Source: Gemmatimonadota bacterium
GTDB taxonomy: Bacteria > Gemmatimonadota > Gemmatimonadetes > Longimicrobiales > Gaopeijiaceae
Length of the DNA: 64,000 nt
Direction: 5' to 3'
Assembly (NCBI GenBank): GCA_034521595.1
Contig: JAXHMG010000001.1
Span: 32,001 to 96,000, forward strand
Part shown: positions 1-64,000 of the stretch, one piece after another
How positions within the stretch are numbered: the first letter of the stretch is position 1
How the letters are laid out: every line of letters starts with the position of its first letter
Program-made: the position numbers and the translations under genes
The notes under the pieces: model-generated
Told to the model about the DNA's origin: nothing
Seen by the model: only the letters and a program-made list of their open reading frames with translations
Databases searched by the model: none

Positions 1-845
1 GGGTTCAGCCAGATAATCTCACTGCTGTCGACCCATACACCTCCGGCGGTGTCCTGCACCGCGAGGTCCGGACGCGCCTCGATGAGCAGCGGGTCCTTCA
101 CGATCACGATCCGCGCGACCGGATAGATGCCCTCCTCCTCGAGCCGCTCCAGGAGGCCCGGCAGGTCCCGGATGCGGATCTCCTCGGTCGCACCGATCTC
201 GTGCGCGAGAGACACCTCCGTGCGGTGGCTGACGTAGCCGCTCGCGTCCTTGATGTCGATGACGAAGGTGTTGACCTCGGTACGCTTGGCGAGATCGATG
301 AGGGCATCCACCCGGTTGGACGAGCCCGCGGCCCACGCGTTCAGATAGAGCCCGCGCATGGCGTCCGGATACGGGAAGCGCTCGGTGCCCCACTCCTCGA
401 CGCGCCGGCCGGGCTCCTCCGATCGGCTCGAGCCTTCGACATCGGACCGCGCCACCGCTTCCGAACCGTTGAAGCTCCCGTCGCCGGATGGGCCGGCGCT
501 CGTGGATGGCTCGTCACCGACGGACGGATTCGCACCACCCGACCCTCCCCTGGCCGCCTCGCTGTCCGCCTCGCGGGGTCCGCCGGCACCGCTCACCGTC
601 CCACCGGAGCGTTCCTCCGCCGCCGAGCCGTCTTCCACACCCGAGCTGTCGGCCTCGACTTCCCCATCGACCGCGACCCTGGACGAGGGCTCCGACTCTC
701 CGTTGTTCGACTCTCCGAACGCAGGGGGGCCGGCCTCGCACGCGAGGCCGGCGAACAGGAACAACAGCGCGGCGGCGGTCCCGTTCCGGGGACGGACCGT
801 CTCGGGTCGGGACCCGGAACCGAGAGGATGGGCCAGTCGGTGCAT
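1..845 (-). CDS. Putative glycoside hydrolase (DUF4015-like), probable lipoprotein; runs off the window edge
   Basis: Own translation from ATG 845: hydrophobic leader ending LAC, acidic low-complexity linker, then MRGLYLNAWAAG...EVNTFVIDIKDASG...GIYPVARIVIVKDP...WLNP. Absent from the ORF track because there is no stop in the window. Confidence 0.7.
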   Translation of the reverse strand, partial: MHRLAHPLGSGSRPETVRPRNGTAAALLFLFAGLACEAGPPAFGESNNGESEPSSRVAVDGEVEADSSGVEDGSAAEERSGGTVSGAGGPREADSEAARGGSGGANPSVGDEPSTSAGPSGDGSFNGSEAVARSDVEGSSRSEEPGRRVEEWGTERFPYPDAMRGLYLNAWAAGSSNRVDALIDLAKRTEVNTFVIDIKDASGYVSHRTEVSLAHEIGATEEIRIRDLPGLLERLEEEGIYPVARIVIVKDPLLIEARPDLAVQDTAGGVWVDSSEIIWLN

Positions 846-877
846 AGCGCGGCTCTTCGTCAATCGGGAAAGCGCGA

Positions 878-1219
878 TCAGTACGCGCGCAGGGAAGGGT
901 CGACGTCCGTACGCCACTGGAGCACGCCGCCACGCAGATTGAATACCTGTTCGTACCCTTTCTCCATGAGAAGCTTGGCGGCCCACTCGCTGCGCCCGCC
1001 GCTCCGACAATACAGCACCACGTCCCGGTCGGCATCGATCTCCGAGGTACGCTCGACGAGCTCGCCGGTGGGGATGCGCAGCTGACCGTGATCGGGGAGG
1101 TCCGCGATGTCTCTCTCGAAGTGCTCGCGCACGTCCACGAGCAGAGGAGCGTCCCCGGCATCGAGGCGAGCTTTCAGCTCTTCGGGTGTGATTTCCGGGA
1201 CTTCGATGGGTTCGGTCAT
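878..1219 (-). CDS. Rhodanese-like domain protein
   Basis: LLVDVREHFE and LYCRSGGRS active-site loop, NLRGG motif. Confidence 0.9.
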   Translation of the reverse strand: MTEPIEVPEITPEELKARLDAGDAPLLVDVREHFERDIADLPDHGQLRIPTGELVERTSEIDADRDVVLYCRSGGRSEWAAKLLMEKGYEQVFNLRGGVLQWRTDVDPSLRAY

Positions 1220-2526
1220 GGTCCGTCAAGGTGATCCATCAAGGAGGAGAGCTCGAGCGCCGTCCTTTGGGCGGCTCCACGGTGCTTTTCAATATACCCC
1301 CGGGCCTCGTCCGCCGCGTACCGTCTCGCGTCGGAGTCTTCCAGCCAGCGGGCGAGCGCATTCGCCGTTTCATCGCTGTCGGATACGACCACGGCGGCGC
1401 CCGCCTCCGCGAGCTCGGCCGCTGCCCTGGCGTTTCGGTGCCGTGGACCGAACACCACGGGGAGCCCCGCGGCGGCGGGTTCCAGCACCGAGTGGAGCCC
1501 GGCATCGTGGAAGCCGCCGCCGACGAATGCCAGATCACCCACGGCGTAGAGGTCCGCGAGCACTCCTACACGCTCGACGATGATGGCGTTCACTCCGCCG
1601 ACGATTCCGTCCGCTTCGACGTGGGCGAGTGTGCTCGGATGCCAACCTCGCTCCATGAACGCGCCGATGAGCGAGCCCACACGATCTTCGGTCGGCTCGT
1701 GCGGCGCCAGGACCACGCGGAGGCTCGGCAACCTCTCGCGGAGGGCATGGAGCGCAGGCATGAGGACGGCCTCGTCCGCGGGCCAGGTCGATCCGGCGAC
1801 CACCGTGGGCTTCGGATCGACGAGGAACGGAGCCAGATGGCCGGCCTCCGAGTCCGTGGCCCCGGCTCGCTCGGCGGACGCATCGATGCCTGGGTCTCCG
1901 GTCACCTCGATCGCCGACGGCGGCACGCCGAGATCGCGGAGCCGGCCGGCGTCGTCGTCCGAGCAGGCAAAGGCGCCCGACAGGGACTTCCACGTGCGTT
2001 CCAGCACGGAGCGCGCGGGCCACCTCAACCGCCCGGCCTCCGGAGGAACGGTTCCGGCCGCCAACACGACGGGAACCGCCCGCGCATGTGCGGCCGCGGC
2101 GAGCACGGGCCACACTTCCGTCTTGGTGAACACGAGCAGATCCGGGCGCACCGCGTCCAGCACCGGCCCGAGGAGCGGCTCCTGGTCCCAGGGGAGGTAG
2201 CCCGCGAAATCCGCACCGAACCGTTCGCCGAGCGGCTCCGCGGACGGCGAGAAGTAGGTGTACACCACCTGGAGGTTCGGATGGAGCGTGCGCAAGGCCT
2301 CCATGACCGCACGCGCCTGGAGTCCTTCACCGACGCTCGGCGCGTGAAACCAGGCCAGCGGCGCCTCGGGCCTCCGTCCGGCGTCGGCCCACCGCCGGAG
2401 CAGGTGGTGGGCGTCGCGCCGACCCGCCATCCCCCGCCCCAACTTGGAGTGGGTTCGCGCGAGCACGGGCGCCACCGCACGGGCGGCGGCCACCGCGAGT
2501 CTGTAGGGGGTCGGCACGGAATTCAT
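1216..2526 (-). CDS. waaA: 3-deoxy-D-manno-octulosonic acid (Kdo) transferase
   Basis: WFHAPSVGE, GYLPWD, TEVWP, VAGSTW, AFVGGGF..GLHSVLEPAA motifs. Confidence 0.9.
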   Translation of the reverse strand: MNSVPTPYRLAVAAARAVAPVLARTHSKLGRGMAGRRDAHHLLRRWADAGRRPEAPLAWFHAPSVGEGLQARAVMEALRTLHPNLQVVYTYFSPSAEPLGERFGADFAGYLPWDQEPLLGPVLDAVRPDLLVFTKTEVWPVLAAAAHARAVPVVLAAGTVPPEAGRLRWPARSVLERTWKSLSGAFACSDDDAGRLRDLGVPPSAIEVTGDPGIDASAERAGATDSEAGHLAPFLVDPKPTVVAGSTWPADEAVLMPALHALRERLPSLRVVLAPHEPTEDRVGSLIGAFMERGWHPSTLAHVEADGIVGGVNAIIVERVGVLADLYAVGDLAFVGGGFHDAGLHSVLEPAAAGLPVVFGPRHRNARAAAELAEAGAAVVVSDSDETANALARWLEDSDARRYAADEARGYIEKHRGAAQRTALELSSLMDHLDGP

Positions 2527-2573
2527 GGCACCCGAGGATAGGTACAGCGGAGCGCTGTCGGTAGATTGAGGGC

Positions 2574-2765
2574 ATGAATTTCAGCATCACGGTACGGTAT
2601 GGAGATCGCGCGCACCGCTATCACACCTTCGAGGTCGCGGCCGAAGACGCCCGCGCCGCGCTCGTGGCCGCCGCCAAGGAGATCCCCGACGAGATCGCGC
2701 CCCTGGCGGACCTCGTGGAGCTCCGCGTCTCGGTCGACCCGGAAGAGCGGAACTACCTCGAGTAG
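2574..2765 (+). CDS. Small hypothetical protein (63 aa)
   Basis: GAGGG upstream of ATG, GC3-biased codons, co-oriented with the next gene. Confidence 0.6.
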   Translation: MNFSITVRYGDRAHRYHTFEVAAEDARAALVAAAKEIPDEIAPLADLVELRVSVDPEERNYLE

Positions 2766-2795
2766 CGTGCGGACGGCGCGGAAGGCGAAAGCGAC

Positions 2796-3872
2796 GTGCG
2801 TCGCCGACTGATCCTGGCCCTGGGAGGGCTCGCGCTCGTCGCGAGCTGCGTGGCCTGCTCGCCGGTCTACGTGATCAAGGCGGGGCTCGCCGAGATGCGG
2901 ATCCTCCGCGCGCGCCAGCCCATCCACCGGGTCCTCAACGACAGCACGACGGACCCGGAGGTCAGAGGAAAGCTGGCCTATGTGCTCGAGGCACGCCGGT
3001 TCGCGGCCGAACGGCTGGGCATCGATGTCGGGGACTCCTACACCATGTACACCGAGCTCGACAGCGACACGCTGGCGTTGGTCCTCTCCGCGGCGCAGCG
3101 CGACCGCCTTCGGGCGAAGACGTGGTGGTTCCCGATCGTCGGCCGCGTCCCCTACAAGGGTTTCTTCTCCGAAGCGGACGCGCGCAGCGAGATGGCCTCG
3201 CTCGAAGCGGAGGGGTACGACACGTACCTCCGCCCCACCGCCGCATTCAGCACTCTCGGGTGGTTCAACGACCCCATCCTCTCGTCGGTGTTGCGCGCGG
3301 ATGACGTCGAAGTGGTCGAAACCGTCCTTCACGAGCTCGCGCACCAACACCTCTTCGTGCCGGGCCGCGTCGGGTTCAACGAGAGCTTCGCGACGTTCGT
3401 GGGACGGGTCGCGGCGGCCCGTTTTTTTTGCACGCGGGAGGGTGGCGGGTCCGACACGGTGCGGTGTCACCGCGCCGAAGCCCGTTGGCGCGACTACCAG
3501 CGGTTCAGCGTGTTCATCGACGGCATGGTCGAGGAGCTCGAGGCAATCTACGAAAGCCCGGACCTCGAGACCGCCGAGAAGGTGGAGCGGCGAGAGAACG
3601 TCTTCTCGCGAGCGCTCCGTCGGTTCGACGAAGAAGTCCAACCTTCGTTCGAGCAGCTCACGTTCCAGGGGTTCCGCGACACGCCGCTCAACAACGCCAC
3701 CCTGCTCGCGCGCATCCGGTATTTCCATCGGCTGCCCGACTTCGCCGCCTACCTGGACGATCGGGAGGGCGACCTTGCCCGCGCGCTCCGCGACCTGAAA
3801 GCCGGTGTCGAAACAGCAGACGACCCGTTCGAGCTCCTTCCGACGGGCTCCGGGGAACTCTCCGCGTTCTGA
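2796..3872 (+). CDS. Putative zinc aminopeptidase lipoprotein (DUF2265-like)
   Basis: Signal peptide with Cys, WWFPIVGRVPYKGFF, AFSTLGWFNDP, HELAH zinc motif, FNESFATFV. Confidence 0.85.
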   Translation: MRRRLILALGGLALVASCVACSPVYVIKAGLAEMRILRARQPIHRVLNDSTTDPEVRGKLAYVLEARRFAAERLGIDVGDSYTMYTELDSDTLALVLSAAQRDRLRAKTWWFPIVGRVPYKGFFSEADARSEMASLEAEGYDTYLRPTAAFSTLGWFNDPILSSVLRADDVEVVETVLHELAHQHLFVPGRVGFNESFATFVGRVAAARFFCTREGGGSDTVRCHRAEARWRDYQRFSVFIDGMVEELEAIYESPDLETAEKVERRENVFSRALRRFDEEVQPSFEQLTFQGFRDTPLNNATLLARIRYFHRLPDFAAYLDDREGDLARALRDLKAGVETADDPFELLPTGSGELSAF

Positions 3873-3947
3873 TCGTGTCAGGGCCCGTGAGGGGACACGA
3901 CCCGAGCGCGTGACCCCACCGACACACTCGAGCGAGGAGGACATCCG

Positions 3948-4763
3948 ATGACATCCCCTTCCCCTGAGCCGGATACGAACGCCGCGCCCGCTTCGGTGCC
4001 CGACGTCGACCTCGACACTCTCCGCTGCGCGATTCAGGAGGAGTACGAAGCCGTGGCCGCCAACCCGGACCAGGGCTTTCACTTCCACACAGGGCGCCCG
4101 CTCGCGAGGATCCTCGAATATCAGGAGTCCTGGATGGACGGGATTCCCGAGCCCGCCATCGAGTCGTTCGCGGGGACCGGTAATCCGTTCAGCCTCGGCT
4201 CGCTCGAGCCGGGTGAGCGGGTGGTCGATATCGGGTGCGGCGCGGGCATCGATTCGCTCATCGCGGCCAAGATGGTCGGCACCTCGGGAGAGACGGTCGG
4301 TGTCGACATGACCCCGGCGATGCTCTCCAAGGCACGCGACTCGGCCGAGCGGATGGGCCTCGGAAACGTGCGGTTCCGTGAAGGCTTCGGCGAGGAGCTG
4401 CCCGTCGAGGACGGCTGGGCGGACGTCATCATCTCGAACGGCGTGCTGAATCTGATGCCCGACAAGCCCGCCGCCCTTCGGGAGATGGCGCGCGCGCTGC
4501 GGCCCGGTGGGCGCCTGCAGATCGCGGACATCGCCGTCCGCAAGCCGGTCTCCGAGGGCGCGAAGCGAAAGATCGAGCTCTGGACCGGGTGAATCGCGGG
4601 AGCTCTTCTCGAGGAAGAGCTCCAGGCCACGGTCGTGGCCAACGGGTTCACCGATTTCGAGATCACCTGGAGGAAAGACGTCTTCTCCGGCGCCCCTCAG
4701 CAGTCGAGCGCGGAGAAGTTCGGCACGCTCGGAATCAACTTCAGGGCGCGCAGAGCCGGCTGA
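3948..4763 (+). CDS. ArsM-like SAM-dependent methyltransferase, probable selenoprotein (in-frame UGA 4590-4592)
   Basis: VVDIGCGAGID and DVIISNGVLNL motifs. The frame continues past TGA as WTG-U-IAGALLEEEL...GINFRARRAG to a stop at 4761-4763; a hairpin follows the UGA. Confidence 0.8.
4599..4623 (+). promoter_or_regulatory. Candidate bacterial SECIS hairpin
   Basis: GGAGCTCTTC-TCGAG-GAAGAGCTCC, a perfect 10-bp stem starting 6 nt after the UGA. Confidence 0.6.
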
Positions 4764-4782
4764 GCCTTCACTCGGGTGCCGG

Positions 4783-6531
4783 TCAGATCCGGGCCTGGAC
4801 CGTGTACAGCTCGTGGTAACGGCCCCGCCGTGCCATGAGCTCGTCGTGACGTCCCCATTCGACGATGCGGCCGTCTTCCACCACGAGGATGAGGTCCGCC
4901 CGCTGAATCGTGGACAGCCGGTGCGCGATGACCAGCGTGGTCCGGCCCTTGAGCAGCGATCCCAGGCTCTTCTGGATCAACGATTCGCTCTCGGTGTCGA
5001 GGCTCGACGTCGCCTCGTCCAGGAGCAGGATGCGAGGATCGGCGAGGATGGCCCGTCCGATCGTCACGCGCTGGCGCTGGCCACCGGAAAGCTTGACGCC
5101 ACGCTCCCCGATGAGGGTGTCCAACCCGTCCGCGAACCGGTCCGTGAACTCGGTCACGTACGCCATGCTCGCCGCGTCCTCGACCTCGGCGTCGGTGGCG
5201 GTGGGCCGGGCGAACCGGAGGTTCTCGCGGATCGTGCCGTCGAACAGGAAGTCGTCCTGGAAGACCAGGCCGAGCTGCTCCCGGTAGGACGCCAGGCTCA
5301 CCCGGCGGAGGTCCACGCCGTCCACGAGCACCCGGCCCTCGATCGGCTCGAGGAAGGACGCGGCCAGCCCCGCGATGGTCGATTTGCCCGAGCCCGAGCT
5401 TCCCACGAGGGCCACGACGGAGCCCGGATCGGCCTCGAACGAGATGCCGTGCAGCACGGGCTTGCCCGGCTCGTAGGCGAAGTGGACGTCCTCGAACCGG
5501 AGGTGTCCTTCGACGCGCGGCATCGTCTCGGTCCGGAGCGGATCGTCGTCCTCCTGAGGCCAGCCGAGCAGCTCCGCGGTCCGATCGAGCCCGGCGAACG
5601 CCTCCGTCATCTGCGTTCCGATGTTCGAGATCTGGACCACGGGAGCGATCAGGAAGCCCAGGAACAGCGTGAACGAGAAGAGCTCGCCCAGCGTGAGCTG
5701 ATCGAGGAGGACGAGCCGGCCACCGTATCCCATGATCAGCACGCTCGCGAGCCCCATGAAGAACGTCCCCAGGCTCGTCACCGCGCTCGACGTCTTCAGG
5801 GTGGTCTTCACGTTGTCGAAGATCCGCAGCACCCCCTCGTAGAAGACCTCGGCTTCCTTCTCGAGCGCGTGGAATCCCTTGATCACCCGGATGCCGCCGA
5901 GCGCCTCGGTCAGACGTCCCGTCACGTCCGCGCGGATCTTGCCACGCTCCCGGAAGGCGGGACGGAGGGTGCTGAACGCCTTGGACGACACCCAACCGAA
6001 CGCGAGCAGCGGGAAGATCGCGAGGATGGTCATGATCGGGTCGATGTTGATGAGGAAGCCGAGCGCGACGACCGCGGTCACGCCCCCTCCGACGAGCTGC
6101 ACGAGGCCCGTGCCCACCAGATTCCGCACGCCCTCCACGTCGTCCATGATTCGCGACACCAGCTCTCCGGACTTCGTATTATCGAAGACCCGAACCGGAA
6201 GCCCGAGGACGTGCTGCTGCACCTGCGCACGCAGGTTCGCGATGAGATGCTGGGCCTCGACGCTCAACAGCATGGTCAGCGCGTACGAGGTCGCCGCCTG
6301 GACGGTCACCGCCAGCGCCACCAGACCGAGCAGTTGGTAGAGCAACGCGCCGTCGCCACCGGCGATCACGTCGTCGACCAGATATTTCGTCGAAGCCGGG
6401 AGCACGAGCCCGCTCAAGCGGTTCGCCAGGATGAGCACCAGGCCGAGGAAGACGAGCTTCCTCCTCGGCCAGATGATCTCGTGAAATGCGTGCCGGAGGC
6501 TGGCCCCGGAGATCTTCTTCTTCTCTGACAT
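4783..6531 (-). CDS. ABC exporter, fused permease/ATPase (MsbA-like family)
   Basis: N-terminal TM domain, Walker A GSSGSGKST, LSGGQRQR, LLLDEATSSLD, IAHRLST. Confidence 0.92.
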   Translation of the reverse strand: MSEKKKISGASLRHAFHEIIWPRRKLVFLGLVLILANRLSGLVLPASTKYLVDDVIAGGDGALLYQLLGLVALAVTVQAATSYALTMLLSVEAQHLIANLRAQVQQHVLGLPVRVFDNTKSGELVSRIMDDVEGVRNLVGTGLVQLVGGGVTAVVALGFLINIDPIMTILAIFPLLAFGWVSSKAFSTLRPAFRERGKIRADVTGRLTEALGGIRVIKGFHALEKEAEVFYEGVLRIFDNVKTTLKTSSAVTSLGTFFMGLASVLIMGYGGRLVLLDQLTLGELFSFTLFLGFLIAPVVQISNIGTQMTEAFAGLDRTAELLGWPQEDDDPLRTETMPRVEGHLRFEDVHFAYEPGKPVLHGISFEADPGSVVALVGSSGSGKSTIAGLAASFLEPIEGRVLVDGVDLRRVSLASYREQLGLVFQDDFLFDGTIRENLRFARPTATDAEVEDAASMAYVTEFTDRFADGLDTLIGERGVKLSGGQRQRVTIGRAILADPRILLLDEATSSLDTESESLIQKSLGSLLKGRTTLVIAHRLSTIQRADLILVVEDGRIVEWGRHDELMARRGRYHELYTVQARI

Positions 6532-6754
6532 CGACTTGGAAACAGGGAGCGGATGGGGCCAAGGCGGGACACATACCCGCCAGCCGCAAGATCGGTGCCC
6601 TCGGGGTGCCGTCCGGGAATCGGCCGGACGGTCGGGACTCGCACCCTTGGGTACCTCGCCCGTGCCGTATAGGTTAGCGGTTCTTTGCGAGAACCCGATG
6701 GCCCTCCCACTGCCGATCGGGTCTCCCGCTATTCAGGGAAGTCCCCGTCGAGCC

Positions 6755-9211
6755 ATGGCCAACCAGGAACAGGACGGCTACCAGCCGTCCACGATCGAAG
6801 AGAAGTGGCAACGCCGCTGGGAGGAACGCGGAACCAACGCGTTCACCACGGATGAGCTCCGCTCCGCCGACCAGCCCTTCTACAACCTCATGATGTTCCC
6901 CTACCCCTCCGCGGAGGGGCTGCACGTGGGCAACATCTACGCGTTCACGGGCGCGGACGTTTACGGGCGATACCAGCGGCTCCGGGGCCGGACGGTGTTC
7001 GAGCCGATCGGCTTCGACGCCTTCGGGATCCACTCGGAAAACTTCGCGCTCAAGGTCGGCACGCATCCGATGGACCTGATTCCATCGAACGTGGCGAACT
7101 TCACTCGCCAGCTTCGCCGTATCGGCGGGATGTTCGACTGGACCCACACCGTCGACACCACCGACCCGGCCTACTACGAGTGGACGCAGTGGATCTTCCT
7201 TCAGCTCTACGAAGCGGGCCTCGCTGAACGCAAAGAAGCACCGGTCAACTGGTGCCCGTCGTGCATGACGGTCCTCGCCAACGAGCAAGTCGGGGCCGGC
7301 GCGTGCGAGCGCTGTGGCACGCCGGTCGAGCAACGCCGCATCGCACAGTGGTTCTTCAAGATCACCGAATACGCGGAGCGGCTTCTCGACAACCTCGAGG
7401 AGCTCGACTGGTCCGAGACGACCCGCAAGGCACAGGCCAACTGGATCGGACGGAGCGAGGGCGCGCAGCTCCACTTCCCCGTGCTCGACGAACAGGGCGC
7501 GAACACGGACGATACGGTCGAGGTATACACGACCCGCCCCGACACGATCTTCGGCGCCACCTACATGGTCCTCGCTCCGGAGCACCCGCTGGTCGATGCC
7601 GTGACGCGCGCCGGACAAGCCGGAGCCGTCGACGCGTACCGGGTGCAGGCACGGAAGAAGGACCTGGTCGCCCGTCAGAAGGACGACCGAACCAAGACCG
7701 GCGTCTTCACGGGCGGCTACTGTCGCAACCCCGCCACCGGACGAGCCGTGCCGGTCTGGGTGGCCGACTACGTGCTCATGGACTACGGGACCGGAGCCAT
7801 CATGGCCGTTCCGGGCCATGACGAGCGCGACTTCGAGTTCGCACGGACCTTCGACCTCCCCATCGTGCGCGTCGTCGCCGGCCCGGACGAGAACGCGGAC
7901 ACGCCGCTCGAAGAGGCGTACGTCGGCCCCGGGCGACTGGTGAACTCCGGGGAGCTCGACGGCACGGACGTGTCCGAGTCGGTGTCCGTGGCGACCGAGT
8001 GGGCCGCGAAGCAGGGATGGGCCGAGGCGCGCGTGCAGTACCGCCTACACGACTGGTGCATCTCCCGCCAGCGCTATTGGGGACCGCCGATCCCGATCGT
8101 GCATTGCCCTTCGTGCGGTGCCGTGCCCGTCCCCGAGGACGAGCTACCGGTCGTGCTGCCGAGAGTCGAGGACTTCAAGCCGGACGACACCGGCGTCAGC
8201 CCGATGGCCCGCGTGGAGTCGTGGTACGAGACCTCCTGTCCCGCCTGCGGAGGCGACGCTCGCCGCGAGACCGACGTCTCCGACACCTTCCTCGACTCGA
8301 GCTGGTACTTCCTCCGGTACCCGTCGACCGACTTCGACGACCGACCGTTCGACCCGGAGATCACGAAGCAGTGGCTGCCGGTGGACACCTACATCGGCGG
8401 CAACGAGCACGCGGTGCTCCACCTCATGTACGCCCGCTTCATCACGATGGTGTTGAAGGACCTCGGACACATCGATTTCGAGGAGCCGTTCACCCAGTTC
8501 CGCGCCCATGGGCTGATCATCGCCGAGGGCGCGAAGATGTCGAAGAGCAAGGGCAACGTGATCGTGCCGGATCCGATCATCGAGGAGTACGGAGCCGACA
8601 CGTTCCGCACGTACCTGATGTTCCTCGGCCCGTTCGAAGAGGGCGGAGACTATCGCGCCGAGGGCATCCAGGGACCGCACGGCTTCCTGCACCGCATGTG
8701 GGACACGGCCGTCTCCGCGGATCCGAGCGCCCCTCCCGACCCGGAGGTCGAGCGCAAGGTCCATCAGACGATCAAGCAGGTCTCGGAGCAAATCCCGGAG
8801 CTGGGATACAACACCGCGATCGCCGCGCTCATGGAGTGCCTGAACTCCGTGCGCGCCGGCGGCCGCACCGCCGCGCGCGCCGAGGTCGAGCCCCTCGTGG
8901 TCATGGTCGCGCCCTTCGCGCCCCACATGGCCGAGGAGCTCTGGGAGCAGCTCGGACACGAGGAGAGCATCTTCGACGGCGCCCACTGGCCGAGCTACGA
9001 CGACGCCAAGCTCGCCGAGGACACCGTCACGGTGGCGGTGCAGGTGAACGGCAAGCTACGCGGCTCCATCGACGTGCCGAAGGACGCTCCGGAGCCCGAC
9101 GTCGTCGCGGCGGCCCGCGGTGACGAGAACGTGGCGCGCCATCTGGAAGGGGCAGCCGAGCGGCGCGTGATCTACGTGAAAGAACGTCTCATAAACTTCG
9201 TGGTGGAATGA
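6755..9211 (+). CDS. leuS: Leucine--tRNA ligase
   Basis: MFPYPSAEGLHVGN (HIGH), TTRPDT editing domain, DWCISRQRYWG, KMSKS. Start placed at ATG 6755. Confidence 0.97.
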   Translation: MANQEQDGYQPSTIEEKWQRRWEERGTNAFTTDELRSADQPFYNLMMFPYPSAEGLHVGNIYAFTGADVYGRYQRLRGRTVFEPIGFDAFGIHSENFALKVGTHPMDLIPSNVANFTRQLRRIGGMFDWTHTVDTTDPAYYEWTQWIFLQLYEAGLAERKEAPVNWCPSCMTVLANEQVGAGACERCGTPVEQRRIAQWFFKITEYAERLLDNLEELDWSETTRKAQANWIGRSEGAQLHFPVLDEQGANTDDTVEVYTTRPDTIFGATYMVLAPEHPLVDAVTRAGQAGAVDAYRVQARKKDLVARQKDDRTKTGVFTGGYCRNPATGRAVPVWVADYVLMDYGTGAIMAVPGHDERDFEFARTFDLPIVRVVAGPDENADTPLEEAYVGPGRLVNSGELDGTDVSESVSVATEWAAKQGWAEARVQYRLHDWCISRQRYWGPPIPIVHCPSCGAVPVPEDELPVVLPRVEDFKPDDTGVSPMARVESWYETSCPACGGDARRETDVSDTFLDSSWYFLRYPSTDFDDRPFDPEITKQWLPVDTYIGGNEHAVLHLMYARFITMVLKDLGHIDFEEPFTQFRAHGLIIAEGAKMSKSKGNVIVPDPIIEEYGADTFRTYLMFLGPFEEGGDYRAEGIQGPHGFLHRMWDTAVSADPSAPPDPEVERKVHQTIKQVSEQIPELGYNTAIAALMECLNSVRAGGRTAARAEVEPLVVMVAPFAPHMAEELWEQLGHEESIFDGAHWPSYDDAKLAEDTVTVAVQVNGKLRGSIDVPKDAPEPDVVAAARGDENVARHLEGAAERRVIYVKERLINFVVE

Positions 9212-11235
9212 ACCATACACAGCGGTTGGCCATTGATGCGGTGCGGGTCCTCTCCATGGACGCGGTCCAGAAAGCGAGCTCCGGACACCCGGGCACCCCC
9301 ATGGCGCTCGCTCCGGCCGGATACGAGCTCTTCCGGCACCACCTCCGACACAATCCGGCCGATCCGGCTTGGCCCGACCGCGACCGGTTCGTGCTCTCGG
9401 TGGGCCACGCCTCCATGCTGCTCTACGCGCTCCTGCACCTGAGCGGATACGAGGTGAGCGAGGAGGACATCCGGAACTTCCGCCAGTGGGCCTCGCCCGC
9501 CGCCGGGCACCCGGAATACGGTCACATGCCCGGCGTCGAGACGACCACCGGGCCTCTCGGACAGGGTGTCGGCAACTCGGTGGGCTTCGCGCTCGCGGAA
9601 CGCTGGCTCGCCCACCGGTTCAACCGGCCGGGCTACGACATCGTGGACCACTACACGTACGCGTTCTGCTCCGACGGCGACATGATGGAGGGCGTCTCGC
9701 ACGAAGCCGCGGCGATCGCGGGACACCAGGGGCTCGGGAAGCTCATCTGGATCTGGGACGACAACCGCATCACGATCGAGGGGAGCACCGACCTCGCTAC
9801 CTCCACGGATCAGGCGAAGCGCTTCGAAGCGTACGGATGGCAGGTGCTCCGCGTGGACGACGGCAACGACCTCGAGGCCATCGGCCGCGCCCTCGAAGCC
9901 GCGCGCGCCGAGACCCTGCGCCCGACCTTCATCGTGCTACGAACGACGATCGCGTTCGGGAGCCCGGGCAAGGCGGGAACCGCCGGCGCGCACGGTGCTC
10001 CGCTCGGCCCGGACGAGGTGGAAGCGACGAAGAAGAACCTCGGATACCCGTCCCTCGAGCCCTTCCACGTGACGGAGGTGGCACGCGCCGACTGGGCCAC
10101 GTGCCGCGAGCGTGGTGCCGACCTTCAGGAGGCATGGAAGCAGCGCTTCGAAGCTTATCACGCGGCGTATCCCGAAGCCGGCGCCGAATTCCTGAAGATG
10201 ACGGCCGGTGAGCTGCCGGAGGGGTGGGACGCCGACGTGCCCGACCTCTCCTCGGTCGACAAGCCCGACGCGACCCGCGGCTGGTCCGGCAAGGTCATCC
10301 AGGGCTTGGCCGCCGGAATCCCGAACCTCGTGGGAGGCTCCGCCGACCTCGGCGTGTCCAACAAGACCGACATCGCCGACGCGGAGAACCTCCTACCTTC
10401 GACCCCGGGGGGGCGGGTCGTGCACTACGGCGTCCGCGAGCACGCCATGGGCTCGATCATGAACGGGATGTCGCTGCACGGCGGGATCCGCCCGTACGGA
10501 GGCACCTTCCTGATCTTCTCGGACTACATGCGGCCCGCCGTTCGGCTCGCGGGGCTCATGGGACAACCGGTCGTCTACGTCTACACGCACGATTCCATCG
10601 GCCTGGGCGAGGACGGCCCGACCCATCAACCGGTCGAGCAACTCGGCTCGCTCCGCATGATCCCGAACCTCATGGATCTACGGCCCGCCGACGCGGCCGA
10701 GACCGAGATCGCGTGGAGAGTGGCGGTCGAGCGCGACGACGGCCCGTCGTTCCTGGCGCTGAGCCGACAGAAGGTGGCGGTGCTCGACCGCTCGGCGGAC
10801 GCTGCAGAGCCCGGCCGCCTCGCCTCCGCCGAGGGAGTCCGGCATGGCGGTTACGTGCTGCGCGAGGCGGAGAGCGGTAGTCCGGAGATCATCCTGATCG
10901 CGAGCGGAGCGGAGGTCAGCCTGGCGCTCGAAGCCGCCGAAGCGCTCGAGGAGGGCGGCACCCCCACCCGAGTCGTGAGCCTGCCGAGCTGGTACCTCTT
11001 CGAGCAGCAGGACCCGGCATACCGGGAGAGCGTGCTCCCGCCGTCCGTGCGCGCACGAGTGTCCGTCGAGGCGGGCAGCACGTTCGGCTGGACCCGGTGG
11101 ATCGGCGAGGCGGGTCGGTCGGTCGGGCTCGACCGGTTCGGAGCGTCGGCCCCCTCCGAAGTGCTCTTCGAGCAACTCGGGTTCACCGTGGACAAGGTCA
11201 CCGAGGCGGCACGGGCGGCTCTGAGCGACGCGTAG
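9208..11235 (+). CDS. tkt: Transketolase
   Basis: SGHPGTPM, DRDRFVLSVGH, TTGPLGQG, THDSIGLGEDGPTHQP. Confidence 0.97.
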   Translation: MNHTQRLAIDAVRVLSMDAVQKASSGHPGTPMALAPAGYELFRHHLRHNPADPAWPDRDRFVLSVGHASMLLYALLHLSGYEVSEEDIRNFRQWASPAAGHPEYGHMPGVETTTGPLGQGVGNSVGFALAERWLAHRFNRPGYDIVDHYTYAFCSDGDMMEGVSHEAAAIAGHQGLGKLIWIWDDNRITIEGSTDLATSTDQAKRFEAYGWQVLRVDDGNDLEAIGRALEAARAETLRPTFIVLRTTIAFGSPGKAGTAGAHGAPLGPDEVEATKKNLGYPSLEPFHVTEVARADWATCRERGADLQEAWKQRFEAYHAAYPEAGAEFLKMTAGELPEGWDADVPDLSSVDKPDATRGWSGKVIQGLAAGIPNLVGGSADLGVSNKTDIADAENLLPSTPGGRVVHYGVREHAMGSIMNGMSLHGGIRPYGGTFLIFSDYMRPAVRLAGLMGQPVVYVYTHDSIGLGEDGPTHQPVEQLGSLRMIPNLMDLRPADAAETEIAWRVAVERDDGPSFLALSRQKVAVLDRSADAAEPGRLASAEGVRHGGYVLREAESGSPEIILIASGAEVSLALEAAEALEEGGTPTRVVSLPSWYLFEQQDPAYRESVLPPSVRARVSVEAGSTFGWTRWIGEAGRSVGLDRFGASAPSEVLFEQLGFTVDKVTEAARAALSDA

Positions 11236-11347
11236 GCTCTCCTGACTCGGAGTCCTGGGGTGATCCCGCGGAGACGGAGGCCGCTTGCGCGACGTGCTCG
11301 TGGTCCCGTAGCGTGGCGTGAGTCCACTCCTCTTCGGAGCACGCGCC

Positions 11348-11911
11348 ATGGTCCCCATCACGTCGTTGTGGATCCCCATCCTGGCTAGCGCGGCGCTCGT
11401 CTTCGTGGCGAGCTCCGTAATCCACATACTTCTCCCCTACCACAAGAACGACTTCCGGAAGCTCCCCGACGAGGACGGGATCCTCGACGCGTTACGCCCC
11501 TTCGAGATCCCGCCCGGTGACTACGTCCTTCCCCACGCGGGCTCGGCCGAAGCCATGAAGTCCGAGGAGTACCGGGGAAAGGTCGAGCAGGGGCCGGCAG
11601 CCTTCATGACGGTCCTCGAGCCGAGGGCCGTGTTCGACCTGACCACGAGCCTCACGCAGTGGTTCCTCTACAGCGTGCTCGTCGGGATCCTCGCCGCATA
11701 CGTCGGTGGCCGGACGCTCGGTGCCGGCGCCACGTACATCGACATCTTCCGCCTGACGGGCACGGTCACCTTCGCGTGCTACTCGATGGCCCTGATGCAG
11801 CGCTCGATCTGGTACAAGCAGCAATGGTCCACCACGGGCAAGTCCATGTTCGACGGGCTGATCTACGCCGTGCTCACGGCCGGCACGTTCGGATGGCTCT
11901 GGCCTATGTGA
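11348..11911 (+). CDS. Hypothetical membrane protein
   Basis: About four hydrophobic segments, typical codon bias; GGAG upstream of ATG 11348. Confidence 0.75.
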   Translation: MVPITSLWIPILASAALVFVASSVIHILLPYHKNDFRKLPDEDGILDALRPFEIPPGDYVLPHAGSAEAMKSEEYRGKVEQGPAAFMTVLEPRAVFDLTTSLTQWFLYSVLVGILAAYVGGRTLGAGATYIDIFRLTGTVTFACYSMALMQRSIWYKQQWSTTGKSMFDGLIYAVLTAGTFGWLWPM

Positions 11912-12656
11912 CGTCCGGGGGCAATGGGGGCACGCGGGTCACGGCCGATCTCCGATTGCGGCGGCGAATGACCGACCGTTCCTGAATCCGCTCGGGGCGG
12001 CAACCGACGAACCGCGCCCACGCGCGCCACGACGCCCCGTGGCCGCGCTCCCCCGAAGTCAGGTAGTCCGCCGCGTGCGCCATCTCGTGCAGCAGGGTGT
12101 CGACCCGCACCGCTCCGTTCCCCGCGAGGAGGAGGTCGACATTGAGGGCGATCTCGACGATACGGGGGCGGCTCTCGTAATCCCGGCCCGGCCGCATGTG
12201 CCCCAACGCCGTCCGCATCCGGTTGCTCAAGCGGAGCGGGATGTCGTCCGGCAGGAATCCGGCGAAGCGGGTGCGGTTGAAGTGCCGATACAGCGTGCGG
12301 AGATACGCGCGCTGCGCTTCCGTGCCGCAGCACCGCCGTGATCCTTCGAGCTTCCGCCCTCCACGTGCGCTGCGTACTTCCCGGAGCACTCGCGCGAGCT
12401 CCGGCCAGGCCAGCACCGTCCGTCGGGCTTTTCGGGCGGCCGGCGTCGAGTCGCCACCCGCCCGCACGATCGTAGCGAACGCCTCGATGATATGGTGGGG
12501 CGCGGTCCGGTATGCCACGTGTACGTTGAGCGCCGTGCCTCGTCGGGTCAGCGACCAGACCGTGGAGCGGTTTCTCCGGAAGGTCACGCGTTCCAGCCGG
12601 GTCGCACCATATGCTCTCAGAGCCTCGCGGAAGGTTTCCGGCGTGTATGGCTTCAT
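11904..12656 (-). CDS. SprT-like zinc metalloprotease domain protein
   Basis: LSNRMRTALG, TLLHEMAH, HGASW motifs. Confidence 0.8.
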   Translation of the reverse strand: MKPYTPETFREALRAYGATRLERVTFRRNRSTVWSLTRRGTALNVHVAYRTAPHHIIEAFATIVRAGGDSTPAARKARRTVLAWPELARVLREVRSARGGRKLEGSRRCCGTEAQRAYLRTLYRHFNRTRFAGFLPDDIPLRLSNRMRTALGHMRPGRDYESRPRIVEIALNVDLLLAGNGAVRVDTLLHEMAHAADYLTSGERGHGASWRAWARFVGCRPERIQERSVIRRRNRRSAVTRVPPLPPDVT

Positions 12657-12706
12657 GAAGGGGCCCCGGGGTCTACACGGCCCCGTTCGTGGTCATAGAT
12701 TCTTGG

Positions 12707-14011
12707 ATGCATTCCTACGTCAGCACACGGGGTCGCTCTCATGCGTCCCTCTCCGAAGCCCTCGAGCGTGGTCTCGCCCCTGACGGTGGGCTCTACGTTC
12801 CGACGGGTGACGTTCCGTTCCCGATCCCACCCGACACCGCCCGGAGCTCCTTCGCGCACACCGCCCGCTGGGCCGCGGAGGTACTCCTTCCCGATGTCGA
12901 GTCCGAGATCCTCTCTCAGGTGATCGACGACGCGCTCAACTTCGACGTCCCGCTCGTCGAGGTCGAGCCCCACCTGCACGTGCTCGAGCTGTTCCACGGC
13001 CCGACCCACGCGTTCAAGGACGTAGGCGCCCGCTTCATGGCCCGCCTCATGGCCCGCGTTCTGCCGCGAAATCGGACGCGCACCGTCCTCGTGGCCACCT
13101 CGGGCGATACCGGCGGAGCCGTGGCGGCGGCGTTTCATCGGGTGCCGGGATACCGGGTGGCGGTCCTGTTCCCGAGCCGCGGCATCAGCGAGCGTCAACG
13201 GCGTCAGATGACGACCCTCGGCGACAACGTGTTGGCCCTAGCGGTCGAGGGCACGTTCGACGACTGCCAGCGGCTGGCCAAAGCCGCTTTCCTCGACCGC
13301 GCTCTAAGTGAACGATTCGCATTGACTTCGGCGAACTCCATCAACATCGGGCGGCTGCTCCCGCAGGCGTTTTACTACGTCCGGGCCGCACTCCTCCTGG
13401 GATGGGACGCTGCGGCTCCCCGGTTCGTCGTGCCGTGCGGGAACCTGGGCAACCTGTGCGCCGGGCTCCTGGCACACCGTCGGGGCATGCCGAGCTCCGG
13501 CTTCCTCGCGGCCACCAATGTCAACGACGCCTTCGTGGACTTCCTGGACACGGGGGACCACCGGCCGCGAGCCTCGATCGCGACGGCTTCGAACGCCATG
13601 GACGTGGGTGATCCCAGCAACCTGGAACGGATCCAGTGGCTCTATCGGAACGATCCGGAACAGATGCGCCGGGACGTGCGAGCCAATTCCGTCACGGACG
13701 AGACCACCGCGCGGACGATCGCCACGGTGTACCGTGAGAGCGGATACGTCCTCGACCCTCACTCGGCCGTGGCATACGACGTGGCCAAGCGGCACCGGCC
13801 GCCACCGTCGGCCGACGAGCCGAGCGTGGTGCTCGCAACCGCGCATCCCGCGAAATTCCCGGAAATCGTCGAGCCCGCCCTCGGGCACGAAATCCCGCTG
13901 CCGCAAGGCCTGGCACACGCCATGGAAGGCGAGGAGCGTGCGCTTTCCCTCGAGCCGGAGCTCGGAGCGCTCTCCGACGTGCTGGTCGAGCACGGAGCAG
14001 AAGCCTCATGA
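12707..14011 (+). CDS. thrC: Threonine synthase
   Basis: YVSTRG, GLAPDGGLYVP, LELFHGPTHAFKD (PLP lysine), ATSGDTG, SANSINIGRL, ATAHPAKF. Confidence 0.96.
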   Translation: MHSYVSTRGRSHASLSEALERGLAPDGGLYVPTGDVPFPIPPDTARSSFAHTARWAAEVLLPDVESEILSQVIDDALNFDVPLVEVEPHLHVLELFHGPTHAFKDVGARFMARLMARVLPRNRTRTVLVATSGDTGGAVAAAFHRVPGYRVAVLFPSRGISERQRRQMTTLGDNVLALAVEGTFDDCQRLAKAAFLDRALSERFALTSANSINIGRLLPQAFYYVRAALLLGWDAAAPRFVVPCGNLGNLCAGLLAHRRGMPSSGFLAATNVNDAFVDFLDTGDHRPRASIATASNAMDVGDPSNLERIQWLYRNDPEQMRRDVRANSVTDETTARTIATVYRESGYVLDPHSAVAYDVAKRHRPPPSADEPSVVLATAHPAKFPEIVEPALGHEIPLPQGLAHAMEGEERALSLEPELGALSDVLVEHGAEAS

Positions 14012-14931
14012 CGCCCCGCCCGCTCCGCGCGGCCGCCGTGCGGGTGCCCGGATCGACCTCGAACCTGGGCAGCGCCTTCGACACGATCGGGCTGGCGCTC
14101 GATCGCTATCTCGACGCTTCGTTCGAAGCCGACGGCTCCGGGTCCCTCAAGGTCGAGCGCCACGGAACCCTCGAGCGACTGCGGGACTTCCCCGGACCCG
14201 ACCTCGTGGCGGAGACCTTCCGGGCACGCGTCGAGACGGCCGGAGCGGTCGCCTCGGGGCGTATCCGGCTCGACTCCACGATCCCGGTCGTGCGCGGGCT
14301 CGGCTCCTCTGCGGCCGCGCTCGTCGCCGGCTGCGACCTCGCGCGCGCCGCCCTCGGCGACCCCCCGGACCTTCACGACGCATTCACGGCTGCGTACGCC
14401 CACGAAGGTCACGGAGACAACGCGGCACCCACCGTCTACGGGGGGTTGCAGGCCGTCGTGCCGGGCAAGGTGGGCCCCAAGATCACTCGGCTCGATCTTT
14501 CCGAGCGGATCGGGTTCGCGTACGCGGCGCCCGCTGCGCCTTCCTCCACCAGAGACGCTCGGGCGATCCTCCCCGAGACCGTCAGCCACCGGACCGCCGT
14601 CGCCCAACTCGGCCGGGTCACCGCTCTCATCCGGGGCCTCGCGACGGCCGATCCGGAGCTGATCGCGATCGGGGTCGAAGATGCGCTGCACGTACCCTTC
14701 CGACTCCCCCGTATCGGCGGTGCGGAAGCGGCTGTAGTCGCCGGCTACGAGGCCGGTGCGTGGGGTGTCACGATCTCGGGCGGCGGATCGGGCCTGCTCG
14801 CCATCGGGCCCCCCGAAGTCGCCGCGGATGTCGCGAGCGCGATGCGCGAAGCATTCAGCGAGGCCGACGACGGTCCGGAGTGCGTTGGCTTCGAGGTCCG
14901 GCCCGACTTCCAAGGACTTCGGCGCGTCTGA
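14008..14931 (+). CDS. thrB: Homoserine kinase
   Basis: VPGSTSNLGSAFD, GHMP motif PVVRGLGSSAA, HGDNAAP, ISGGG; overlaps thrC stop. Confidence 0.93.
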   Translation: MTPRPLRAAAVRVPGSTSNLGSAFDTIGLALDRYLDASFEADGSGSLKVERHGTLERLRDFPGPDLVAETFRARVETAGAVASGRIRLDSTIPVVRGLGSSAAALVAGCDLARAALGDPPDLHDAFTAAYAHEGHGDNAAPTVYGGLQAVVPGKVGPKITRLDLSERIGFAYAAPAAPSSTRDARAILPETVSHRTAVAQLGRVTALIRGLATADPELIAIGVEDALHVPFRLPRIGGAEAAVVAGYEAGAWGVTISGGGSGLLAIGPPEVAADVASAMREAFSEADDGPECVGFEVRPDFQGLRRV

Positions 14932-14982
14932 GATCAGGGGCGGGTGATCACGCACCGGGCGGGAAGGCCCCGGCGGCCGGCT

Positions 14983-16302
14983 TCAAGATCCGTGAGCGCG
15001 AAAGATCGGCCGAGAGACGGTAAACAGGTACGCGTTGCTGGCCGTGCGCCCCACCAGGAAGGCCCCGAACGCCGCGGTCGCCCCGACCAGCCCGATTCCC
15101 CAGCCGAGCACGATGAACCCGAGCGCGACCGTGCCGACCTCGACCGCGCTGGCGACGGTGATGGGCTGCGTGCGCCGGCTCTGCACCAACGTCGCGCGCT
15201 GCAGCGACAGCAGCACCGAGAGCGCGGGCAGGGGCACGAGCAGCGCGGTCGGTACCAGCGCGAACGCGGCGAGGTCCGGACTCAGGCCGGAGAGCACGAC
15301 GAACCAGACGTGGGAAAGCGGGGTGAACGCCACCAACGCCAACGCGGCGGACGTAGCCAACCCCAACGACCGTGCGAACCGACTCACGTCTCCGAGGCGC
15401 TCCATGCGGTCACCCATGAGCGCGATGGCCGCGTCCTGATAGGCGAGCCCCATCGACCGGAAGAAGAAGCCCAGGGCGTGCACGACCGGAAAGACAGCCA
15501 ATGACCTCACGGGCTGCACGCTGTTCCCCATGAAGAAGGTGAGCATGGGTTGGACCGAGAGCCCAATCAACGACGTGAGCGCCAGGGGATAGTAGAACGA
15601 CGCGATCTCCCGATAACGCAGGGGCGCCTCCGGGTCCGCGTCGTGATCGACCCACGCACCCCTTCGAATCTCCCGGATCGTGTCCGCCGCCATCAGACGC
15701 GCCGCCACGGCCTCGACCAGCACGGCCGTGCTGAGTGCCAAGCCGCCCACCCACGCGCCCGGAATGTCGAGCAGGAAGTAGCCACAGAGGGCGCCGAGAA
15801 CCAGAGCGAGGAGGCGGAGGCCGGTCCCGTAGGCGACGAGCCGCGTTCGTCCCGCTCGGATCAGGACACCTTGGAGAAATCGGCGGTATCCGATGGCTGC
15901 CGGCCAGGGCAGGTAAAACCAGAGGGCGCCGTAGGTCAGGTCGGCCACCTCGTCGGGCAGGTTCATCAGGCTTCCGGTCAGCCAGGCGTAAATCCCCGGA
16001 GTCAGCACCAGCAGCAACAGTCCGGTGCTCAACCCGTTCAGCATCCACCCGAAGCGTCGGAGCTTGGTGAAGCTGCGCTCGTCGCGCACGAGCGCGGTCG
16101 CGGCGCTCATGAGCATGATGACGGGCGATTCGACCAGCACGGCGAGCGCGAAGGCCACACCGTGCGCCGCCAGATTGAAGGTCGCGTCCGGCAACCGTGC
16201 GATCACGGCCGCCAAGAACGGACCTTCCGCGGCCATGAGGATCCATGTGGCCGCCAGCGGCAACCAGAAGAGGAGGATTGCGCGTTGTGAGAGTGGCTTC
16301 AC
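14983..16302 (-). CDS. MATE/ANKH-like multi-pass membrane transporter
   Basis: About 12 hydrophobic segments in two similar halves (FWLPLA / FYYPLA). Start uncertain (GTG 16302). Confidence 0.65.
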   Translation of the reverse strand: MKPLSQRAILLFWLPLAATWILMAAEGPFLAAVIARLPDATFNLAAHGVAFALAVLVESPVIMLMSAATALVRDERSFTKLRRFGWMLNGLSTGLLLLVLTPGIYAWLTGSLMNLPDEVADLTYGALWFYLPWPAAIGYRRFLQGVLIRAGRTRLVAYGTGLRLLALVLGALCGYFLLDIPGAWVGGLALSTAVLVEAVAARLMAADTIREIRRGAWVDHDADPEAPLRYREIASFYYPLALTSLIGLSVQPMLTFFMGNSVQPVRSLAVFPVVHALGFFFRSMGLAYQDAAIALMGDRMERLGDVSRFARSLGLATSAALALVAFTPLSHVWFVVLSGLSPDLAAFALVPTALLVPLPALSVLLSLQRATLVQSRRTQPITVASAVEVGTVALGFIVLGWGIGLVGATAAFGAFLVGRTASNAYLFTVSRPIFRAHGS

Positions 16303-16517
16303 GATGGAAACGGAGGACCTCGGGGAACGGAATCCGAAAGCGCGGGACAGAGGTGGGGAGACCGATTCGGGCACGGGCTCCGCACGAAGCTAGACGAGGA
16401 CGGGGTCATGCGGGAGGCGCCCGCGTCTTGTCCTCGTGAAGCCTCTTCGTGAGCGTGAAGGGTGGCCGTGACCTTCCAGCGCTTCAGCACCGCGCTCTCC
16501 CCGTGACCGACTTCCCC

Positions 16518-18107
16518 ATGAACGTCTCACGCCTACTGCGCGACCTCGCACGCCCGGACGCCTACCCGCATCCGGCCCCCGACGTCGAGGTACTACAGAC
16601 CCATATCTCCGTCGTCGCATTGGCAGGAGCCTACGCGTACAAGGTGAAGAAGCCGGTCGACCTCGGCTTCCTGGACTTCAGCACGCTCGAGAAGCGCCTC
16701 TACGACTGCCAGGAGGAGGTGCGCTTGAACCGCCGGCTGGCCGGGGACGTCTACCTTGGCGTGGTGCCCCTCGTCGAGTCCGACGAACACCTGACCGTCG
16801 AGGGCTCGGGTACGGCGGTGGAATACGCCGTCAAGATGGAACGCCTCCCGCCGGATGCGACGCTGCTCGAGCACCTCGAGAACGGCACCCTTGAAGCAGA
16901 CACGCTGCGCACGCTCGCCCACCGTATCGCGGCCTTCCACGCGGAGGCCGCCTCGGGGCCAGACATCGCACGTTACGGGGAATGGAGCGTCGTGGCCGGC
17001 AACGCCCGTGAAAACCTGGCTCAGTCGGTCGATCACGTGGGGTCGTACATCAGCCGGCCCGTTCACGAGCGGCTGCGCGGCGTGCTCGAGGAACGACTGG
17101 ACGCGCTGCGACCGCTGATCGAAGAGCGAGCCGAAGCCGGCGTTCCCCGCGACACCCATGGCGACCTCCACCTCGACCACGTCTACCTCTTCCCCGACCG
17201 TTCCGCCCCACGGGATCTCGTCGTCATCGACTGTATCGAGTTCAACGAACGGTTTCGTTACGCGGATCCGGTCGCGGACATGGCGTTCCTGGTCATGGAC
17301 CTGATCGCGCACGGACGGCGTGACCTGGCCGACGCCTTCGAAAACGCCTACTTCGACGCCATCGACGACGCGGAGGGCCGGGCGCTCGTGCCCTTTTACG
17401 TGTCGTATCGCGCCGCCGTACGGGGAAAAGTCGGTGGATTCATGGCCGAGGAGTCGGAAGTCCCGGCCAGCGAGCGCGAGACCGCCGCGGAGCGGGCACG
17501 GTCGCACTGGCTTCTGGCTCTCTCCGAGATCGAAGAACCGCACCGCCGGCCCTGCCTCGTGCTCGTCGGCGGGCTTCCGGGTACAGGGAAATCCACCCTT
17601 TCCGACGCGTTGGTCCGAGAACAGGGCTTTCAGGTGATCCGCTCGGATGAAGTGCGAAAAGAGCTCGCGGGCTTATCCAGTGGGAGTTCGGCCAAGGCCG
17701 CGTTCGGAGAGGGGATCTACACCGCCGAATGGAACGACCGGACCTACGAAGCGTGCCTCTCGAAAGCCCAGGAAGCGCTGTTCCGGGGTGAGCGCGTCAT
17801 CGTGGACGCATCCTTCCGCGAGGAAGGGCGGAGACGAGCATTCTTGGATGCTGCTCGGAACCTCGGCGTTCGGGCACTCTTCCTGAAGTGCACGGCCGAC
17901 CCCACAACGGTGCGTGAGCGCATACAAAGCCGGCGAGACAGCGCTTCGGACGCGGATTGGGCCATCTATCAACAGGCGGCCCAAGCCTGGGAGACCGAGG
18001 CGCCCGACCCCACCGGCGCGCGGACCCGGGTGGTCCAAGCCGACCAAGCGCTCGAGCAGGCGGTACGCACAGCGACGGCACACCTGAGCGAACACGGTCT
18101 CGCCTGA
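16518..18107 (+). CDS. Bifunctional aminoglycoside-phosphotransferase-like / AAA_33 P-loop kinase
   Basis: THISVV, KVKKPVDLGFLDFST, HGDLHL, IDCIEFN, then GGLPGTGKST Walker A. Confidence 0.88.
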   Translation: MNVSRLLRDLARPDAYPHPAPDVEVLQTHISVVALAGAYAYKVKKPVDLGFLDFSTLEKRLYDCQEEVRLNRRLAGDVYLGVVPLVESDEHLTVEGSGTAVEYAVKMERLPPDATLLEHLENGTLEADTLRTLAHRIAAFHAEAASGPDIARYGEWSVVAGNARENLAQSVDHVGSYISRPVHERLRGVLEERLDALRPLIEERAEAGVPRDTHGDLHLDHVYLFPDRSAPRDLVVIDCIEFNERFRYADPVADMAFLVMDLIAHGRRDLADAFENAYFDAIDDAEGRALVPFYVSYRAAVRGKVGGFMAEESEVPASERETAAERARSHWLLALSEIEEPHRRPCLVLVGGLPGTGKSTLSDALVREQGFQVIRSDEVRKELAGLSSGSSAKAAFGEGIYTAEWNDRTYEACLSKAQEALFRGERVIVDASFREEGRRRAFLDAARNLGVRALFLKCTADPTTVRERIQSRRDSASDADWAIYQQAAQAWETEAPDPTGARTRVVQADQALEQAVRTATAHLSEHGLA

Positions 18108-18234
18108 AGCCGAGTCGCGGCCAACTCGGCTTCAGATCGCGAGATCCCTCGGACAACAGCCCCGTCGTGGAAGCACGGCCGCGCTCGTCATCCACACCCG
18201 CGATTTCGGCGATGCACCCCGCGGGTGAGCGCCG

Positions 18235-18396
18235 TCAGGTCTTGCTCGACGTCTGCACGAAGGCCTGGAACACGCGGCTCACGTTCTCGCTGCCGCACTC
18301 CGAACACTTTTGTCGAGTCTCGTCGTGCTTGGCCATCGGCTCGTCGATCTCGAATTCGTGTCCGCAATCTTCGCAGCGGTAGTCATACATCGGCAT
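18235..18396 (-). CDS. FmdB-family zinc-ribbon protein (53 aa, below the ORF-track cutoff)
   Basis: MPMYDYRCEDCGHEFE...KCSECGSENVSRVF with two CxxC motifs; strong GGAGGAGG Shine-Dalgarno. Confidence 0.88.
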   Translation of the reverse strand: MPMYDYRCEDCGHEFEIDEPMAKHDETRQKCSECGSENVSRVFQAFVQTSSKT

Positions 18397-18569
18397 GGAG
18401 ATTTCCTCCTCCGAGGGGCATCGTTCGGCGAATGGACGAACGAACCACCGTGGGGCCCCGAAGCTGTTCGGCCTCGGGTCGACCCCGCACGACCAATCCG
18501 GCCGCCCCTACACGTGCAACCTACTCAACGGGAATGCTTTACGTAACCGGGGCCGGCACATTCACATGT

Positions 18570-18609
18570 AAAAAAATGCCCTCCGGCTCAATTGAGCCGG
18601 AGGGCATTT
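18570..18609 (-). terminator. Intrinsic terminator closing the tRNA array
   Basis: Perfect palindrome AAATGCCCTCCGGCTCAATTGAGCCGGAGGGCATTT with a T7 tract on the minus strand. Confidence 0.9.
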
Positions 18610-18619
18610 GAGAACGCTA

Positions 18620-18702
18620 CGGAGCGCGAGGGACTCGAACCCCCAAGCCCTTTCGGGCGCTCGCTTTCGAGGCGAGTGCATTACCAATTCTGCCAGCGCT
18701 CC
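18620..18702 (-). tRNA. tRNA-Ser(CGA)
   Basis: Cloverleaf; anticodon arm CTCGC-CT-CGA-AA-GCGAG; long variable arm; GGTTCGAGTCC. Confidence 0.93.
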
Positions 18703-18839
18703 AGATGGCCGGATCCCGGAAGCCCCCCTTGGGAACCACGGGAGAATAGCCTTGCCGGCCGATCGGATGATACCAGGTAATGGGGCGCGGGGTCCAGCCA
18801 CGCTTGATCGCCCGGCCTCAGTGATGCGTGAATGTCAGC

Positions 18840-19539
18840 GCCGCTTACGCGGCACACCAATCGGGGCGCCCGGATGGAGCTCCGGTCGCCTCCCGGCGAT
18901 CCTCGCTCGTCTCGGCGAAACCCCCTCAGACCCGCTGGCGCGGAACTGCCCTCTCGGCGCCTCGGCTCGAACCTCCGGTTCTCTTCCGGACGCTTCACTT
19001 CTCCGGCCGCTTACGCGGCACACCAATCGGGGCGCCCGGATGGAGCTCCGGTCGCCTCCCGGCGATCCTCGCTCGTCTCGGCGAAATCCCCTCAGGCCCG
19101 CTGCCGCGGGACTGCCCGCTCGGCGCCTCGGCTCGAACCTCCGGCTCTCTTCCGGACGCTTCACTTCTCCGGCCGCTTACGCGGCATGCCAATCGGGGCG
19201 CCCGGATGGAGCTCCGGTCGCCTCCCGGCGATCCTCGCTCGTCTCGGCGAAATCCCCTCAGGCCCGCTGCCGCGGGACTACCCGCTCGGCGCCTCGGCTC
19301 GAACCTCCGGCTCTCATCCGGACGCTTCACTTCTCTGGCCGCTTACGCGGCACACCAATCGGGGCGCCCGGATGGAGCTCCGGTCGCCTCCCGGCGATCC
19401 TCGCTCGTCTCGGCGAAATCCCCTCAGGCCCGCTGCCGCGGGACTGCCCGCTCGGCGCCTCGGCTCGAACCTCCGGCTCTCATCCGGACGCTTCACTTCT
19501 CCGGCCGCTTACGCGGCACACCAATCGGGGCGCCCGGAT
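18840..19539 (-). repeat. tRNA-Pro(CGG)-linked tandem repeat, four 166-bp units plus a partial unit
   Basis: Units start at 18840, 19006, 19172, 19338 and 19504; each contains the tRNA 3' end ATCCGGGCGCCCCGA. Confidence 0.95.
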
Positions 19540-19598
19540 TCGAACCGGGGACCTCTGCGACCCGAACGCAGCGCTCTACCGGACTGAGCCACGCCCCG
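19525..19598 (-). tRNA. tRNA-Pro(CGG)
   Basis: CGGGGCGTGGCTCAG...CTGCG-TT-CGG-GT-CGCAG...GGTTCGAATCC. Confidence 0.95.
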
Positions 19599-19662
19599 AA
19601 ACCGGTCTTGTGGGCCCAAGGCGCGTCGGCCGCTGGGCCTGCCTCGTTGTTTGTTCCAGCAA

Positions 19663-19920
19663 CTCGACCCACGCTCCCGATCTGCTGCGCAGATCGCCGC
19701 GTGGGTTCGAATTCATACTTTGACGCTCTTTCAAAACGGACGGGGTGGGATGGGCTCCGCTTCGCTCCGCCGCGTCGCGGGACTGCCCGCTCCGGCGCGC
19801 TCCGCGCGATCACCTTCCCTGGCCCGCTCGGCTCGACCCACGCTCCCGATCTGCTGCGCAGATCGCCGCGTGGGTTCGAATTCATACTTTGACGCTCTTT
19901 CAAAACGGACGGGGTGGGAT
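19663..19920 (-). repeat. tRNA-Ser(GGA)-linked repeat, 169-bp period, about 1.5 units
   Basis: Identical blocks at 19663 and 19832; duplicates the tRNA 3' end ATCCCACCCCGTCCG. Confidence 0.93.
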
Positions 19921-19989
19921 TCGAACCCACGCGGGCGTGAGCCCACACGATTTCCAATCGTGCGCCTTAAGCCACTCGGCCACCCGTCC
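19906..19989 (-). tRNA. tRNA-Ser(GGA)
   Basis: CACGA-TT-GGA-AA-TCGTG anticodon arm, long variable arm. Confidence 0.95.
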
Positions 19990-20089
19990 AGCTCGCTCGG
20001 GACGCGTCCACGAGACGTTTTCGCTAGTCGGTGGATCCGTCCAACTGGGGTCTTCGAACCCAGAACCGTTCTCGAACTGTTTTCCAATT

Positions 20090-20575
20090 CAATCAACTTC
20101 TCGTTCTTTCAGCGAGGAGTATGAGGCCGCTTCGTCGCCGGTCGGGAGACTTGGGCGCGCTCCGCCGCCACTGGGCTCAGCCCACGCTCCGCTCTGCTCG
20201 CAGATCGCCGCGTGGGTTGAATCAACCTTCGTCCTTTCAGCGGAGGAGTGGATGGGCTCCGCTTCGCTCCGCCGCGTCGCGGACTGCCGCTCCGCGCGAT
20301 CACCTTCCCTGGCCCGCTCGGCTCGACCCACGCTCCCGATCTGCTGCGCAGATCGCCGCGTGGGTTCGAATTCATACCTTCTCGTCCTTTCAGCGGAGGG
20401 AGTGGGATGGGCTCCGCTTCGCTCCGCCGCGTCGCGGGACTGCCCGCTCCGGCGCGCTCCGCGCGATCACCTTCCCTGGCCCGCTCGGCTCGACCCACGC
20501 TCCCGATCTGCTGCGCAGATCGCCGCGTGGGTTCGAATTCATACCTTCTCGTCCTTTCAGCGGAGGGAGTGGGAT
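20090..20575 (-). repeat. tRNA-Ser(GCT)-linked tandem repeat, 167-bp period, distal copies degenerate
   Basis: Identical blocks at 20322 and 20489; shortened or degenerate copies at about 20175-20320 and 20090-20175. Confidence 0.9.
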
Positions 20576-20646
20576 TCGAACCCACGCGGACCTTTCGGTC
20601 CAACGCCTTAGCAGGGCGTCGCCTTAAGCCACTCGGCCATCCCTCC
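20561..20646 (-). tRNA. tRNA-Ser(GCT)
   Basis: ACGCC-CT-GCT-AA-GGCGT anticodon arm, long variable arm. Confidence 0.95.
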
Positions 20647-20688
20647 AAAGCAAGGGCCGTCCGGCGTGGACGCTCCCTGGCATCTGAG

Positions 20689-20761
20689 TTGCCCCGCTAG
20701 GGATCGAACCTAGACTCTCCGGAACCAGAATCCGGCGTGTTGCCAATTACACCACGGGGCA
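20689..20761 (-). tRNA. tRNA-Gln(CTG)
   Basis: CCGGA-TT-CTG-GT-TCCGG anticodon arm. Confidence 0.95.
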
Positions 20762-20765
20762 GCAG

Positions 20766-20837
20766 AGCCACCTGTCGGATTTGAACCGACGACCCCGTCA
20801 TTACGAATGACGTGCTCTACCACTGAGCTAAGGTGGC
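20766..20837 (-). tRNA. tRNA-Thr(CGT)
   Basis: CGTCA-TT-CGT-AA-TGACG anticodon arm. Confidence 0.95.
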
Positions 20838-20844
20838 GGAAAAG

Positions 20845-20917
<73 letters not shown>

Positions 20918-20934
20918 AACGACACTCGGAATGA

Positions 20935-21008
20935 TGGGCGCGAGAGGACTCGAACCTCTGACCTCTACGATGTCAACGTAGCGCTCTAACCAACTGAGCT
21001 ACGCGCCC
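20935..21008 (-). tRNA. tRNA-Val(GAC)
   Basis: CTACG-TT-GAC-AT-CGTAG anticodon arm. Confidence 0.95.
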
Positions 21009-21037
21009 GGTCGTACGAACCGAGGATGCTGCTGCTA

Positions 21038-21111
<74 letters not shown>

Positions 21112-21127
21112 GCGATCGACGATGGAA

Positions 21128-21211
21128 TGCCCACGACAGGACTCGAACCTGTACGCCGTTTCCGGCACTGGTCCCTCAAACCAGCCTGTCTACCAATTCC
21201 AGCACGTGGGC
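21128..21211 (-). tRNA. tRNA-Leu(GAG)
   Basis: CTGGT-TT-GAG-GG-ACCAG anticodon arm, long variable arm. Confidence 0.95.
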
Positions 21212-21270
21212 AGAAGCCTGCATATCCTTCATAGGCCGACCGGGCCGCCCACCAACGGACGGCCGGTGCA

Positions 21271-21354
21271 TGCTCGAGGAGGGACTCGAACCCTCACGGG
21301 GTTTCCCCCACAGGATCCTGAATCCTGCGCGTCTACCAATTCCGCCACCCGAGC
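21271..21354 (-). tRNA. tRNA-Leu(CAG)
   Basis: CAGGA-TT-CAG-GA-TCCTG anticodon arm, long variable arm. Confidence 0.95.
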
Positions 21355-21389
21355 GCGGGCCGTCCTGAGCCTGCGAGGCCGTCCGACGA

Positions 21390-21462
<73 letters not shown>

Positions 21463-21529
21463 TCACGCATCACCTGGTGAAGCCGTCATTCTCGGTGCAT
21501 CGACGACTTCGCTGTCAAATAACGAGGAG

Positions 21530-21603
21530 CGGGGCTGACGAGACTCGAACTCGCGACCTCCGGTGTGACAGACCGGCACTCTAACCGACTGAGCTACAGC
21601 CCC
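21530..21603 (-). tRNA. tRNA-Asp(GTC)
   Basis: CCGGT-CT-GTC-AC-ACCGG anticodon arm. Confidence 0.95.
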
Positions 21604-21658
21604 TGATTGTGCTACCCACGGTGCTCGGCACCTTCTCCGTACGGCACCGCGACTTCTA

Positions 21659-21730
21659 TGCCCCGACGGGGAATTGAACCCCGATTACCACCTTGAAAGA
21701 GTGGTGTCCTAGCCATTAGACGACCGGGGC
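21659..21730 (-). tRNA. tRNA-Glu(TTC)
   Basis: CCACT-CT-TTC-AA-GGTGG anticodon arm. Confidence 0.95.
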
Positions 21731-21744
21731 GTACCTGGCGTTGA

Positions 21745-21817
21745 CAGGCCCGGAGGGACTCGAACCCCCAACCGCCGGTTTTGGAGACCGGTGCTCTACC
21801 AATTGAGCTACGGACCT
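21745..21817 (-). tRNA. tRNA-Trp(CCA)
   Basis: CCGGT-CT-CCA-AA-ACCGG anticodon arm. Confidence 0.95.
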
Positions 21818-21855
21818 CTAGTCTGTCGTGTCGCCCGGCCCCTGGGTATGGATCA

Positions 21856-21928
21856 TGGCCAGGGACGGAATCGAACCGCCGACACCACGATTTTCAGTCG
21901 TGTGCTCTACCAACTGAGCTACCTGGCC
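21856..21928 (-). tRNA. tRNA-Phe(GAA)
   Basis: CACGA-CT-GAA-AA-TCGTG anticodon arm. Confidence 0.95.
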
Positions 21929-21936
21929 CTCGACAT

Positions 21937-21969
21937 AAAAAACCGCCCGAACCATAGCGGCGCGGACGG
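21937..21969 (-). terminator. Terminator-like hairpin plus U6, ending 8 nt upstream of tRNA-Phe (candidate attenuator terminator)
   Basis: Minus strand CCGTCCG-CGCCGCTATGGTT-CGGGCGG-TTTTTT. Confidence 0.6.
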
Positions 21970-21993
21970 GATGCTTCAGGTAAGGCCGGCGAC

Positions 21994-22086
21994 TTACGCG
22001 GCCTGCCCCCCCGCCCGCGCAAGCGGGCTCCACGTATCGGACACCGTCAAGAGCGTAGACTGCTTCGGCAAGACGCGGGTCTCCAT
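21994..22086 (-). CDS. Candidate leader peptide (30 aa) METRVLPKQSTLLTVSDTWSPLARAGGQAA
   Basis: ATG-to-TAA frame overlapping mutually exclusive hairpins; the AGGA Shine-Dalgarno is only 2 nt from the ATG. Confidence 0.4.
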   Translation of the reverse strand: METRVLPKQSTLLTVSDTWSPLARAGGQAA

Positions 22087-22134
22087 CGTCCTAACGTGGC
22101 GAGCGCCGCCCTCCGGACGGCGCTCTTCGAACAA

Positions 22135-22208
<74 letters not shown>

Positions 22209-22219
22209 ACAGGGCTGAG

Positions 22220-22249
22220 AATCTATACCCTGTCGGCGCAAGCGGTCAA
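22220..22249 (-). promoter_or_regulatory. Sigma70-type promoter of the tRNA array
   Basis: TTGACC-18 nt-TAGATT, ending 11 nt upstream of tRNA-fMet. Confidence 0.6.
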
Positions 22250-22388
22250 CCCACGGCGGTGCGGCCCCCTCCTCGGGCCGTCGCTGACGGCCACCTCCCA
22301 GACTGTGCGGACCGTGTGAGGCGTGGTGTCGGAGGTCCGGAAGAGTGCATGTTTGGAGGGATCTTCCACCGACTTCCACAGGTCACTC

Positions 22389-23627
22389 GTGCTCGACGCA
22401 AACTTCATCGACCCACTGATCGCCCTCGGGCTCGGGCTCCTCGTGGGACTACAGAAGGAACGGACGTCGTCCCCTCTCGCGGGGCTGAAGACGTTCGGCC
22501 TGGCCAGCCTCTTCGGGGCGGTAGCCGCATTGGTCTCGATCGAGGTGGGCGGCTGGATTCTCCCCACCGGCCTGATCGCCGTGGTCGGGGTCATGGCCAT
22601 CGGCAACGCCATTCAGATTCGCGAGCACCGTGCCACGCCCGGACAGACCACGGAGGTCGCGATCCTGGTCATGTACCTGGTAGGCGCGTTGACCGTCGTA
22701 GGCACGACCGCCGTCGCCATCGTCCTCGGGGGAGCCGTCGCCGTCCTCCTGCATCTCCGGGAGGAGCTCCGGGGATTGGTAACCCGGATGAGCGACCGCG
22801 ACGTCCGCGCGATCATGCAGTTCGTGCTCGTTTCCCTCGTCATCCTGCCTGTCCTACCGGACCGGACGTTCGGTCCGTTCGGGGTCCTGAACCCCTACAA
22901 CATCTGGTTGATGGTCGTGCTGATCGTCGGGATCAACCTCGCGGGATACGCAGCCTTCCGATGGCTCAGCAGCCGGAGCGGCACGGCAGTGGCGGGGCTG
23001 CTCGGCGGAGTAGTGTCGAGCACGGCCACAGCCTTCGCATACGCCAGGAACGTCCGCTCGGGCGATCTATCCGCCGGGACCGGGGCAGTGATCATCTGGA
23101 TGGCCTCGAGCATCGTCTACATCCGCATCCTGATCGAGATCGGAGCGGTCGCGCCAAGGTTCCTACCGACCGCTGTGGGCCCGATGCTCGTGATGCTCGG
23201 CATGTTCGCGGCCATCACCGCTCTCACTTGGAACAAGGTGGCGGACGCCGGAGCCAACCCACTCGAGCTCAAGAACCCGACGCACATGAACGCGGCCATC
23301 GTCTTCGCCGCACTCTATGCCGGGGTCCTGCTGGCCGTCGCCGCCGCCGAAAGGTACCTGGGCGACGCCGGACTCTACGCTACGGCCGTGCTCTCCGGAC
23401 TCACGAACATCGACGCCATCACCCTCTCGACTGCACGCCTGGTCGCATCGGAGCGCGTGGACGAATCCGTCGGCTGGAGGCTCATCGTCGCGGCGAGCCT
23501 CTCGAACATGGTGTTCAAGCTGGGGATCGCACGGGTCCTCGGCGGTCGTGCGCTGGGGCGGAAGCTCGGTGGCTTGACCGCCATCGGAGTCGCGGCCGGC
23601 CTTGCCCTCATCCTACTCTGGCGGTGA
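22389..23627 (+). CDS. MgtC/SapB-family membrane protein with DUF4010
   Basis: LGLLVGLQKER, AGLKTF, GQTTEVA, LPVLPDRTFGPFGVLNPY, GGVVSSTAT. Start approximate. Confidence 0.88.
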   Translation: MLDANFIDPLIALGLGLLVGLQKERTSSPLAGLKTFGLASLFGAVAALVSIEVGGWILPTGLIAVVGVMAIGNAIQIREHRATPGQTTEVAILVMYLVGALTVVGTTAVAIVLGGAVAVLLHLREELRGLVTRMSDRDVRAIMQFVLVSLVILPVLPDRTFGPFGVLNPYNIWLMVVLIVGINLAGYAAFRWLSSRSGTAVAGLLGGVVSSTATAFAYARNVRSGDLSAGTGAVIIWMASSIVYIRILIEIGAVAPRFLPTAVGPMLVMLGMFAAITALTWNKVADAGANPLELKNPTHMNAAIVFAALYAGVLLAVAAAERYLGDAGLYATAVLSGLTNIDAITLSTARLVASERVDESVGWRLIVAASLSNMVFKLGIARVLGGRALGRKLGGLTAIGVAAGLALILLWR

Positions 23628-23763
23628 CTCGCGGCGCCCGCCGAGGGCGTGACCAGGCGCGACCCGTTGCGCGCGGTGCGGGGACGAGCCACGCTTTCAG
23701 GGGCCGGGCGGACGAGCCCGAGCCAGACGAGCAACGAGCTGAAGATAGTGGAGGATCCATACC

Positions 23764-24108
23764 ATGACCGACCTCGCCGAACGACATTGTGAAGCGTGCA
23801 AACCCGATTCCCCGACGGTGAGCCCCGAGGAGCGTGAAGAATTTCACGCTCAGGTGCCGGACTGGGACATCGTGGAGATCGGCGGCGTCCCGCAGCTGCA
23901 ACGTGCGTTCACGGTCCCCGACTTCGCGGAAGCCCTGGCCCTGTCCGATGAAGTCGGCGCCTTGGCGGAGGAAGAAGGCCACCATCCGGCCATCCTCACG
24001 GAATACGGGAAGGTCACCGTGCGGTGGTGGACGCACACCATCGGCGGGCTGCACAAGAACGACTTCATCATGGCGGCCAAGACCGACGAGCTCTTCGAGG
24101 ATCTGTAA
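23764..24108 (+). CDS. phhB: Pterin-4-alpha-carbinolamine dehydratase
   Basis: [31 protein letters not shown]. Confidence 0.92.
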
Positions 24109-24170
24109 GCGGACGTCACCGGCCGGGTCCGAAACAGGCAACCCGGAGGCTCCCTACCACCGACATCGGG

Positions 24171-25472
24171 TCAAGATCGCGGACGAAGCTCGCTGACGAC
24201 CTGGATGCCGCGAGCTACTTCGGGGATCACGCCCCTCTGCTCGTAAACCGGTAGCACCTGGGCCCGCAGCGCTCCGATCCGGCGCACGAACCAGGCCGCG
24301 AAGACCAGACAACCCATCCCACCCAAGGCCACGGCCGCCGGTGCTCCGATCCGACTCGCTATCGCTCCGCCCCCCAGGCTCCCGATCGGCATCATCCCCA
24401 TGAACGCCATCGTGTAGAGACTCATCACGCGACCGCGCATCTCCTCGCCGACCAGCGTCTGGACGACCGTGTTGATCGAAGCGGTCGTGAGCATCAGGCC
24501 AAAGCCACCCAGGGCGAGCATCGCACAAGAGAGGAGCAGGCTGCGGGACACCGAAAAGACCAGAAGCGTGGTTCCGAACAGCGCCAGAGCCCCCGCGATG
24601 ACCCGCCCGAGTCCCATCACCGTATCCCTCGAGGCGAGGTAGAGCGCGCCGGCCAGAGCGCCGGCACCCGACGACGCCGTCAGCAACCCGAGGGTGGTCG
24701 CATCCCCGTCGAGGATATCTCGGGCGAAGACGGGGAAGAGCACGACGTAGGGGATCCCCAGAAGCGATACACCCGCCAGCACGACGAGGAGGTCGCGGAT
24801 GGGCGCGAAGCCGAACGCGTAACCGAATCCCTCCCGGATGTTCTGAAGCAGGGCGCCGGCTCGCAGTCCTCGCTCAGCCGGTAGGCGCATCATGGCGAGG
24901 GCACCGAGGATCCCCACGAAGCTGACGGCGTTGAGCACGAAGACCGGCCCCTCGCCCCACCACCCGATGAGGATCCCGCCGAGCGCGGGTCCAATCAGCC
25001 GAGCCGCGTTGAACATCGAGGAGTTGAGGGCGATCGCGTTAGGAAGATCCGCCTGACCCTCCACCAGCTTCACCAGAAGCGCCTGCCGAGCCGGTATATC
25101 AACGCCGTTGATGACGCCCACCACGACCGCCAGCACCACAAGGTGCCAGACCTGCACCAGCCCGCCAATAACGAGCGCCGCCAGAACCACGGCCTGTACC
25201 ATGGCCAAGGTCTGAGCCACGGCGACCATCCGATAGCGGCTCCACCGGTCCGCGAGCGCTCCGGCGAACGGGGCCATCAAGAGCGAGGGGAATTGGCTCG
25301 AAAACCCGATCACCCCGAGCAGGAACGCGGAATCGGTGAGCCGATAAACGAGCCAACTCATCGCGACCTGTTGCATCCAGGTGCCGACGAGCGAGATACC
25401 CTGGCCCACGAAGAACAGCCGCAGATTGCGGTGGCGGAGCGCCCTCAGCGCCAAACGGATACGATTCGACAC
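24171..25472 (-). CDS. MFS transporter
   Basis: GQGISLVGTWMQ, GALADRWSR, NAIALNSSMFNAARLIGP, MRGRVMSLY. Confidence 0.92.
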   Translation of the reverse strand: MSNRIRLALRALRHRNLRLFFVGQGISLVGTWMQQVAMSWLVYRLTDSAFLLGVIGFSSQFPSLLMAPFAGALADRWSRYRMVAVAQTLAMVQAVVLAALVIGGLVQVWHLVVLAVVVGVINGVDIPARQALLVKLVEGQADLPNAIALNSSMFNAARLIGPALGGILIGWWGEGPVFVLNAVSFVGILGALAMMRLPAERGLRAGALLQNIREGFGYAFGFAPIRDLLVVLAGVSLLGIPYVVLFPVFARDILDGDATTLGLLTASSGAGALAGALYLASRDTVMGLGRVIAGALALFGTTLLVFSVSRSLLLSCAMLALGGFGLMLTTASINTVVQTLVGEEMRGRVMSLYTMAFMGMMPIGSLGGGAIASRIGAPAAVALGGMGCLVFAAWFVRRIGALRAQVLPVYEQRGVIPEVARGIQVVSELRPRS

Positions 25473-25570
25473 GTCCGACGCTAACGGGTCGGGGGATGAG
25501 AAGGGAGTGGAGGGTGTGATGCCCCCTCCCTCTGACGCTCGAGCCCGACGCCGGCGGCACCCGCTCCGTC

Positions 25571-25684
25571 GCGCGAGCCATGCACCCGGATGAGGACGGG
25601 CGCAAACAGCACGAGGAGATGGGCTTCCTCGAAGGATGGGGCACGTGCCTGGACCAACTCGTCGAAATGGTCAGGCGGTGGTGA
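25571..25684 (+). pseudogene. C-terminal remnant of an SRPBCC/AHSA1-family protein
   Basis: Translates ARAMHPDEDGRKQHEEMGFLEGWGTCLDQLVEMVRRW*; no room for the N-terminal part before the divergent MFS gene. Confidence 0.6.
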
Positions 25685-25740
25685 CATCGGCCGCCCAGGC
25701 GCTTCCCGCCACCGCCCCGAGTCTATAGTTTCACCGTCCA

Positions 25741-25814
25741 CGGGACGTGGCGCAGTCCGGTAGCGCACTGCAATGGGGTTGCAGGGGTCGCCGGTTCGAA
25801 TCCGGCCGTCCCGA
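25741..25814 (+). tRNA. tRNA-Pro(GGG)
   Basis: CGGGACGTGGCGCAG...CTGCA-AT-GGG-GT-TGCAG...GGTTCGAATCC; TATAGT just upstream. Confidence 0.95.
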
Positions 25815-26736
25815 TGGAGGCCTCACAACCAGACGGTTGTGAGGCCTCTTTTGTTTTCGGCCTCCATCGGGGCGGCCGGATTCGTGGACTCGCCAACAGG
25901 CGAGGACACGGCGCGACCCACGTCGCGCCAGAACCGTAGGTTCGAGACGAGCGGCCACATCAGTCGCTCCCGACCCACAAGCCCCACCGCGAGTCGAGCG
26001 AAGGGCGGGCGCGCCCCCGGCGCGCTCGACCGTAGCTCCATCCGGCCGTCCCGATGGAGGCCTCACAAGCCGACCGACAGGCTCTTCGCTCTCGGCCTCC
26101 ATCGGGACGGCCGGACGGATCCCTTGGTCGTCGATCGCCGGGAAGCACATGGGCCGACGACAGCTCGCGCTGTCGCGGAACGACCTCATCCGGCCGGCCG
26201 GATTCGTGGACTCGCCGACCGGCGAGGACACGGCGCGACCCACGTCGCGCCAGAACCGTAGGTTCGAGACGAGCGGCCAACAACGGTCGCCTCCCGACCC
26301 GACAAGCTCCACCGCGAGTCGAGCGAAGGGCGGGCGCGCCCCCGGCGCGCTCGACCGTAGCTCAATCCGGCCGTCCCATGGAGGCCTCACAACCAGACGG
26401 TTGTGAGGCCTCTTCTGTTTTCGGCCTCCATCGGGACGGCCGGATGGACTCCCTCTGGTCGTCGATCCGCCGGGGAAGCACATGGGCCGACGACAGCTCG
26501 CGCTGTCGCGGAACGACCTTATCCGGCCGGCCGGATTCGCAGACTCGCCAACAGGCGAGGATGCGTGGGGCGACAACGTCGTCCCACCGAACCGTAGGTT
26601 CGAGACGAGCGGCCAACATCGGTCCCTCTCGACCCGCAAGCCCCACCGCGAGTCGAGCGAAGGGCGGGCGCGCCCCCAGCGCGCTCGACCGTAGCTCCAT
26701 CCGGCCGTCCCGATCGAGGCCTCACAACCAGACGGT
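25800..26736 (+). repeat. tRNA-Pro(GGG)-linked tandem repeat: three units (240, 325, 334 bp) plus a partial unit
   Basis: ATCCGGCCGTCCC tRNA 3'-end copies at 25800, 26040, 26365 and 26699; shared bodies. Confidence 0.92.
25817..25857 (+). terminator. Intrinsic terminator after tRNA-Pro(GGG), repeated in the array
   Basis: GAGGCCTCACAACC-AGAC-GGTTGTGAGGCCTC-TTTTGTTTT. Confidence 0.8.
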
Positions 26737-26807
26737 CGACGCACACCCGTCCGCACGATAGCGTGTGAAGAAGCACCGACTTTTCCCCACCACACCGCGA
26801 GCCGACC

Positions 26808-29528
26808 CTGACTCTCCGCGACGTCTCCTTCCCGCCGAAAGACGAACCCCTCCGCCGTGATGTCGGCTTGCTCGGAGACATCGTGGGAAGGGTGATCCGG
26901 GAACAGGGAGGAGAGGAGCTCTTCCGGCGCGTCGAGCGCGCACGGCATGCCGCCATCCGCCGACGTGAGGGGGCGTCCGACGCAACGCACGAGGTCGAGC
27001 AGGCCCTGGCGGGGCTCGACGCCGAGCAAGCGGAGGAAGTCGTGCGTGCGTACTCCATGTACTTTCAGGTCGTGAACCTAGCCGAGCGGGTGCACCGGAT
27101 TCGCAGGGGCCGGGCCTGGATGCGGGAAGGAGAGGAGCCGCAACCGGGATCGCTCGCGGACACCGTGGAGCGGCTCCGCAAACGCGGCCTCGATCAGGAG
27201 CGGATGCGGTCGCTCTTCTCCTCCGCACGGGTCGAGCCGGTCTTCACCGCCCACCCCACCGAGTCCACGCGCCGGATCATCCTGGAGAAGCAGGACCGGA
27301 TCGCGGCCGAGCTGATCGGTCGGCTCAACCCCGAGCGCACGCCACGCGAGGAAGCGGTCGCGACCGCGACCATCCGTGAGAACGTCACGGCCGCATGGCA
27401 GACGGAGGAGCATCCATCGGCTCGACCCACGGTGGCCGACGAGCGGGAGCATGTCCTCTACTACGTGACGCGCACCCTTTACCGAGTCCTCCCCGCGCTG
27501 CACGAGACGCTGGACGAGGCGCTCGAGCACCCGGAGCAGACCTCGACCGGCGACCTTCCGCCCCTCATTCGGCCGGGATCCTGGGTCGGGGGCGATATGG
27601 ACGGAAACCCGAACGTCGATGCGAACACGGTCCGCGAGACGCTCCGCCGCCACCGGGACCTGACGCTGGAGGCGTACGAGCGAGAGGTCGGCGAGCTCGC
27701 CCGGAACCTGACGCAGTCGGCGTCGCGCGTGTCATGGAATCGGGAGATCTCCGTGCTCGGGGATCGCTACGGTGGATGGTTTCCGGAGACCGACCGCGCC
27801 ATCCCCGAGCGTCATCGCAGCATGGGCTACAGGGTTCTCCTGGAGCTCATCGGGGCACGCCTCGCCGCGACCCGTGCCGACTCCGAGCACGGGTACGCCG
27901 GCCCCGAGGAGCTGCTCGACGACATCAACGCGATCGCCAAGAGCCTCGTAGAGCACGACGGTACGCATGCCGGACTCTTCGGTGTCCGCCGACTGTTGCG
28001 GCGCATCCGGACGTTCGGTTTCCACATGGCCGCCCTGGACGTGCGTCAGGACGCCCGCGCCTTGCGTGAGGTCGCCGCGGAGCTCTTCGACGACCCGGCA
28101 TGGCCCGAACGCCCCTCCGAGGAACGGATCGAGCGGCTCCACGAAGCGCTCTCGAGCATGGAGCAGGGAGACGCGCGGACAGGGCGGGAAGGACTCAGCG
28201 ATGCGGCGCTCGACACGCTCGACGTCTTTCGGGCGATCTCTGAAGGACGCGGGGCGTACGGGGCGGATGCGATCGGTTCCTACATCATCTCGATGGCGGA
28301 GGATGTCGACGACGTGCTCACGGTCGCCTGGCTGGCCACGCTCGGAGGCCTCGGTACCACCGACGACCTGCCCCTCGACATCGCTCCGCTCTTCGAAACC
28401 GTCTCCGACCTCGAGCGTGCGGAAGAGGTCCTCGAAGCGCTGTTCACGGACCCCTTCCTGGGGCCACACGTATCTCGGCGCGGAAGCCGCCAGATCGTGA
28501 TGGTCGGGTACTCCGACTCCAACAAGGACGGAGGCATCGCCTCGGCACGGTGGGCTCTGCAGCGAGCCCTCGAGGGCATGGCCCGAGCGGCCACCCGACA
28601 GGACGTAACACTCACGGTGTTCCATGGACGCGGGGGTACGGTTTCTCGGGGGGGCGGCTCCGTGCACCGGGCCGTCGCGGCCATGCCGGCCGGATCGATC
28701 GGAGGTCGGCTGCGCCTGACCGAGCAGGGCGAAGTCATCGACGCGAAATACGGCCTGCCCCAGATCGCGCTCCGTAATCTGGAGCGGATGCTCGGGTCCA
28801 TCGTGCTTCGCGCGGCGGACCGCGGCGAGGACGAGGCTCCGCCACGGTGGCGGAGCCTCGCGGACACGGTGGCCGGGGCGGCACGCACCGCCTATCGGTC
28901 GCTCGTTTACGAAGACCCGCGTTTCACCGCGTACTTCCGTTCCGGAACCCCCATCGACGTGATCGAGCGAATGTCCATCGGGTCACGCCCACCGTCCCGG
29001 CGGTCGGGCGCGGGTGTCGAGGACCTCCGCGCGATCCCCTGGGTGTTCTCGTGGACCCAATGCCGGGCGATGATGACGGGCTGGTACGGGCTGGGAACCG
29101 GGTTGGAAGCGGCCCGGGCCGAGCACGGCCTCGGCCTCCTGCAGGAAGCCGCCGAGGGCTGGCCCTTCTTCGACACCCTCCTGGCCGATGTCGAGATGGT
29201 GCTGGCCAAGGCCGACCTCGAGATCGCCGGGATGTACCGGGCCTTGGCCCCGGCCCAAGCCCACGCGGTCTACGACCGGATCCGCGACGAGTTCGATCGG
29301 ACGGTCTCAGCGGTGCTCGAAATCCGGCAAAGCTCCGCCCTCCTCGATGACGATCCCACGCTTCAGCGTTCGATCCGCTTGCGAAACCCCTACGTCGACC
29401 CGATGAACATGCTCCAAGTCGACCTACTGCGCCGGTGGCGGCACGACGAGCGGCCGGACGGCGCTCTCCTCGACGCCCTGCTCGCGACGGTGAACGGGAT
29501 CGCACGGGGGCTGCAGAACACGGGGTGA
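26808..29528 (+). CDS. ppc: Phosphoenolpyruvate carboxylase (start uncertain: CTG 26808 or TTG 26868)
   Basis: VFTAHPTE, SWVGGDMDGNP, MVGYSDSNKDGG, FHGRGGTVSRGGG, LRAIPWVFSW, GLQNTG C-terminus. Confidence 0.95.
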   Translation: MTLRDVSFPPKDEPLRRDVGLLGDIVGRVIREQGGEELFRRVERARHAAIRRREGASDATHEVEQALAGLDAEQAEEVVRAYSMYFQVVNLAERVHRIRRGRAWMREGEEPQPGSLADTVERLRKRGLDQERMRSLFSSARVEPVFTAHPTESTRRIILEKQDRIAAELIGRLNPERTPREEAVATATIRENVTAAWQTEEHPSARPTVADEREHVLYYVTRTLYRVLPALHETLDEALEHPEQTSTGDLPPLIRPGSWVGGDMDGNPNVDANTVRETLRRHRDLTLEAYEREVGELARNLTQSASRVSWNREISVLGDRYGGWFPETDRAIPERHRSMGYRVLLELIGARLAATRADSEHGYAGPEELLDDINAIAKSLVEHDGTHAGLFGVRRLLRRIRTFGFHMAALDVRQDARALREVAAELFDDPAWPERPSEERIERLHEALSSMEQGDARTGREGLSDAALDTLDVFRAISEGRGAYGADAIGSYIISMAEDVDDVLTVAWLATLGGLGTTDDLPLDIAPLFETVSDLERAEEVLEALFTDPFLGPHVSRRGSRQIVMVGYSDSNKDGGIASARWALQRALEGMARAATRQDVTLTVFHGRGGTVSRGGGSVHRAVAAMPAGSIGGRLRLTEQGEVIDAKYGLPQIALRNLERMLGSIVLRAADRGEDEAPPRWRSLADTVAGAARTAYRSLVYEDPRFTAYFRSGTPIDVIERMSIGSRPPSRRSGAGVEDLRAIPWVFSWTQCRAMMTGWYGLGTGLEAARAEHGLGLLQEAAEGWPFFDTLLADVEMVLAKADLEIAGMYRALAPAQAHAVYDRIRDEFDRTVSAVLEIRQSSALLDDDPTLQRSIRLRNPYVDPMNMLQVDLLRRWRHDERPDGALLDALLATVNGIARGLQNTG

Positions 29529-29568
29529 GCGGATCGCGACCGCCAGGTCCATCGCGCCACCCACCTCC

Positions 29569-30195
29569 CTACTTCTTCCGCGCCACGTACTCGCGCGCCC
29601 CGGCACGCAGGGAAAACGCGTGCGTGACCGTGAACGGCCTCAGGAGTCGCTCGACCTCGGCCGGCAGAAGCTCGGGAGCCGCCGGCTCCGGGTCACCGAC
29701 CGGCTCCCGAGCGATTCGGTCGTGCGAGACCAACATCGATCGCACGGGCTGGCGCGTCGTGCCGTCCGAGGCATCCACCGAGGCGTAGAGTCGTGCACCG
29801 GGCCCCGTGATGTCCACGATCCGGGCGACCAGGGAGGCTCGCTCTTCCGGATTCAACCGGTCCAAGACGTCCCACGCCAGGACCACGTCGTACGGATGCC
29901 CGGGATGTGCGACGAGCACCTCCGGGTCGAACCCGGCGCGGGATCCTTCGTCCGTGCCGGGCACCAGCCCGACGAAACGGACGACCCCGGCGTACGGCGT
30001 GAGCATCTCGAGCTGCCGCCGGCTTCCCTCCCCGAGGTCCAGGATCGAGTGGCCACCGTCGTCCCGCAGCCCTTCGAAGAGGGCCCCCAACCCCGGGGAC
30101 GCCCGCTCGGAGGCTCGGGATTCGGGCGCGTCGGCCGTCTCCGACTCCTCCGACGGGACCGCCCCCCCGGACCGGATCCGGTCGAGCCATCGCAC
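29569..30195 (-). CDS. Hypothetical protein, class I SAM-methyltransferase-like fold
   Basis: ILDLGEG and YDVVLAWDVLDRL; start overlaps the bactofilin stop. Confidence 0.65.
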   Translation of the reverse strand: MRWLDRIRSGGAVPSEESETADAPESRASERASPGLGALFEGLRDDGGHSILDLGEGSRRQLEMLTPYAGVVRFVGLVPGTDEGSRAGFDPEVLVAHPGHPYDVVLAWDVLDRLNPEERASLVARIVDITGPGARLYASVDASDGTTRQPVRSMLVSHDRIAREPVGDPEPAAPELLPAEVERLLRPFTVTHAFSLRAGAREYVARKK

Positions 30196-30791
30196 TACGA
30201 CTTGGCCGGGCTCTTGCCGCTGGAAGCGTCCTTGGCCTTCTCCGGGCTCGTGGCGGCCTGACTGGCCGGAGGGTTGGAGTCCGAGGCGATCTTCTCGCCG
30301 GCCTGGGTCTCGGATCCCTTGCTCGTGTTCGTTGGCTTGCCGGAAGCTCGACCGCTACCGGTGGCTTTGGTTTGACCGCCGGACCCGTTCGCCCCCATGT
30401 CGACGAGACCCCGGAACGTCGCCCCGTCCTCGAGCACCACCCGCGGCGCTTTGATGTCTCCGTGGACCTGCGCTGAGCCGCGCAAGATGATCTGCTCTTC
30501 AGCGGTGAGATCACCTTCCACACGACCTTCGATCGTGATGAGCCGCCCCAAGATATCGGCATTGACCCGGCCTTCGCTGCCGACGCCCACGGCGTGTTGA
30601 GCGAGCGTCACGGAGCCGTCGACCTTGCCCTGGATCAGGAGATCCTCGCTGCCGGTCACGTCCCCCTTGATGCTGATCGAAGGACCGATGGTCGCGCGCC
30701 CGGAATCCCCGGAGGCGGGTTTCTGTCCGGTGGTGCGCGGGGTGGTTCCTGCATTCGACGGCGCCGGCTGCTCTTCGTCTTTCTTCCACAT
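30195..30791 (-). CDS. Bactofilin (CcmA family polymer-forming cytoskeletal protein)
   Basis: ATIGPSISIKGDVTGSEDLLIQGKVDG...VHGDIKAPRVVLEDGATFRG beta-helix repeats. Confidence 0.92.
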   Translation of the reverse strand: MWKKDEEQPAPSNAGTTPRTTGQKPASGDSGRATIGPSISIKGDVTGSEDLLIQGKVDGSVTLAQHAVGVGSEGRVNADILGRLITIEGRVEGDLTAEEQIILRGSAQVHGDIKAPRVVLEDGATFRGLVDMGANGSGGQTKATGSGRASGKPTNTSKGSETQAGEKIASDSNPPASQAATSPEKAKDASSGKSPAKS

Positions 30792-30859
30792 AGCTCCCCC
30801 AAGGATGCGTGGCCGTGCGGCAGGGCAGCACGGCGCTGTAACACGTCCTGGGAAGGAGG

Positions 30860-30876
30860 TGCAACAAGCTTGCCAA
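30860..30876 (-). promoter_or_regulatory. Candidate sigma54 (-24/-12) promoter of the bactofilin operon
   Basis: Minus strand TTGGCAAGCTTGTTGCA, GG-N10-GC. Confidence 0.55.
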
Positions 30877-30988
30877 AGCCGGGTGGGCTTTCGGACGCGC
30901 GGTCATCGGCCTCAGTTATGTTGGAACCGATCCTGGCCCCGGCGGTCCATGCACGCAGCAGGGACCGCCTCCAACCGGTGCCCCGAGC

Positions 30989-32131
30989 ATGTCATCACCC
31001 ACCAAGCTCCAACGTTGGCTGGACGTCGTCGCCTACCTGGCCGGACGACGCTTGCCCGTCGCCACGGAAGACCTCTGGAAGGCGGTGCCGGCGTACCGCC
31101 CCGGACTGGAGGGCACGGACGGAGAGAAGCAGAAGGTGCGCCGGATGTTCGAGCGCGACAAAGACGAGTTGCGCGACCTCGGCATCCCGATCGAGACGGT
31201 GAGCTACTCGATCAACTACGGGCTCGAGCACGTCACCGGGTATCGGCTGGAGACCCGGGACTTTCACCTGCCGTACCTCAGGCTCGTCGCCGATGCCAGA
31301 GCGGCCGACACGGAAGATGGCACGGAGCGCGGGGGGCGCCCCGCAACCGATCCGGCGGGAGCCTTCGCCCTGGACCGAGGGGAGGCGGGAGCCGCGCTGG
31401 AAGGGCTGAGCGAACTCGCCGAGATCCCGTCGTTTCCGCTGCGCGGCGCCGCTCGCTCCGGTCTCCGTAAGCTCACCTTCGACCTCGATCCCGACACGCT
31501 GCGGGAAGCGCCCGTCGTCTACGCGACCGATCCCGAGACGGAGGCCGCCCGGGACACGCTCCGTGCCCTCTCCAGCGCTGTGCAGAGCCGAAAGCGGGTC
31601 TCCTTCCTCTACCGCGCCATCACGCGTGAAGCCGAAGCGTGGCGTCGCGCCCATCCCTATGGGCTGCTGTTCCAGCACGGCCGTTGGTACATGGTGGGAT
31701 GGGACGTCGACCGGGAAGCCGAGCGCATGTTCCGGGTTGGCCGGATGAGTGAGGTCCGGCCGGACCGACAGGGAGGCGGCCCCGACTACGAGGTGCCGGC
31801 AGCGTTCGACCTGAACGCCTACGCCGGACGCTCGGCCTGGGAGGTCGGAGAGGATCCGGAAGGCTCGGTCGGAGCGCTCGTGCGCTTCCGGTTTCCACGC
31901 TCCCTCTGGGCGGAGCGCAACGACCACGGCCAACTCGTCGCCGAGCAGGAGGACGGAAGCCAGCTCAGACGATTCCCGATTCTCCGCCGGGACCCGTTCC
32001 TGCGTTGGATTTTGAGCCTCGGCGGGGACGCTTGGATCGAGAGCCCTGAAGCGCTCCGCGATGCCTTCGGGTCCCTGGCCACCGAGGTCGCGACGCGTTA
32101 CGGATACGGAGGAGACGATACCGATGCATGA
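30989..32131 (+). CDS. WYL-domain transcriptional regulator, PafB-like
   Basis: N-terminal wHTH with RRMFERDKDELRDLGIPIE; WYL domain HPYGLLFQHGRWYMVG...FRVGRM; WCX tail. Confidence 0.88.
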   Translation: MSSPTKLQRWLDVVAYLAGRRLPVATEDLWKAVPAYRPGLEGTDGEKQKVRRMFERDKDELRDLGIPIETVSYSINYGLEHVTGYRLETRDFHLPYLRLVADARAADTEDGTERGGRPATDPAGAFALDRGEAGAALEGLSELAEIPSFPLRGAARSGLRKLTFDLDPDTLREAPVVYATDPETEAARDTLRALSSAVQSRKRVSFLYRAITREAEAWRRAHPYGLLFQHGRWYMVGWDVDREAERMFRVGRMSEVRPDRQGGGPDYEVPAAFDLNAYAGRSAWEVGEDPEGSVGALVRFRFPRSLWAERNDHGQLVAEQEDGSQLRRFPILRRDPFLRWILSLGGDAWIESPEALRDAFGSLATEVATRYGYGGDDTDA

Positions 32132-32161
32132 GCCAGCACCCCGCATGACCGAGGCACACGG

Positions 32162-33163
32162 GTGAGCGGCGGGCATACGGCGCGGGACCGGCTCGAACGC
32201 CTGCTGCACGTGCTTCCGGCCGCATCTCGCCCGGAGGGAGCTCCGTTGACCGAGCTCGCGCGGACGCTCGCCACCTCCGAAGACCGGATCCTGGAGGACA
32301 TCGAGGAGGTCACCGCCCGCAACTTCTACCACCCGGGCGGTTGGCCCGACGACGTGCAGATCTTCGTGGAATCGGGACGGGTGAAAGTCGAGCGCGCGGA
32401 CGGCTTCGAACGGCCCGCCCGGCTCAGCTCCGCCGAGACGCTCTGCCTCGCCCTCGGGCTCCGGGGACATACGGCGTCGTCCCGCGTGCCCGCGCCGGAG
32501 GTCCGCGAGCGGCTCCTCGATCGCGCCGAGCGATATCTCGCGCACGAGGTCCCGTACGAGGACGGAGCTCCGACGGTCGCGGCGCCCGAGCGAGAACCGG
32601 ACCCCGAGGGCATCCGTGAGGTGCTCCTGACCGCCGCGCGTGAGCGCACGCCTTGCGCCCTCTCCTACGTCAAGGCGGGGGCGCGCGACGCCTCCACGCG
32701 CGTGGTGCACCCCTACGTGCTCGCGTACGGTGAAGGGGCCTGGTACGCGGTGGGACACTGCACGCTGGAAGACGATATTCGCGTCTTCCGGACCGACCGT
32801 GTGCTCGCCGCGGAACTGGCCGAGGGCCGCTTCGAGATCCCGGCGGACTTCGACCCCGACCGCTACCTGGACGGAGGGCGGATTTTCCACGCCCGGGACG
32901 AGCGTGAGGTGCGCGTGTGGTATTCGGCGCGGATCGCACGCTGGATCCGTGAGCGCGCTTCCTCGTCCTCGGACGCGGTCGAGCACCGGGAGGACGGCAG
33001 CCTCGTGGTTCGCCACCGCGTGGCCGATCCGCACTGGGCGGTGAGCCACGCGCTCCAGTACGGAGCCGAGGCCGAGATTCTCGAGCCGGCGGACATCCGT
33101 GCGCTCGTCGGCGAAGTCGCCGACGAGCTGTCACGCCGTCGCGGGGGCGCTCGACCGTCCTGA
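32162..33163 (+). CDS. WYL-domain transcriptional regulator, PafC-like
   Basis: RLERLLHVLP, FERPARLSSAE, VVHPYVL...WYAVGHC...FRTDRV, LQYGAEAEILEP. Confidence 0.88.
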   Translation: MSGGHTARDRLERLLHVLPAASRPEGAPLTELARTLATSEDRILEDIEEVTARNFYHPGGWPDDVQIFVESGRVKVERADGFERPARLSSAETLCLALGLRGHTASSRVPAPEVRERLLDRAERYLAHEVPYEDGAPTVAAPEREPDPEGIREVLLTAARERTPCALSYVKAGARDASTRVVHPYVLAYGEGAWYAVGHCTLEDDIRVFRTDRVLAAELAEGRFEIPADFDPDRYLDGGRIFHARDEREVRVWYSARIARWIRERASSSSDAVEHREDGSLVVRHRVADPHWAVSHALQYGAEAEILEPADIRALVGEVADELSRRRGGARPS

Positions 33164-33295
33164 GTGAGCGGCTCCGGCGGCCTCGGACGACGACGATCAC
33201 GCAGCGGGGGTAGCGCCGAAGCCGGCGTCCCGGAACGATTCGCGGGCGGAACGGTGTTAACACCGTTCCGCGCACCTCCGAGACCGAGATGCAGC

Positions 33296-34012
33296 ATGAG
33301 CGACAGCGAGCCCCCACCACCCTTCTCCGAGCCGCCGAGCGCGAATGATGTCGATGCCCGCAGGGAATCGATGAGGACGCCCGTGGTCACCACGCTCTTC
33401 GTGGTCAATCTCGCGGTCTTCTTCCTGTGGGCGTGGCCGGACGTCCCGATGTCGCTCATGATGGAGCATTTCCTCGTGAGCTGGCCACCGCTCCTCGAAG
33501 GACGTGTGTGGGTGCTCCTCACCTCGGTCTTCTCGCACAACCTGCTCCTGCATCTCCTGGTCAACATGGTCGTCCTGTTGAGCTTCGGAAAACCGATGGA
33601 GTTGCTCATGGGTCGCCGCACCTTCCTGATGTTTTTCCTGGGCGCGGGCATCGCCGCATCGTTGGCGCACGCCGTGACGTCACGCTTTCTGCTGGACCGG
33701 CCGGACCTCCAGGCCCTCGGCGCTTCAGGCGCGCTCGCGGGGGTGCTGATGCTCTTCTCGTTCTCCTTTCCGAAGGCGAAGGTCTTCTTCCTGTTCTTCA
33801 TTCCGGTGCCGGCCATCCTGGCTGCGCTCGCCTTCATCGCGATCGACGTGTGGGGGCTGATCGCCCAGATCGGCGGGAGCACGCTGCCGATCGGGCACGG
33901 TGCACACCTCGGCGGCGGACTCGTCGGGATCCTGTACTACCTGGCCCGCGGCCGCGAGCTGCGGAAGCAGCGTGATCGTTTGAGCTTCGGCCTCTCGCCG
34001 GACGCCCCCTGA
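33296..34012 (+). CDS. Rhomboid-family intramembrane serine protease
   Basis: HLLVNM, GASG catalytic Ser, HGAHLGG catalytic His. Confidence 0.9.
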   Translation: MSDSEPPPPFSEPPSANDVDARRESMRTPVVTTLFVVNLAVFFLWAWPDVPMSLMMEHFLVSWPPLLEGRVWVLLTSVFSHNLLLHLLVNMVVLLSFGKPMELLMGRRTFLMFFLGAGIAASLAHAVTSRFLLDRPDLQALGASGALAGVLMLFSFSFPKAKVFFLFFIPVPAILAALAFIAIDVWGLIAQIGGSTLPIGHGAHLGGGLVGILYYLARGRELRKQRDRLSFGLSPDAP

Positions 34013-34087
34013 CTCCGGGCCTACCGCGAGCTGATAGATTCCCGGCCCGCCACCGCCCCCTCGATCCTCCGACCGCCCGCACCACTC

Positions 34088-35923
34088 TTGGCCCTCGTCA
34101 GCGCACAGAATCTCACGATCGCCTTCGGCGGCCATCCGCTCCTCGACGACGCGACCCTCCAGATCGAGCGCAGCGAGCGCATCGGGCTGGTGGGACGGAA
34201 CGGCGAGGGTAAATCGACCCTCCTGAACATCGTCTCCGGCGAGATCGGGCCGGACGACGGCACCGTGGCCCTGGGCACGGGCGTGCGGGTGTCCCTTCTG
34301 CCTCAGGACGTTCCCGCCGGCCTGCCCGAGACCGTCGAGGAGGTCATCGCGTCGGGACTGCCCCGGCACGCGCAAGGACAACACCACATCCAGCGACAGC
34401 TTTCGCTCATGGAGCTCGACCCCGGCGCGCGCTTCCACGAGCTCTCGGGAGGACAGAAGCGACGCGCGCTCCTCGGGCGAGCCTTGGTGGAGGATCCGGA
34501 CGTCCTCCTGCTCGACGAGCCGACCAACCACCTCGATCTCGAAAGCATCGAGTGGCTCGAGGGGTTCCTCAAGCGCTTCGCGGGCAGCCTCCTCTTCGTC
34601 ACCCACGACCGGGCGTTCCTGCAGGCGCTCGCCACCCGGATCGTCGAGCTCGACCGCGGCGCGCTCACGTCGTGGGCATGCGGGTACCGAACCTACCTGG
34701 AACGCAAGGAGGAGCAGCTCCGCGCCGAAGAGAAGCGTTGGGCGGAGTTCGACCGCAAGCTCTCGGAGGAGGAGGCGTGGATCCGGAAGAACATCAAGGC
34801 TCGCCGCACGCGTAACGAGGGGCGCGTCCGGGCCCTCCAGGCGATGCGCAAGGAGCGGCGGAAGCGCCGCGAGCGCGTCGGTGAAGTGCGCATGAACATC
34901 CAGGAGGCCGAGCGGTCCGGAACCCGCGTGATCGTGGCCAAGGGAGTCAGCTTCGGTTACGGGGACGAGGACGCCGGAGACGAGGGTACGGCCGAGCCAC
35001 TGATCCGGGACTTCTCGACCACCATCATGCGTGGGGACAAGATCGGGATCATCGGCCCGAACGGCGTGGGGAAGACGACGCTCATCCAGCTCCTGTTGGA
35101 TCGCCTCCAGCCCGACGCGGGGACCGTGGAGCACGGGACGTCGCTCCAGGTACGCTACTTCGACCAGCACCGCGAGGAGCTCGACGAGGCGGAGACGGTC
35201 GCCGAAGCCGTGGGCTTCGGAAGCGACCACGTCGAGATCGACGGCGAGCGCCGCCACGTCATGAGCTACCTACAGGACTTCCTGTTCACCGCCGAGCGCG
35301 CGCGACAGCCGATCCGCTCGCTGTCCGGAGGTGAGCGAAACCGACTCCTCCTGGCCCGCCTCTTCACCCGTCCCGCCAACGTGCTCGTCTTGGACGAGCC
35401 CACCAACGATCTCGACACCGAGACGCTCGAGCTCCTCGAGAGCCGTCTCGTGTCGTTCAGCGGCACCGTCCTGACGGTGAGCCACGACCGCGCCTTCCTC
35501 GACAACCTCTGCACCAACACGTTCGTGTTCGAAGGCGGGGGACGAGTGAAGGAGTACGTGGGGGGATACTCGGATTGGAAGCGCGCGGTCGCACGTCGGA
35601 CATCGGAGGACGACGGAGACGAAGAGGGCGAAAGCGGACAGCGAAAGGGCGGCGATCGAGCCCGGAGCCCGAAGAGCGGCACCGGAGCCAAGCGCCCGAA
35701 GAAGCTCACCTACAACGACCAGCGTGAGCTCGAGCGTCTTCCCGGCACCATCGAGAAGCTCGAGGCTGAGCTCGCCGAAGCGCACGAAGCGCTGGCCGAC
35801 CCCGAGCTCTACAAGCGGGACCCCGAGGCCGTGAGCGAGGTCACGCGGAAGGCCGAAGCGCTCGAGCGGAAGATCGAAGAGGCCTTCGATCGGTGGGCCG
35901 AGCTGTCCGAGCGAGCCGGGTGA
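34088..35923 (+). CDS. uup: ABC-F ATPase Uup
   Basis: Two ABC domains, IKARRTRNEGRVRAL linker, C-terminal KKLTY coiled coil; TTG start. Confidence 0.9.
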   Translation: MALVSAQNLTIAFGGHPLLDDATLQIERSERIGLVGRNGEGKSTLLNIVSGEIGPDDGTVALGTGVRVSLLPQDVPAGLPETVEEVIASGLPRHAQGQHHIQRQLSLMELDPGARFHELSGGQKRRALLGRALVEDPDVLLLDEPTNHLDLESIEWLEGFLKRFAGSLLFVTHDRAFLQALATRIVELDRGALTSWACGYRTYLERKEEQLRAEEKRWAEFDRKLSEEEAWIRKNIKARRTRNEGRVRALQAMRKERRKRRERVGEVRMNIQEAERSGTRVIVAKGVSFGYGDEDAGDEGTAEPLIRDFSTTIMRGDKIGIIGPNGVGKTTLIQLLLDRLQPDAGTVEHGTSLQVRYFDQHREELDEAETVAEAVGFGSDHVEIDGERRHVMSYLQDFLFTAERARQPIRSLSGGERNRLLLARLFTRPANVLVLDEPTNDLDTETLELLESRLVSFSGTVLTVSHDRAFLDNLCTNTFVFEGGGRVKEYVGGYSDWKRAVARRTSEDDGDEEGESGQRKGGDRARSPKSGTGAKRPKKLTYNDQRELERLPGTIEKLEAELAEAHEALADPELYKRDPEAVSEVTRKAEALERKIEEAFDRWAELSERAG

Positions 35924-35982
35924 GGGGCGCGGCCGAGGCCGTCGGGTTGCGCCGAACGTCGACGGCAAAGCAGCGTTAGCGC

Positions 35983-36597
35983 ATGACCATGCCCGCCGAC
36001 CCACCGGAGACACGCTACCGGTTGCCCCTCTTTCCGCTTCCGGTCGTCCTGCTGCCGGGCGCTCCTCTGCCGCTCCACATCTTCGAGCCCCGCTACCGGG
36101 AGATGCTCGAGGACTGCCTGGATTCGGACCGACGCTTCGGGCTGATCTACCACGACCGGGACCGCCGCGGCCCGTTCCTCTGCGAGGAGGGGAGCATCGG
36201 ATGCATCGCCGAGATCGGAGAGCACCGGGAGCTCAGCGACGGACGCGCCCTCATCGTCGTGACCGGGGTGGAGCGCTTCCGCATCGTCGACGGCATCGAA
36301 TCGGACAGCCAATACTTCGAAGGGCTGGTCACGCCTTACGGGGACACCACTGAGCTTCCGGACGAGCTCCTCGCCTCCAGGCGACGGGAGTCCATCGAGC
36401 TCTTCCATCACGTCCTGGACACGCTGAGTGAGCGCCCCGACCAACTGCCCGAGCTACAGCCGGACCGCGAGACGTCGTTCCTGCTGGCCCAGACCATCGG
36501 GGTCGACCCGTCCTGGCATCAAAGGCTCCTCGAGCTCCGCGACGAACAGGCCCGCCTCACCGAGCTCGATCGGGTGTTCCGCGCGGCGTTGGATTAG
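35983..36597 (+). CDS. LON peptidase substrate-binding (N) domain protein
   Basis: LPLFPLPVVLLPGAPLPLHIFEPRYREM. Confidence 0.9.
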   Translation: MTMPADPPETRYRLPLFPLPVVLLPGAPLPLHIFEPRYREMLEDCLDSDRRFGLIYHDRDRRGPFLCEEGSIGCIAEIGEHRELSDGRALIVVTGVERFRIVDGIESDSQYFEGLVTPYGDTTELPDELLASRRRESIELFHHVLDTLSERPDQLPELQPDRETSFLLAQTIGVDPSWHQRLLELRDEQARLTELDRVFRAALD

Positions 36598-36724
36598 TCC
36601 CCCTGAGCGTTCGCGCTCCGCTTCCACGAGCCGAGCGGCCAAGAGCACCGTGACGGGAGTCCCTTGTCCGGCCCGGCCCTGCCTGCTAAGCGTAGTCCTC
36701 CCCTTTCCACCCTATGAGCGAGCC

Positions 36725-38005
36725 ATGTCCCCGATCCGACGCCGATTTCGCCCCAGCCTTCTTTCCCTCGCAGCCACCGTGGCGCTCGTGGCAGCGTGCG
36801 GAAGCCCGGACGCCACCTCCGACGCGGACGTGACCGTCTACGAAGGCGCACGCCTGATCACCGGAGACGGGAGCGCCCCCATCGAGGACGCGGTCTTCGT
36901 GGTGGAAGGCGACCGGTTCGGCGCCGTCGGCCCGCGCGGAAGCGTCGACGTCCCGAGCGGAGCCACCCGCGTCGATCTGGCGGGCAAAACGGTGATTCCG
37001 GCCCTGGTCAACAGCCATATCCACCTCTCTCTGGACCGCGCCGAGCGTGAAGATCAGCTCCGCCACATGGCGTACTACGGGGCGGGCACGGTGGTCAGCC
37101 TCGGGCTCGACGAAGGCGAGGTGCCGTTCGAGCTCCGGGACGAGCCGATCCCGGACGGGGCGCGCACGCTCATCGCCGGTCGGGGCATCACCTCACCGGA
37201 GCCCGGACGCTCCGAGATCCCGCACTGGGTGACGACCGAGCAGGAAGCCCGTGGAGCGGTACGGGAGCTGGCCGAGCAGAACGTCGATCTGGTCAAGATC
37301 TGGGTCGATGACCGGAACGGGCAGTACGAGAAGCTGTCCGAGCCCCTCTACACCGCCATCATCGACGAGGCGCACCGGCACGACCTGATCGTGGCCGCCC
37401 ACATCTTCGCGCTCGAAGACGCCAAGAAGCTGCTGCGGGCCGGTGTGGACGCGTTCGCGCACAGCATCCGCGACCGGGACATCGATCAGGAGCTGCTCGA
37501 CCTGTGGAGCCAGCGACCGGAAGCGGTGCTCATCCCGAACCTGTCGAGCCCGGGGGTCGTGACCGACCTGTCGTGGGTATCCACAGTGCCCCCCGACGAG
37601 CTGGCCGCGATGCAGGAGCGCCAGACCGCCCGCCCGGAGGCGCAAGAGGCGTTCGCGATTCAGGCACGCAACCTCGACCGGCTGAACGAAGCGGGCAGAC
37701 GCATCGCGTTCGGGACGGACGGGAGCACGCCCTGGGCCGTTCACCTCGAGCTCGAGGACATGGTGCGCGCGGGGCTCACCCCGTCCGAGGCGCTCACGGC
37801 CGCGACCCGCAACAGCGCGGCCCTTTTCCAGCTCTCCGACATCGGCACCGTGGCACCGACCAACGTGGCCGATTTCGTGGTCCTCGACGCCAACCCGCTC
37901 GACGACATCACGAACACGCGTCGAATCAGTGACGTGTACCTGCGAGGCGCGGCGATCGACCGGGAGGCGATGGCCGCCCGCTTCCGGGGTGAAGCGATGC
38001 AGTGA
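36725..38005 (+). CDS. Amidohydrolase-family lipoprotein
   Basis: LVAAC lipobox, GKTVIPALVNSHIH, FGTDG, ADFVVLDANPL. Confidence 0.88.
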   Translation: MSPIRRRFRPSLLSLAATVALVAACGSPDATSDADVTVYEGARLITGDGSAPIEDAVFVVEGDRFGAVGPRGSVDVPSGATRVDLAGKTVIPALVNSHIHLSLDRAEREDQLRHMAYYGAGTVVSLGLDEGEVPFELRDEPIPDGARTLIAGRGITSPEPGRSEIPHWVTTEQEARGAVRELAEQNVDLVKIWVDDRNGQYEKLSEPLYTAIIDEAHRHDLIVAAHIFALEDAKKLLRAGVDAFAHSIRDRDIDQELLDLWSQRPEAVLIPNLSSPGVVTDLSWVSTVPPDELAAMQERQTARPEAQEAFAIQARNLDRLNEAGRRIAFGTDGSTPWAVHLELEDMVRAGLTPSEALTAATRNSAALFQLSDIGTVAPTNVADFVVLDANPLDDITNTRRISDVYLRGAAIDREAMAARFRGEAMQ

Positions 38006-38020
38006 AGGCGGCCGGCGGCC

Positions 38021-40091
38021 TCAGGCCGTGGCCCGGTCCTCGACCAATCCGCGCCGCTCGAGCAGGGGGCGGACATCGGCATCACGGCCCCGGAACGCCC
38101 GGTAGAGGTCCATCGCCTCCGCGCTACCGCCCCGCGACAAGCACGGTCCTGCGAAGGTGCTCGCCGTTCTCCCGGCGTAGGCCGCCGTGCTCTTCGAACC
38201 ACGCCACGGCGTCGGCGTCCAACACCTCCGCCCAGATGTAGGAGTAGTAGCCCGCGGAGTATCCCCCGAGAATGTGCGAGAAATACGTCACCCGGTAACG
38301 CGGGGGCACGACCCTCAGGGCGATCCCCGCGTTCCGCAGCACCTCGGCTTCGAACGCCATGAGCTCGTCGGCGGCGGGCACCTCGTCCGGCGCGAGCTGG
38401 TGCAACGCTTGATCCAACACGCACGCGGCGAGGTATTCCGTGGTCGCGTATCCCTGATTGAACCGCCGCATGGCCCGCACCTTCTCCGCGAGCTCGGCGG
38501 GTAGGGGCTCGCCGGTCTCGTGGTGCACGGCGTAACGGCTCAGGACCTCCGGCCAGAGACCCCACACCTCGTTGAGCTGCGAGGGAAACTCGACGAAGTC
38601 CCGGGGAACGGACGTGCCCGAAAAGAAGGGATAGCGCACGTCGGAGAGGATGCCGTGGAGCGCGTGCCCGAACTCGTGGAACATCGTGTTCACCTCCTCG
38701 AGCGTGAGGAGCGTAGGCTCTCCCTCGGGCGGCTTCCGGATGTTCTGGTGGTTCCCTACGACCGGGCGGTCTCCGTGGAGCCCGGATTGCCGCACGTATG
38801 CGTTCATCCAGGCTCCACCGCGCTTGGAGGGACGCGCGTAGAGATCGGCCAGGAACAACGCGACGGGCGTTCCGGCCTCGTCCACGACGTCGAAGACCCT
38901 CACGTCCGGATGGTACGTCGGCAGGTCGAAACGCTCCGAGAAGGACAGGCCGAACAACTCCTCCGCCGCGTGGAAGACGCCGTGCTCGAGGACCCGGTTC
39001 AGCTCGAGGTACGGCCGCAGCGCGCTCTGTTCCAGGTCGTATTCGGCCCGCCGCACCTTTTCCGCGTAGTAAGGCCAGTCCCACGCTTCGAGCTCGATGC
39101 CGTCGCCCTCCTCGTCGATCATGCGTTGGAGCCGCTCCGCCTCGCGGCGCGCGTTCCGCACCGCGGGCGGCACGAGCTGGGAGAGCCGCTCGTTGACGGC
39201 ATCCGTGCTGCGGGCCGTCTGGTCCTCGAGCACGTAGGCGGCGTGGTTCTCGTAGCCCAGCAGGCGGGCCCGCTCGGCACGTAGCTCGAGCACGCGGCTC
39301 ACGATCTCGCGGTTGTCGAACTCGCCACCCCGGCTTCCCCGCGCCAGCGACGCTTCCAGAATACGCCGGCGGAGGGGACGGTGCTCGAGGGACGCGAGCA
39401 CCGGCTGCCCGCTGGTGTTCTGGAGTGGCAGCACGTACTTCCCGTCGAGGTCCCGCTCCCGGGCCGCGTCCGCCGCCGCCGTGATCTCGCCTTCGGAGAG
39501 GCCCGCGAGCTCGTCGCGGGAGTCGACCACCACCGCGGAGGCGTTCACCTCTTCGAGCACGTTCTGGCTGAAACGCGTCGCGAGCTCGGCGAGCTCGGCG
39601 TTCATCGCGCGCAGCCGCTCCTTGTCCGCATCGGAGAGTCGAGCGCCCGCCCGCACGAACATCAGGTGGTACCGCTCGACCAAGCGACGCGACTCCGCAT
39701 CGAGCTCGAGCTCGTCGAGGCGGGCGTGAACCGCGTCGATCCGCTCGAACAGCCGAGGGTCGAGAAGGATGGCGTCGGAGTGCCCGGATAGCTTGGGTGC
39801 CATCTCCGTGCGGATGGCCTCGAGCGCGTCGTTCGTGTGCGCCCCGACGAGGTTGGAGAACGCGAGCCTCACTCGTTGGAGCAGCCGGCCCGAACGCTCG
39901 AGCGCCACGCATACGTTCTCTACGGTCGGGGGAGCCGGCTCGGCCGCGATCGCTTCGACCTCGCGCCGCTGCGCTTCCATGCCCCGTTCGAAAGCCGGGC
40001 GGAAATGGTGGGGCTCGATGCGGTCGAATGGCGGAAAGGCGAAGGGAAGATCGCTTTCGACGAGGAGGGGGTTTTCGGGGTCGTGCGCCAC
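38021..40091 (-). CDS. dcp: M3 peptidyl-dipeptidase Dcp, with a one-base frameshift near 38139
   Basis: KRGGAWM, FHEFGHALH, DFVEFPSQ, GYSAGYYSY. The normal tail SRGGSAEAMDLYRAFRGRDADVRPLLERRGL lies in the next frame. Confidence 0.88.
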
Positions 40092-40137
40092 GCTCGGTGT
40101 CTCCTGGGTTCGCGGATCGGAGGCTGGGGACAGACCG

Positions 40138-40674
40138 TCAGGAATCGAGATACCGCTCCCGGACGACGTCCACGTGGTGAAGCAGGTGTCCAGCCGTGAT
40201 CCAGGCAAGCCCCCTCACGGTCATCTCGACGCCGCTGGCTCTGCCCCGGTTGGTCCAGGTGTCGTCCGGCAATCCCTCGAACAGGGAGATCGTGGCGGCG
40301 CGAACGGAGGCGAGCTCGTCCAGAAGCGTCGCGAGCGTCCGCTCGTCAGCCCGGCTCGCGGGCGTATACGCATCCTCCTCGAACCCCGGGAGCTCCGTCC
40401 GGTCACCTCGTGCGAACCGGAGCGCGCGGTACTGGAAGACGCGCTCGGCATCGGCACAGTGCTGCACCACTTCCTTCAGGCTCCACTTGCCCGGAGCGTA
40501 GCCGCGCTCGGCCGTCTCTTCGGAGATACCCTCCAGGAGCTCGGACATGGCCGGTGCGCTGCCAGCAAGGGTGGCCACGACATCACCGTCGGGCACCCGC
40601 TCGACGTAACCCGCATAGAACGGGGCGTATTCGTCTGCGTCGGCACGGGGCCGAATGGTTCGATGGGTCTTCAT
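40138..40674 (-). CDS. DinB-family protein
   Basis: EYAPFYAGYV, YAPGKWSLKEVVQHCADAE, AGHLLHH. Confidence 0.88.
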   Translation of the reverse strand: MKTHRTIRPRADADEYAPFYAGYVERVPDGDVVATLAGSAPAMSELLEGISEETAERGYAPGKWSLKEVVQHCADAERVFQYRALRFARGDRTELPGFEEDAYTPASRADERTLATLLDELASVRAATISLFEGLPDDTWTNRGRASGVEMTVRGLAWITAGHLLHHVDVVRERYLDS

Positions 40675-40762
40675 GCGAAGGGCTTGATGGGAAGGGGCAA
40701 AACGTCTCGGCACGGCCGAGCTCGCCCATATGGGGACGAACGTGGCTGATCCCCGCTTTACG

Positions 40763-41239
40763 TCACGCGGCTCCCGTTTTCGGTCCCTCGGAGGAAGATC
40801 CGGCGGTGGCCCGCACACGCTTCGCGTTGAGGGAGTAGGCCCCCGGGCCCGTGAGCGCCAACGCGATCGCGATCCCGAGGTTCACGAGAGTGAACTCGAT
40901 CCCGTTCGGAAGGAAGAAGCCCGCGGGCAGGTGCACCATGAACATCGCGCCCAGCATCACGACGGCGATCCCGAAAGCGGCCAACCGCGTGGCGATCCCC
41001 AGGATCACGGCGATGCCCCCGAAGAACTCGACGATGGCGACGGCCGGGGCGGTCAGCACCGGAAGGAAGATCCCCATCTCGGCGAACGAGGCCGTCGTGC
41101 CCTCGATACCGAACCAGAAGAGCTTCTGTCCCCCGTGCCCGATGAAGACGACACCGAGCACCACACGGAGCACGATGAGCGCCACGTCGAGCGACTCCGA
41201 GTGGGGGACGGCCCGGTCGCTTCGGTCTGCTGTGTTCAT
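40763..41239 (-). CDS. DoxX-family membrane protein
   Basis: LRVVLG..FIGHGGQKLF, EFFGG, GPGAYSL. Confidence 0.9.
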   Translation of the reverse strand: MNTADRSDRAVPHSESLDVALIVLRVVLGVVFIGHGGQKLFWFGIEGTTASFAEMGIFLPVLTAPAVAIVEFFGGIAVILGIATRLAAFGIAVVMLGAMFMVHLPAGFFLPNGIEFTLVNLGIAIALALTGPGAYSLNAKRVRATAGSSSEGPKTGAA

Positions 41240-41349
41240 GGTTTGGCTCTCCTTCGGTTGGAAAGGACGCTCCGCAAACTACCGACCATCGGGCATCGTC
41301 CGATACACCGTCTTCCCATCGCGCCCGCTGAGGAGCGTCTTCAAGGGCA

Positions 41350-41366
41350 TTGGCACCTTCCTTGCG
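41350..41366 (+). promoter_or_regulatory. Candidate sigma54 promoter of the AsmA-family gene
   Basis: TTGGCACCTTCCTTGCG, GG-N10-GC, about 80 nt upstream of the start. Confidence 0.55.
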
Positions 41367-41444
41367 GCACCAGAGAGCCGGCGGCCTGACGGGGCAGCAT
41401 GCCGCCAGGGCGCCGACACCGCTCCGCGGATCCCGGAAGGGGGG

Positions 41445-43937
41445 ATGACCATGCGCTCACGAGGTTGGAACATCACGATCGGGAGGGGGCTGGCGGTCGC
41501 CGTCTTCTTCGTCGTCGTGGCCTATGCCGTCGTGGCGATCGTTCTCGACCGTCTGGTCGATCCGGACGAGCTCACCGCATGGCTCGAACCCCGGGCCTCC
41601 GCCGCGCTCAACCGTGAGGTGCGGATAGGGGACGCTTCGCTCGTCCTGCTCCCCTGGCCCGGCGCCCGCCTCACCGAGGTGCGCGTCGCCAACCTACCCG
41701 GCTTCGGAGGGCCGCCGGTTCTCGAGATCGACCGACTTCGGCTCCATTTGGCGGTTCTGCCGCTCTTTACCGGTGACGTGAGGGTTCGGGGGATGCACCT
41801 CCATCGGCCGACGCTGACCCTGATGGTGGACGAAGGGGGCGCCTCCAATTTCGGGGATCTGATGCCGGAGGCCCGAGAGGGGGCCGAGGCGGGCTCGAGC
41901 TTCGCCCGCCTCTCCCTCCGCCGGATCGGCGTCACGGAAGGCACGGTGACGTACACGCACGCGCCCCGCGAGCGGACCGTGACCCTCACGGGTACGGATT
42001 TCGACGGCCGGGTCGCGTCGGACGGCGGCGACGGCTGGACCGTGCGCGCGACGGCGGAGTCGGACTCGCTCGGAATCGCTCGGCCGTCGGATACGCCACC
42101 CGTGTGGTCGGTCGGGCCGTCCGCGTCGTGGACGCTCCACGGAGACGGGATGTTCGATCGCGTCGAGATCACCGACGGCCGGATCGCCTACGACGGCTCG
42201 AGTCTCGAGGCCTCCGGGCGGTGGAGCGACGTGCGGGGACCACGTCCTTCCCTCGAGCTGCGGATGACGAACGACCAGATCGATGCCGCGTCCCTGAACG
42301 CCTGGATTCCCGCCGGGCTCGCCACGGCGCTCGGAGCGGACTCCACCCTCGCGCTGCGGGGTACGGCGGCCGCCGAGCTGCGGCTCCTCGTGCCCGACCC
42401 GGACACGGACGGCCCGTTCGTCCGCGGAGAGATCCGCCTCGACGGCGTCGACGTGCACCGGGACGAAGCGTCGCTGGCGAGCACGGTGTCGGGCGTCGTG
42501 GCCTTCGAGCCCGGGGAGCTCACCCTGAACGCCCTGAACGGGACCTTCGCCGGGGGGCCGTTCGAGCTGTACGGACGGGTGGCCGGTCCGGACGGGTCGA
42601 TGCGGTTGGAGGCGCAAGCACGCACGGATCTGGCCGAGCTCGAGGCGCTCGGGTGGACGCCCCCGGATCCGGGCTTCTCCGGGCATGCCGACTTCGACGT
42701 CACGCTCGCGGGCTCGCTCCGCACTCCCCACCGGCTCGAGCTCTCCGGCCGCGCCACCGCCGACGGGGCACGCATCGACCACCCGTGGTTCGCGGTGCCG
42801 CTCTACGTGCCCGACGGGGAGATCACGCTCGACGGACGCACCGTCCGGTGGAACGAGCTCGCCCTGCTCGCCGGAGGCGACCGCTTCGAAACGACCGGAC
42901 GCGTGGTGGGACTCCGGCCCCCGTTCATCCCGAACGCTCCGGCCGCCGCGTCCGGAGGCCGCACCGGTGGGTCGTCGCCTCCGGTGGTCACGGCTTCGGT
43001 GGACGGCGCTCGCATCGACCTCGACGGGCTGCTCGGCCGAGCCGACGACCGCGAGCACGACACCTACGCGAAGGCGGCGTTCGCGCACCTCGCGGGGGGA
43101 GCGCGCGGAAGCGACGGCCTCACGGGCTACGCCCCGCTCGAATCCGATCCGGCGCGCCCCGCAGCGTCGGCGTTCCACGGCACCCTCGACCTCGCCTTCG
43201 ACAGCCTGTTCTTCCGCCCTTACGCGCTCGACAGCGTGTCGGCGGAGGTCGGCCTCGACGACGCCTCCGTGAGGGTGTCGGACGTGGCATTCCGGACCTG
43301 GGACGGCCGCGGGCACGGCTCGCTCCTTCTGGGCACGGGGGCCACGGACCGCGCGCCGTTCGAGCTCGAGCTGGGCGTCGAAGGCGTCGCGGCCACGCCC
43401 TTCTTCGCGGCACTCACCCCGGCGGACACCGCGATCTCGGGCACGCTCGACCTCGACGTCGTGCTGTCCGGCACCACCGACCGCGCGCTCCTGCCGGTTC
43501 GCGAAGACCTCGTGGGCTCGGGAACGTTCACCGTGAGCGAGGGGACCATCGCCGGCAGCGGCATGAACCACGCCCTCGCGGACTTCCTCGGATCGCGGGC
43601 GTGGCTCGAGGTGCCCTTCGACCGCTGGACCACGTCCTTCGACGTGGGCGACGGGATGCTCGACGTTCGGGAGAGCGCGCTCACCGGAGCCCGGGGACGG
43701 GTCAATCTCAGCGGGTTGATCGCATTCGAAGGACCCGTGCACCTCGAGCTCGGGCTCTCGATCCCCCCTTCGGAGCTGGCGGACGTCTCACTGCGCAGAA
43801 CCGGAATCGGCGCGGACGTTCTGGACCGCTTGCGCGACACGGGGAGCTCCCTCGAGTTGGGGCTGCGGACGGGCGGCTCGCTCGGCGCCCCTACCCTCGA
43901 GCCCGACGGATCGGTTTCCGTCCCCGGAGGAAGCTGA
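41445..43937 (+). CDS. AsmA-family protein
   Basis: N-terminal TM anchor, ASAALNREVRIG, VANLPGFG, beta-rich repeats, AsmA-like C-terminus. Confidence 0.8.
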   Translation: MTMRSRGWNITIGRGLAVAVFFVVVAYAVVAIVLDRLVDPDELTAWLEPRASAALNREVRIGDASLVLLPWPGARLTEVRVANLPGFGGPPVLEIDRLRLHLAVLPLFTGDVRVRGMHLHRPTLTLMVDEGGASNFGDLMPEAREGAEAGSSFARLSLRRIGVTEGTVTYTHAPRERTVTLTGTDFDGRVASDGGDGWTVRATAESDSLGIARPSDTPPVWSVGPSASWTLHGDGMFDRVEITDGRIAYDGSSLEASGRWSDVRGPRPSLELRMTNDQIDAASLNAWIPAGLATALGADSTLALRGTAAAELRLLVPDPDTDGPFVRGEIRLDGVDVHRDEASLASTVSGVVAFEPGELTLNALNGTFAGGPFELYGRVAGPDGSMRLEAQARTDLAELEALGWTPPDPGFSGHADFDVTLAGSLRTPHRLELSGRATADGARIDHPWFAVPLYVPDGEITLDGRTVRWNELALLAGGDRFETTGRVVGLRPPFIPNAPAAASGGRTGGSSPPVVTASVDGARIDLDGLLGRADDREHDTYAKAAFAHLAGGARGSDGLTGYAPLESDPARPAASAFHGTLDLAFDSLFFRPYALDSVSAEVGLDDASVRVSDVAFRTWDGRGHGSLLLGTGATDRAPFELELGVEGVAATPFFAALTPADTAISGTLDLDVVLSGTTDRALLPVREDLVGSGTFTVSEGTIAGSGMNHALADFLGSRAWLEVPFDRWTTSFDVGDGMLDVRESALTGARGRVNLSGLIAFEGPVHLELGLSIPPSELADVSLRRTGIGADVLDRLRDTGSSLELGLRTGGSLGAPTLEPDGSVSVPGGS

Positions 43938-44013
43938 GCGCCGGATCCGCCCTCGACTAGACGGTACTCCGCCGGCTTCCTGGGATTCCTCCGGCTACCT
44001 CGGACCCCGCCGC

Positions 44014-44946
44014 TTACCTCGGATCCCGCCCGGAAATGTGGAGCGTGGCGTTTTCGAGGCGGCCCGCCTCGTACGTGCCGACCCAGATGTTGTAGTTCCC
44101 GCTCGGCGGCTCGTCGAAGCGGATGAGCGGGTCCGTGCCGGTCGCGTCGTCACTACAGTGCCATTCCCCGGCCGCGTCGTTGACCACCAACGTGAGGTCC
44201 ACCTCGGACTCGGCGTAGATCACCAGGGGAGAGTCGTCCGCGGCGTAGTTGAGATCGAAATCCGGCGCTGATGCGTCCAGGTAACCGGTGCATTCGGCGC
44301 CCGGAACCGCATTCGCCTGGGTGCCGCCGGCCCGGAGCGGGCGCGACACCGGATCGGGCGTGAACCCGGCCGACAGATCGAGCGTCTCGTACAGCGGGAT
44401 CGCGGCGACGTCCGGCATCGGGGCATCGCCCGCATCGAAGCCGGAATCCGCCGTCCGGGCCGTCGGCTCGAGCTCGGTGAAGTAGAGCGTCGCCTCCGGT
44501 GACGACCCCGCCTCGGCGACGCCGACCCAGAGCTTGTAGCTACCGCTGGAAGGATCCGGGAACACGACCATCGGATCGGTGCCCTCCCAGTCGTCGTTGC
44601 AATGCCAGTTCCCATCGGGGTCGTGAATCAGCAGGGTCAGATCGCTCTCCGCCCGGGCGTAGATGTAGAGGACGGACATTCCCGCCGCATAGCTCAGCTC
44701 GAAGTCGGGCGCGTCCGCGTCGATGTAGCCGGCGCACGCGGATCCGGAGCGTGGGTTGGCGTCTTCGCCCCCGGCCCGGACAGACCGGGTCACGGGGTCG
44801 GGCGTGAATCCGGCCACGAGGTCGACCGTGCCGTGGGCCGGCGCGGCGTCGGGGTCCTGAGCCTTCGCCGGCACACCCACGGCCACCGTCGCGAGGAGCA
44901 CGAAAGCAGCGTTGAGGCAGCCGAACCATCGAATCCGTGGGAACAT
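44014..44946 (-). CDS. Secreted protein with two tandem GFTPDP (PPC-like) beta domains
   Basis: Signal peptide; duplicated L.AGFTPDPV...C.GY.DA.APDF.L.Y...DLTL...G.WHC.DD..GTDP...SG.Y..WVG. Confidence 0.75.
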   Translation of the reverse strand: MFPRIRWFGCLNAAFVLLATVAVGVPAKAQDPDAAPAHGTVDLVAGFTPDPVTRSVRAGGEDANPRSGSACAGYIDADAPDFELSYAAGMSVLYIYARAESDLTLLIHDPDGNWHCNDDWEGTDPMVVFPDPSSGSYKLWVGVAEAGSSPEATLYFTELEPTARTADSGFDAGDAPMPDVAAIPLYETLDLSAGFTPDPVSRPLRAGGTQANAVPGAECTGYLDASAPDFDLNYAADDSPLVIYAESEVDLTLVVNDAAGEWHCSDDATGTDPLIRFDEPPSGNYNIWVGTYEAGRLENATLHISGRDPR

Positions 44947-44955
44947 GGCCGAATC

Positions 44956-45681
44956 CTACCCCACGTCGCCGCGCCCGACCAGGGCCGCGGCCTCCGGAGA
45001 AGGCGGGGCATCGAGAAGCGTCGAAGTCGGGCCCGTCGCCACGACTCGTCCCCCGTCGATCAGCACCAGAACCTCGGCGAGCGCGCGTACGTCCTCCAAC
45101 GCATGGGTGACCAACACCATGGGCACTCCGGTTTCCCGTTGGATGGCGAGCAGCGATGCCCGGAGGTCTTCCCGGATCCGGAAGTCCAGCGCGGCGAACG
45201 GCTCGTCGAGAAGGAGAAGGTCGGGGCGAGGCGCCAGAGCGCGGGCCAAGGCGATCCGCTGCCGCTCACCGCCGGACAGGCTGGACGGCTTCCGTTCTTC
45301 GTACCCCCTCAGCCCCACCAACTCCAACAGCCACGCCACCCGCGCGGCACGCTCGTCGCGCGAGCGTCCGTGCAGGCCGAATCCGACGTTCCCTCCCACC
45401 GTCAGGTGCGGGAAGAGGGCGTACTCCTGAAACACCAGCCCGATCCGACGTTCCCGGGCCGGGATCCAGGTCCCTTCGGCCGCTCCGAAGAGGATCCGGT
45501 CACCGAGCGCCACCCGACCGGACTCGGCGCGCTCGAGACCCGCCAGATGCCGGAGCGTCAGCGTCTTCCCGGCGCCCGAAGGCCCGAAGAGCGCCGTGAT
45601 TCCCGTCGCAGGGCTCTCGAAGGCCACATCGAGCACGAAGTCGTCCCGTCGCGCCCGGAGGGACACGTCGAGGGTCACCAT
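44956..45681 (-). CDS. modC: Molybdate ABC transporter ATPase
   Basis: ALFGPSGAGKT, VFQEYALFPHL, LSGGERQR; follows modB. Confidence 0.88.
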   Translation of the reverse strand: MVTLDVSLRARRDDFVLDVAFESPATGITALFGPSGAGKTLTLRHLAGLERAESGRVALGDRILFGAAEGTWIPARERRIGLVFQEYALFPHLTVGGNVGFGLHGRSRDERAARVAWLLELVGLRGYEERKPSSLSGGERQRIALARALAPRPDLLLLDEPFAALDFRIREDLRASLLAIQRETGVPMVLVTHALEDVRALAEVLVLIDGGRVVATGPTSTLLDAPPSPEAAALVGRGDVG

Positions 45682-46334
45682 CCCGCTCCGCGGCCCACCC
45701 GCGTGAGCACGAACAGCGCCCCGGCCGCCGCGACGGTGAGCGCCAACGAGAGCATTCCCGCTTCGTCCATGCGGCCGGCCTGCACGTGGTCGTAGATGGC
45801 GAGGCTCCCGGTACGCGTCCGGCCCGGGATGCTCCCGGCCACCATGACCGTCGCACCGAACTCGCCCACCGCCCGGGCGAAGGCGAGCGCCAGGCCGGCG
45901 AGCACGGCGCGCCACGCGAGCGGGAGGGTAACCGTGAACCAGATCGCGAGCTCGCTGCGGCCCAGGGTCCGGGCGGCCTCCTCGTAGGTAGCGTCGACCT
46001 GCTCGAAGCCGGCCTGGGCCGACCGGATCATGAACGGAGCCGAGGCGACGAAGGCGGCGATCACGGCCGCCGCAGGGGTGAAGACGATTCGGCCCAGGCC
46101 CACGGCTTCAGCCCATCCACCCAGCACGCCGCCCCGCCCCATCAGCACGAGCAGCCCGTACCCGAGGACCGTCGGAGGCAGCACCATGGGAAGGAGCACC
46201 AGGACGGTGAGCAGGTCGCGGCCCGGGAGAGACGGACGCGCGAGCACCCATGCGACCGGCAGGCCCACGACGACGGTGAGGACCGTCGCGTTCAGCGCGA
46301 CCCAAAAGGAGAGCGCGAGGGGGGAGAGCGTCAT
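45675..46334 (-). CDS. modB: Molybdate ABC transporter permease
   Basis: LPMVLPPTVLGY, EEAARTLG, FARAVGEFGAT...IPGRT. Confidence 0.93.
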   Translation of the reverse strand: MTLSPLALSFWVALNATVLTVVVGLPVAWVLARPSLPGRDLLTVLVLLPMVLPPTVLGYGLLVLMGRGGVLGGWAEAVGLGRIVFTPAAAVIAAFVASAPFMIRSAQAGFEQVDATYEEAARTLGRSELAIWFTVTLPLAWRAVLAGLALAFARAVGEFGATVMVAGSIPGRTRTGSLAIYDHVQAGRMDEAGMLSLALTVAAAGALFVLTRVGRGAGW

Positions 46335-47155
46335 CGCTTCCCGGGCCGGTTCGGGCCGGCCGGCCCCGGGGCTTCGAACCCGTGCCCACGCAGAATGGCG
46401 CGTCCCTCCGGCGAGCTCACGAACGCGAGGAAGGCCCGCGCCTCTTCGGGCCGGGTGCTCGCCCGCACCACGCCGGCGACCTGCCGGAGCGGCGGATGGA
46501 GATCTGCATCCACCACCCGGTACGCCGGTGGCGCCTCGTCAGCGCCGTCTCCTGCGGCGTGAACCAGGCTGAGCGCGACCAGTCCCGCGTCGGCGTTCCC
46601 CGTGCGCACGAACTGCAGGGCGTGCGCCACACTCTCTCCGAGGACCAGTCGAGGAGCGATTTCCTCCCACACCCCGGCCTCTTCGAGCGCGGCCCGGGCC
46701 GCGCGCCCGTACGGTGCGTGGTCGGGATTCGCGATGGCCACGGCCTCGAGCGCCCCGTCCGCGAGCGCCGCGACCGTAGGCGGCAGCGGACGTCCGGCCG
46801 GGGCCACCAGGGCAAGCCGGCCGACCGCGTACGCCGTGCGGGTCGCGGGATCGACCTGGTCGGCCTCGATCAGACCGTCCAGGAACGAGGTGTCGGCCGA
46901 AAAGAAGAGGTCGGCCGGCGCACCGTGTCGGATCTGCGCCGCCAAGCTTCCGGTCGAGCCCAGCACGACCGAGATATCCACCCCCGTCCGCTCCTCGTGG
47001 ACGCGCGCGAGCTCGTCGAGGGCCAGAGCGAGGTCGGAGGCCGCGAGAACGAGCAGCTCGCCGGAGGGATCTCCCGCTTCCCCGGCACCGTCGTCACAGG
47101 CCACCGGGCCGGCCACGGCCGCGACGAGTCCCACCCCCACGATCCACCGTCTCAC
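46331..47155 (-). CDS. modA: Molybdate ABC transporter substrate-binding lipoprotein
   Basis: PVAC lipobox, AASDL, GSTGSLAAQI..GAPADLFFSAD, ANPDHAPYG; GTG overlaps the regulator stop. Confidence 0.92.
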   Translation of the reverse strand: MRRWIVGVGLVAAVAGPVACDDGAGEAGDPSGELLVLAASDLALALDELARVHEERTGVDISVVLGSTGSLAAQIRHGAPADLFFSADTSFLDGLIEADQVDPATRTAYAVGRLALVAPAGRPLPPTVAALADGALEAVAIANPDHAPYGRAARAALEEAGVWEEIAPRLVLGESVAHALQFVRTGNADAGLVALSLVHAAGDGADEAPPAYRVVDADLHPPLRQVAGVVRASTRPEEARAFLAFVSSPEGRAILRGHGFEAPGPAGPNRPGKR

Positions 47156-48252
47156 AGCGCCGTCCCCATCACGGATCCGTCGTAGCCGGTGAGCGCCTCG
47201 ACCTGGTGTCGCAAAGCCGGCCTGCGTAGCTCGCCCAGGAGCGCTTCGACCGCCGGAAGATCGAGGAAGTGATCGGGCACGACGAGCTCGTACGGCTCCT
47301 CGGCGAGGGGGAGCATCGCGAGGTCGAGCGCGTCGCCCACGGCCCGGATCGCCACCCCGGCGTGGGCGGCACCCGCCGCGATCGCGCGTGCCACCGTCTC
47401 GTGCCCGTCGGCGGCGGTGTCCTCGAATCCGGGGATCGCCGACCGCTCCACGCCGCACACCTCGAGCCGCCGTTCGAGCAGGGAACGGCTTCCCGACCCC
47501 GGCTCCCGGTTGAGGAAGCGCAGGTCGGGCCGCGCGAGATCCTCGAGACGATCGACTCCGAGCGGATTCCCGGGGGCCAGCAGGATCGCCTGCTGCCAGA
47601 CCGCGAACGCGATCCGGGTCGAAGGAAAGGGGATCATCCGCTCCACCCACGGACCGTTGTATATCCCCGACTCCGGATCCTCCAGGTGCACCCCGGCGAC
47701 ATGCACGGCCCCGCGGGCCAACGCCGACAGAGCCGCACCGCTCCCGGTACGGAGCCACAACACTTCGAGCCCGTGCTCCCGTCTCAGCCGCTCCCGCACG
47801 AGCCCGAACGCCGGATCGCAGCCGGCCACCACCAGGTCGGGCTCGGGCAGACGCTCCGCGAAGGGCCGGACCCGGACGCCACCGTCGGAGACCGGCTCAC
47901 CGGTTCCGTCGGCCGGCACGGCTCCGTGCAGTCCGGCCATGGCCATGCCATACGCGAGCCTCCGTCCCCCTACCCTGGCCAACCGGACACGGGAGGGAAG
48001 CGACCCACCGAGGCCCGACCACTCGACCATCTCGCTCGGCGGGGGAGCATCGTCGAGGCGAAAGAGGGACTCGACCGGAACGCCGAACACCCGCGCGAGC
48101 CGGAGCGCGACTTCGGTGGATGGCACGGCGTCGCCGTTCTCGATCGCGGCGAGGCCTTGGCGCGTGAGGCCGACGCGGCTTCCGAGATCGGTCTGCGACC
48201 ACCCCACTTGGAGGCGGAGCGCCCGCACGGAGGAACGGAGGGGCGAGGTCAT
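47152..48252 (-). CDS. XRE-HTH plus periplasmic-binding-protein-like (molybdate) domain regulator
   Basis: WSQTDLGSRVGLTRQGLAAIE HTH; GCDP, HVAGVHL, FLNREPGSGSR, EEPYELV. Confidence 0.85.
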   Translation of the reverse strand: MTSPLRSSVRALRLQVGWSQTDLGSRVGLTRQGLAAIENGDAVPSTEVALRLARVFGVPVESLFRLDDAPPPSEMVEWSGLGGSLPSRVRLARVGGRRLAYGMAMAGLHGAVPADGTGEPVSDGGVRVRPFAERLPEPDLVVAGCDPAFGLVRERLRREHGLEVLWLRTGSGAALSALARGAVHVAGVHLEDPESGIYNGPWVERMIPFPSTRIAFAVWQQAILLAPGNPLGVDRLEDLARPDLRFLNREPGSGSRSLLERRLEVCGVERSAIPGFEDTAADGHETVARAIAAGAAHAGVAIRAVGDALDLAMLPLAEEPYELVVPDHFLDLPAVEALLGELRRPALRHQVEALTGYDGSVMGTAL

Positions 48253-48409
48253 GCCGCAATGGAATGTTTACTTACCGTATATGTCAAGTATACCCTACAC
48301 ACCACACTGCGAAGGCAACCTGAGCGTTGGAGCGGGAACCGTCTTCGCCGGCACGGTTACCTGCAAAAGGGCCACCGCGAGACGCCCCCCACGAGAACGA
48401 GGATCCACC

Positions 48410-48865
48410 ATGCGGCTACGGAGTCTGAAGGTCATCGTCGTTCCCCTGCTCTTCACGACCGTTCCCCTGCTGGCTGCTTGCGAGCCCGGTGAGTCACGGA
48501 CCGATCCGGGCACGGCCGACGGGTCCGACGTCGAAGGCCAGCCCCCGACCGCCGAGGCGCCCGCCAGGGAGCCTCCGGGCGCGGACCAACCCACCGCCGA
48601 CATCTCGGAAGCGGAGATCCGTACGGTGGCGCGGGTGTACGTGCGTCTCACCGAGATGCAGAGCGAGATCGACGGTCGTGCCCCGGAAGCGAGCACCGAG
48701 GAGGAGCAGGCCAGGATCGAAGAGGAAGCGTTCGCCACCATGGAACGGGTCCTCCAGGAGCACGGAATGACCCTCGAGCAGTATCAGCAGATGATGCAGG
48801 CCATCAACGCCGACCCCGAAGCCCGAAGTGCCTTCGAACGGATGGTGGCCGGGCTCGAGGGCTGA
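48410..48865 (+). CDS. DUF4168-like lipoprotein
   Basis: LAAC lipobox; ISEAEIRTVARVY...HGMTLEQYQQM...DP. Confidence 0.7.
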   Translation: MRLRSLKVIVVPLLFTTVPLLAACEPGESRTDPGTADGSDVEGQPPTAEAPAREPPGADQPTADISEAEIRTVARVYVRLTEMQSEIDGRAPEASTEEEQARIEEEAFATMERVLQEHGMTLEQYQQMMQAINADPEARSAFERMVAGLEG

Positions 48866-48916
48866 CCCGGGAGCGAGTCGGGGCGTCGACGACTACACCC
48901 ATCACGAGGAGCCGTA

Positions 48917-50236
48917 ATGCTGGTTGTCTTGGCCGAGATTCTCGTCGTCATGATGCTCGTGATGGCGAACGGTGTTTTGGCCGGCTCGGAGATGGCCCTC
49001 GTGTCCGCGGACCGGACACGCCTCCGCTCGCGTGCGGAGTCCGGTGACGCCCGCGCCACGGCCGCGCTCGAGCTCACCGAATCACCGAACCGCTTCCTTT
49101 CGACGGTCCAGATCGGCATCACCGTCGTGGGCGTCACGGCGGGCGCGTTCGGCGGCACGGCCCTGGCGGGAAGCTTGACCGAGGGGCTGACTGCCGCCGG
49201 GATGTCACCCCGGCGGGCGACGGGTATCGGGATCGCGGTCGTCGTCGGGGCGATCATGCTCCTCACCCTCGTGCTGGGTGAGCTCGTCCCCAAGCGACTC
49301 GCCCTGGCGAATCCAGAAGGCGCTTCCGTACGGGTCGCGCGGCCCATGCGGCTCGTGGCCCGCTTGGCTACCCCACTGGTCCACCTTCTGTCGGAAGCCA
49401 CCGACCTGGTGCTACGGCTCCTTCCGTGGAAGGTCTCCAAACAGCCGACGGTGACGGCCGAAGACATCGAGCGTCTCGTGGCGGAAGCCACCGCGTCGGG
49501 AATTCTCGAGAGGACCGAGCAGGACGTCGTACGGCGGCTCTTCCGTCTCAGCGACCGTACCGTGGACACGCTCATGACACCACGGGAGCGCATCGCCTGG
49601 CTCGACATGGCGGCCGCCCCGGGCGAGCGCCACGCCGGCATGATCGGCTCCGGACACTCGCGGTTCATCCTCTGCGACGGCGAGTTGGATCGCGTGCGGG
49701 GCTACGTGAAGGTGCAGGACCTCCTCGATCAGGGCCTGCGTGCGAAGGCCTTCGACGCGAAGGCGGTCCTACGTCGCCCGCATTTCGTCTCACCGTGGAC
49801 GCCCGCGTTCCGAATCCTCGAGCGGTTCCAACGCTCGGGCGATCACATCGCCATCGTGCGGGACGCCTCGGGGAGCGTGGTCGGTCTCGTGACCCTCAAC
49901 GACATCCTCGAGAACATCGTGGGCGATTTCCCCGAGCCGCACGAGATGCAACCCCCGAGTGCCGTGCAACGGACGGACGGCTCCTGGCTGGTCGACGGCC
50001 TCCTACCCATGGAGGACACCCTTCGACGGCTGGGCCGGCCCCGTTCCGCGGCGGGAGGGTTTCCCACCATCCACGCGTTCGTGGTTCATCACCTGGGTGA
50101 GGATCCGGCCGCGGCCGACGCGTTCGCCTGGGAGGGTATGCGCTTCGAGGTGGTCGACATGGACGGGAGCCGGGTGGACAAAGTGCTCGTACAGCTCGAC
50201 GCCACGAGTGACGCTTCGGACGCCCGCACCTTGTGA
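48917..50236 (+). CDS. HlyC/CorC (CNNM-CBS-CorC) family protein
   Basis: NGVLAGSEMALVS, FLSTVQIGIT, GELVPK, MTPR, CBS pair, DGSWLVDG. Confidence 0.92.
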   Translation: MLVVLAEILVVMMLVMANGVLAGSEMALVSADRTRLRSRAESGDARATAALELTESPNRFLSTVQIGITVVGVTAGAFGGTALAGSLTEGLTAAGMSPRRATGIGIAVVVGAIMLLTLVLGELVPKRLALANPEGASVRVARPMRLVARLATPLVHLLSEATDLVLRLLPWKVSKQPTVTAEDIERLVAEATASGILERTEQDVVRRLFRLSDRTVDTLMTPRERIAWLDMAAAPGERHAGMIGSGHSRFILCDGELDRVRGYVKVQDLLDQGLRAKAFDAKAVLRRPHFVSPWTPAFRILERFQRSGDHIAIVRDASGSVVGLVTLNDILENIVGDFPEPHEMQPPSAVQRTDGSWLVDGLLPMEDTLRRLGRPRSAAGGFPTIHAFVVHHLGEDPAAADAFAWEGMRFEVVDMDGSRVDKVLVQLDATSDASDARTL

Positions 50237-50325
50237 CAACCCGCGAGTGCTGGCAACGTCCGACCGGAGCACCGTGCTCCCAGGAGGGCACCGTGACTTC
50301 AACACACTGCCAGAGGAGACGGACC

Positions 50326-50643
50326 GTGCTGGTTCAGATCAACACCGATAGCAACATCGACGCAACCGACGCACTCGATCAGCGCTTGGAGGGGATCGTG
50401 GGCGAGGCACTCGATCGGTTCGGCGAGCAACTCACCCGGGTGGAGGTCCACCTCAACGACGAGAACAGCAACGCGAAGGGCGGCGACGCGGACATCCGCT
50501 GCCTCATCGAGGCTCGGCTCGGTGGACGCCCGCCGAGCGTCGTGACGCATCACGCAGCGAACGTGGAGCAAGCCACCGAAGGCGCGGCCAGGAAGATGAG
50601 GGACAAGCTCGACTCCGTGCTCGGACGTCTCGAGCGGCGCTGA
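50326..50643 (+). CDS. HPF/RaiA-family ribosome-associated protein
   Basis: VQINTDSNI, LTRVEVHLNDEN..KGG..DIRCLIEAR; GAGGAG Shine-Dalgarno. Confidence 0.88.
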   Translation: MLVQINTDSNIDATDALDQRLEGIVGEALDRFGEQLTRVEVHLNDENSNAKGGDADIRCLIEARLGGRPPSVVTHHAANVEQATEGAARKMRDKLDSVLGRLERR

Positions 50644-50681
50644 CGCCACGGGGCCGGCACGTGCCGGCCCCGTGGGCGGCC

Positions 50682-52124
50682 TCAGCTCTGTCCGGCCAAC
50701 GACGGCACGGGCCCGCCCACGCCCGCACGTCCCGGCGCCTCGTCCGCATCGACGACGTCGTCGTCCGCCTGGAAGACCTCCATGTCGGTCTCGCCCAACA
50801 CCCGGCTCGTGGCCGCCCCCGCCGTCATGGAGCCGCTCACGTTGATGGCGGTTCGCCCCATGTCGATGAGCGGCTCGATGGAGATGAGCAGCCCGGCCAG
50901 CGCGACCGGCAGGTTCATGGTGGAGAGCACGATGAGCGCGGCGAAGGTGGCGCCGCCACCCACCCCGGCGATACCGAACGAGCTGAGGGTGACGACGAGG
51001 ACGAGCGGCGCCAGGAAACCCAGCGACATGGGGTCGAGCCCCACGCTCGGCGCGATCATCACGGCGAGCATGGCCGGGTAGAGGCCGGCGCAGCCGTTCT
51101 GTCCGATGGTGGCGCCGAAGCTCGCGGAGAAGTTCGCGACCGCCGGCGAGACGCCCAATCGGCGGATCTGGTGCTCGATGTTGAGCGGAATGGCGGCAGC
51201 GCTCGAGCGGGACGTGAACGCGAACGTCAGCACGGGCCAGATCTTCTTGAAGAAGCGGGCCGGGTTGAGGCCGGTGAGGCCGAGAACGCCGGCGTGCATG
51301 GCGAGGATGAGGGCGAGCCCGAGGTAGGACGCGACGACGAAGCCCATGAGGCCGAGGATGTCGGAGACGTTCGAGGTCGCGACCACGCGCGTCATCAGCG
51401 CGGCCACACCGAAGGGGGTCAGGCGGATGACCATCCGGACCAGGCGCATGACCAGCCCCTGGAGCGCCTCGATGCCGTCCGTCACGCGGGCTCCGAGCTC
51501 CGGATTCTCCTTGCGCAGCCCCAGGGTCGCGATGCCCAGGAGCGAGGCGAACACGACCACGCTGATGATCGACGTCGGCTGTGCGCCGGTCAGCTCGTCG
51601 AACGCGTTGGTCGGCACGAACGAGAGGAGGAGCTCGGGCACGCTGAGGTCGGCCACCTCGCCCTGACGCGCCACCAGGTCCGCGCCCCGCTCGAGCTCCC
51701 GAGCGCCCTGCACCAGCCCGTCGGCCGTGAGCCCGAACAGCCGGGTCATCCCGATGCCGATGACCGCCGAGACGGCCGTGGTCAGCATGAGCACCCCGAG
51801 CACCACCGCGCTGATCTTGCCCAGAGAGCGGGCGTCGTCGAGCCGCGTCACCGCCGAGAGAATCGACACGAGCACCAGCGGCATGACGATCATCTGGAGC
51901 AGGCGCACGTACCCGCCGCCCACGAGCCCCACCCACGTCATGGTGTCGTCCACGACGGCGTGCTCGAGGCCGTACCCCCACTGGAGCGCGATCCCCAGAC
52001 AGATCCCCGCCACGAGGCTCATCATCACGTTGTTCGAGAGCGAGGTGCCACCCGCCTGGCGTCGGGCGAGCCAGACGAGGACGGCGGTAAAAACCGCGAG
52101 GTTCGCGAGGAGTGGGATGCTCAT
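50682..52124 (-). CDS. tcyP: L-cystine transporter (DAACS family)
   Basis: GYVRLLQMIVMPLV, SIISVVVF, FAFTSRSSAAAIPLN, FGATIGQNGCAGLYPAMLA, ISIEPLIDMGRTA. Confidence 0.92.
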   Translation of the reverse strand: MSIPLLANLAVFTAVLVWLARRQAGGTSLSNNVMMSLVAGICLGIALQWGYGLEHAVVDDTMTWVGLVGGGYVRLLQMIVMPLVLVSILSAVTRLDDARSLGKISAVVLGVLMLTTAVSAVIGIGMTRLFGLTADGLVQGARELERGADLVARQGEVADLSVPELLLSFVPTNAFDELTGAQPTSIISVVVFASLLGIATLGLRKENPELGARVTDGIEALQGLVMRLVRMVIRLTPFGVAALMTRVVATSNVSDILGLMGFVVASYLGLALILAMHAGVLGLTGLNPARFFKKIWPVLTFAFTSRSSAAAIPLNIEHQIRRLGVSPAVANFSASFGATIGQNGCAGLYPAMLAVMIAPSVGLDPMSLGFLAPLVLVVTLSSFGIAGVGGGATFAALIVLSTMNLPVALAGLLISIEPLIDMGRTAINVSGSMTAGAATSRVLGETDMEVFQADDDVVDADEAPGRAGVGGPVPSLAGQS

Positions 52125-52164
52125 GGGGAGCTCCGGAGTCGGGCATGCAGATGAAGGGGGAACG

Positions 52165-52192
52165 AAAAAAGGCCCTCCCGCAGGGGAGGGCC
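52165..52192 (-). terminator. Attenuator terminator in the tcyP leader
   Basis: GGCCCTCCC-CTGC-GGGAGGGCC-TTTTTT, ending 40 nt before the tcyP ATG. Confidence 0.9.
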
Positions 52193-52222
52193 GGACGGGA
52201 GAGCCGGGATGTCCGACTCGGT

Positions 52223-52321
52223 CTACGCGCTCGCGACTCCGCGCACGCGCCCGCCCGACGCTCCCGGGGGAGCGCCGCAACAACAACAGGAGGCGGTGGC
52301 GTTCGTGCGCGTGTGCATCAT
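52223..52321 (-). CDS. Poly-cysteine leader peptide (32 aa) MMHTRTNATASCCCCGAPPGASGGRVRGVASA
   Basis: TGT TGT TGT TGC at 52288-52277; overlaps alternative hairpins. Confidence 0.85.
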   Translation of the reverse strand: MMHTRTNATASCCCCGAPPGASGGRVRGVASA

Positions 52322-52327
52322 CACGTC

Positions 52328-52357
52328 AGGCTATACAGGTCGAAGTGGGTCCGTCAA
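52328..52357 (-). promoter_or_regulatory. Sigma70-type promoter implying a leaderless leader-peptide transcript
   Basis: TTGACG-18 nt-TAGCCT, then 6 nt, then ATG. Confidence 0.65.
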
Positions 52358-52409
52358 GGGCTCGGGCGGCCCATCGGGACCCCAGGGGCGGCAGGTGCAC
52401 GGCACTGCC

Positions 52410-53513
52410 TCAGCCCCACCGGAACCGGAGCCGCCCGTCCTCCTCCTCGACGCCCCCGCCCCACGGGCGGCTTTCCCGGTTCAACGTCCCGGCGAGCCAA
52501 CGCCGCTCCTCCCGATCCGGTCGCTGAAGGCGAAAGTCCCGGATGCGCATGGGCGTCATGACCAGCTCCTCCAGCGTACCGGAGGGCGCCAGGCGCGGGA
52601 AGTACATGAGGGTCAGCGAACCGCGGTACTCCTCGTGACCGCCGATCCCCTCGTAGTCGTTGAGGAAGTCTCCGGCGCCGTAGAGGATCAGGCGTCCCTC
52701 GTGCACCTCCATCCCCTTGGGGTGGTGGGAGGAGTGGCCGTAAACGACATCGGCCGCGCCGTGCTCCACGAGCCGGCGAGCGAAGAGACGCTCATCCTCC
52801 GGGATCTCGTATCCCCAGTTGCCACCCCAATGCACCGAGACCACGACCCGGTCGGTCTCCCGGCGTCGGGCCGCCACGTCCTCAGCGACCCGGTCCGCGC
52901 CCGACGGGTCCAGGGTCTCCAGGAAGCTGACCCCGGGCCGCTCCGGCCCGGCCTCCCACGCGGGGAAGACGCCAGCGGTGGGTGAGGCGTACGCGAAGAG
53001 CAGAATGCGCCCCCCGGGCGTATCCAGCACGACCGGATTTCCGGCGTCCTCCTCGTCCTCCCCCGCGCCGCAGGTGGCGATCCCGGCGTCAAGGACGCTA
53101 CGAAGGGTCTCCCGGAGGCCCTCCCGGCCCCAATCCAGGACGTGGTTGTTCGCCAGGACCACGGCGTCCAGCCCGACGGCGGTGAGGAGCGGAGCGTTCT
53201 GAGGGTGCATCCGGTAGTGGATCGCCTTGTCCGGCCAGGGCTCGCCGTGGGTCGTGACCGCCGTCTCCAGGTTCACCACCCGAACGTCCGGCGCCAGGGC
53301 CTCGAGCTCCTCCAGTGCGCTGCCCCACACGTAGTCGAAGGCCACCCTCTCGGGAATGGATGCGCCGGCCTCCTCGGCGATCCGAACGTAGGTCCGGGCG
53401 TCCTTCACATACGGCTCGTGGAGGGTCGGATCCACGGAGTGGGGAAGGACCTGGTCGATCCCTCGACCCGTCATCACATCGCCCGCCAGAAAGAGGGTCG
53501 TCGGGGCGTCCAT
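52410..53513 (-). CDS. CapA-family metallophosphoesterase
   Basis: LAGDVMTGRG, VNLETAVT, LANNHVLDWG, SVHWG, GHSSHH. Confidence 0.92.
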   Translation of the reverse strand: MDAPTTLFLAGDVMTGRGIDQVLPHSVDPTLHEPYVKDARTYVRIAEEAGASIPERVAFDYVWGSALEELEALAPDVRVVNLETAVTTHGEPWPDKAIHYRMHPQNAPLLTAVGLDAVVLANNHVLDWGREGLRETLRSVLDAGIATCGAGEDEEDAGNPVVLDTPGGRILLFAYASPTAGVFPAWEAGPERPGVSFLETLDPSGADRVAEDVAARRRETDRVVVSVHWGGNWGYEIPEDERLFARRLVEHGAADVVYGHSSHHPKGMEVHEGRLILYGAGDFLNDYEGIGGHEEYRGSLTLMYFPRLAPSGTLEELVMTPMRIRDFRLQRPDREERRWLAGTLNRESRPWGGGVEEEDGRLRFRWG

Positions 53514-53532
53514 CGGGTCCCCGCGGCCCGAC

Positions 53533-55926
53533 TCAGCTCACCGGTGGCGGCGAGACCCGCATGATGAAGAGCCCCTCACGCACGCTGGTGAAGATGACCA
53601 AGCCGCTCTCGAAGAACGGATAATTGCTCCAGGCTCCGCTCTGTGTGGCGCTGTGCCCCGGCTCGTCCTCGTTGTACGGGGCGCTGTCGAAGAACGCGAT
53701 CTCACGCGGGTCGGTGCGGTCGCTGATGTCGAGCACACGGAGGCCGCTGCCGTAGTTGGACTGGTACATGCGGTCGCCCTGCACGTACAGGTTGTGGTCC
53801 GAGGCCCGCACCGGACCGATGTACTCGTTCGCGACGATCGGGTCGTCGAGCTCGGTGAGGTCCCAGACGATGGTGCGTGTGCCCTCGACGTTGCCGGCGA
53901 GCTCGTCGAGCTCGTCGTTCATGTAGAAGTAACGCTGCTCGTCGTCGAACCATCCCTGGTGGGTGTAGGCCGCGCTCGGATAGCTCATGCGCGCGATGGT
54001 CTCGGGCGCCGTTTTGTCCGTCACGTCGGCGATGTTGATCTCCGACTCGTTGGAGCCCACGCAGATCTCGCGGCCGCGGTACCGCTCGTCCGGTCCCTCG
54101 TAGACGAGGCACTGCGCGTCGTGCGTGTAGCCGCGGCTGTTCTGGCTCTCGTCGTCGTGATAGCACCCCGCGAAGGTGGGACGCTCCGGATCCCGGGCGT
54201 CGACCATGTGGAGCCCACCACCACACGTCTGCCCACCGCCGTTCGCGCCCACGATGTAGAGGAACTGCGAGGCCGTGTCGGCGACGACGTTGTGGGCGCT
54301 GTGGATCTCGTGATAGGTCGTGTCGGGCTCGAAGTCCACGGGCTCGGCTCCCACGTCCCGAAGGCGCGTGAGATCGAACACCTGCATCCCGTGCGCTCCG
54401 GCTCCGTCCGAGACGATGTAGGCGTGGTTCCCGATCACCTTGATGTCGCGCCAGACGGACGGTCGCGAGCCGTCGGTGCGCGACAGCGTTCCCATGAGCC
54501 GGGGCGCCGAAGGCTCGGTCACGTCGATGAACGAGGCGCCATCCCGCCGGGCCACGAGCGCGTAGTCGCGGTCGGTCGAGGGGTCGGTCCACCCCCAGAC
54601 GTCGTTGACCCAGACGCCGCGCTCGCCGCCCAGGTCGCCGATCGGCATGTGTGCCACGAGCTCCATGTTCTCGCACGAGAACTCACCGAGCATCCCCTCC
54701 TCACAGCGGTCTCCGGCGCTCAGCGTCTCGCCGATCCGGAAGATGCGCCCCTCCAGAATCTGCTCGGAGCGCCAGCCGTCGCCGGCGCGGCGGAGCGCCA
54801 TGGCACGGCCTTCCCCGAAATCGCGCATGGGCATCCCCACGACCGCGCGGTCCTGCGCGGCCGCCAGGGAATAGCCGAAGGTGAGCGGCCACGAGGTGCC
54901 GCTGGTGTCGTCCGGGTCGAGACGGGCCACGGCGCTCCAGCCGTCGGCTCCGTCGGAGGTGAAGCGGTATACCCGGCCGTTCGAGCCGTCCACGCCCGGC
55001 GCCCCCACCCACACCTCGTCCTCCACCCTGGCGACGGAATACCCGAACTGGGTGCCGCTCGGGTCGTGGTACGGACGCAGCGTGCCGGTCGCGCGCCAGC
55101 CGTCCGCGTCGTCCCGCTCGAGCACGAAGACCGTGGCCGCGCCCGGCGCGCCGACGTAGGCACGGTCGCCGCTCATCTCGAGGGCCGCGCCGGCAGCCGC
55201 ATCCGGGCCGATGGAGCCGGAGGGGAGCTCGACCGTGCGCGGCGTGCTCCACCCGCCGCCCGCCGTACGTGCGGCCGCATACACCCGGCCCCGGGCCGAG
55301 TCCGCCGCCGGCGCCCCGATCAGCAGCCGGTCTCCTTCCCAGCGCAGGGTCCGACCGAACCCGGTCCCGTCCCCGCCGGATGCCGGCCGGAGCACGCCCT
55401 CGAGCTCCCACTCGCCGGCCGTGCGCCGGAAGTGGTAGACCACGCCGGTCCCCTCGGCGGCGGGCGCGCCGACGAGCAGGTCGTCGCCCGCGAAGGCGAG
55501 CGCGACTCCGTATTCGGTGTGATCCGCGTCCCGGGGCGGCTCGATGACGCCCGCCTCACGCCACGGGCCCTCGGACGAGGCGCGCTCGAACGCGTAGACC
55601 ACGCCCGAGCCGTCCCGCTTCCGCGGCGCGGCTACGACGAGCGTGTTGCCGTCGACGGCGAGCGCCCGACCGAAGTCGTCCATGCGGGAGGAGTCCGGGG
55701 CCGCCAGCGTCGCGTGCTCGCGCCACTCTCCGTCTCCGTCCGCGCGGTAGGCGTAGACCATGCCGGGGCCGTACCAGTTGACCGGCTGACCCACGAACAG
55801 GTCCGAATCCGTCATCGCCATGGCGCGGCCGAAGTTGGGCTCCTGGGCGGCCGCCGGCGGACTCATCAGGCACGTCGTGCACGCGGCGAGCAGGAGGGCG
55901 GCGGTCGTGAGCGGACGATTCTGCAT
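53533..55926 (-). CDS. Choice-of-anchor B family secreted protein with FG-GAP-like repeats
   Basis: Signal peptide; FG..A...VGAP repeats; NDVWGWTDP, WRDIKV, YTHDAQC, YTHQGW, GAWSNYPFF. Confidence 0.88.
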   Translation of the reverse strand: MQNRPLTTAALLLAACTTCLMSPPAAAQEPNFGRAMAMTDSDLFVGQPVNWYGPGMVYAYRADGDGEWREHATLAAPDSSRMDDFGRALAVDGNTLVVAAPRKRDGSGVVYAFERASSEGPWREAGVIEPPRDADHTEYGVALAFAGDDLLVGAPAAEGTGVVYHFRRTAGEWELEGVLRPASGGDGTGFGRTLRWEGDRLLIGAPAADSARGRVYAAARTAGGGWSTPRTVELPSGSIGPDAAAGAALEMSGDRAYVGAPGAATVFVLERDDADGWRATGTLRPYHDPSGTQFGYSVARVEDEVWVGAPGVDGSNGRVYRFTSDGADGWSAVARLDPDDTSGTSWPLTFGYSLAAAQDRAVVGMPMRDFGEGRAMALRRAGDGWRSEQILEGRIFRIGETLSAGDRCEEGMLGEFSCENMELVAHMPIGDLGGERGVWVNDVWGWTDPSTDRDYALVARRDGASFIDVTEPSAPRLMGTLSRTDGSRPSVWRDIKVIGNHAYIVSDGAGAHGMQVFDLTRLRDVGAEPVDFEPDTTYHEIHSAHNVVADTASQFLYIVGANGGGQTCGGGLHMVDARDPERPTFAGCYHDDESQNSRGYTHDAQCLVYEGPDERYRGREICVGSNESEINIADVTDKTAPETIARMSYPSAAYTHQGWFDDEQRYFYMNDELDELAGNVEGTRTIVWDLTELDDPIVANEYIGPVRASDHNLYVQGDRMYQSNYGSGLRVLDISDRTDPREIAFFDSAPYNEDEPGHSATQSGAWSNYPFFESGLVIFTSVREGLFIMRVSPPPVS

Positions 55927-56187
55927 GGAGGGCCTCGTATCGATGGAATGTGCACGCCTGAGAATTACCCGGGTGGCACGCTTCCGGCAACTCCCCCCAC
56001 CAGCCCTGAAGCAGCACGCGCGCGCAAACCGCGCCGGGCCCGCTCGGGACGCCCCGGGTGAACACGACGAGGGGTGTCGTGTAGGCAGGCGCACGAGTGT
56101 CTTTTTTCACATGCTCGTGGAGCCAACCCTTGCGGCTCCCTCGCAGCGCCGGAAGGGCGCTCGACGGGCGATCTACAGGAGCAGCGC

Positions 56188-56628
56188 ATGCGCGCATCCA
56201 CCTTCAAGGCCGCCTTCGTTCCCGCCCTCTTCGTCGCGGTGCCCCTCACTCTTGGTTGCGGCCCTTCCGACCAGGGGCAGACCGGAACGGGCGAGCAGCC
56301 CGGCGGGATGCAGCAGCAACCCGGCCAACCGGGGCAGCCCGGCGGGGGTCAGCAGCCGAGCGCGGACGTCTCGGACGCGCAGCTCGAGACCATGGCCCAG
56401 GTATACGTGGAGATGAGCGACCTCCAGGCCGAAACCGCCGCCGAGGCGGAGGGCGCGACGCCGGAGGAGCAGAACCAGCTTCAGGCCCAAGCGACCGAGG
56501 ACATGCAGGGCATCCTGGACGACCACGGCATGACGATCGAAGAGTACCAGCAGATGGTCCAGCTCCTCAACTCCGATCAGCAGATCCAACAGCGGTTCGA
56601 GGAAGTCCTCACCGACATCCAGAACTAA
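56188..56628 (+). CDS. DUF4168-like lipoprotein (paralogue of 48410-48865)
   Basis: TLGC lipobox, Q/P/G linker, VSDAQLETMAQVY...HGMTIEEYQQM. Confidence 0.75.
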   Translation: MRASTFKAAFVPALFVAVPLTLGCGPSDQGQTGTGEQPGGMQQQPGQPGQPGGGQQPSADVSDAQLETMAQVYVEMSDLQAETAAEAEGATPEEQNQLQAQATEDMQGILDDHGMTIEEYQQMVQLLNSDQQIQQRFEEVLTDIQN

Positions 56629-56741
56629 CCCCCCGAGCGCGGACCGTCCCGAGAGCGTCCCCTTCGTCGTTACGGCGTGGGGGGTGCTCCGGGGCGGGGC
56701 GAGCCCGGGACGCTGCGGTATCGACACGCTCCCCGCCACCC

Positions 56742-57106
56742 TAACAGCCCGTGGCAGAAGTCTGGTGGCCCGCGCACGAGGGTCTTGCGCGCCGCAGGCA
56801 AGGCGGCTTCTTGAAGGCGATGCCGTAGCATCGGCGAAAGGAGCCAACGCCGCATGCGGCCGCGGGCACCGACGCGCAGCGTTGGTCCCCTCGTGCCCTT
56901 CGGACCACCGCTGGCGCGGCGGTGCCCGGGGCGGCACGGCCCGACCCACGCCCTCCGGCGCGGGTGCCCGCGTCGTTGGAGCTCCCTTCGCCGTATGCTA
57001 CGGCTATGCCTGCGGGGCTCCGCCATAGGAGCACGGGCCGTGGCGCTCCCGGGGCACCCGGGCGCAGCACGGGTCCGGGCCACCAGACTTCTGCCACGGG
57101 CTGTTA
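56742..57106. mobile_element. Non-autonomous MITE-like element (~365 bp)
   Basis: Perfect 31-bp inverted repeats TAACAGCCCGTGGCAGAAGTCTGGTGGCCCG at 56742-56772 and 57076-57106; internal palindromy; no transposase. Confidence 0.8.
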
Positions 57107-57796
57107 ACGCGCCAGGAAGATCCAGTCCGTGGTTTCGGCGCTGATGAGGTGGTTGTAGAAGGGGATCGGCTCGGCGCGCACTTCGTCGAAGACCGCCTCC
57201 AGGCCCCGGCGGAACACCTCGCTGTCCGCGGACGACCAGACGGACAGGACGCCGCCCGGCGCCAGGTGGGCCTTGACCGCCTCCAGCCCCTCGGCCGTGT
57301 AGAACGGGGCGCTCGCACCGTCGAGGTAGTGGTCGGGCGCGTGATCGATGTCGACCAGGATCAGATCGAACCGGTCCTCGGGCGGGGCGGCCATGCGCTC
57401 GAAGAAGTCACCCACTTCCGCGGTGAACCGCGGCTCGGCGTTGAGCGTCTCGGAAAGGGGGAGGAGCCCGTCCCGAAGCCACCCTACCACCTCCGGCAGC
57501 ACCTCGATCACGGCGAGCTCGCTCACCCGCTCGGACGCCAGCGCGGCGTGCGCGGTGTAGCCGAGCCCCAGCCCCCCGACGAGCACCTTCAGCGCCGGGG
57601 CCTCGTGCAGGTCGAGCGCGAGGTCCGAGAGCGCCCGCTCGGAGACCGTGTAATAGCTGCTCATCAAGAACTCGTGGTTCAACGTCACCTCGGTGACGAC
57701 CGTGCCGGGCATGGAGAGCAGCTCGCGTTTCCGGAGGCACAGCGGCCCGAGGGGTGTGTGCTCGTAGGCGAGGATGTCCAGGTTGGATGAGGTCAT
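57104..57796 (-). CDS. Spermidine synthase-like SAM-dependent transferase
   Basis: FLMSS, VLVGGLGLGYTA, DLILVDIDHAP, LAPGGVLSVWS. Confidence 0.88.
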   Translation of the reverse strand: MTSSNLDILAYEHTPLGPLCLRKRELLSMPGTVVTEVTLNHEFLMSSYYTVSERALSDLALDLHEAPALKVLVGGLGLGYTAHAALASERVSELAVIEVLPEVVGWLRDGLLPLSETLNAEPRFTAEVGDFFERMAAPPEDRFDLILVDIDHAPDHYLDGASAPFYTAEGLEAVKAHLAPGGVLSVWSSADSEVFRRGLEAVFDEVRAEPIPFYNHLISAETTDWIFLAR

Positions 57797-57893
57797 GGTC
57801 GAAAGATATCATCTAGCCGGCCCTCCCTGACGCGGGCACCGGACTTCCGCATCACGGCGCCCAGCCCCCACGCGCCCTTGGTGAAACGGACGG

Positions 57894-58165
57894 AGCCAGC
57901 CAGGCCGGTCTCGTCACGAACTTCAACGACGGGCTGGCGTGGGGCCTGTTCCCGCTCCTGTTCGCGTCGCGGCGGACTGTCGCTGGGCCAGATCGGCGTT
58001 CTCACGTTCGTCTATCCGGCCGCGTGGGGCATTCTCCAGCTCGGGGCGATCGTGGCCAGCGTGCTGGCCGACGCGCTGGGGATCGCTCCGGCCATCGTGG
58101 CGGTGGGAGCGCTCGTGTTCCTCTCGACGGTCCTGGTCGTGGTCCGCATGCCGGAGACGCTTCCC
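57894..58165 (+). pseudogene. Internally deleted MFS transporter remnant
   Basis: ASQAGLVTNFNDGLAWGLFPLLFA, frameshift, GLSLGQIGVLTFVYPAAWGILQL joined directly to the terminal helices GAIVASVLADALG...VRMPET. Confidence 0.65.
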
Positions 58166-58274
58166 GCGCGTGCTCGCCCGCGTTCGGCAGGCGCAGCGCC
58201 GCTTGCTCCTCTCATCCGCACGGCTCATCGTGCGACACTCGGTTTCGCGGACCCTCCCGCCCCTGGAGACGACC

Positions 58275-61095
58275 ATGATGCCCCCCGCTCGCTTCCGTGC
58301 GCTCTCCACCGCCCTGGCCGTCGTCCTCATGACGCTGGCCGGGCCCGACCGCTCCGTCGCGCAGACCCCCGCGACCCTCGATGCGGACGACTACGGACAG
58401 TGGGAACGGCTCGGGTCCGGGGAGCTCTCACCCGACGGCCGTTGGCTCGCGGTCTCGATCTCGCGGGTGAACGACGAGGACGAGCTCCGCATCCACCGGA
58501 CCGACGAGGACTCCGTGGTGGTCGTTCCGTACGGCTCGGCTCCGACCTTCTCGGAGGACGGCCGGTGGCTCCTCTACACCATCGGGCGCTCGGAGGAGGA
58601 GCGCGACGAGGCCCGTGAGGCGGAGCGACCGGTCCGTGACGACGTGGGCATCCTCGACCTCCGGAACGGGACCGTCCGCGTCCGGGAAGGGGTCGCGTCG
58701 TTCGCCCTGTCGGCGGACGGGCGCTACGCCGCGCTCCAGCGCTACCGGGCGGAAGACCAGGAGCACGCCGGCGCGGACCTTCTGGTCGAGGAGCTCGGCA
58801 CGGGCGAGCGCATGGTGTTCGGAAACGTCTCGGACGTCGCGTGGGCCGACCGGGGACACCTGCTCGCCATGACCCTCGACGCGGCGGATCGGGTCGGCAA
58901 CGGGATCTCGCTCTACGACCCGGCTTCGGGCGCGCTCCGTCCCCTGGACCAGGCGGAGGCGACGTACCGGGAGATGAGCTGGCGCGAGGACGCGGCCGAC
59001 CTCGCGGTGCTCCGCACGGTCGAAGATTCCGCGTTCGCGGACACGGCGCACGTGGTGCTCGCCTGGCGGGGGCTCGACGGTGCGTCACCGTCACGCTTCG
59101 CGCTCGGGGACGACGGTGGGGTGCAACCGACCGAAGGCATGCGCGTCGTCCAATACCGGGCGCCCGAGTGGTCGGACGACGGGCGGGTGGTGTTCGTCGG
59201 CGTGCAGGAGCGCGTTCCGGCCCCCGAGCCGTGCGAGGAGCCCGGGCCCACCGAGGACGAGGGAGAGCGGGAGGGCGGCGGAGCCGACGCGAACGGCGCG
59301 CCCTGTGAGGACGACGAGGAACGGCCCGGCGTCGAGATCTGGCACACGCGGGATGTCGATCCCGTGCCGCGCCAGCGCGTGCGCGAGGAGCAGCTCCGAC
59401 AGCGGAACCACTCGAGCGCCTGGCACCTCGACCGAGGCGCGTTCGTCCAGCTCGGCGACGAGCTGACCGAGCGCACCGAGCTCGCCGAGGGCGGGCAGCC
59501 ACGCGATCGGCATGGACGAGACGCCGTACGACGAGCACGCGATGTTCCGGCAGCAGTTCTTCGACCTGTACGCGATCGACGTCGCGAACGGTGAGAAAAC
59601 CCTCGTCCGCGAGCGTGCCGAGAACGCGGAGGTGAGCCCCGGCGGCCGGCACGCGATCTGGTTCGAAGGCGAGCACTGGTGGGCGCACGACCTCGAGGCC
59701 GGCGAGACCCGCAACCTGACCGCGGACGTACCGACCCGGTTCGTGAACCTCGACGTCACCCCCACGCGCGAGCAGATGCCTTCATTCGGCGTGGCCGGAT
59801 GGCTCGAGGACGACGAGGCGGTGCTCCTCAACGACGAATGGGACGTCTGGGAAGTGCAGCTCGACGGCTCCGGCGGCCGGGCGCTCACGCACGGCGCGGA
59901 CGACGAAGTGCGCCACCGGGTGGTGCGGATCGACCCCGAGGCGGACGCGTTCGACGCCGACGCCCCGCTCTACTACCACGTCTACGGCGAATGGACCAAG
60001 GAGGCCGGGTTCGCGCGGGCACGCCGCGGCGACGAGCCCACTCGCCTCGTCTGGGACGACAAGCGGTTCGGGGGCTTCGGCGGGGGGCTCGTGAAGGCCG
60101 CTGACGCCGAGGTCTTCCTCTTTCGTGAGGAAGCCTTCGACGACTCGCCGGACTTCTTCGTGAGCGGCCCGGACCTCGCCGACGCCCGGCAGGTCACCCG
60201 GACGAACCCCTTCCAGGACGAGTACGCGTGGGGACGCACCGAGCTCGTCGACTACGAGAACGAGTGGGGCCGGCGGCTCCAGGGCGTGCTCACCTACCCC
60301 GCCGACTACGAGCCGGGCCGGCGGTACCCCATGATCGTCTACCACTACGAGCTGCTCTCACAGGGGATGCACCAGTACCAGGTGCCGGACCCCACGCGGT
60401 ACTACAACCAACAGATCTGGAGCCAGGAGGGGTACTTCGTGTTCCGGCCCGACATCGTCTACCGCGACCGGAGGCCGGGCCAATCGAACGTCGAGACGCT
60501 CCGTCCGGCCGTGGCCGCGGCCCTCGAGGCCGGACCCGTCGATCCCGAGCGGATCGGCCTCATCGGGCACTCCTGGGGTGGCTATCAGACCACCTTCTTC
60601 GTCACGCAGGACGACCTGTTCACGGCCGCCGTGGCGGGCGCACCGCTCACCAACCTCATGAGCATGTACCTGTCGTTCTACTGGAACAGCGGCGGCACCG
60701 ACGCGCGCATCTTCGAGATCAGCCAGGGACGCATGCAGGTGCCGTGGTGGGAGGACTGGGACAGCTACTTCGACAACTCGCCCGTCCACCACATTCGGGA
60801 CATGGACACCCCGCTGCTCATGATGTTCGGCACCGAGGACGGCGCCGTCGAGTTCAACCAGGGCGTCGAGTTCTACAACGCCGCGCGCCGCCTCGGCAAG
60901 GACATGGTGTTCCTCGCCTACGAGGGCGAGAACCACGGCCTCGCCGAGGAGCCCAACCAGCGCGACTACCAGAGCCGGATCCTCGAGTGGTTCGCGCACT
61001 ACCTCAAGGGTGAGCCGGCACCCGAGTGGATCGAGAGCGGGCTGGACTATCTCGAGCAAAAGGACCAGGTGCAGGGCACCGGGCCCGGAAGCTGA
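58275..61095 (+). CDS. S9 (prolyl oligopeptidase) family secreted peptidase, with a one-base frameshift near 59494
   Basis: Signal peptide, SPDGRW propeller repeats, GHSWGG nucleophile, DGAV Asp, GENHGL His; two track ORFs join at GAGGGCGGGCAGCC. Confidence 0.85.
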
Positions 61096-61134
61096 GAGCC
61101 GGGTCGGACGGGCGCGGTTCGGGCCCGATGGGCC

Positions 61135-61512
61135 TCACACGTGCACGATCTCGTTCTTCAGCGCGTAGGTGATCGCGAGCACGTCCTTCCGGGCGGACTC
61201 GTCCACCTCGTTCCGGACCAGCACGTCCATGATGTCGTCCACCGCCGCCATGTACTCGGCGACGCTGATGTTCATGCCGCGGTGCGTGTCGGGCATGCTC
61301 CGGCCGGTGTAGGCGTCCGGGCCACCGCTCCCCTCCGAGAGAAAGGTGCGGAGGTGGCCCTTGATCTCGCTCAGGCGGTCCGGATCGGCGGCGTACGGGC
61401 GGAATCGCGGACCGATGGTCGGGTTCTCCATGTGCGCCTCCACGATGTCGTCGACGATCGCGGCGATGCCGTCCTGGCCGCCCAGGCGTTGAAAGAGTGT
61501 CGGCGTCTCCAT
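61135..61512 (-). CDS. Group 1 truncated haemoglobin
   Basis: TLFQRLGGQDGI, GGPDAYTGRSMPDTHRGMNIS; AGGAGG-like Shine-Dalgarno (GAGGA) before ATG 61512. Confidence 0.9.
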   Translation of the reverse strand: METPTLFQRLGGQDGIAAIVDDIVEAHMENPTIGPRFRPYAADPDRLSEIKGHLRTFLSEGSGGPDAYTGRSMPDTHRGMNISVAEYMAAVDDIMDVLVRNEVDESARKDVLAITYALKNEIVHV

Positions 61513-61625
61513 GAGTGGATCCTCCTCTGTTGGGGAAACGAAGGCTCCGAGCGCGAGTGCGTCGGAGCCGTGCATCGGGCCGCGGCCGCACGGGCAGCGT
61601 CGTCCGTGTCGGCCCGCCCATGGAG

Positions 61626-61641
61626 TAGACCGGTCGGTCTA
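61626..61641. promoter_or_regulatory. NemR-type operator upstream of the globin
   Basis: TAGACC-GGTC-GGTCTA palindrome. Confidence 0.75.
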
Positions 61642-61687
61642 CCCAAACAGACAAAAAGATGCGAGACCGGATCGGCGAGGGCGCCCC

Positions 61688-62281
61688 TCATGACGTGACC
61701 CCCGCTCCGATCCGGCCGAAGTAGAAATCCAGCATCGCCTCGAGCGGGGCCGGGCTCCGGCGAAGTCGGCTCCGGAGCGCGGCCCCCTCCCAGCAGTCGA
61801 CGAGCAGGGCGGACATCTGCGCGCAGTCGGCATCGGCCGGCAGATCACCCGTGCGCCGCGCCTCCTCCAGGCAGCCGGCCAGGGTGTCCCCGATCTCGGT
61901 GAGACACGCGTCGATCTTCTCCCGGAAGACCGGGTTCACGCCGGAGAGCTCCTGGCCGAGGCCACCGAGCATGCAACCCAGGTAGCCGTCCTGGTGGTAC
62001 TGCCCGTGGGTCAGCTCGAAGAAGCCACGCACACGGTCGAGCGGAGGGCGGGAGTCGTCCTCGACGCACGCGTGGAGCGCTTCGTGTACCCGCTCCATGT
62101 AGAGGTCCACGACCTCGAGCGCGAAATCCTCCTTGCTCTCGAAGTGATGGTAGAACGACCCTCGCGGCACGCCCGCCTCGCGCAACAGGCCCTGGATACC
62201 CAGGGCGTTGTAGCCGTGCTCGAGGAGCAGGACGAGCCCGCTCTCGAGCAGCTTGAGCTTGGTGGGATGTCTCACGGGCAT
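61688..62281 (-). CDS. TetR-family regulator, NemR-like (alternative start 62341)
   Basis: GVPRGSFYHHFESKEDFALEV HTH; GCMLGGLGQE; WEGAALRSR. Confidence 0.88.
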   Translation of the reverse strand: MPVRHPTKLKLLESGLVLLLEHGYNALGIQGLLREAGVPRGSFYHHFESKEDFALEVVDLYMERVHEALHACVEDDSRPPLDRVRGFFELTHGQYHQDGYLGCMLGGLGQELSGVNPVFREKIDACLTEIGDTLAGCLEEARRTGDLPADADCAQMSALLVDCWEGAALRSRLRRSPAPLEAMLDFYFGRIGAGVTS

Positions 62282-62344
62282 CTCGGCTCGGCGTGACCCG
62301 GCGTCGGCGGGTGGGCACCGCTCGGTGCGTCGCCGCGCCATGTG

Positions 62345-62360
62345 TAGACCGACTGGTCTA
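62345..62360. promoter_or_regulatory. NemR-type operator upstream of the TetR gene
   Basis: TAGACC-GACT-GGTCTA palindrome. Confidence 0.8.
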
Positions 62361-62505
62361 TTCCACCACAGAATCGGATGGAGACGGTCTGCTGTCAAGA
62401 GACAGTCCACGGGCGCCTCGGGCTGGCGCGAGGAAGCGTCCCCCCGGATGTTGTCGGTTTCGGGTTTTCGAAGCCGATCTTCCAGATGCCCCGTACGAGG
62501 CTCCC

Positions 62506-64000
62506 ATGCAGCGGACGTTGCCACATCATCTCCTTCGCATCCTCCTCCTCGCGCTCGCCACCCTGGCCGCGCCGATCTCGCTCGAGCGCACGGCGGCCCA
62601 GGTCCCGTCGGCGGGCGAAGAGACGGTCCGCACCACCGGCGGCCTCGTCTCCTCGCAGCAGTGGATCGCGAGCCAGGTCGGAGCCGACGTCCTCTCGGCC
62701 GGCGGCAACGCGGTCGACGCGGCCATCGCCACGGGCTTCGCGCTCGCCGTGACACACCCGAGCGCGGGCAACATCGGGGGCGGGGGCTTCATGGTCGTCC
62801 GCTTCCCGAACGGCCGCGCCACGACCATCGACTTCCGCGAAGAGGCACCGCGCGCGTCGCACCCGGAGATGTGGCTCGACGACGACGGGGAGTACTCCTC
62901 GGAGCGGCACCACGACAGCCACCTCGCGGTCGGCGTGCCCGGGACCGTCGCCGGCTTCGACAAGGTGCACCGGCTCTACGGTCGGGCCGACTGGGCGGCG
63001 CTCGTCGAGCCGGCGGTGGAGCTCGCGCGGGAGGGCTTCGAACTGAGCGACGCCCTCGCCGAGTCGCTGGCGAGCTTCGTGCGCCGCACGCCGTACGAGG
63101 CGAGCGCGGCCGCGTTCTCGGACGGCGGCACCCCCTACGCGGCCGGGGATACGCTCCGGCAAGCGGACCTCGCGCGCACGCTCGGCCGGATCCGCGACGA
63201 GCGCCGGGACGGGTTCTACGGGGGCGAGACGGCCCGGCTGCTCGTGGCCGAGATGGAGCGCGGCGGCGGGATCATCACCGAGGAGGACCTCGACCGCTAC
63301 GCGGCGCGCGAGCGAGCGCCCATCCGCGGCACGTACCGCGGCCACGACGTGATCTCCATGCCGCCCCCGAGCTCCGGCGGGGTGGCGCTCGTGACCATGC
63401 TGAACATCCTCGAGGGCTACGACCTGGCCGGGATGGGTCACAACAGCGCGGCCTACATCCATCACCTCGCCGAGGCGATGCGGCGGGCGTACCGGGACCG
63501 GGCCCGGCATCTCGCCGACACCGACGTGGTCGACGTGCCCATCCACCGGCTCACGAGCAAGGCGCACGCAGCGGAGCTCCGGCGGGACATCCACCCCGAC
63601 CGCGCTTCGGTCTCGCACCCGGCCGACGTCGACACGGGCACCGAGAGCCGGCAGACCACGCACTACTCCGTGGTGGACGCGGACGGCATGGCCGTCTCGG
63701 TCACGTACACGCTCGAGCAGGGGTACGGATCGGAGATCGTGGTGCCCGGCGGGGGCTTCCTGCTCAACAACGAGATGGGCGACTTCAACGCCGCGCCGGG
63801 CATGACCACGGCAGGGGGCCTGATCGGCACCGAGCCCAACCTCGCCCGGCCCGGCCAACGCATGCTCTCGTCCATGAGCCCGACCATCGTCGCTCGGGAC
63901 GGCGAGCTCGTGGCGGTCATCGGCTCGCCCGGGGGTCGGACCATCATCAACACCGTCCTGCAGCTCGTCCTGAACACCGCGGACTTCGGGATGGACATCC
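62506..64000 (+). CDS. ggt: Gamma-glutamyltransferase, truncated by the window end
   Basis: Own translation: GGNAVDAAIA, AGNIGGGGF, IDFRE, MPPPSSGG, TTHYSVVD (catalytic Thr), LNNEMGDF, LSSMSP, GSPGG. Confidence 0.95.
   Translation, partial: MQRTLPHHLLRILLLALATLAAPISLERTAAQVPSAGEETVRTTGGLVSSQQWIASQVGADVLSAGGNAVDAAIATGFALAVTHPSAGNIGGGGFMVVRFPNGRATTIDFREEAPRASHPEMWLDDDGEYSSERHHDSHLAVGVPGTVAGFDKVHRLYGRADWAALVEPAVELAREGFELSDALAESLASFVRRTPYEASAAAFSDGGTPYAAGDTLRQADLARTLGRIRDERRDGFYGGETARLLVAEMERGGGIITEEDLDRYAARERAPIRGTYRGHDVISMPPPSSGGVALVTMLNILEGYDLAGMGHNSAAYIHHLAEAMRRAYRDRARHLADTDVVDVPIHRLTSKAHAAELRRDIHPDRASVSHPADVDTGTESRQTTHYSVVDADGMAVSVTYTLEQGYGSEIVVPGGGFLLNNEMGDFNAAPGMTTAGGLIGTEPNLARPGQRMLSSMSPTIVARDGELVAVIGSPGGRTIINTVLQLVLNTADFGMDI

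Follow-up and report, generated by a model that had tools for sequence, protein, structure and literature searches.

The textbook leader-peptide attenuators of E. coli, trpL and the his, leu and pheA leaders, have a short ORF led by a Shine-Dalgarno sequence, with the regulatory codons directly 5' of region 1. Their 1:2, 2:3 and 3:4 pairings exclude one another, and a U-tract terminator lies directly before the regulated genes. In trpL the sensor consists of Trp codons, and the position of the stop codon lets a ribosome completing the leader block region 2. All of these features recur in the tRNA gene spacer described here. The enterobacterial multivalent leaders thr, ilvGMEDA and ilvBN also resemble it in having several codons in the stall window, here Asp, Thr-ACG and Trp. 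The pheM leader of pheST attenuates a gene of the translation apparatus by means of a leader peptide; it shares with our locus the control of a decoding-machinery component for the sensed codon. In T-box riboswitches, as proposed here, read-through depends on the state of tRNA. TnaC-type arrest peptides carry a conserved Trp and Asp four residues apart and end in Pro directly before the stop codon. Synthesis of bacterial tRNA itself is usually described as controlled at the promoter, through stringent and growth-rate control.

The window, that is, the whole 64,000-nt stretch of DNA analysed (GCA_034521595.1, contig JAXHMG010000001.1, positions 32,001-96,000; Gemmatimonadota bacterium, Gaopeijiaceae), contains, on its minus strand, an operon consisting of a conserved promoter, tRNA-fMet, a spacer and 16 elongator tRNA genes. 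The latter are ordered Phe, Trp, Glu, Asp, Ala, Leu, Leu, Arg, Val, Ala, Thr-CGT, Gln, Ser-GCT, Ser-GGA, Pro-CGG and Ser-CGA. The genome has 49 tRNA genes in total, and those of the array are mostly sole copies, including Trp, Asp, Thr-CGT and Phe. The operon is core chromosomal, accounts for a third of all tRNA genes in the cell, and keeps its gene order (Met-Phe-Trp-Glu-Asp...) among relatives. A phage origin of the array was considered and rejected, as distant blastn against phages matched tRNA parts only and the array is chromosomal and kept in kin. In the first gene, tRNA-Met(CAT), positions 1 and 72 do not form a Watson-Crick pair and the anticodon stem contains three G-C pairs (by eye). 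The genome's two remaining CAT tRNAs, both G1-C72, lack these features, which therefore identify the first gene as the initiator. Coordinates of all features are collected in Table 1.

Based on comparison of the spacer with its homologs, we think it likely, with a probability of roughly 70%, that it is a classical ribosome-mediated attenuator of tRNA genes whose test codons are Trp plus Asp and Thr-ACG. The bacterium probably makes more of the 16 tRNAs when these codons are decoded slowly. The first-pass annotation had suggested a translation-coupled terminator/antiterminator switch gating the array, and the ORF, hairpins, terminator and codon counts that it described are all present at their minus-strand positions. 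The switch is borne out by an in-frame ORF with its own Shine-Dalgarno sequence and by helices kept with compensatory changes. At the level of sequence, what raises the observation above chance is conservation in relatives.

Table 1. Features of the tRNA operon and its fMet-Phe spacer, in positions of the window.
Feature	Positions	Strand	Method
Operon promoter, sigma-70-type, TTGACC-18-TAGATT, directly 5' of tRNA-fMet	22220..22249	minus	pattern scan
tRNA-Met(CAT), initiator tRNA-fMet, operon gene 1, upstream of the switch	22134..22209	minus	
Spacer tRNA-fMet/tRNA-Phe, 205 nt	22133-21929	minus	
P0, 11-bp GC hairpin directly 3' of tRNA-fMet, without a proper U-tract in the window	22101..22125	minus	MFE fold
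Px 5' strand CCACGU, pairs with ACGUGG (Thr-Trp codons), possible long-range helix	22094..22099	minus	predicted fold
ORF with ATG start, 30 codons, translation METRVLPKQSTLLTVSDTWSPLARAGGQAA*	22086-21994	minus	
Shine-Dalgarno GGAG, 9 nt 5' of TTG 22071	22081..22084	minus	
Leader ORF beginning at the homologous TTG, 25 codons and stop TAA, M-PKQSTLLTVSDTWSPLARAGGQAA	21994..22071	minus	
GAT ACG TGG (Asp-Thr-Trp), proposed regulatory codons	22030..22038	minus	
Region 1, GCCCGC, 5' arm of hairpin 1:2	22023..22028	minus	
Region 2, GCGCGGGCGGG, pairs with region 1 or region 3	22010..22020	minus	
P2, hairpin separating region 2 from region 3, stop TAA (21996-21994) in the apical loop	21978..22009	minus	
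Region 3, CCCGTCCGCGC, pairs with region 2 or forms the 5' arm of the terminator	21960..21970	minus	
Intrinsic terminator, CCGTCCG...CGGGCGG with U6, its end 8 nt from tRNA-Phe	21937..21969	minus	terminator scan
tRNA-Phe	21928-21856	minus	
16 elongator tRNA genes, proposed regulated genes	18619..21928	minus	
Array-closing strong terminator, 16-bp stem plus T7	18574..18609	minus	terminator scan

When 185,579 species genomes were scanned for the motif, all 34 matches fell in the spacer between tRNA-fMet and tRNA-Phe. The same ORF and hairpins were found in the spacers of 46, and later of more than 60, distinct relatives from many genera of one family; these are kin sequences, and the counts overstate their independence. 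The relatives share an ORF of about 24 codons with the consensus M-Q-T-S-S-F-W-T-V-S-D-T-W-S-P-R-x-R-A-G-A-x-x-R. In the window the ORF had been read from ATG 22086, with the caveat that the Shine-Dalgarno sequence lies only 2 nt away, and AGGA does sit 2 nt 5' of that codon. The homologous leaders favor the in-frame TTG 22071, which is probably the homologous start, and with it the spacing problem disappears. An in-frame start preceded by a Shine-Dalgarno sequence and open to the motif is present in 43 of 46 spacers; counted by frame, such starts number 50 in frame versus 7 and 3 in the other two. ATG, GTG and TTG (17, 15 and 11) interchange in the start column, TAA, TAG and TGA interchange at one stop position, and in five leaders in-frame stops lie directly 5' of the start. 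Within the ORF, Val is encoded by GTC, GTG, GTT or GTA (20, 9, 4 and 3) and Asp by GAT or GAC (28 and 12), while the codon adjoining varies among Ser, Ala and Thr. The residue before the stop is Arg in most leaders and Pro, Ala, Leu or Phe in others.

The RNA that overlaps this ORF can form three mutually exclusive helices, 1:2, 2:3 and 3:4, each pairable to 94% or more. Hairpin 1:2 (GCCCGC-TTGC-GCGGGC, 22028-22013) pairs in 98% of alignment cells, with C-G replaced by U-A in three sequences. Terminator helix 3:4 is 93-96% paired and has double changes in two pairs. The terminated form is 94.9% paired, which none of 500 shuffles equaled (slid controls, 39-50%); for P1 plus terminator in 40 sequences the figures are 95.2%, with 10 double-change cells, and again 0/500 shuffles. 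Five of the six P2 pairs show double changes in alignment A1. Because of indels, P2 was judged in the 40-sequence set by per-sequence folds. In 39/40 relatives the MFE is a hairpin with the stop codon inside it (the exception is L082), and 2-3 nt of the stop codon are unpaired in 39/40, 1 nt in L006. Helices 1:2, P2 and 3:4 show clear covariation. It is weak for the antiterminator: across 40 sequences helix 2:3 can pair in 96.4% of cells (slid controls, 45-65%), with a single covarying pair (G-C 29, G-U 8, A-U 3) whose three A-U cells probably come from one clade and which 33-44 of 500 shuffles reach. The complementarity of regions 2 and 3 is in part expected because regions 2 and 4 are near-identical. 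A linked change to U/A/U/A has occurred in regions 1, 2, 3 and 4 of L035 and L042, all four in each, and in three regions of L038, leaving G-U in helix 3:4. The fold of the window sequence taken singly is mildly better than that of shuffles (z = -1.99).

Constrained folding of 12 leaders indicates how a ribosome would shift these pairings. With a ribosome mask at the Trp codon, the terminator hairpin leaves the MFE structure in 8/12 leaders and is retained in 4/12; in seven of those eight it is replaced, by eye, by helix 2:3 closed over P2. Masking at the stop codon lets the terminator form in 11/12. When no mask is applied, the terminator is the MFE in 7/12.

Two further elements lie upstream of the ORF. 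P0 pairs in 96.8% of cells in alignment A1, with double changes in two pairs. We rejected it as a terminator of tRNA-fMet, as the window lacks a U-tract there and kin have TTT only; P0 may be a pause, processing or stabilizing element. Px is pairable in 96.7% of cells. Its variation is limited to C-G to U-G with zero double changes, and we do not claim it as a helix.

An alternative explanation is that the spacer holds a constitutive leaky terminator that fixes the ratio of initiator to elongator tRNA or marks processing sites, with the ORF and helix 2:3 having no regulatory part. The distribution of the element speaks for this. A model search found it in just 22/62 genomes of the same family and in 0/88 genomes of two sister families. 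Two same-family relatives, L008 and L012, have P0 and the terminator but no credible Shine-Dalgarno-led ORF, and six from a sister family (L011, L014, L016, L017, L020 and L025) have a 55-nt spacer with a terminator-like hairpin alone. In some relatives, therefore, the terminator can exist without translation control. The weak covariation of the antiterminator points the same way. However, a leaky terminator does not account for the signatures of translation in the ORF (Shine-Dalgarno starts, their bias to one frame, start and stop swaps, synonymous variation), for the canonical leaders having the stop codon at the P2 apex and Asp-Thr-Trp directly 5' of region 1, or for the linked changes in regions 1, 2, 3 and 4. 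We regard this explanation as unlikely.

The first-pass annotation had described the ORF as rich in codons read by the downstream tRNAs, a reading in which the whole array would be sampled by the ORF. Array tRNAs can read 20-21 of its 29 elongator codons in the window, where eight consecutive codons are each read by a different array tRNA. For the window alone this overlap does not exceed chance: the count has P=0.08-0.13 (about 0.1), against a background of 55-61% of genome codons, and the run of array-read codons has P=0.08-0.16, although P=0.02 for the run of distinct tRNAs. Across leaders, array-read codons make up 68% of distinct position-codon pairs versus a background of 54.6% (out-of-frame controls, 54% and 57%), suggesting a moderate enrichment beyond Asp-Thr-Trp. 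For sampling of the whole array, the signal is only moderate across leaders and not significant in the window by itself. The conserved codon signal, as far as sequence comparison goes, is narrower than the whole array: it is Asp-Thr-Trp, with Trp strongly over-represented. The 40 canonical leaders have Asp in 40/40, ACG in 39/40 and TGG in 40/40, and the diverged leader peptides (RGWLVADTW, RGWATSDAW, LRWFPSDTW) retain [D/E]-x-W. Trp accounts for 11.5% of the codons in leaders versus 1.46% genome-wide, and ACG makes up 90/101 of leader Thr codons versus 50% in the genome. Px pairing rather than tRNA choice could be the cause of the invariant ACG at Thr-12.

The position of these codons is also suggestive. 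A single nucleotide separates the Trp codon from region 1, which corresponds to codons 14-16, and region 2 corresponds to codons 17-20. A ribosome extends about three codons past its A site. Because of this footprint, only a ribosome with codons 11-13, that is Asp-Thr-Trp, in its A site would open 1:2 while leaving region 2 uncovered. We infer that Asp-Thr-Trp lies exactly within the stall window. With several codons in that window, the leader could report on more than a single charged tRNA.

The lack of the first Trp in the window counts against an attenuator, and so does conservation of the peptide. W-T-V-x-D-T-W is kept at the amino-acid level, with Val encoded by all four codons and the W-x3-D spacing fixed, and a pure codon sensor needs no such conservation. 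This conservation would be accounted for if W-x3-D-T-W-S-P-R-x-R-A-G were a nascent peptide that stalls the ribosome from within the tunnel, possibly with a ligand such as free tryptophan; control would then be set by the peptide, not by the supply of particular tRNAs. The W-x3-D spacing, also present in diverged leaders, and the R-A-G stretch resemble TnaC and SecM. However, regions 1 and 2 encode S-P-R-x-R-A-G, so RNA pairing explains the conservation of that stretch, and stalling at R-A-G would cover region 2 and favor termination. The leaders end mostly in Arg-stop rather than Pro-stop, and the first Trp of the consensus is missing in the window (TTG there), L007 and L054. Neither the 30-aa nor the 25-aa form gave any match to leader or arrest peptide families of Pfam/NCBIfam at E up to 10. 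An arrest peptide is, in our judgment, quite unlikely here.

The operon could also be two separate units, with tRNA-fMet and a small protein gene ending at the terminator and the 16 tRNAs transcribed from a promoter of their own. The window does hold a promoter-like pair inside the spacer, CTGAAG-17-TATGGT (21979-21951), to which the first-pass annotation had drawn attention. We rejected it as an internal promoter: it is present in 1/40 spacers, that of this genome only, the other 39 lacking any TANNNT hexamer 4-40 nt 5' of tRNA-Phe. The promoter scan of the window was negative at that site and found none between terminator and tRNA-Phe, where the U-tract leaves a gap of only 8 nt. In contrast, TTGACC-18-TAGATT was the sole pattern of its kind within the array region, and a (GGG)TTGAC -35 with a TAnnnT -10 is seen by eye at the same place 5' of tRNA-fMet in 46/46 motif-bearing relatives. 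We find it highly improbable that the elongator genes form a unit of their own. Public sequencing runs shared at most 0.18 of matching words with the region. Contigs of four runs, from other organisms, covered only both tRNA genes and left 21930-22124 uncovered; transcript ends are not visible in contigs. In two contigs from presumed RNA libraries, tRNA-Phe is joined to tRNA-Met over 266 other letters, presumably a relative's spacer.

From the conserved ORF with its translation signals, the helices, the absence of an internal promoter and the single-copy tRNAs, we infer translation of the leader, termination, a stall window and the direction of response as follows. The conserved promoter would fire and tRNA-fMet would always be produced. 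The polymerase would then reach the leader ORF of 24-25 codons overlapping the RNA switch. If the leader is untranslated, or quickly finished at the stop in the P2 loop, region 2 would be paired with region 1 or lie under the ribosome. With region 2 unavailable, the 3:4 terminator would form and the polymerase would halt 8 nt before tRNA-Phe. A ribosome delayed while its A site holds Asp, Thr(ACG) or, most of all, Trp(UGG) would melt region 1 and free region 2, which could then pair with region 3 over P2; no terminator would form, and transcription would read through into the 16 elongator tRNA genes. The sole genes for tRNA-Trp, tRNA-Asp and tRNA-Thr(CGU) lie downstream, and slow decoding by them would therefore raise output of elongator tRNAs. 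A tRNA homeostat, in which the speed of decoding UGG (and GAY, ACG) on this test ORF sets transcription of the operon, is a tentative extension of the attenuator to which we give slightly less than an even chance. A strong terminator ahead of essential single-copy tRNA genes requires high basal read-through, which counts against the attenuator. The element is conserved, compact and easily tested by reporters.

Compared with known systems, the likeness is one of architecture. An Rfam scan of positions 17000-27000 (E up to 1) gave zero matches in 22133-21929 for Trp_leader, Thr_leader, His_leader, Phe_leader and others, and the T-box model likewise had zero matches; unlike T-box riboswitches, which bind uncharged tRNA directly and need no translation, the spacer has a conserved leader ORF. 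It has no sequence or family match to the trpL-type leaders either. The Trp codons are spaced W-x5-W rather than in tandem as in trpL, an extra covarying P2 hairpin with the stop codon lies between regions 2 and 3, and the leader sits within an operon, 3' of an initiator tRNA gene. The W-x3-D spacing of TnaC is present, but a C-terminal Pro-stop is not general and the distances differ. In a search of the published literature at the level of titles and abstracts, no leader-peptide attenuator of tRNA genes was described, and a term search of PMC2965389 returned 0 mentions of tRNA genes.

What would be new relative to known leader-peptide attenuators is tRNA genes as the regulated genes. The targets of trpL-type leaders are amino-acid biosynthesis genes, and that of pheM (Rfam Phe_leader) is a synthetase; here they would be 16 tRNA genes, which neither make nor charge the amino acids named by the regulatory codons. 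Whereas the codons of thr, ilvGMEDA and ilvBN match amino acids made by the operon, those of this leader match tRNAs that the operon encodes. If this is true, ribosomes would report tRNA sufficiency directly and correct supply, which bears on how tRNA supply is fitted to translational demand. As a homeostat, the circuit would be a feedback loop distinct from stringent and growth-rate control of promoters. Upstream of the switch, tRNA-fMet would escape control, so that the ratio of initiator to elongator tRNA would be tuned by translation itself. Leader-peptide attenuation, as known from trpL and its relatives, would then extend to Gemmatimonadota and to non-coding target genes.

The array consists of 17 consecutive tRNA genes on the minus strand, running from tRNA-Met(CAT) to tRNA-Ser(CGA) as called by ARAGORN, and Rfam concurs. 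By eye, the leading tRNA-Met(CAT) can be recognised as the initiator, in agreement with the first-pass annotation: its positions 1 and 72 are mismatched and its anticodon stem contains three G-C pairs, whereas both remaining CAT tRNAs encoded by the genome have G1-C72. The genome has 49 tRNA genes in total, and its sole copies of Trp, Phe, Asp, Thr-CGT, Ser-GCT, Pro-CGG, Leu-CAG, Leu-GAG, Arg-ACG, Val-GAC, Ala-CGC, Gln-CTG, Glu-TTC and Ser-CGA all lie within the array. The array is the core tRNA operon of the cell rather than a set of mobile spares; in a search against phages, only tRNA parts matched. Tandem repeats of ~175-180 nt, in three to five copies, fill the large gaps 3' of tRNA-Ser-GCT, tRNA-Ser-GGA and tRNA-Pro-CGG. 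Every copy opens with the final 20-25 nt of the preceding tRNA, and the repeats resemble att-like scars or serial duplications of tRNA 3' ends. The last gene, tRNA-Ser-CGA, may have its own promoter: it is preceded by a promoter-like TGGACC-18-TATCAT that carries a TG extension.

The 205-nt spacer between tRNA-fMet and tRNA-Phe had been proposed to hold a translation-coupled attenuator, and all the features described there in support were found in place (see table). A scan of the spacer with Rfam gave no hit at E ≤ 1.

Features of the fMet-Phe spacer and the surrounding array, in window positions
Feature	Position	Strand	Remark
Promoter before tRNA-fMet	22249-22220	minus	pattern scan
tRNA-Met(CAT), first gene of the array	22209-22134	minus	
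Spacer	22133-21929	minus	
Px, 5' strand CCACGU	22099-22094	minus	just after P0
ORF, form first described	22086-21994	minus	present
Probable homologous start TTG	22071	minus	GGAG 9 nt upstream
Px, 3' strand ACGUGG	22035-22030	minus	Thr-Trp codons
Hairpin	22028-22013	minus	present
11-nt complementarity	22020-22010 with 21970-21960	minus	present
Terminator with U6	ends 8 nt 5' of tRNA-Phe	minus	present
Tandem repeats	20560-18840	minus	
TGGACC-18-TATCAT	18796-18767	minus	
tRNA-Ser(CGA), last gene of the array	18703-18619	minus	

The spacer element is real and conserved. Both the gene order of the array and the spacer between Met and Phe are found again in relatives. An IUPAC motif derived from the alignment, scanned against 185,579 species with one genome each, gave 34 matches. 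Of these, 33 fall in the Met-Phe spacer of this same array; the remaining one is truncated by the locus end, with tRNA-Phe adjoining. The records are labelled Gemmatimonadota, Gemmatimonadales or Longimicrobiales, apart from one Solirubrobacterales (L082). The L082 contig nevertheless bears a Gemmatimonadota-type array and leader, and its label is probably wrong, through misbinning or mislabelling. A covariance model built on the 3' half of the element detected it in 22 of the 62 same-family genomes with a completeness of 90% or more, but in none of the genomes of two sister families (0/39 and 0/49) or of one large genus (0/24). At the 22 matches located at a Met-Phe junction, the ORF is always present (17 by script, 5 by eye), with Glu-Ala-Trp replacing Asp-Thr-Trp in one. 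Retrieval of junctions by their tRNAs, which is unbiased with respect to the spacer, recovered the leader at 10/12 same-family junctions, at 0/7 in one sister family (a set that includes L011 from the unpublished genome G025) and at 1/6 in the other. In this second sister family, where the covariance model found no element, the spacers of L022 and L027 are 242-247 nt long and carry Shine-Dalgarno-led ORFs of 33-35 codons. The L027 ORF ends in EADSWRYGASRAGGASR-stop, with the stop codon inside a GCCGGUAAGACCGG hairpin, and resembles a diverged leader homologue.

A TTGAC -35 and a TAnnnT -10 precede tRNA-fMet in 46/46 relatives (by eye). By comparison, TANNNT is absent 4-40 nt upstream of tRNA-Phe in 39/40 spacers, and CTGAAG-17-TATGGT, raised earlier as a possible internal promoter, is confined to the window and not conserved. 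Because the sole conserved promoter precedes tRNA-fMet and none is conserved between the terminator and tRNA-Phe, 16 essential tRNA genes must be transcribed past a canonical terminator. This is our main argument that termination before tRNA-Phe is regulated, or at least tuned. Essential genes behind a strong upstream terminator also keep two other explanations alive: that the terminator is simply leaky and acts without leader control, or that the leader works through its peptide, as an arrest peptide. So do leaderless relatives that retain the terminator. In six loci of the first sister family (L011, L014, L016, L017, L020, L025) the spacer is merely 55-57 nt and contains a GC hairpin and T-run without an ORF; hence the terminator seems older and more widespread at this junction than the leader. 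In the same family as the window, the 227-229-nt spacers of L008 and L012 retain P0 (the hairpin directly after the tRNA) and a U-tract terminator without a credible Shine-Dalgarno-led ORF. They are strongly structured (MFE -115 and -137 kcal/mol) and may be a different switch type at the same position.

Judged from its sequence, the leader ORF behaves like a translated gene. We aligned 46 motif-bearing spacers by anchoring on the Asp-Thr-Trp codons. The consensus is M-Q-T-S-S-F-W-T-V-[S/A/T]-D-T-W-S-P-R-x-R-A-G-A-x-x-R-stop, in a short form of 24 codons and a long form of 35-45. A Shine-Dalgarno-like tetramer lies 4-11 nt upstream of an in-frame start open to the motif in 43/46 leaders, and starts so preceded number 50 in frame versus 7 and 3 in the other two frames. 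The corresponding start in the window is probably a TTG, which removes the worry that the Shine-Dalgarno lies merely 2 nt from the ATG first assigned. ATG (17), GTG (15) and TTG (11) swap in the start column, five leaders have an in-frame stop directly 5' of the start, and TAA, TAG and TGA interchange at one stop position. Variation outside the hairpins is three-periodic. Val-9 is conserved at the amino-acid level through GTC 20, GTG 9, GTT 4 and GTA 3, and the codon between Val and Asp encodes Ser, Ala or Thr by many different codons. The Asp codon is GAT in 28 and GAC in 12 of 40 leaders, against a GAT share of 20% in the genome. This preference for rare GAT, and the GTG or TTG starts of 26/43 leaders, may tune initiation and decoding speed. 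Neither Pfam nor NCBIfam has a family matching the leader peptide.

Three pairings define the predicted switch: hairpin 1:2 (P1), antiterminator 2:3 and terminator 3:4. RNAalifold on 20 short-form spacers gives five helices: P0, the long-range Px, hairpin 1:2, P2 (which encloses the stop codon) and terminator 3:4. In this structure 94.9% of cells pair, a value reached by 0/500 shuffles (slid controls, 39-50%), with double changes at 10 pairs; in P2, 5/6 pairs covary. Folded singly, 39/40 leaders form P2 (mean dG -17.6 kcal/mol, mean z -2.5) and L082 folds otherwise; the stop codon has 2-3 unpaired nucleotides in 39/40 and one in L006. In an alignment of 40 sequences, pairing reaches 95.2% in P1 and the terminator together, and 10 cells carry double changes (0/500 shuffles). 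The antiterminator is 96.4% pairable versus 45-65% in slid controls, with a single covarying pair (G-C 29, G-U 8, A-U 3) and scores reached by 33-44 of 500 shuffles. Matching positions of regions 1 to 4 read U, A, U, A in L035 and L042, and three of the four are changed in L038, leaving a G-U in helix 3:4. Such linked changes are as alternative pairing predicts, but probably represent a single event. Px would enclose the Shine-Dalgarno and first 12 codons; 96.7% of its cells pair, with no compensatory changes, and it could explain the constant ACG at Thr-12. In constrained folding of 12 leaders, masking a ribosome at Trp removed the terminator hairpin from the MFE in eight, seven of which replaced it with a 2:3 helix closed over P2 (by eye). 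When the mask is moved to the stop codon, 11/12 leaders form the terminator; without a ribosome, it is the MFE in only 7/12. The terminated and antiterminated states are thus close in energy, and kinetics must decide.

Region 1 coincides with codons 14-16 and region 2 with codons 17-20. A ribosome shields about three codons past the A site, so a stall would open 1:2 and leave region 2 free only with codon 11, 12 or 13 in the A site. Across 40 leaders these codons are Asp (40/40), Thr-ACG (39/40) and Trp (40/40). The tRNAs for UGG and GAY and the cognate ACG reader, tRNA-Thr(CGU), are single-copy genes downstream of the switch, tRNA-Trp being the second gene past it in every array; a tRNA-Thr(UGU) gene is located elsewhere in the genome. 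Trp makes up 11.5% of leader codons versus 1.46% in the genome, and is the common denominator of diverged leaders, with 2-4 codons each. The first-pass annotation had also described the ORF as rich in codons read by the array. Within the window this is not significant (20-21/29 versus a background of 55-61%, P = 0.08-0.13). Across leaders it holds moderately: with distinct position-codon pairs counted once, 191/281 (68%) are array-read versus 54.6%, and the other two frames give 54% and 57%. From codon 2 to Trp-13 the share is 82.5% (43 leaders), and the choice among synonymous codons shows the same tendency (ACG in 90/101 Thr, GAA in 8/13 Glu, CCG in 17/21 Pro). There is moderate support, short of proof since the sequences are kin, that leader codons may sample several array tRNAs.

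Taken together, our results point to putative ribosome-mediated attenuation of the main tRNA operon, to which we assign a probability of roughly 0.7. This attenuator reading leaves P0, Px, the GAT preference and the many GTG/TTG starts unaccounted for, which keeps both the leaky terminator and the arrest peptide in play, as do the upstream Trp-7 of the consensus, its fixed W-x3-D spacing and the conservation of Val-9. No leader-peptide attenuator of tRNA genes was found in the literature searched, including passages of PMC2965389. Mechanistically, the element is of the same type as trp and thr leader-peptide attenuation. It departs from those systems in one feature only: there the controlled genes serve to make or charge the amino acid that is sensed, whereas here they are tRNA genes.

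Follow-up and report, generated by a model that had tools for sequence, protein, structure and literature searches.

The window, a stretch of 64,000 nucleotides from a Gemmatimonadota genome, carries on its minus strand a short open reading frame with four consecutive cysteine codons, followed by a hairpin with a U tract and then by a predicted cystine transporter gene. The question raised by this locus is whether the short open reading frame (uORF) and the RNA after it form a switch that decides, according to the supply of charged tRNA-Cys, if transcription continues into the transporter gene. A first-pass annotation of the sequence had proposed such a switch, on the pattern of the trp and his attenuators.

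The leader and its downstream gene

The gene downstream of the leader (positions 50682–52124, minus strand) encodes a predicted protein of 480 amino acids with two cysteines. The protein displays the SDF domain of the sodium:dicarboxylate symporter family (Pfam PF00375, E-value = 7.9e-99), while NCBIfam gives just weak GltP/DctA matches that are well under the cut-offs. NCBI or JGI give the name L-cystine transporter or TcyP to relatives with 65%–85% identity, and gammaproteobacterial homologues display an identity of 54%–69%. The gene is a TcyP-like L-cystine transporter, with the substrate predicted from sequence. Among 40 relatives, TcyP orthologues are confined to the genus, and the other genera of the family offer nothing closer than paralogues of about 30% identity. 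The wider comparison was therefore drawn from public collections. None of the conclusions depends on the unpublished genome G025.

The uORF (MMHTRTNATASCCCCGAPPGASGGRVRGVASA) is located at 52223–52321 on the minus strand, as are all features described here, and has 32 codons followed by a TAG stop codon at 52225–52223. Alternative starts are an ATG at 52318 and a GTG at 52324, the latter giving the 33 aa entry 52223–52324 in the list of open reading frames. The regulatory codons, TGT TGT TGT TGC, are at 52277–52288. Segment 1 (GGCGCTCCC, 52276–52268) is directly 3′ of the Cys run. The first hairpin, P1, consists of a 5′ strand from segment 1 (GGCGCTCC, 52269–52276) and a 3′ strand from segment 2 (GGAGCGTC plus G52265, 52257–52265); both are placed by folding, the pairing displays compensatory changes, and the 3′ strand has the 5′ strand of the terminator as an alternative partner. 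Next to P1 is the 5′ strand of a long-range helix, GGGCGGG at 52250–52256, whose partner in the RNAalifold consensus is CCCGTCC at 52193–52199. Between the two strands are hairpin P3 (52226–52249), in the 3′ part of the uORF with the stop codon directly after it, and hairpin P4 (52201–52219). The consensus fold and covariation place P3, P4 and the 3′ strand of the long-range helix.

The intrinsic terminator, GGCCCTCCC-CTGC-GGGAGGGCC (segment 3, loop and segment 4), is at 52171–52192. Its stem has 9 bp, of which 8 are G-C, and a loop of 4 nt. The U6 tract follows at 52165–52170 and ends 40 nt ahead of the tcyP ATG at 52124. The terminator scan gives two terminator-like sites where shuffled sequences give an expected 0.2. 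A Shine-Dalgarno-like GGAG is found at 52131–52134, 6 nt ahead of the ATG, and GGAG-type motifs are present at the equivalent place in other tcyP loci. The Rfam scan of positions 51900–52600, with E-values up to 10, returned only noise (best 13–19 bits vs gathering scores of 41–70). The sequencing runs on record comprise five DNA runs, of which four contain this stretch or part of it, and none listed as RNA. The uORF, Cys run, segments 1 to 3 and terminator of the first-pass annotation were borne out base for base. Its pairing of segment 2 (52265–52250) with segment 3 (52199–52184) was also obtained by hand: 15 of the 16 positions pair, including two G.U, and the remaining one is a C.C mismatch.

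The hexamers TTGACG (52352–52357) and TAGCCT (52328–52333), which had been read as a promoter, are present with a spacer of 18 nt, and the ATG at 52321 is 6 nt past the second. A consensus promoter scan calls no promoter at the leader, because TAGCCT matches TATAAT at just 3 of 6 positions. The assignment rests instead on conservation: TTGAC[GC]-N18-TA[GC]C[CG]T is kept in 7/7 congeners, and TAGACT is found at the equivalent place in more distant tcyP leaders. As judged from this layout, transcription probably starts at or near A52321, which would give a leaderless mRNA. The proposed leaderless uORF fits the window and two congeners, in which the −10-like box is 6 nt (window), 10 nt (G004) and 9 nt (G001) from the uORF ATG. 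In the other four (G002, G003, G005 and G006), however, the distance is about 70 nt and the leader has a 5′ hairpin; no Shine-Dalgarno motif is seen ahead of the uORF in these long leaders.

Conservation and RNA structure

An in-frame Cys run is present in all seven genus members, i.e. the window and six congeners, with 4–7 Cys codons and synonymous swaps between TGT and TGC. It is also found in more distant tcyP leaders, so that the conservation in frame by which the proposal was to be judged is seen well beyond the window. The position of the TAG codon and the terminator are kept in 7/7 genus members, with T6–T7 in every one, while the N-terminal part of the uORF and the far-upstream region diverge. 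The leader core is 83%–90% identical to that of the congeners vs 76%–81% for tcyP coding DNA, in 6/6 comparisons.

Long Cys runs are rare in this genome. Only eight runs of at least four consecutive TGY codons are found on both strands of the 3.49 Mb, and a genome-wide search for a Cys-run short open reading frame with a terminator gives three sites, of which two are convincing (the window leader and G000:C2:150103). Thus the leader is more than a chance arrangement. TGT makes up 24% of the Cys codons in 852 long open reading frames, and the assembly has one tRNA-Cys(GCA) gene. A genome-wide list of runs of at least three Cys codons was discarded, as it consisted mostly of off-frame coding sequence.

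Two pairs of P1 display compensatory changes, GC to UA in 2/7 and UA to CG in 1/7 genus members. These changes are non-synonymous in the leader peptide, which argues for selection on the RNA. In an alignment of 11 leaders, 89.8% of the cells pair, vs 40%–57% when the partners are slid, and 11 of 40 pairs are changed on both sides, a number reached in 12 of 500 shuffles. The long-range helix (helix 2) has 90.9% of its cells paired and two pairs changed on both sides, P3 (helix 3) has 91.9% and two pairs, and P4 (helix 4) has 74% and five of seven pairs. The terminator stem is nearly invariant across all 11 leaders. P1 and the core helices therefore covary, as the proposal had anticipated. The computed energies are −14.5 kcal/mol for P1, −16.6 kcal/mol for the antiterminator extension and −20.2 kcal/mol for the terminator; the ground state of the free RNA is P1 together with the terminator.

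The predicted switch and its alternatives

We consider it quite probable that the leader is a ribosome-mediated (leader-peptide) transcription attenuator, which senses charged tRNA-Cys and controls read-through into the TcyP-like gene. The features that define this class are present at the locus: a leader open reading frame with cognate codons, a Rho-independent terminator ahead of the structural gene, and mutually exclusive 1:2, 2:3 and 3:4 pairings, the overlaps of which were verified by hand and by constrained folds. The conserved Cys run, the compensatory changes in P1, the terminator and the folds of nascent RNA from 7/7 species all support the trp/his-type logic of the first-pass annotation.

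In the course of events that we infer, the transcript would start just past TAGCCT, with the A of the first AUG as its probable first nucleotide, and a ribosome would translate the 32-codon leader. With ample Cys-tRNA, or with an untranslated leader, segment 1 (52276–52269) would pair with segment 2 (52264–52257) to form P1. This would let segments 3 and 4 build the 9-bp terminator, and the polymerase would stop at U6 (52170–52165). When Cys-tRNA is scarce, the ribosome would stall at the four Cys codons (52288–52277), cover segment 1 and leave segment 2 free. The helix GGGCGGG:CCCGUCC would hold segment 2 beside segment 3, and segment 2 would zip onto the 5′ strand of the terminator upon its emergence. 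The terminator could not form in time and tcyP would be transcribed.

Folding with a ribosome mask was used to examine this sequence of pairings. The ribosome footprint was assumed to extend from −15 to +12 nt relative to the A site. The last Cys codon adjoins segment 1, and with the assumed footprint a ribosome stalled there would cover segment 1 and leave segment 2 free. When the nascent RNA is cut before segment 4 and the footprint is placed on any Cys codon, the minimum-energy fold in 7/7 species pairs segment 2 with 7–8 nt of the 5′ strand of the terminator, which is 9 nt long; G002 departs from this at its first three Cys positions, with only 3 nt paired. The same cut RNA already has the 2:3 pairing as its minimum-energy fold in 4/7 species in the absence of a ribosome, and the switch must therefore be kinetic. 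Blocking segment 1, which the annotation had suggested, flips the nascent RNA but mostly not the full-length leader at equilibrium: there the terminator still wins in the window, with a probability of 0.87–0.99 at three of four Cys positions, a measure that undercounts termination since segment 4 forms another hairpin abutting the U tract, with the 3′ strand of P4 as its partner, when the ribosome is at the stop codon. Folds of nascent RNA were used because the equilibrium folds of the full leader rarely flipped to the antiterminator.

The 2:3 antiterminator is thus upheld by the masked nascent folds but not by covariation, and its energy does not exceed that expected from composition. None of its eight specific pairs is changed on both sides; 92% are pairable in nearly invariant columns. 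The duplex energy of the 5′ strand of the terminator with upstream RNA is no better than that of shuffled strands (window z = +0.2; range +1.2 to −3.3 across the 23 elements scored, 24 having been entered and L196 dropped as no terminator was found). This test does not discriminate, because both strands are C-rich or G-rich. Geometrically and energetically, the modelled 2:3 antiterminator is plausible.

Three other explanations were weighed. The leader could sense general translation or a peptide-dependent pause, such as one at Pro-Pro-Gly over P1, and not specifically Cys-tRNA. Pausing at Pro-Pro-Gly depends on EF-P, and this motif immediately follows the Cys codons of the window leader and of many siblings (APPGA, SPPGE, PPPGD, LPPGE, SPPGG). 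It is not universal, however, being replaced by SPSGE in G004, APSGA in G002, SPEGE in L079, SPSRE in L037 and FLSRK in L038, and it results from a C-rich/G-rich hairpin read in one frame. The otherwise different leaders share a run of regulatory codons, the identity of which varies with the downstream gene. This explanation is very unlikely.

Slightly less probable again is control of tcyP translation or mRNA stability by the poly-Cys uORF, with the hairpin and U6 merely structural or stabilizing. The experimentally studied poly-Cys leaders, those of mycobacteria, act on translation as far as the accessible part of the report on them goes. Some distant tcyP leaders have poor U tracts (GTTTTCGTTTC in L038, L116 and L169; TTGCCGTTTC in L117), and three loci (L112, L120 and L121) keep the hairpin in spite of having no Cys uORF. 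The hairpin of the window, on the other hand, is a canonical terminator. In neither the minimum-energy nor the centroid fold does the Cys tract of the leader have a partner, the Shine-Dalgarno region of tcyP included; this region is 31 nt past the U tract. The overlap of 1:2, 2:3 and 3:4 is exactly what a termination switch requires.

That the short open reading frame encodes a functional Cys-rich micropeptide (metal-binding or a peptide precursor), with its adjacency to tcyP incidental, is hardly credible: its length is conserved, it has a Cys cluster and the upstream PGA_cap/CapA-like gene gives a weak match to a lasso-peptide epimerase model (71.6 bits vs a cut-off of 700), but its N-terminal residues lack conservation, those at the C terminus change non-synonymously where RNA pairs are kept, the uORF stays with tcyP in the congeners although the upstream neighbor genes differ, and sibling leaders exchange Cys for Phe or Met+Cys to suit the downstream gene.

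Sibling leaders and known attenuators

The termination switch proposed for the window is not the only element of its design. A second poly-Cys element in the same genome (G000:C2:150101-150231) precedes a pair of genes for an ATP-grasp protein and an SfnG/SsuD-like monooxygenase. Its segment 2 (GGGAGAGG) is a perfect match to its segment 3 (CCTCTCCC), in letters unlike those of the window. Covariance-model siblings in the phylum have Met and Cys codons before homocysteine synthase and Phe codons before prephenate dehydratase. The genome of the window shows no leader of the second type (CCRGC/PPPGD) and no Met+Cys leader, the one match resembling coding sequence.

Upstream of tcyP, leaders that combine a Cys run with a hairpin and a U-rich tail are also present in Gemmatimonadaceae, Longimicrobium, Acidobacteria-labelled records and metagenome contigs. 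Five Pseudomonas loci, L101, L128 and L134 were flagged matches and were left out of this comparison. The Cys uORF is absent from some GC-rich tcyP loci (L039, L058, L112, L113, L114, L120, L121 and L124), and the first leader of L042 has lost its Cys run. The pairing of a P1-type 3′ strand with the 5′ strand of the terminator was evaluated in eight of 11 entries of other leader classes (L139, L117 and L119 being outside the test) and formed in six of the eight; in L035 type B and L041 the pairing of the first hairpin with the terminator did not form under the mask used.

A tentative reading, on which we are divided and lean slightly against, is that the element in the window is one output of a phylum-wide modular chassis of attenuators with swapped codons, including a Cys sulfur-scavenging ribulon, in Gemmatimonadota and some Acidobacteria-labelled genomes. 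The chassis would combine a clamp helix and a look-alike terminator with a CUCC-loop-GGAG first hairpin, which is GCUCC/GGAGC in the window and CUCUCC/GGAGAG in most siblings. Cys codons would serve tcyP, the ATP-grasp/sulfonate-type monooxygenase operon and a rhodanese-like gene, and these members would together make up a "ribulon" for scavenging sulfur that works by termination. Met+Cys codons would serve homocysteine synthase and a SusC-like outer-membrane receptor, Phe codons would serve prephenate dehydratase, and one further leader rich in Ile, Leu and Val may belong. Two tandem attenuators before tcyP in Longimicrobium-type genomes would sharpen the response, and the timing might be set by a pause at Pro-Pro-Gly over the first hairpin. 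The window leader also suggests that Gemmatimonadota make general use of ribosome-mediated attenuation.

At this locus, an uptake gene of Gemmatimonadota has a predicted Cys attenuator that is complete, conserved and of the termination type. It is a compact candidate for a Cys-responsive switch that is ready to test, and the leader may serve as an annotation marker for sulfur-starvation genes in uncultured soil and sediment bacteria.

The attenuators of enterobacteria (trpL, hisL, pheL, thrL, leuL and ilv) have a leader open reading frame with cognate codons, 1:2, 2:3 and 3:4 pairings and a terminator with a U tract. The window leader is similar in its order of stability, where 1:2 and 2:3 are about equal and both are weaker than 3:4. 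Unlike the enterobacterial leaders, it has cysteine as the amino acid, an uptake transporter as the target, Gemmatimonadota as the host phylum and probably a leaderless start. Its segments 2 and 3 are also separated by 50 nt, across which a long-range helix joins them, with two hairpins and the stop codon of the uORF enclosed in it. In sequence, the leader is unrelated to those of enterobacteria (Rfam Phe_leader, 15.8 bits vs a gathering score of 55). To our knowledge, cysteine was long missing among the classical leader-peptide attenuators.

The first-pass annotation had compared the locus with mycobacteria, and poly-Cys leaderless short open reading frames do exist there, but as far as the accessible text of the report goes they are an analogy and not kin, acting on translation rather than by termination. 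In the mycobacterial leaders the Cys tract pairs with the downstream Shine-Dalgarno region, control is translational and there is no competing terminator (Canestrari et al. 2020, bioRxiv 10.1101/834739). In both systems an mRNA of sulfur or cysteine metabolism has at its 5′ end a short open reading frame with a row of Cys codons, the stalled ribosome would be the sensor, and several loci share the signal. The window leader differs in that its output is a canonical terminator, its Cys tract is unpaired, including with the Shine-Dalgarno region, and its host belongs to Gemmatimonadota and is not actinobacterial.

In Actinobacteria, candidate leaders with Cys-codon short open reading frames precede cys or cbs genes (Seliverstov et al. 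2005, PMC1262725). The accessible part of that paper reports that no terminator hairpins were found and suggests Rho-dependent termination. The window leader shares the short open reading frame with a run of Cys codons and, unlike these candidates, has a terminator hairpin.

A Cys-codon attenuator with an intrinsic terminator is already predicted for cysS in Rhodobacterales. This is the uORFC-8-2 motif, a predicted ribosome-mediated attenuator with Cys codons in the uORF and a U run consistent with an intrinsic terminator (Brewer et al. 2021, PMC8632094). Within the accessible text of the publications found in the literature search, this is the only other terminator-based Cys attenuator in print; the same search gave no publication on leader peptides in Gemmatimonadota and nothing relevant on riboswitches or terminators of the phylum. 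As described in the accessible part of its source, uORFC-8-2 has two tandem Cys codons inside the first stem, precedes a tRNA synthetase gene and belongs to alpha-proteobacteria. The window leader and its relatives, in contrast, are of another architecture, in which 4–7 Cys codons are located 5′ of the first stem and the downstream gene is tcyP and not cysS.

The leader of tcyP and its conservation

The tcyP gene on the minus strand of the window is preceded by a -35-like box TTGACG (52357–52352), a -10-like box TAGCCT 18 nt after it (52333–52328) and, six nt past this box, tandem ATG start codons (52321 and 52318), with an in-frame alternative GTG start at 52324. The short upstream open reading frame (uORF) encodes MMHTRTNATASCCCCGAPPGASGGRVRGVASA, has the Cys codons TGT TGT TGT TGC at 52288–52277 and ends with TAG at 52225–52223. 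A terminator scan gives two terminator-like sites in 1.5 kb where 0.2 are expected; one of these is at 52192–52165, with the sequence GGCCCTCCC-CTGC-GGGAGGGCC followed by T6. The tcyP ATG (52124) is 40 nt downstream of the U run and is preceded by GGAG at 52134–52131. All coordinates in the first-pass annotation are correct, and a hand check agrees with its 15/16 pairing of segments 2 and 3 (the antiterminator), which contains one C.C mismatch and two G.U pairs. The fold of the window's leader is more stable than 200/200 shuffles (z = -2.84). Rfam has no family for the leader. A second terminator-like site, TCGCGAACCTCGCGG followed by T5, is found on the minus strand at 52094–52108 within tcyP codons 6–13; it is absent in congener G004 and is probably due to chance.

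The arrangement is common to 6/6 congeners. Their leader peptides begin MHTRTRPTASCCCCGSPSGEAGG.., MRTLFACRCCCRCCGAPSGASGG.., MFQSIACRCCCCCCGAPPGASGR.., VRTLFACRCCCRCCGAPPGVSGG.., MSQPTAFRCCCCCCGAPPGASGR.. and MSTPTRLAVCCCCCCGSPPGEAGG.. and diverge in their N-terminal parts. The in-frame Cys run, first noted in the window, is present in every one of the six with TGT and TGC swapped, the TAG stop codons all align in one column, and the terminator stem does not vary. The 112-nt leader core displays 83–90% identity with the congeners, compared with 76–81% for the tcyP coding DNA (6/6 comparisons). RNAalifold gives the order P1 (hairpin of segments 1 and 2), a long-range helix GGGCGGG:CCYGUCC that encloses hairpins P3 and P4 and the uORF stop codon, and the terminator (segments 3 and 4). 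P1 shows compensatory changes of GC to UA in two sequences and UA to CG in one. These replace amino acids in the encoded leader (A to S, A to E and S to A), and thus constraint acts on the RNA. When the genus leaders are aligned with four more distant ones (L035, L042, L079 and L115), 89.8% of cells pair in the 11 leaders, as against 40–57% with the partners slid, and both sides have changed in 11/40 pairs, a number reached by 12/500 shuffles. The tcyP leader feature is real and strongly conserved.

Related leaders in the genome, the phylum and beyond

A genome-wide script found one further Cys-run short open reading frame with a terminator in the window's genome (G000:C2:150103). This second leader, ..MTCRCCCPALPPGEAEGRPYM*, has its own hairpin and terminator at G000:C2:150101–150231 (L031, about 2040–2250; L208), and is followed by a RimK-like ATP-grasp gene and then a luciferase-like monooxygenase gene resembling SfnG/SsuD. 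Segments 2 (GGGAGAGG) and 3 (CCTCTCCC) of this element are a perfect match in letters that differ from the window's, and its masked fold again pairs 2 with 3. Orthologues are present in G002 and G003 (L220, L221).

A covariance model built from the 11 aligned Cys leaders recovers this second element (E 5.6e-10); of 151 genomes sampled across the phylum, 16 have matches, one of them the window's own. The better matches are leaders of homocysteine synthase (L193–L195; MAIRAASLMCMCMMCQC.. and MNTFALNLMCRISPC.., with Met and Cys codons), prephenate dehydratase (L196; MSRAYRFAFAFAAFLQ.., Phe codons), a rhodanese-like gene (L201; ..CMCCRAC..) and glutamate synthase (L199, L200 and L204; no obvious codon run); the weakest are plain terminators. 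Further matches inside the genus are MMMCCC-type leaders of SusC/RagA-like receptors (L217–L219) and one Ile/Leu/Val-rich leader. L222 is among the leaders of this build. The regulatory codons of the sibling leaders in Gemmatimonadota (Met and Cys, Phe or, putatively, Ile/Leu/Val) fit the downstream gene, and the tcyP leader is one member of a broader group of such leaders.

In the best 80 tcyP loci from species genomes, seven of those inspected have a Cys-run leader, hairpin and U-rich tail before tcyP (L032, L035, L037, L038, L040, L041 and L079); six flagged matches fall outside this count. No such leader was seen among the gammaproteobacterial tcyP loci inspected. Of 76 metagenome loci whose upstream DNA was long enough, seven GC-rich ones also have it (L115, L116, L117, L119, L125, L139 and L169). 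The attenuators are in tandem in L035 (1044–1500), L079 (150–540), L115 (618–1000) and L125, where the window-type Cys leader is followed by a ..CCRGC(H/R)PPPGD.. leader with its own, different terminator; L042 has the tandem layout with the Cys run lost from the first leader. The Cys leader is absent at the GC-rich loci L039, L058, L113, L114 and L124, and in metagenome loci L112, L120 and L121 a promoter-like box and terminator-like hairpin remain but the Cys uORF is missing. The records of L037 and L040 (66–70% G+C) are titled uncultured Bifidobacteriaceae; these labels look doubtful because the upstream region of L040 is nearly identical to that of L038, an Acidobacteria-labelled record.

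Folding of the proposed switch and the promoter-like sequence

Energies in the window are -14.5 kcal/mol for P1, -16.6 for the antiterminator extension (segment 2 on the terminator 5′ strand, stacked on the long-range helix) and -20.2 for the terminator. The free full-length RNA folds into P1 and terminator (terminator probability 0.93). Nascent RNA was modeled by cutting before segment 4 and masking a ribosome footprint on a Cys codon (assumed to span -15 to +12 nt relative to the A site). Segment 2 then pairs with 7–8 of 9 terminator 5′-strand bases in 7/7 species, with the exception that in G002 stalls at the first three Cys positions leave only three bases paired. The proposal that blocking segment 1 releases the antiterminator fits the folds of the cut RNA, but the complete leader at equilibrium keeps the terminator at most stall positions. 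Covariation, likewise expected of the stems, is found in P1 but not in the eight antiterminator-specific pairs. In L197 and L198, segment 2 is GGGTGGG and segment 3 is CCCACCC; compared with the window, A-U is exchanged for U-A, which is the sole cross-class hint of antiterminator covariation.

Several results weigh against a simple reading of the switch. Besides the equilibrium folds and the lack of covariation in these eight pairs, in 4/7 species the cut RNA has 2:3 pairing at minimum energy even without a ribosome, and the 2:3 duplex energy in the window is no better than that of shuffled strands (z = +0.2). Because of these results, the folding models imply that the attenuator decision must be kinetic. 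The textbook trp attenuator is likewise understood as a kinetic decision. The hairpin after the Cys run reads Pro-Pro-Gly in the window (52262–52270, minus strand), as in many sibling leaders. Pro-Pro-Gly pauses ribosomes; the motif is not universal, as other leaders have SPSGE, APSGA, SPEGE or FLSRK.

The promoter-like sequence TTGAC[GC]-N18-TA[GC]C[CG]T is kept in 7/7 congeneric genomes. In the window 6 nt separate the -10-like box from the ATG, which makes a transcription start at A52321 plausible. The distance is 10 nt in G004 and 9 nt in G001. In G002, G003, G005 and G006 the box is about 70 nt upstream of the uORF with a 5′ hairpin in between, and this hairpin is also found in L035 and the Longimicrobium-type leaders. 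Thus the putative leaderless layout looks derived and is not needed for the mechanism.

The downstream gene and comparison with known attenuators

The tcyP product is a 480 aa protein of the sodium:dicarboxylate symporter family (Pfam E 7.9e-99). Relatives with 65–85% identity, from Gemmatimonadota, Longimicrobium, Acidobacteria and Halomonas-type records, carry the NCBI/JGI names L-cystine transporter or TcyP; gammaproteobacterial homologues display 54–69% identity. Among 40 relatives, true TcyP orthologues (76–85%) are limited to the six congeners. The window belongs to a Gemmatimonadota genome, not an actinobacterial one; this genome is 67–69% G+C and has one tRNA-Cys(GCA) gene in the assembly. 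In 852 long open reading frames Cys is found 5.9 times per 1000 codons and TGT is the minor codon (24% of 2,917); TcyP itself has two Cys residues. The upstream gene (52410–53513, minus strand) encodes a PGA_cap/CapA-like protein (Pfam E 1e-76) that also weakly matches MslH, a lasso-peptide epimerase model (71.6 bits, cut-off 700), and no terminator is found between this gene and the tcyP leader.

Literature searches, with supplements outside their scope, found no published account of leader-peptide attenuation in Gemmatimonadota, nothing relevant on leader attenuation of tcyP and, for Cys-codon leader attenuation, mycobacterial work only. The passages of PMC13236596 and PMC13096801 on such leaders are limited to mycobacterial cases. 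Seliverstov et al. 2005 (PMC1262725) reported Cys leader peptides that lack terminators for Actinobacteria, and Brewer et al. 2021 (PMC8632094) predicted a uORF with two Cys codons and an intrinsic terminator ahead of the Rhodobacterales cysS gene. According to Canestrari et al. (bioRxiv 10.1101/834739), there was no earlier description of uORF-mediated attenuation for cysteine. The mycobacterial poly-Cys leaderless open reading frames of that report act by unmasking a Shine-Dalgarno site, whereas the output of the window's leader is a terminator. Very likely, the tcyP leader works as a ribosome-mediated transcription attenuator keyed to cysteine, a member of a textbook class in an unstudied phylum and with an unusual target.
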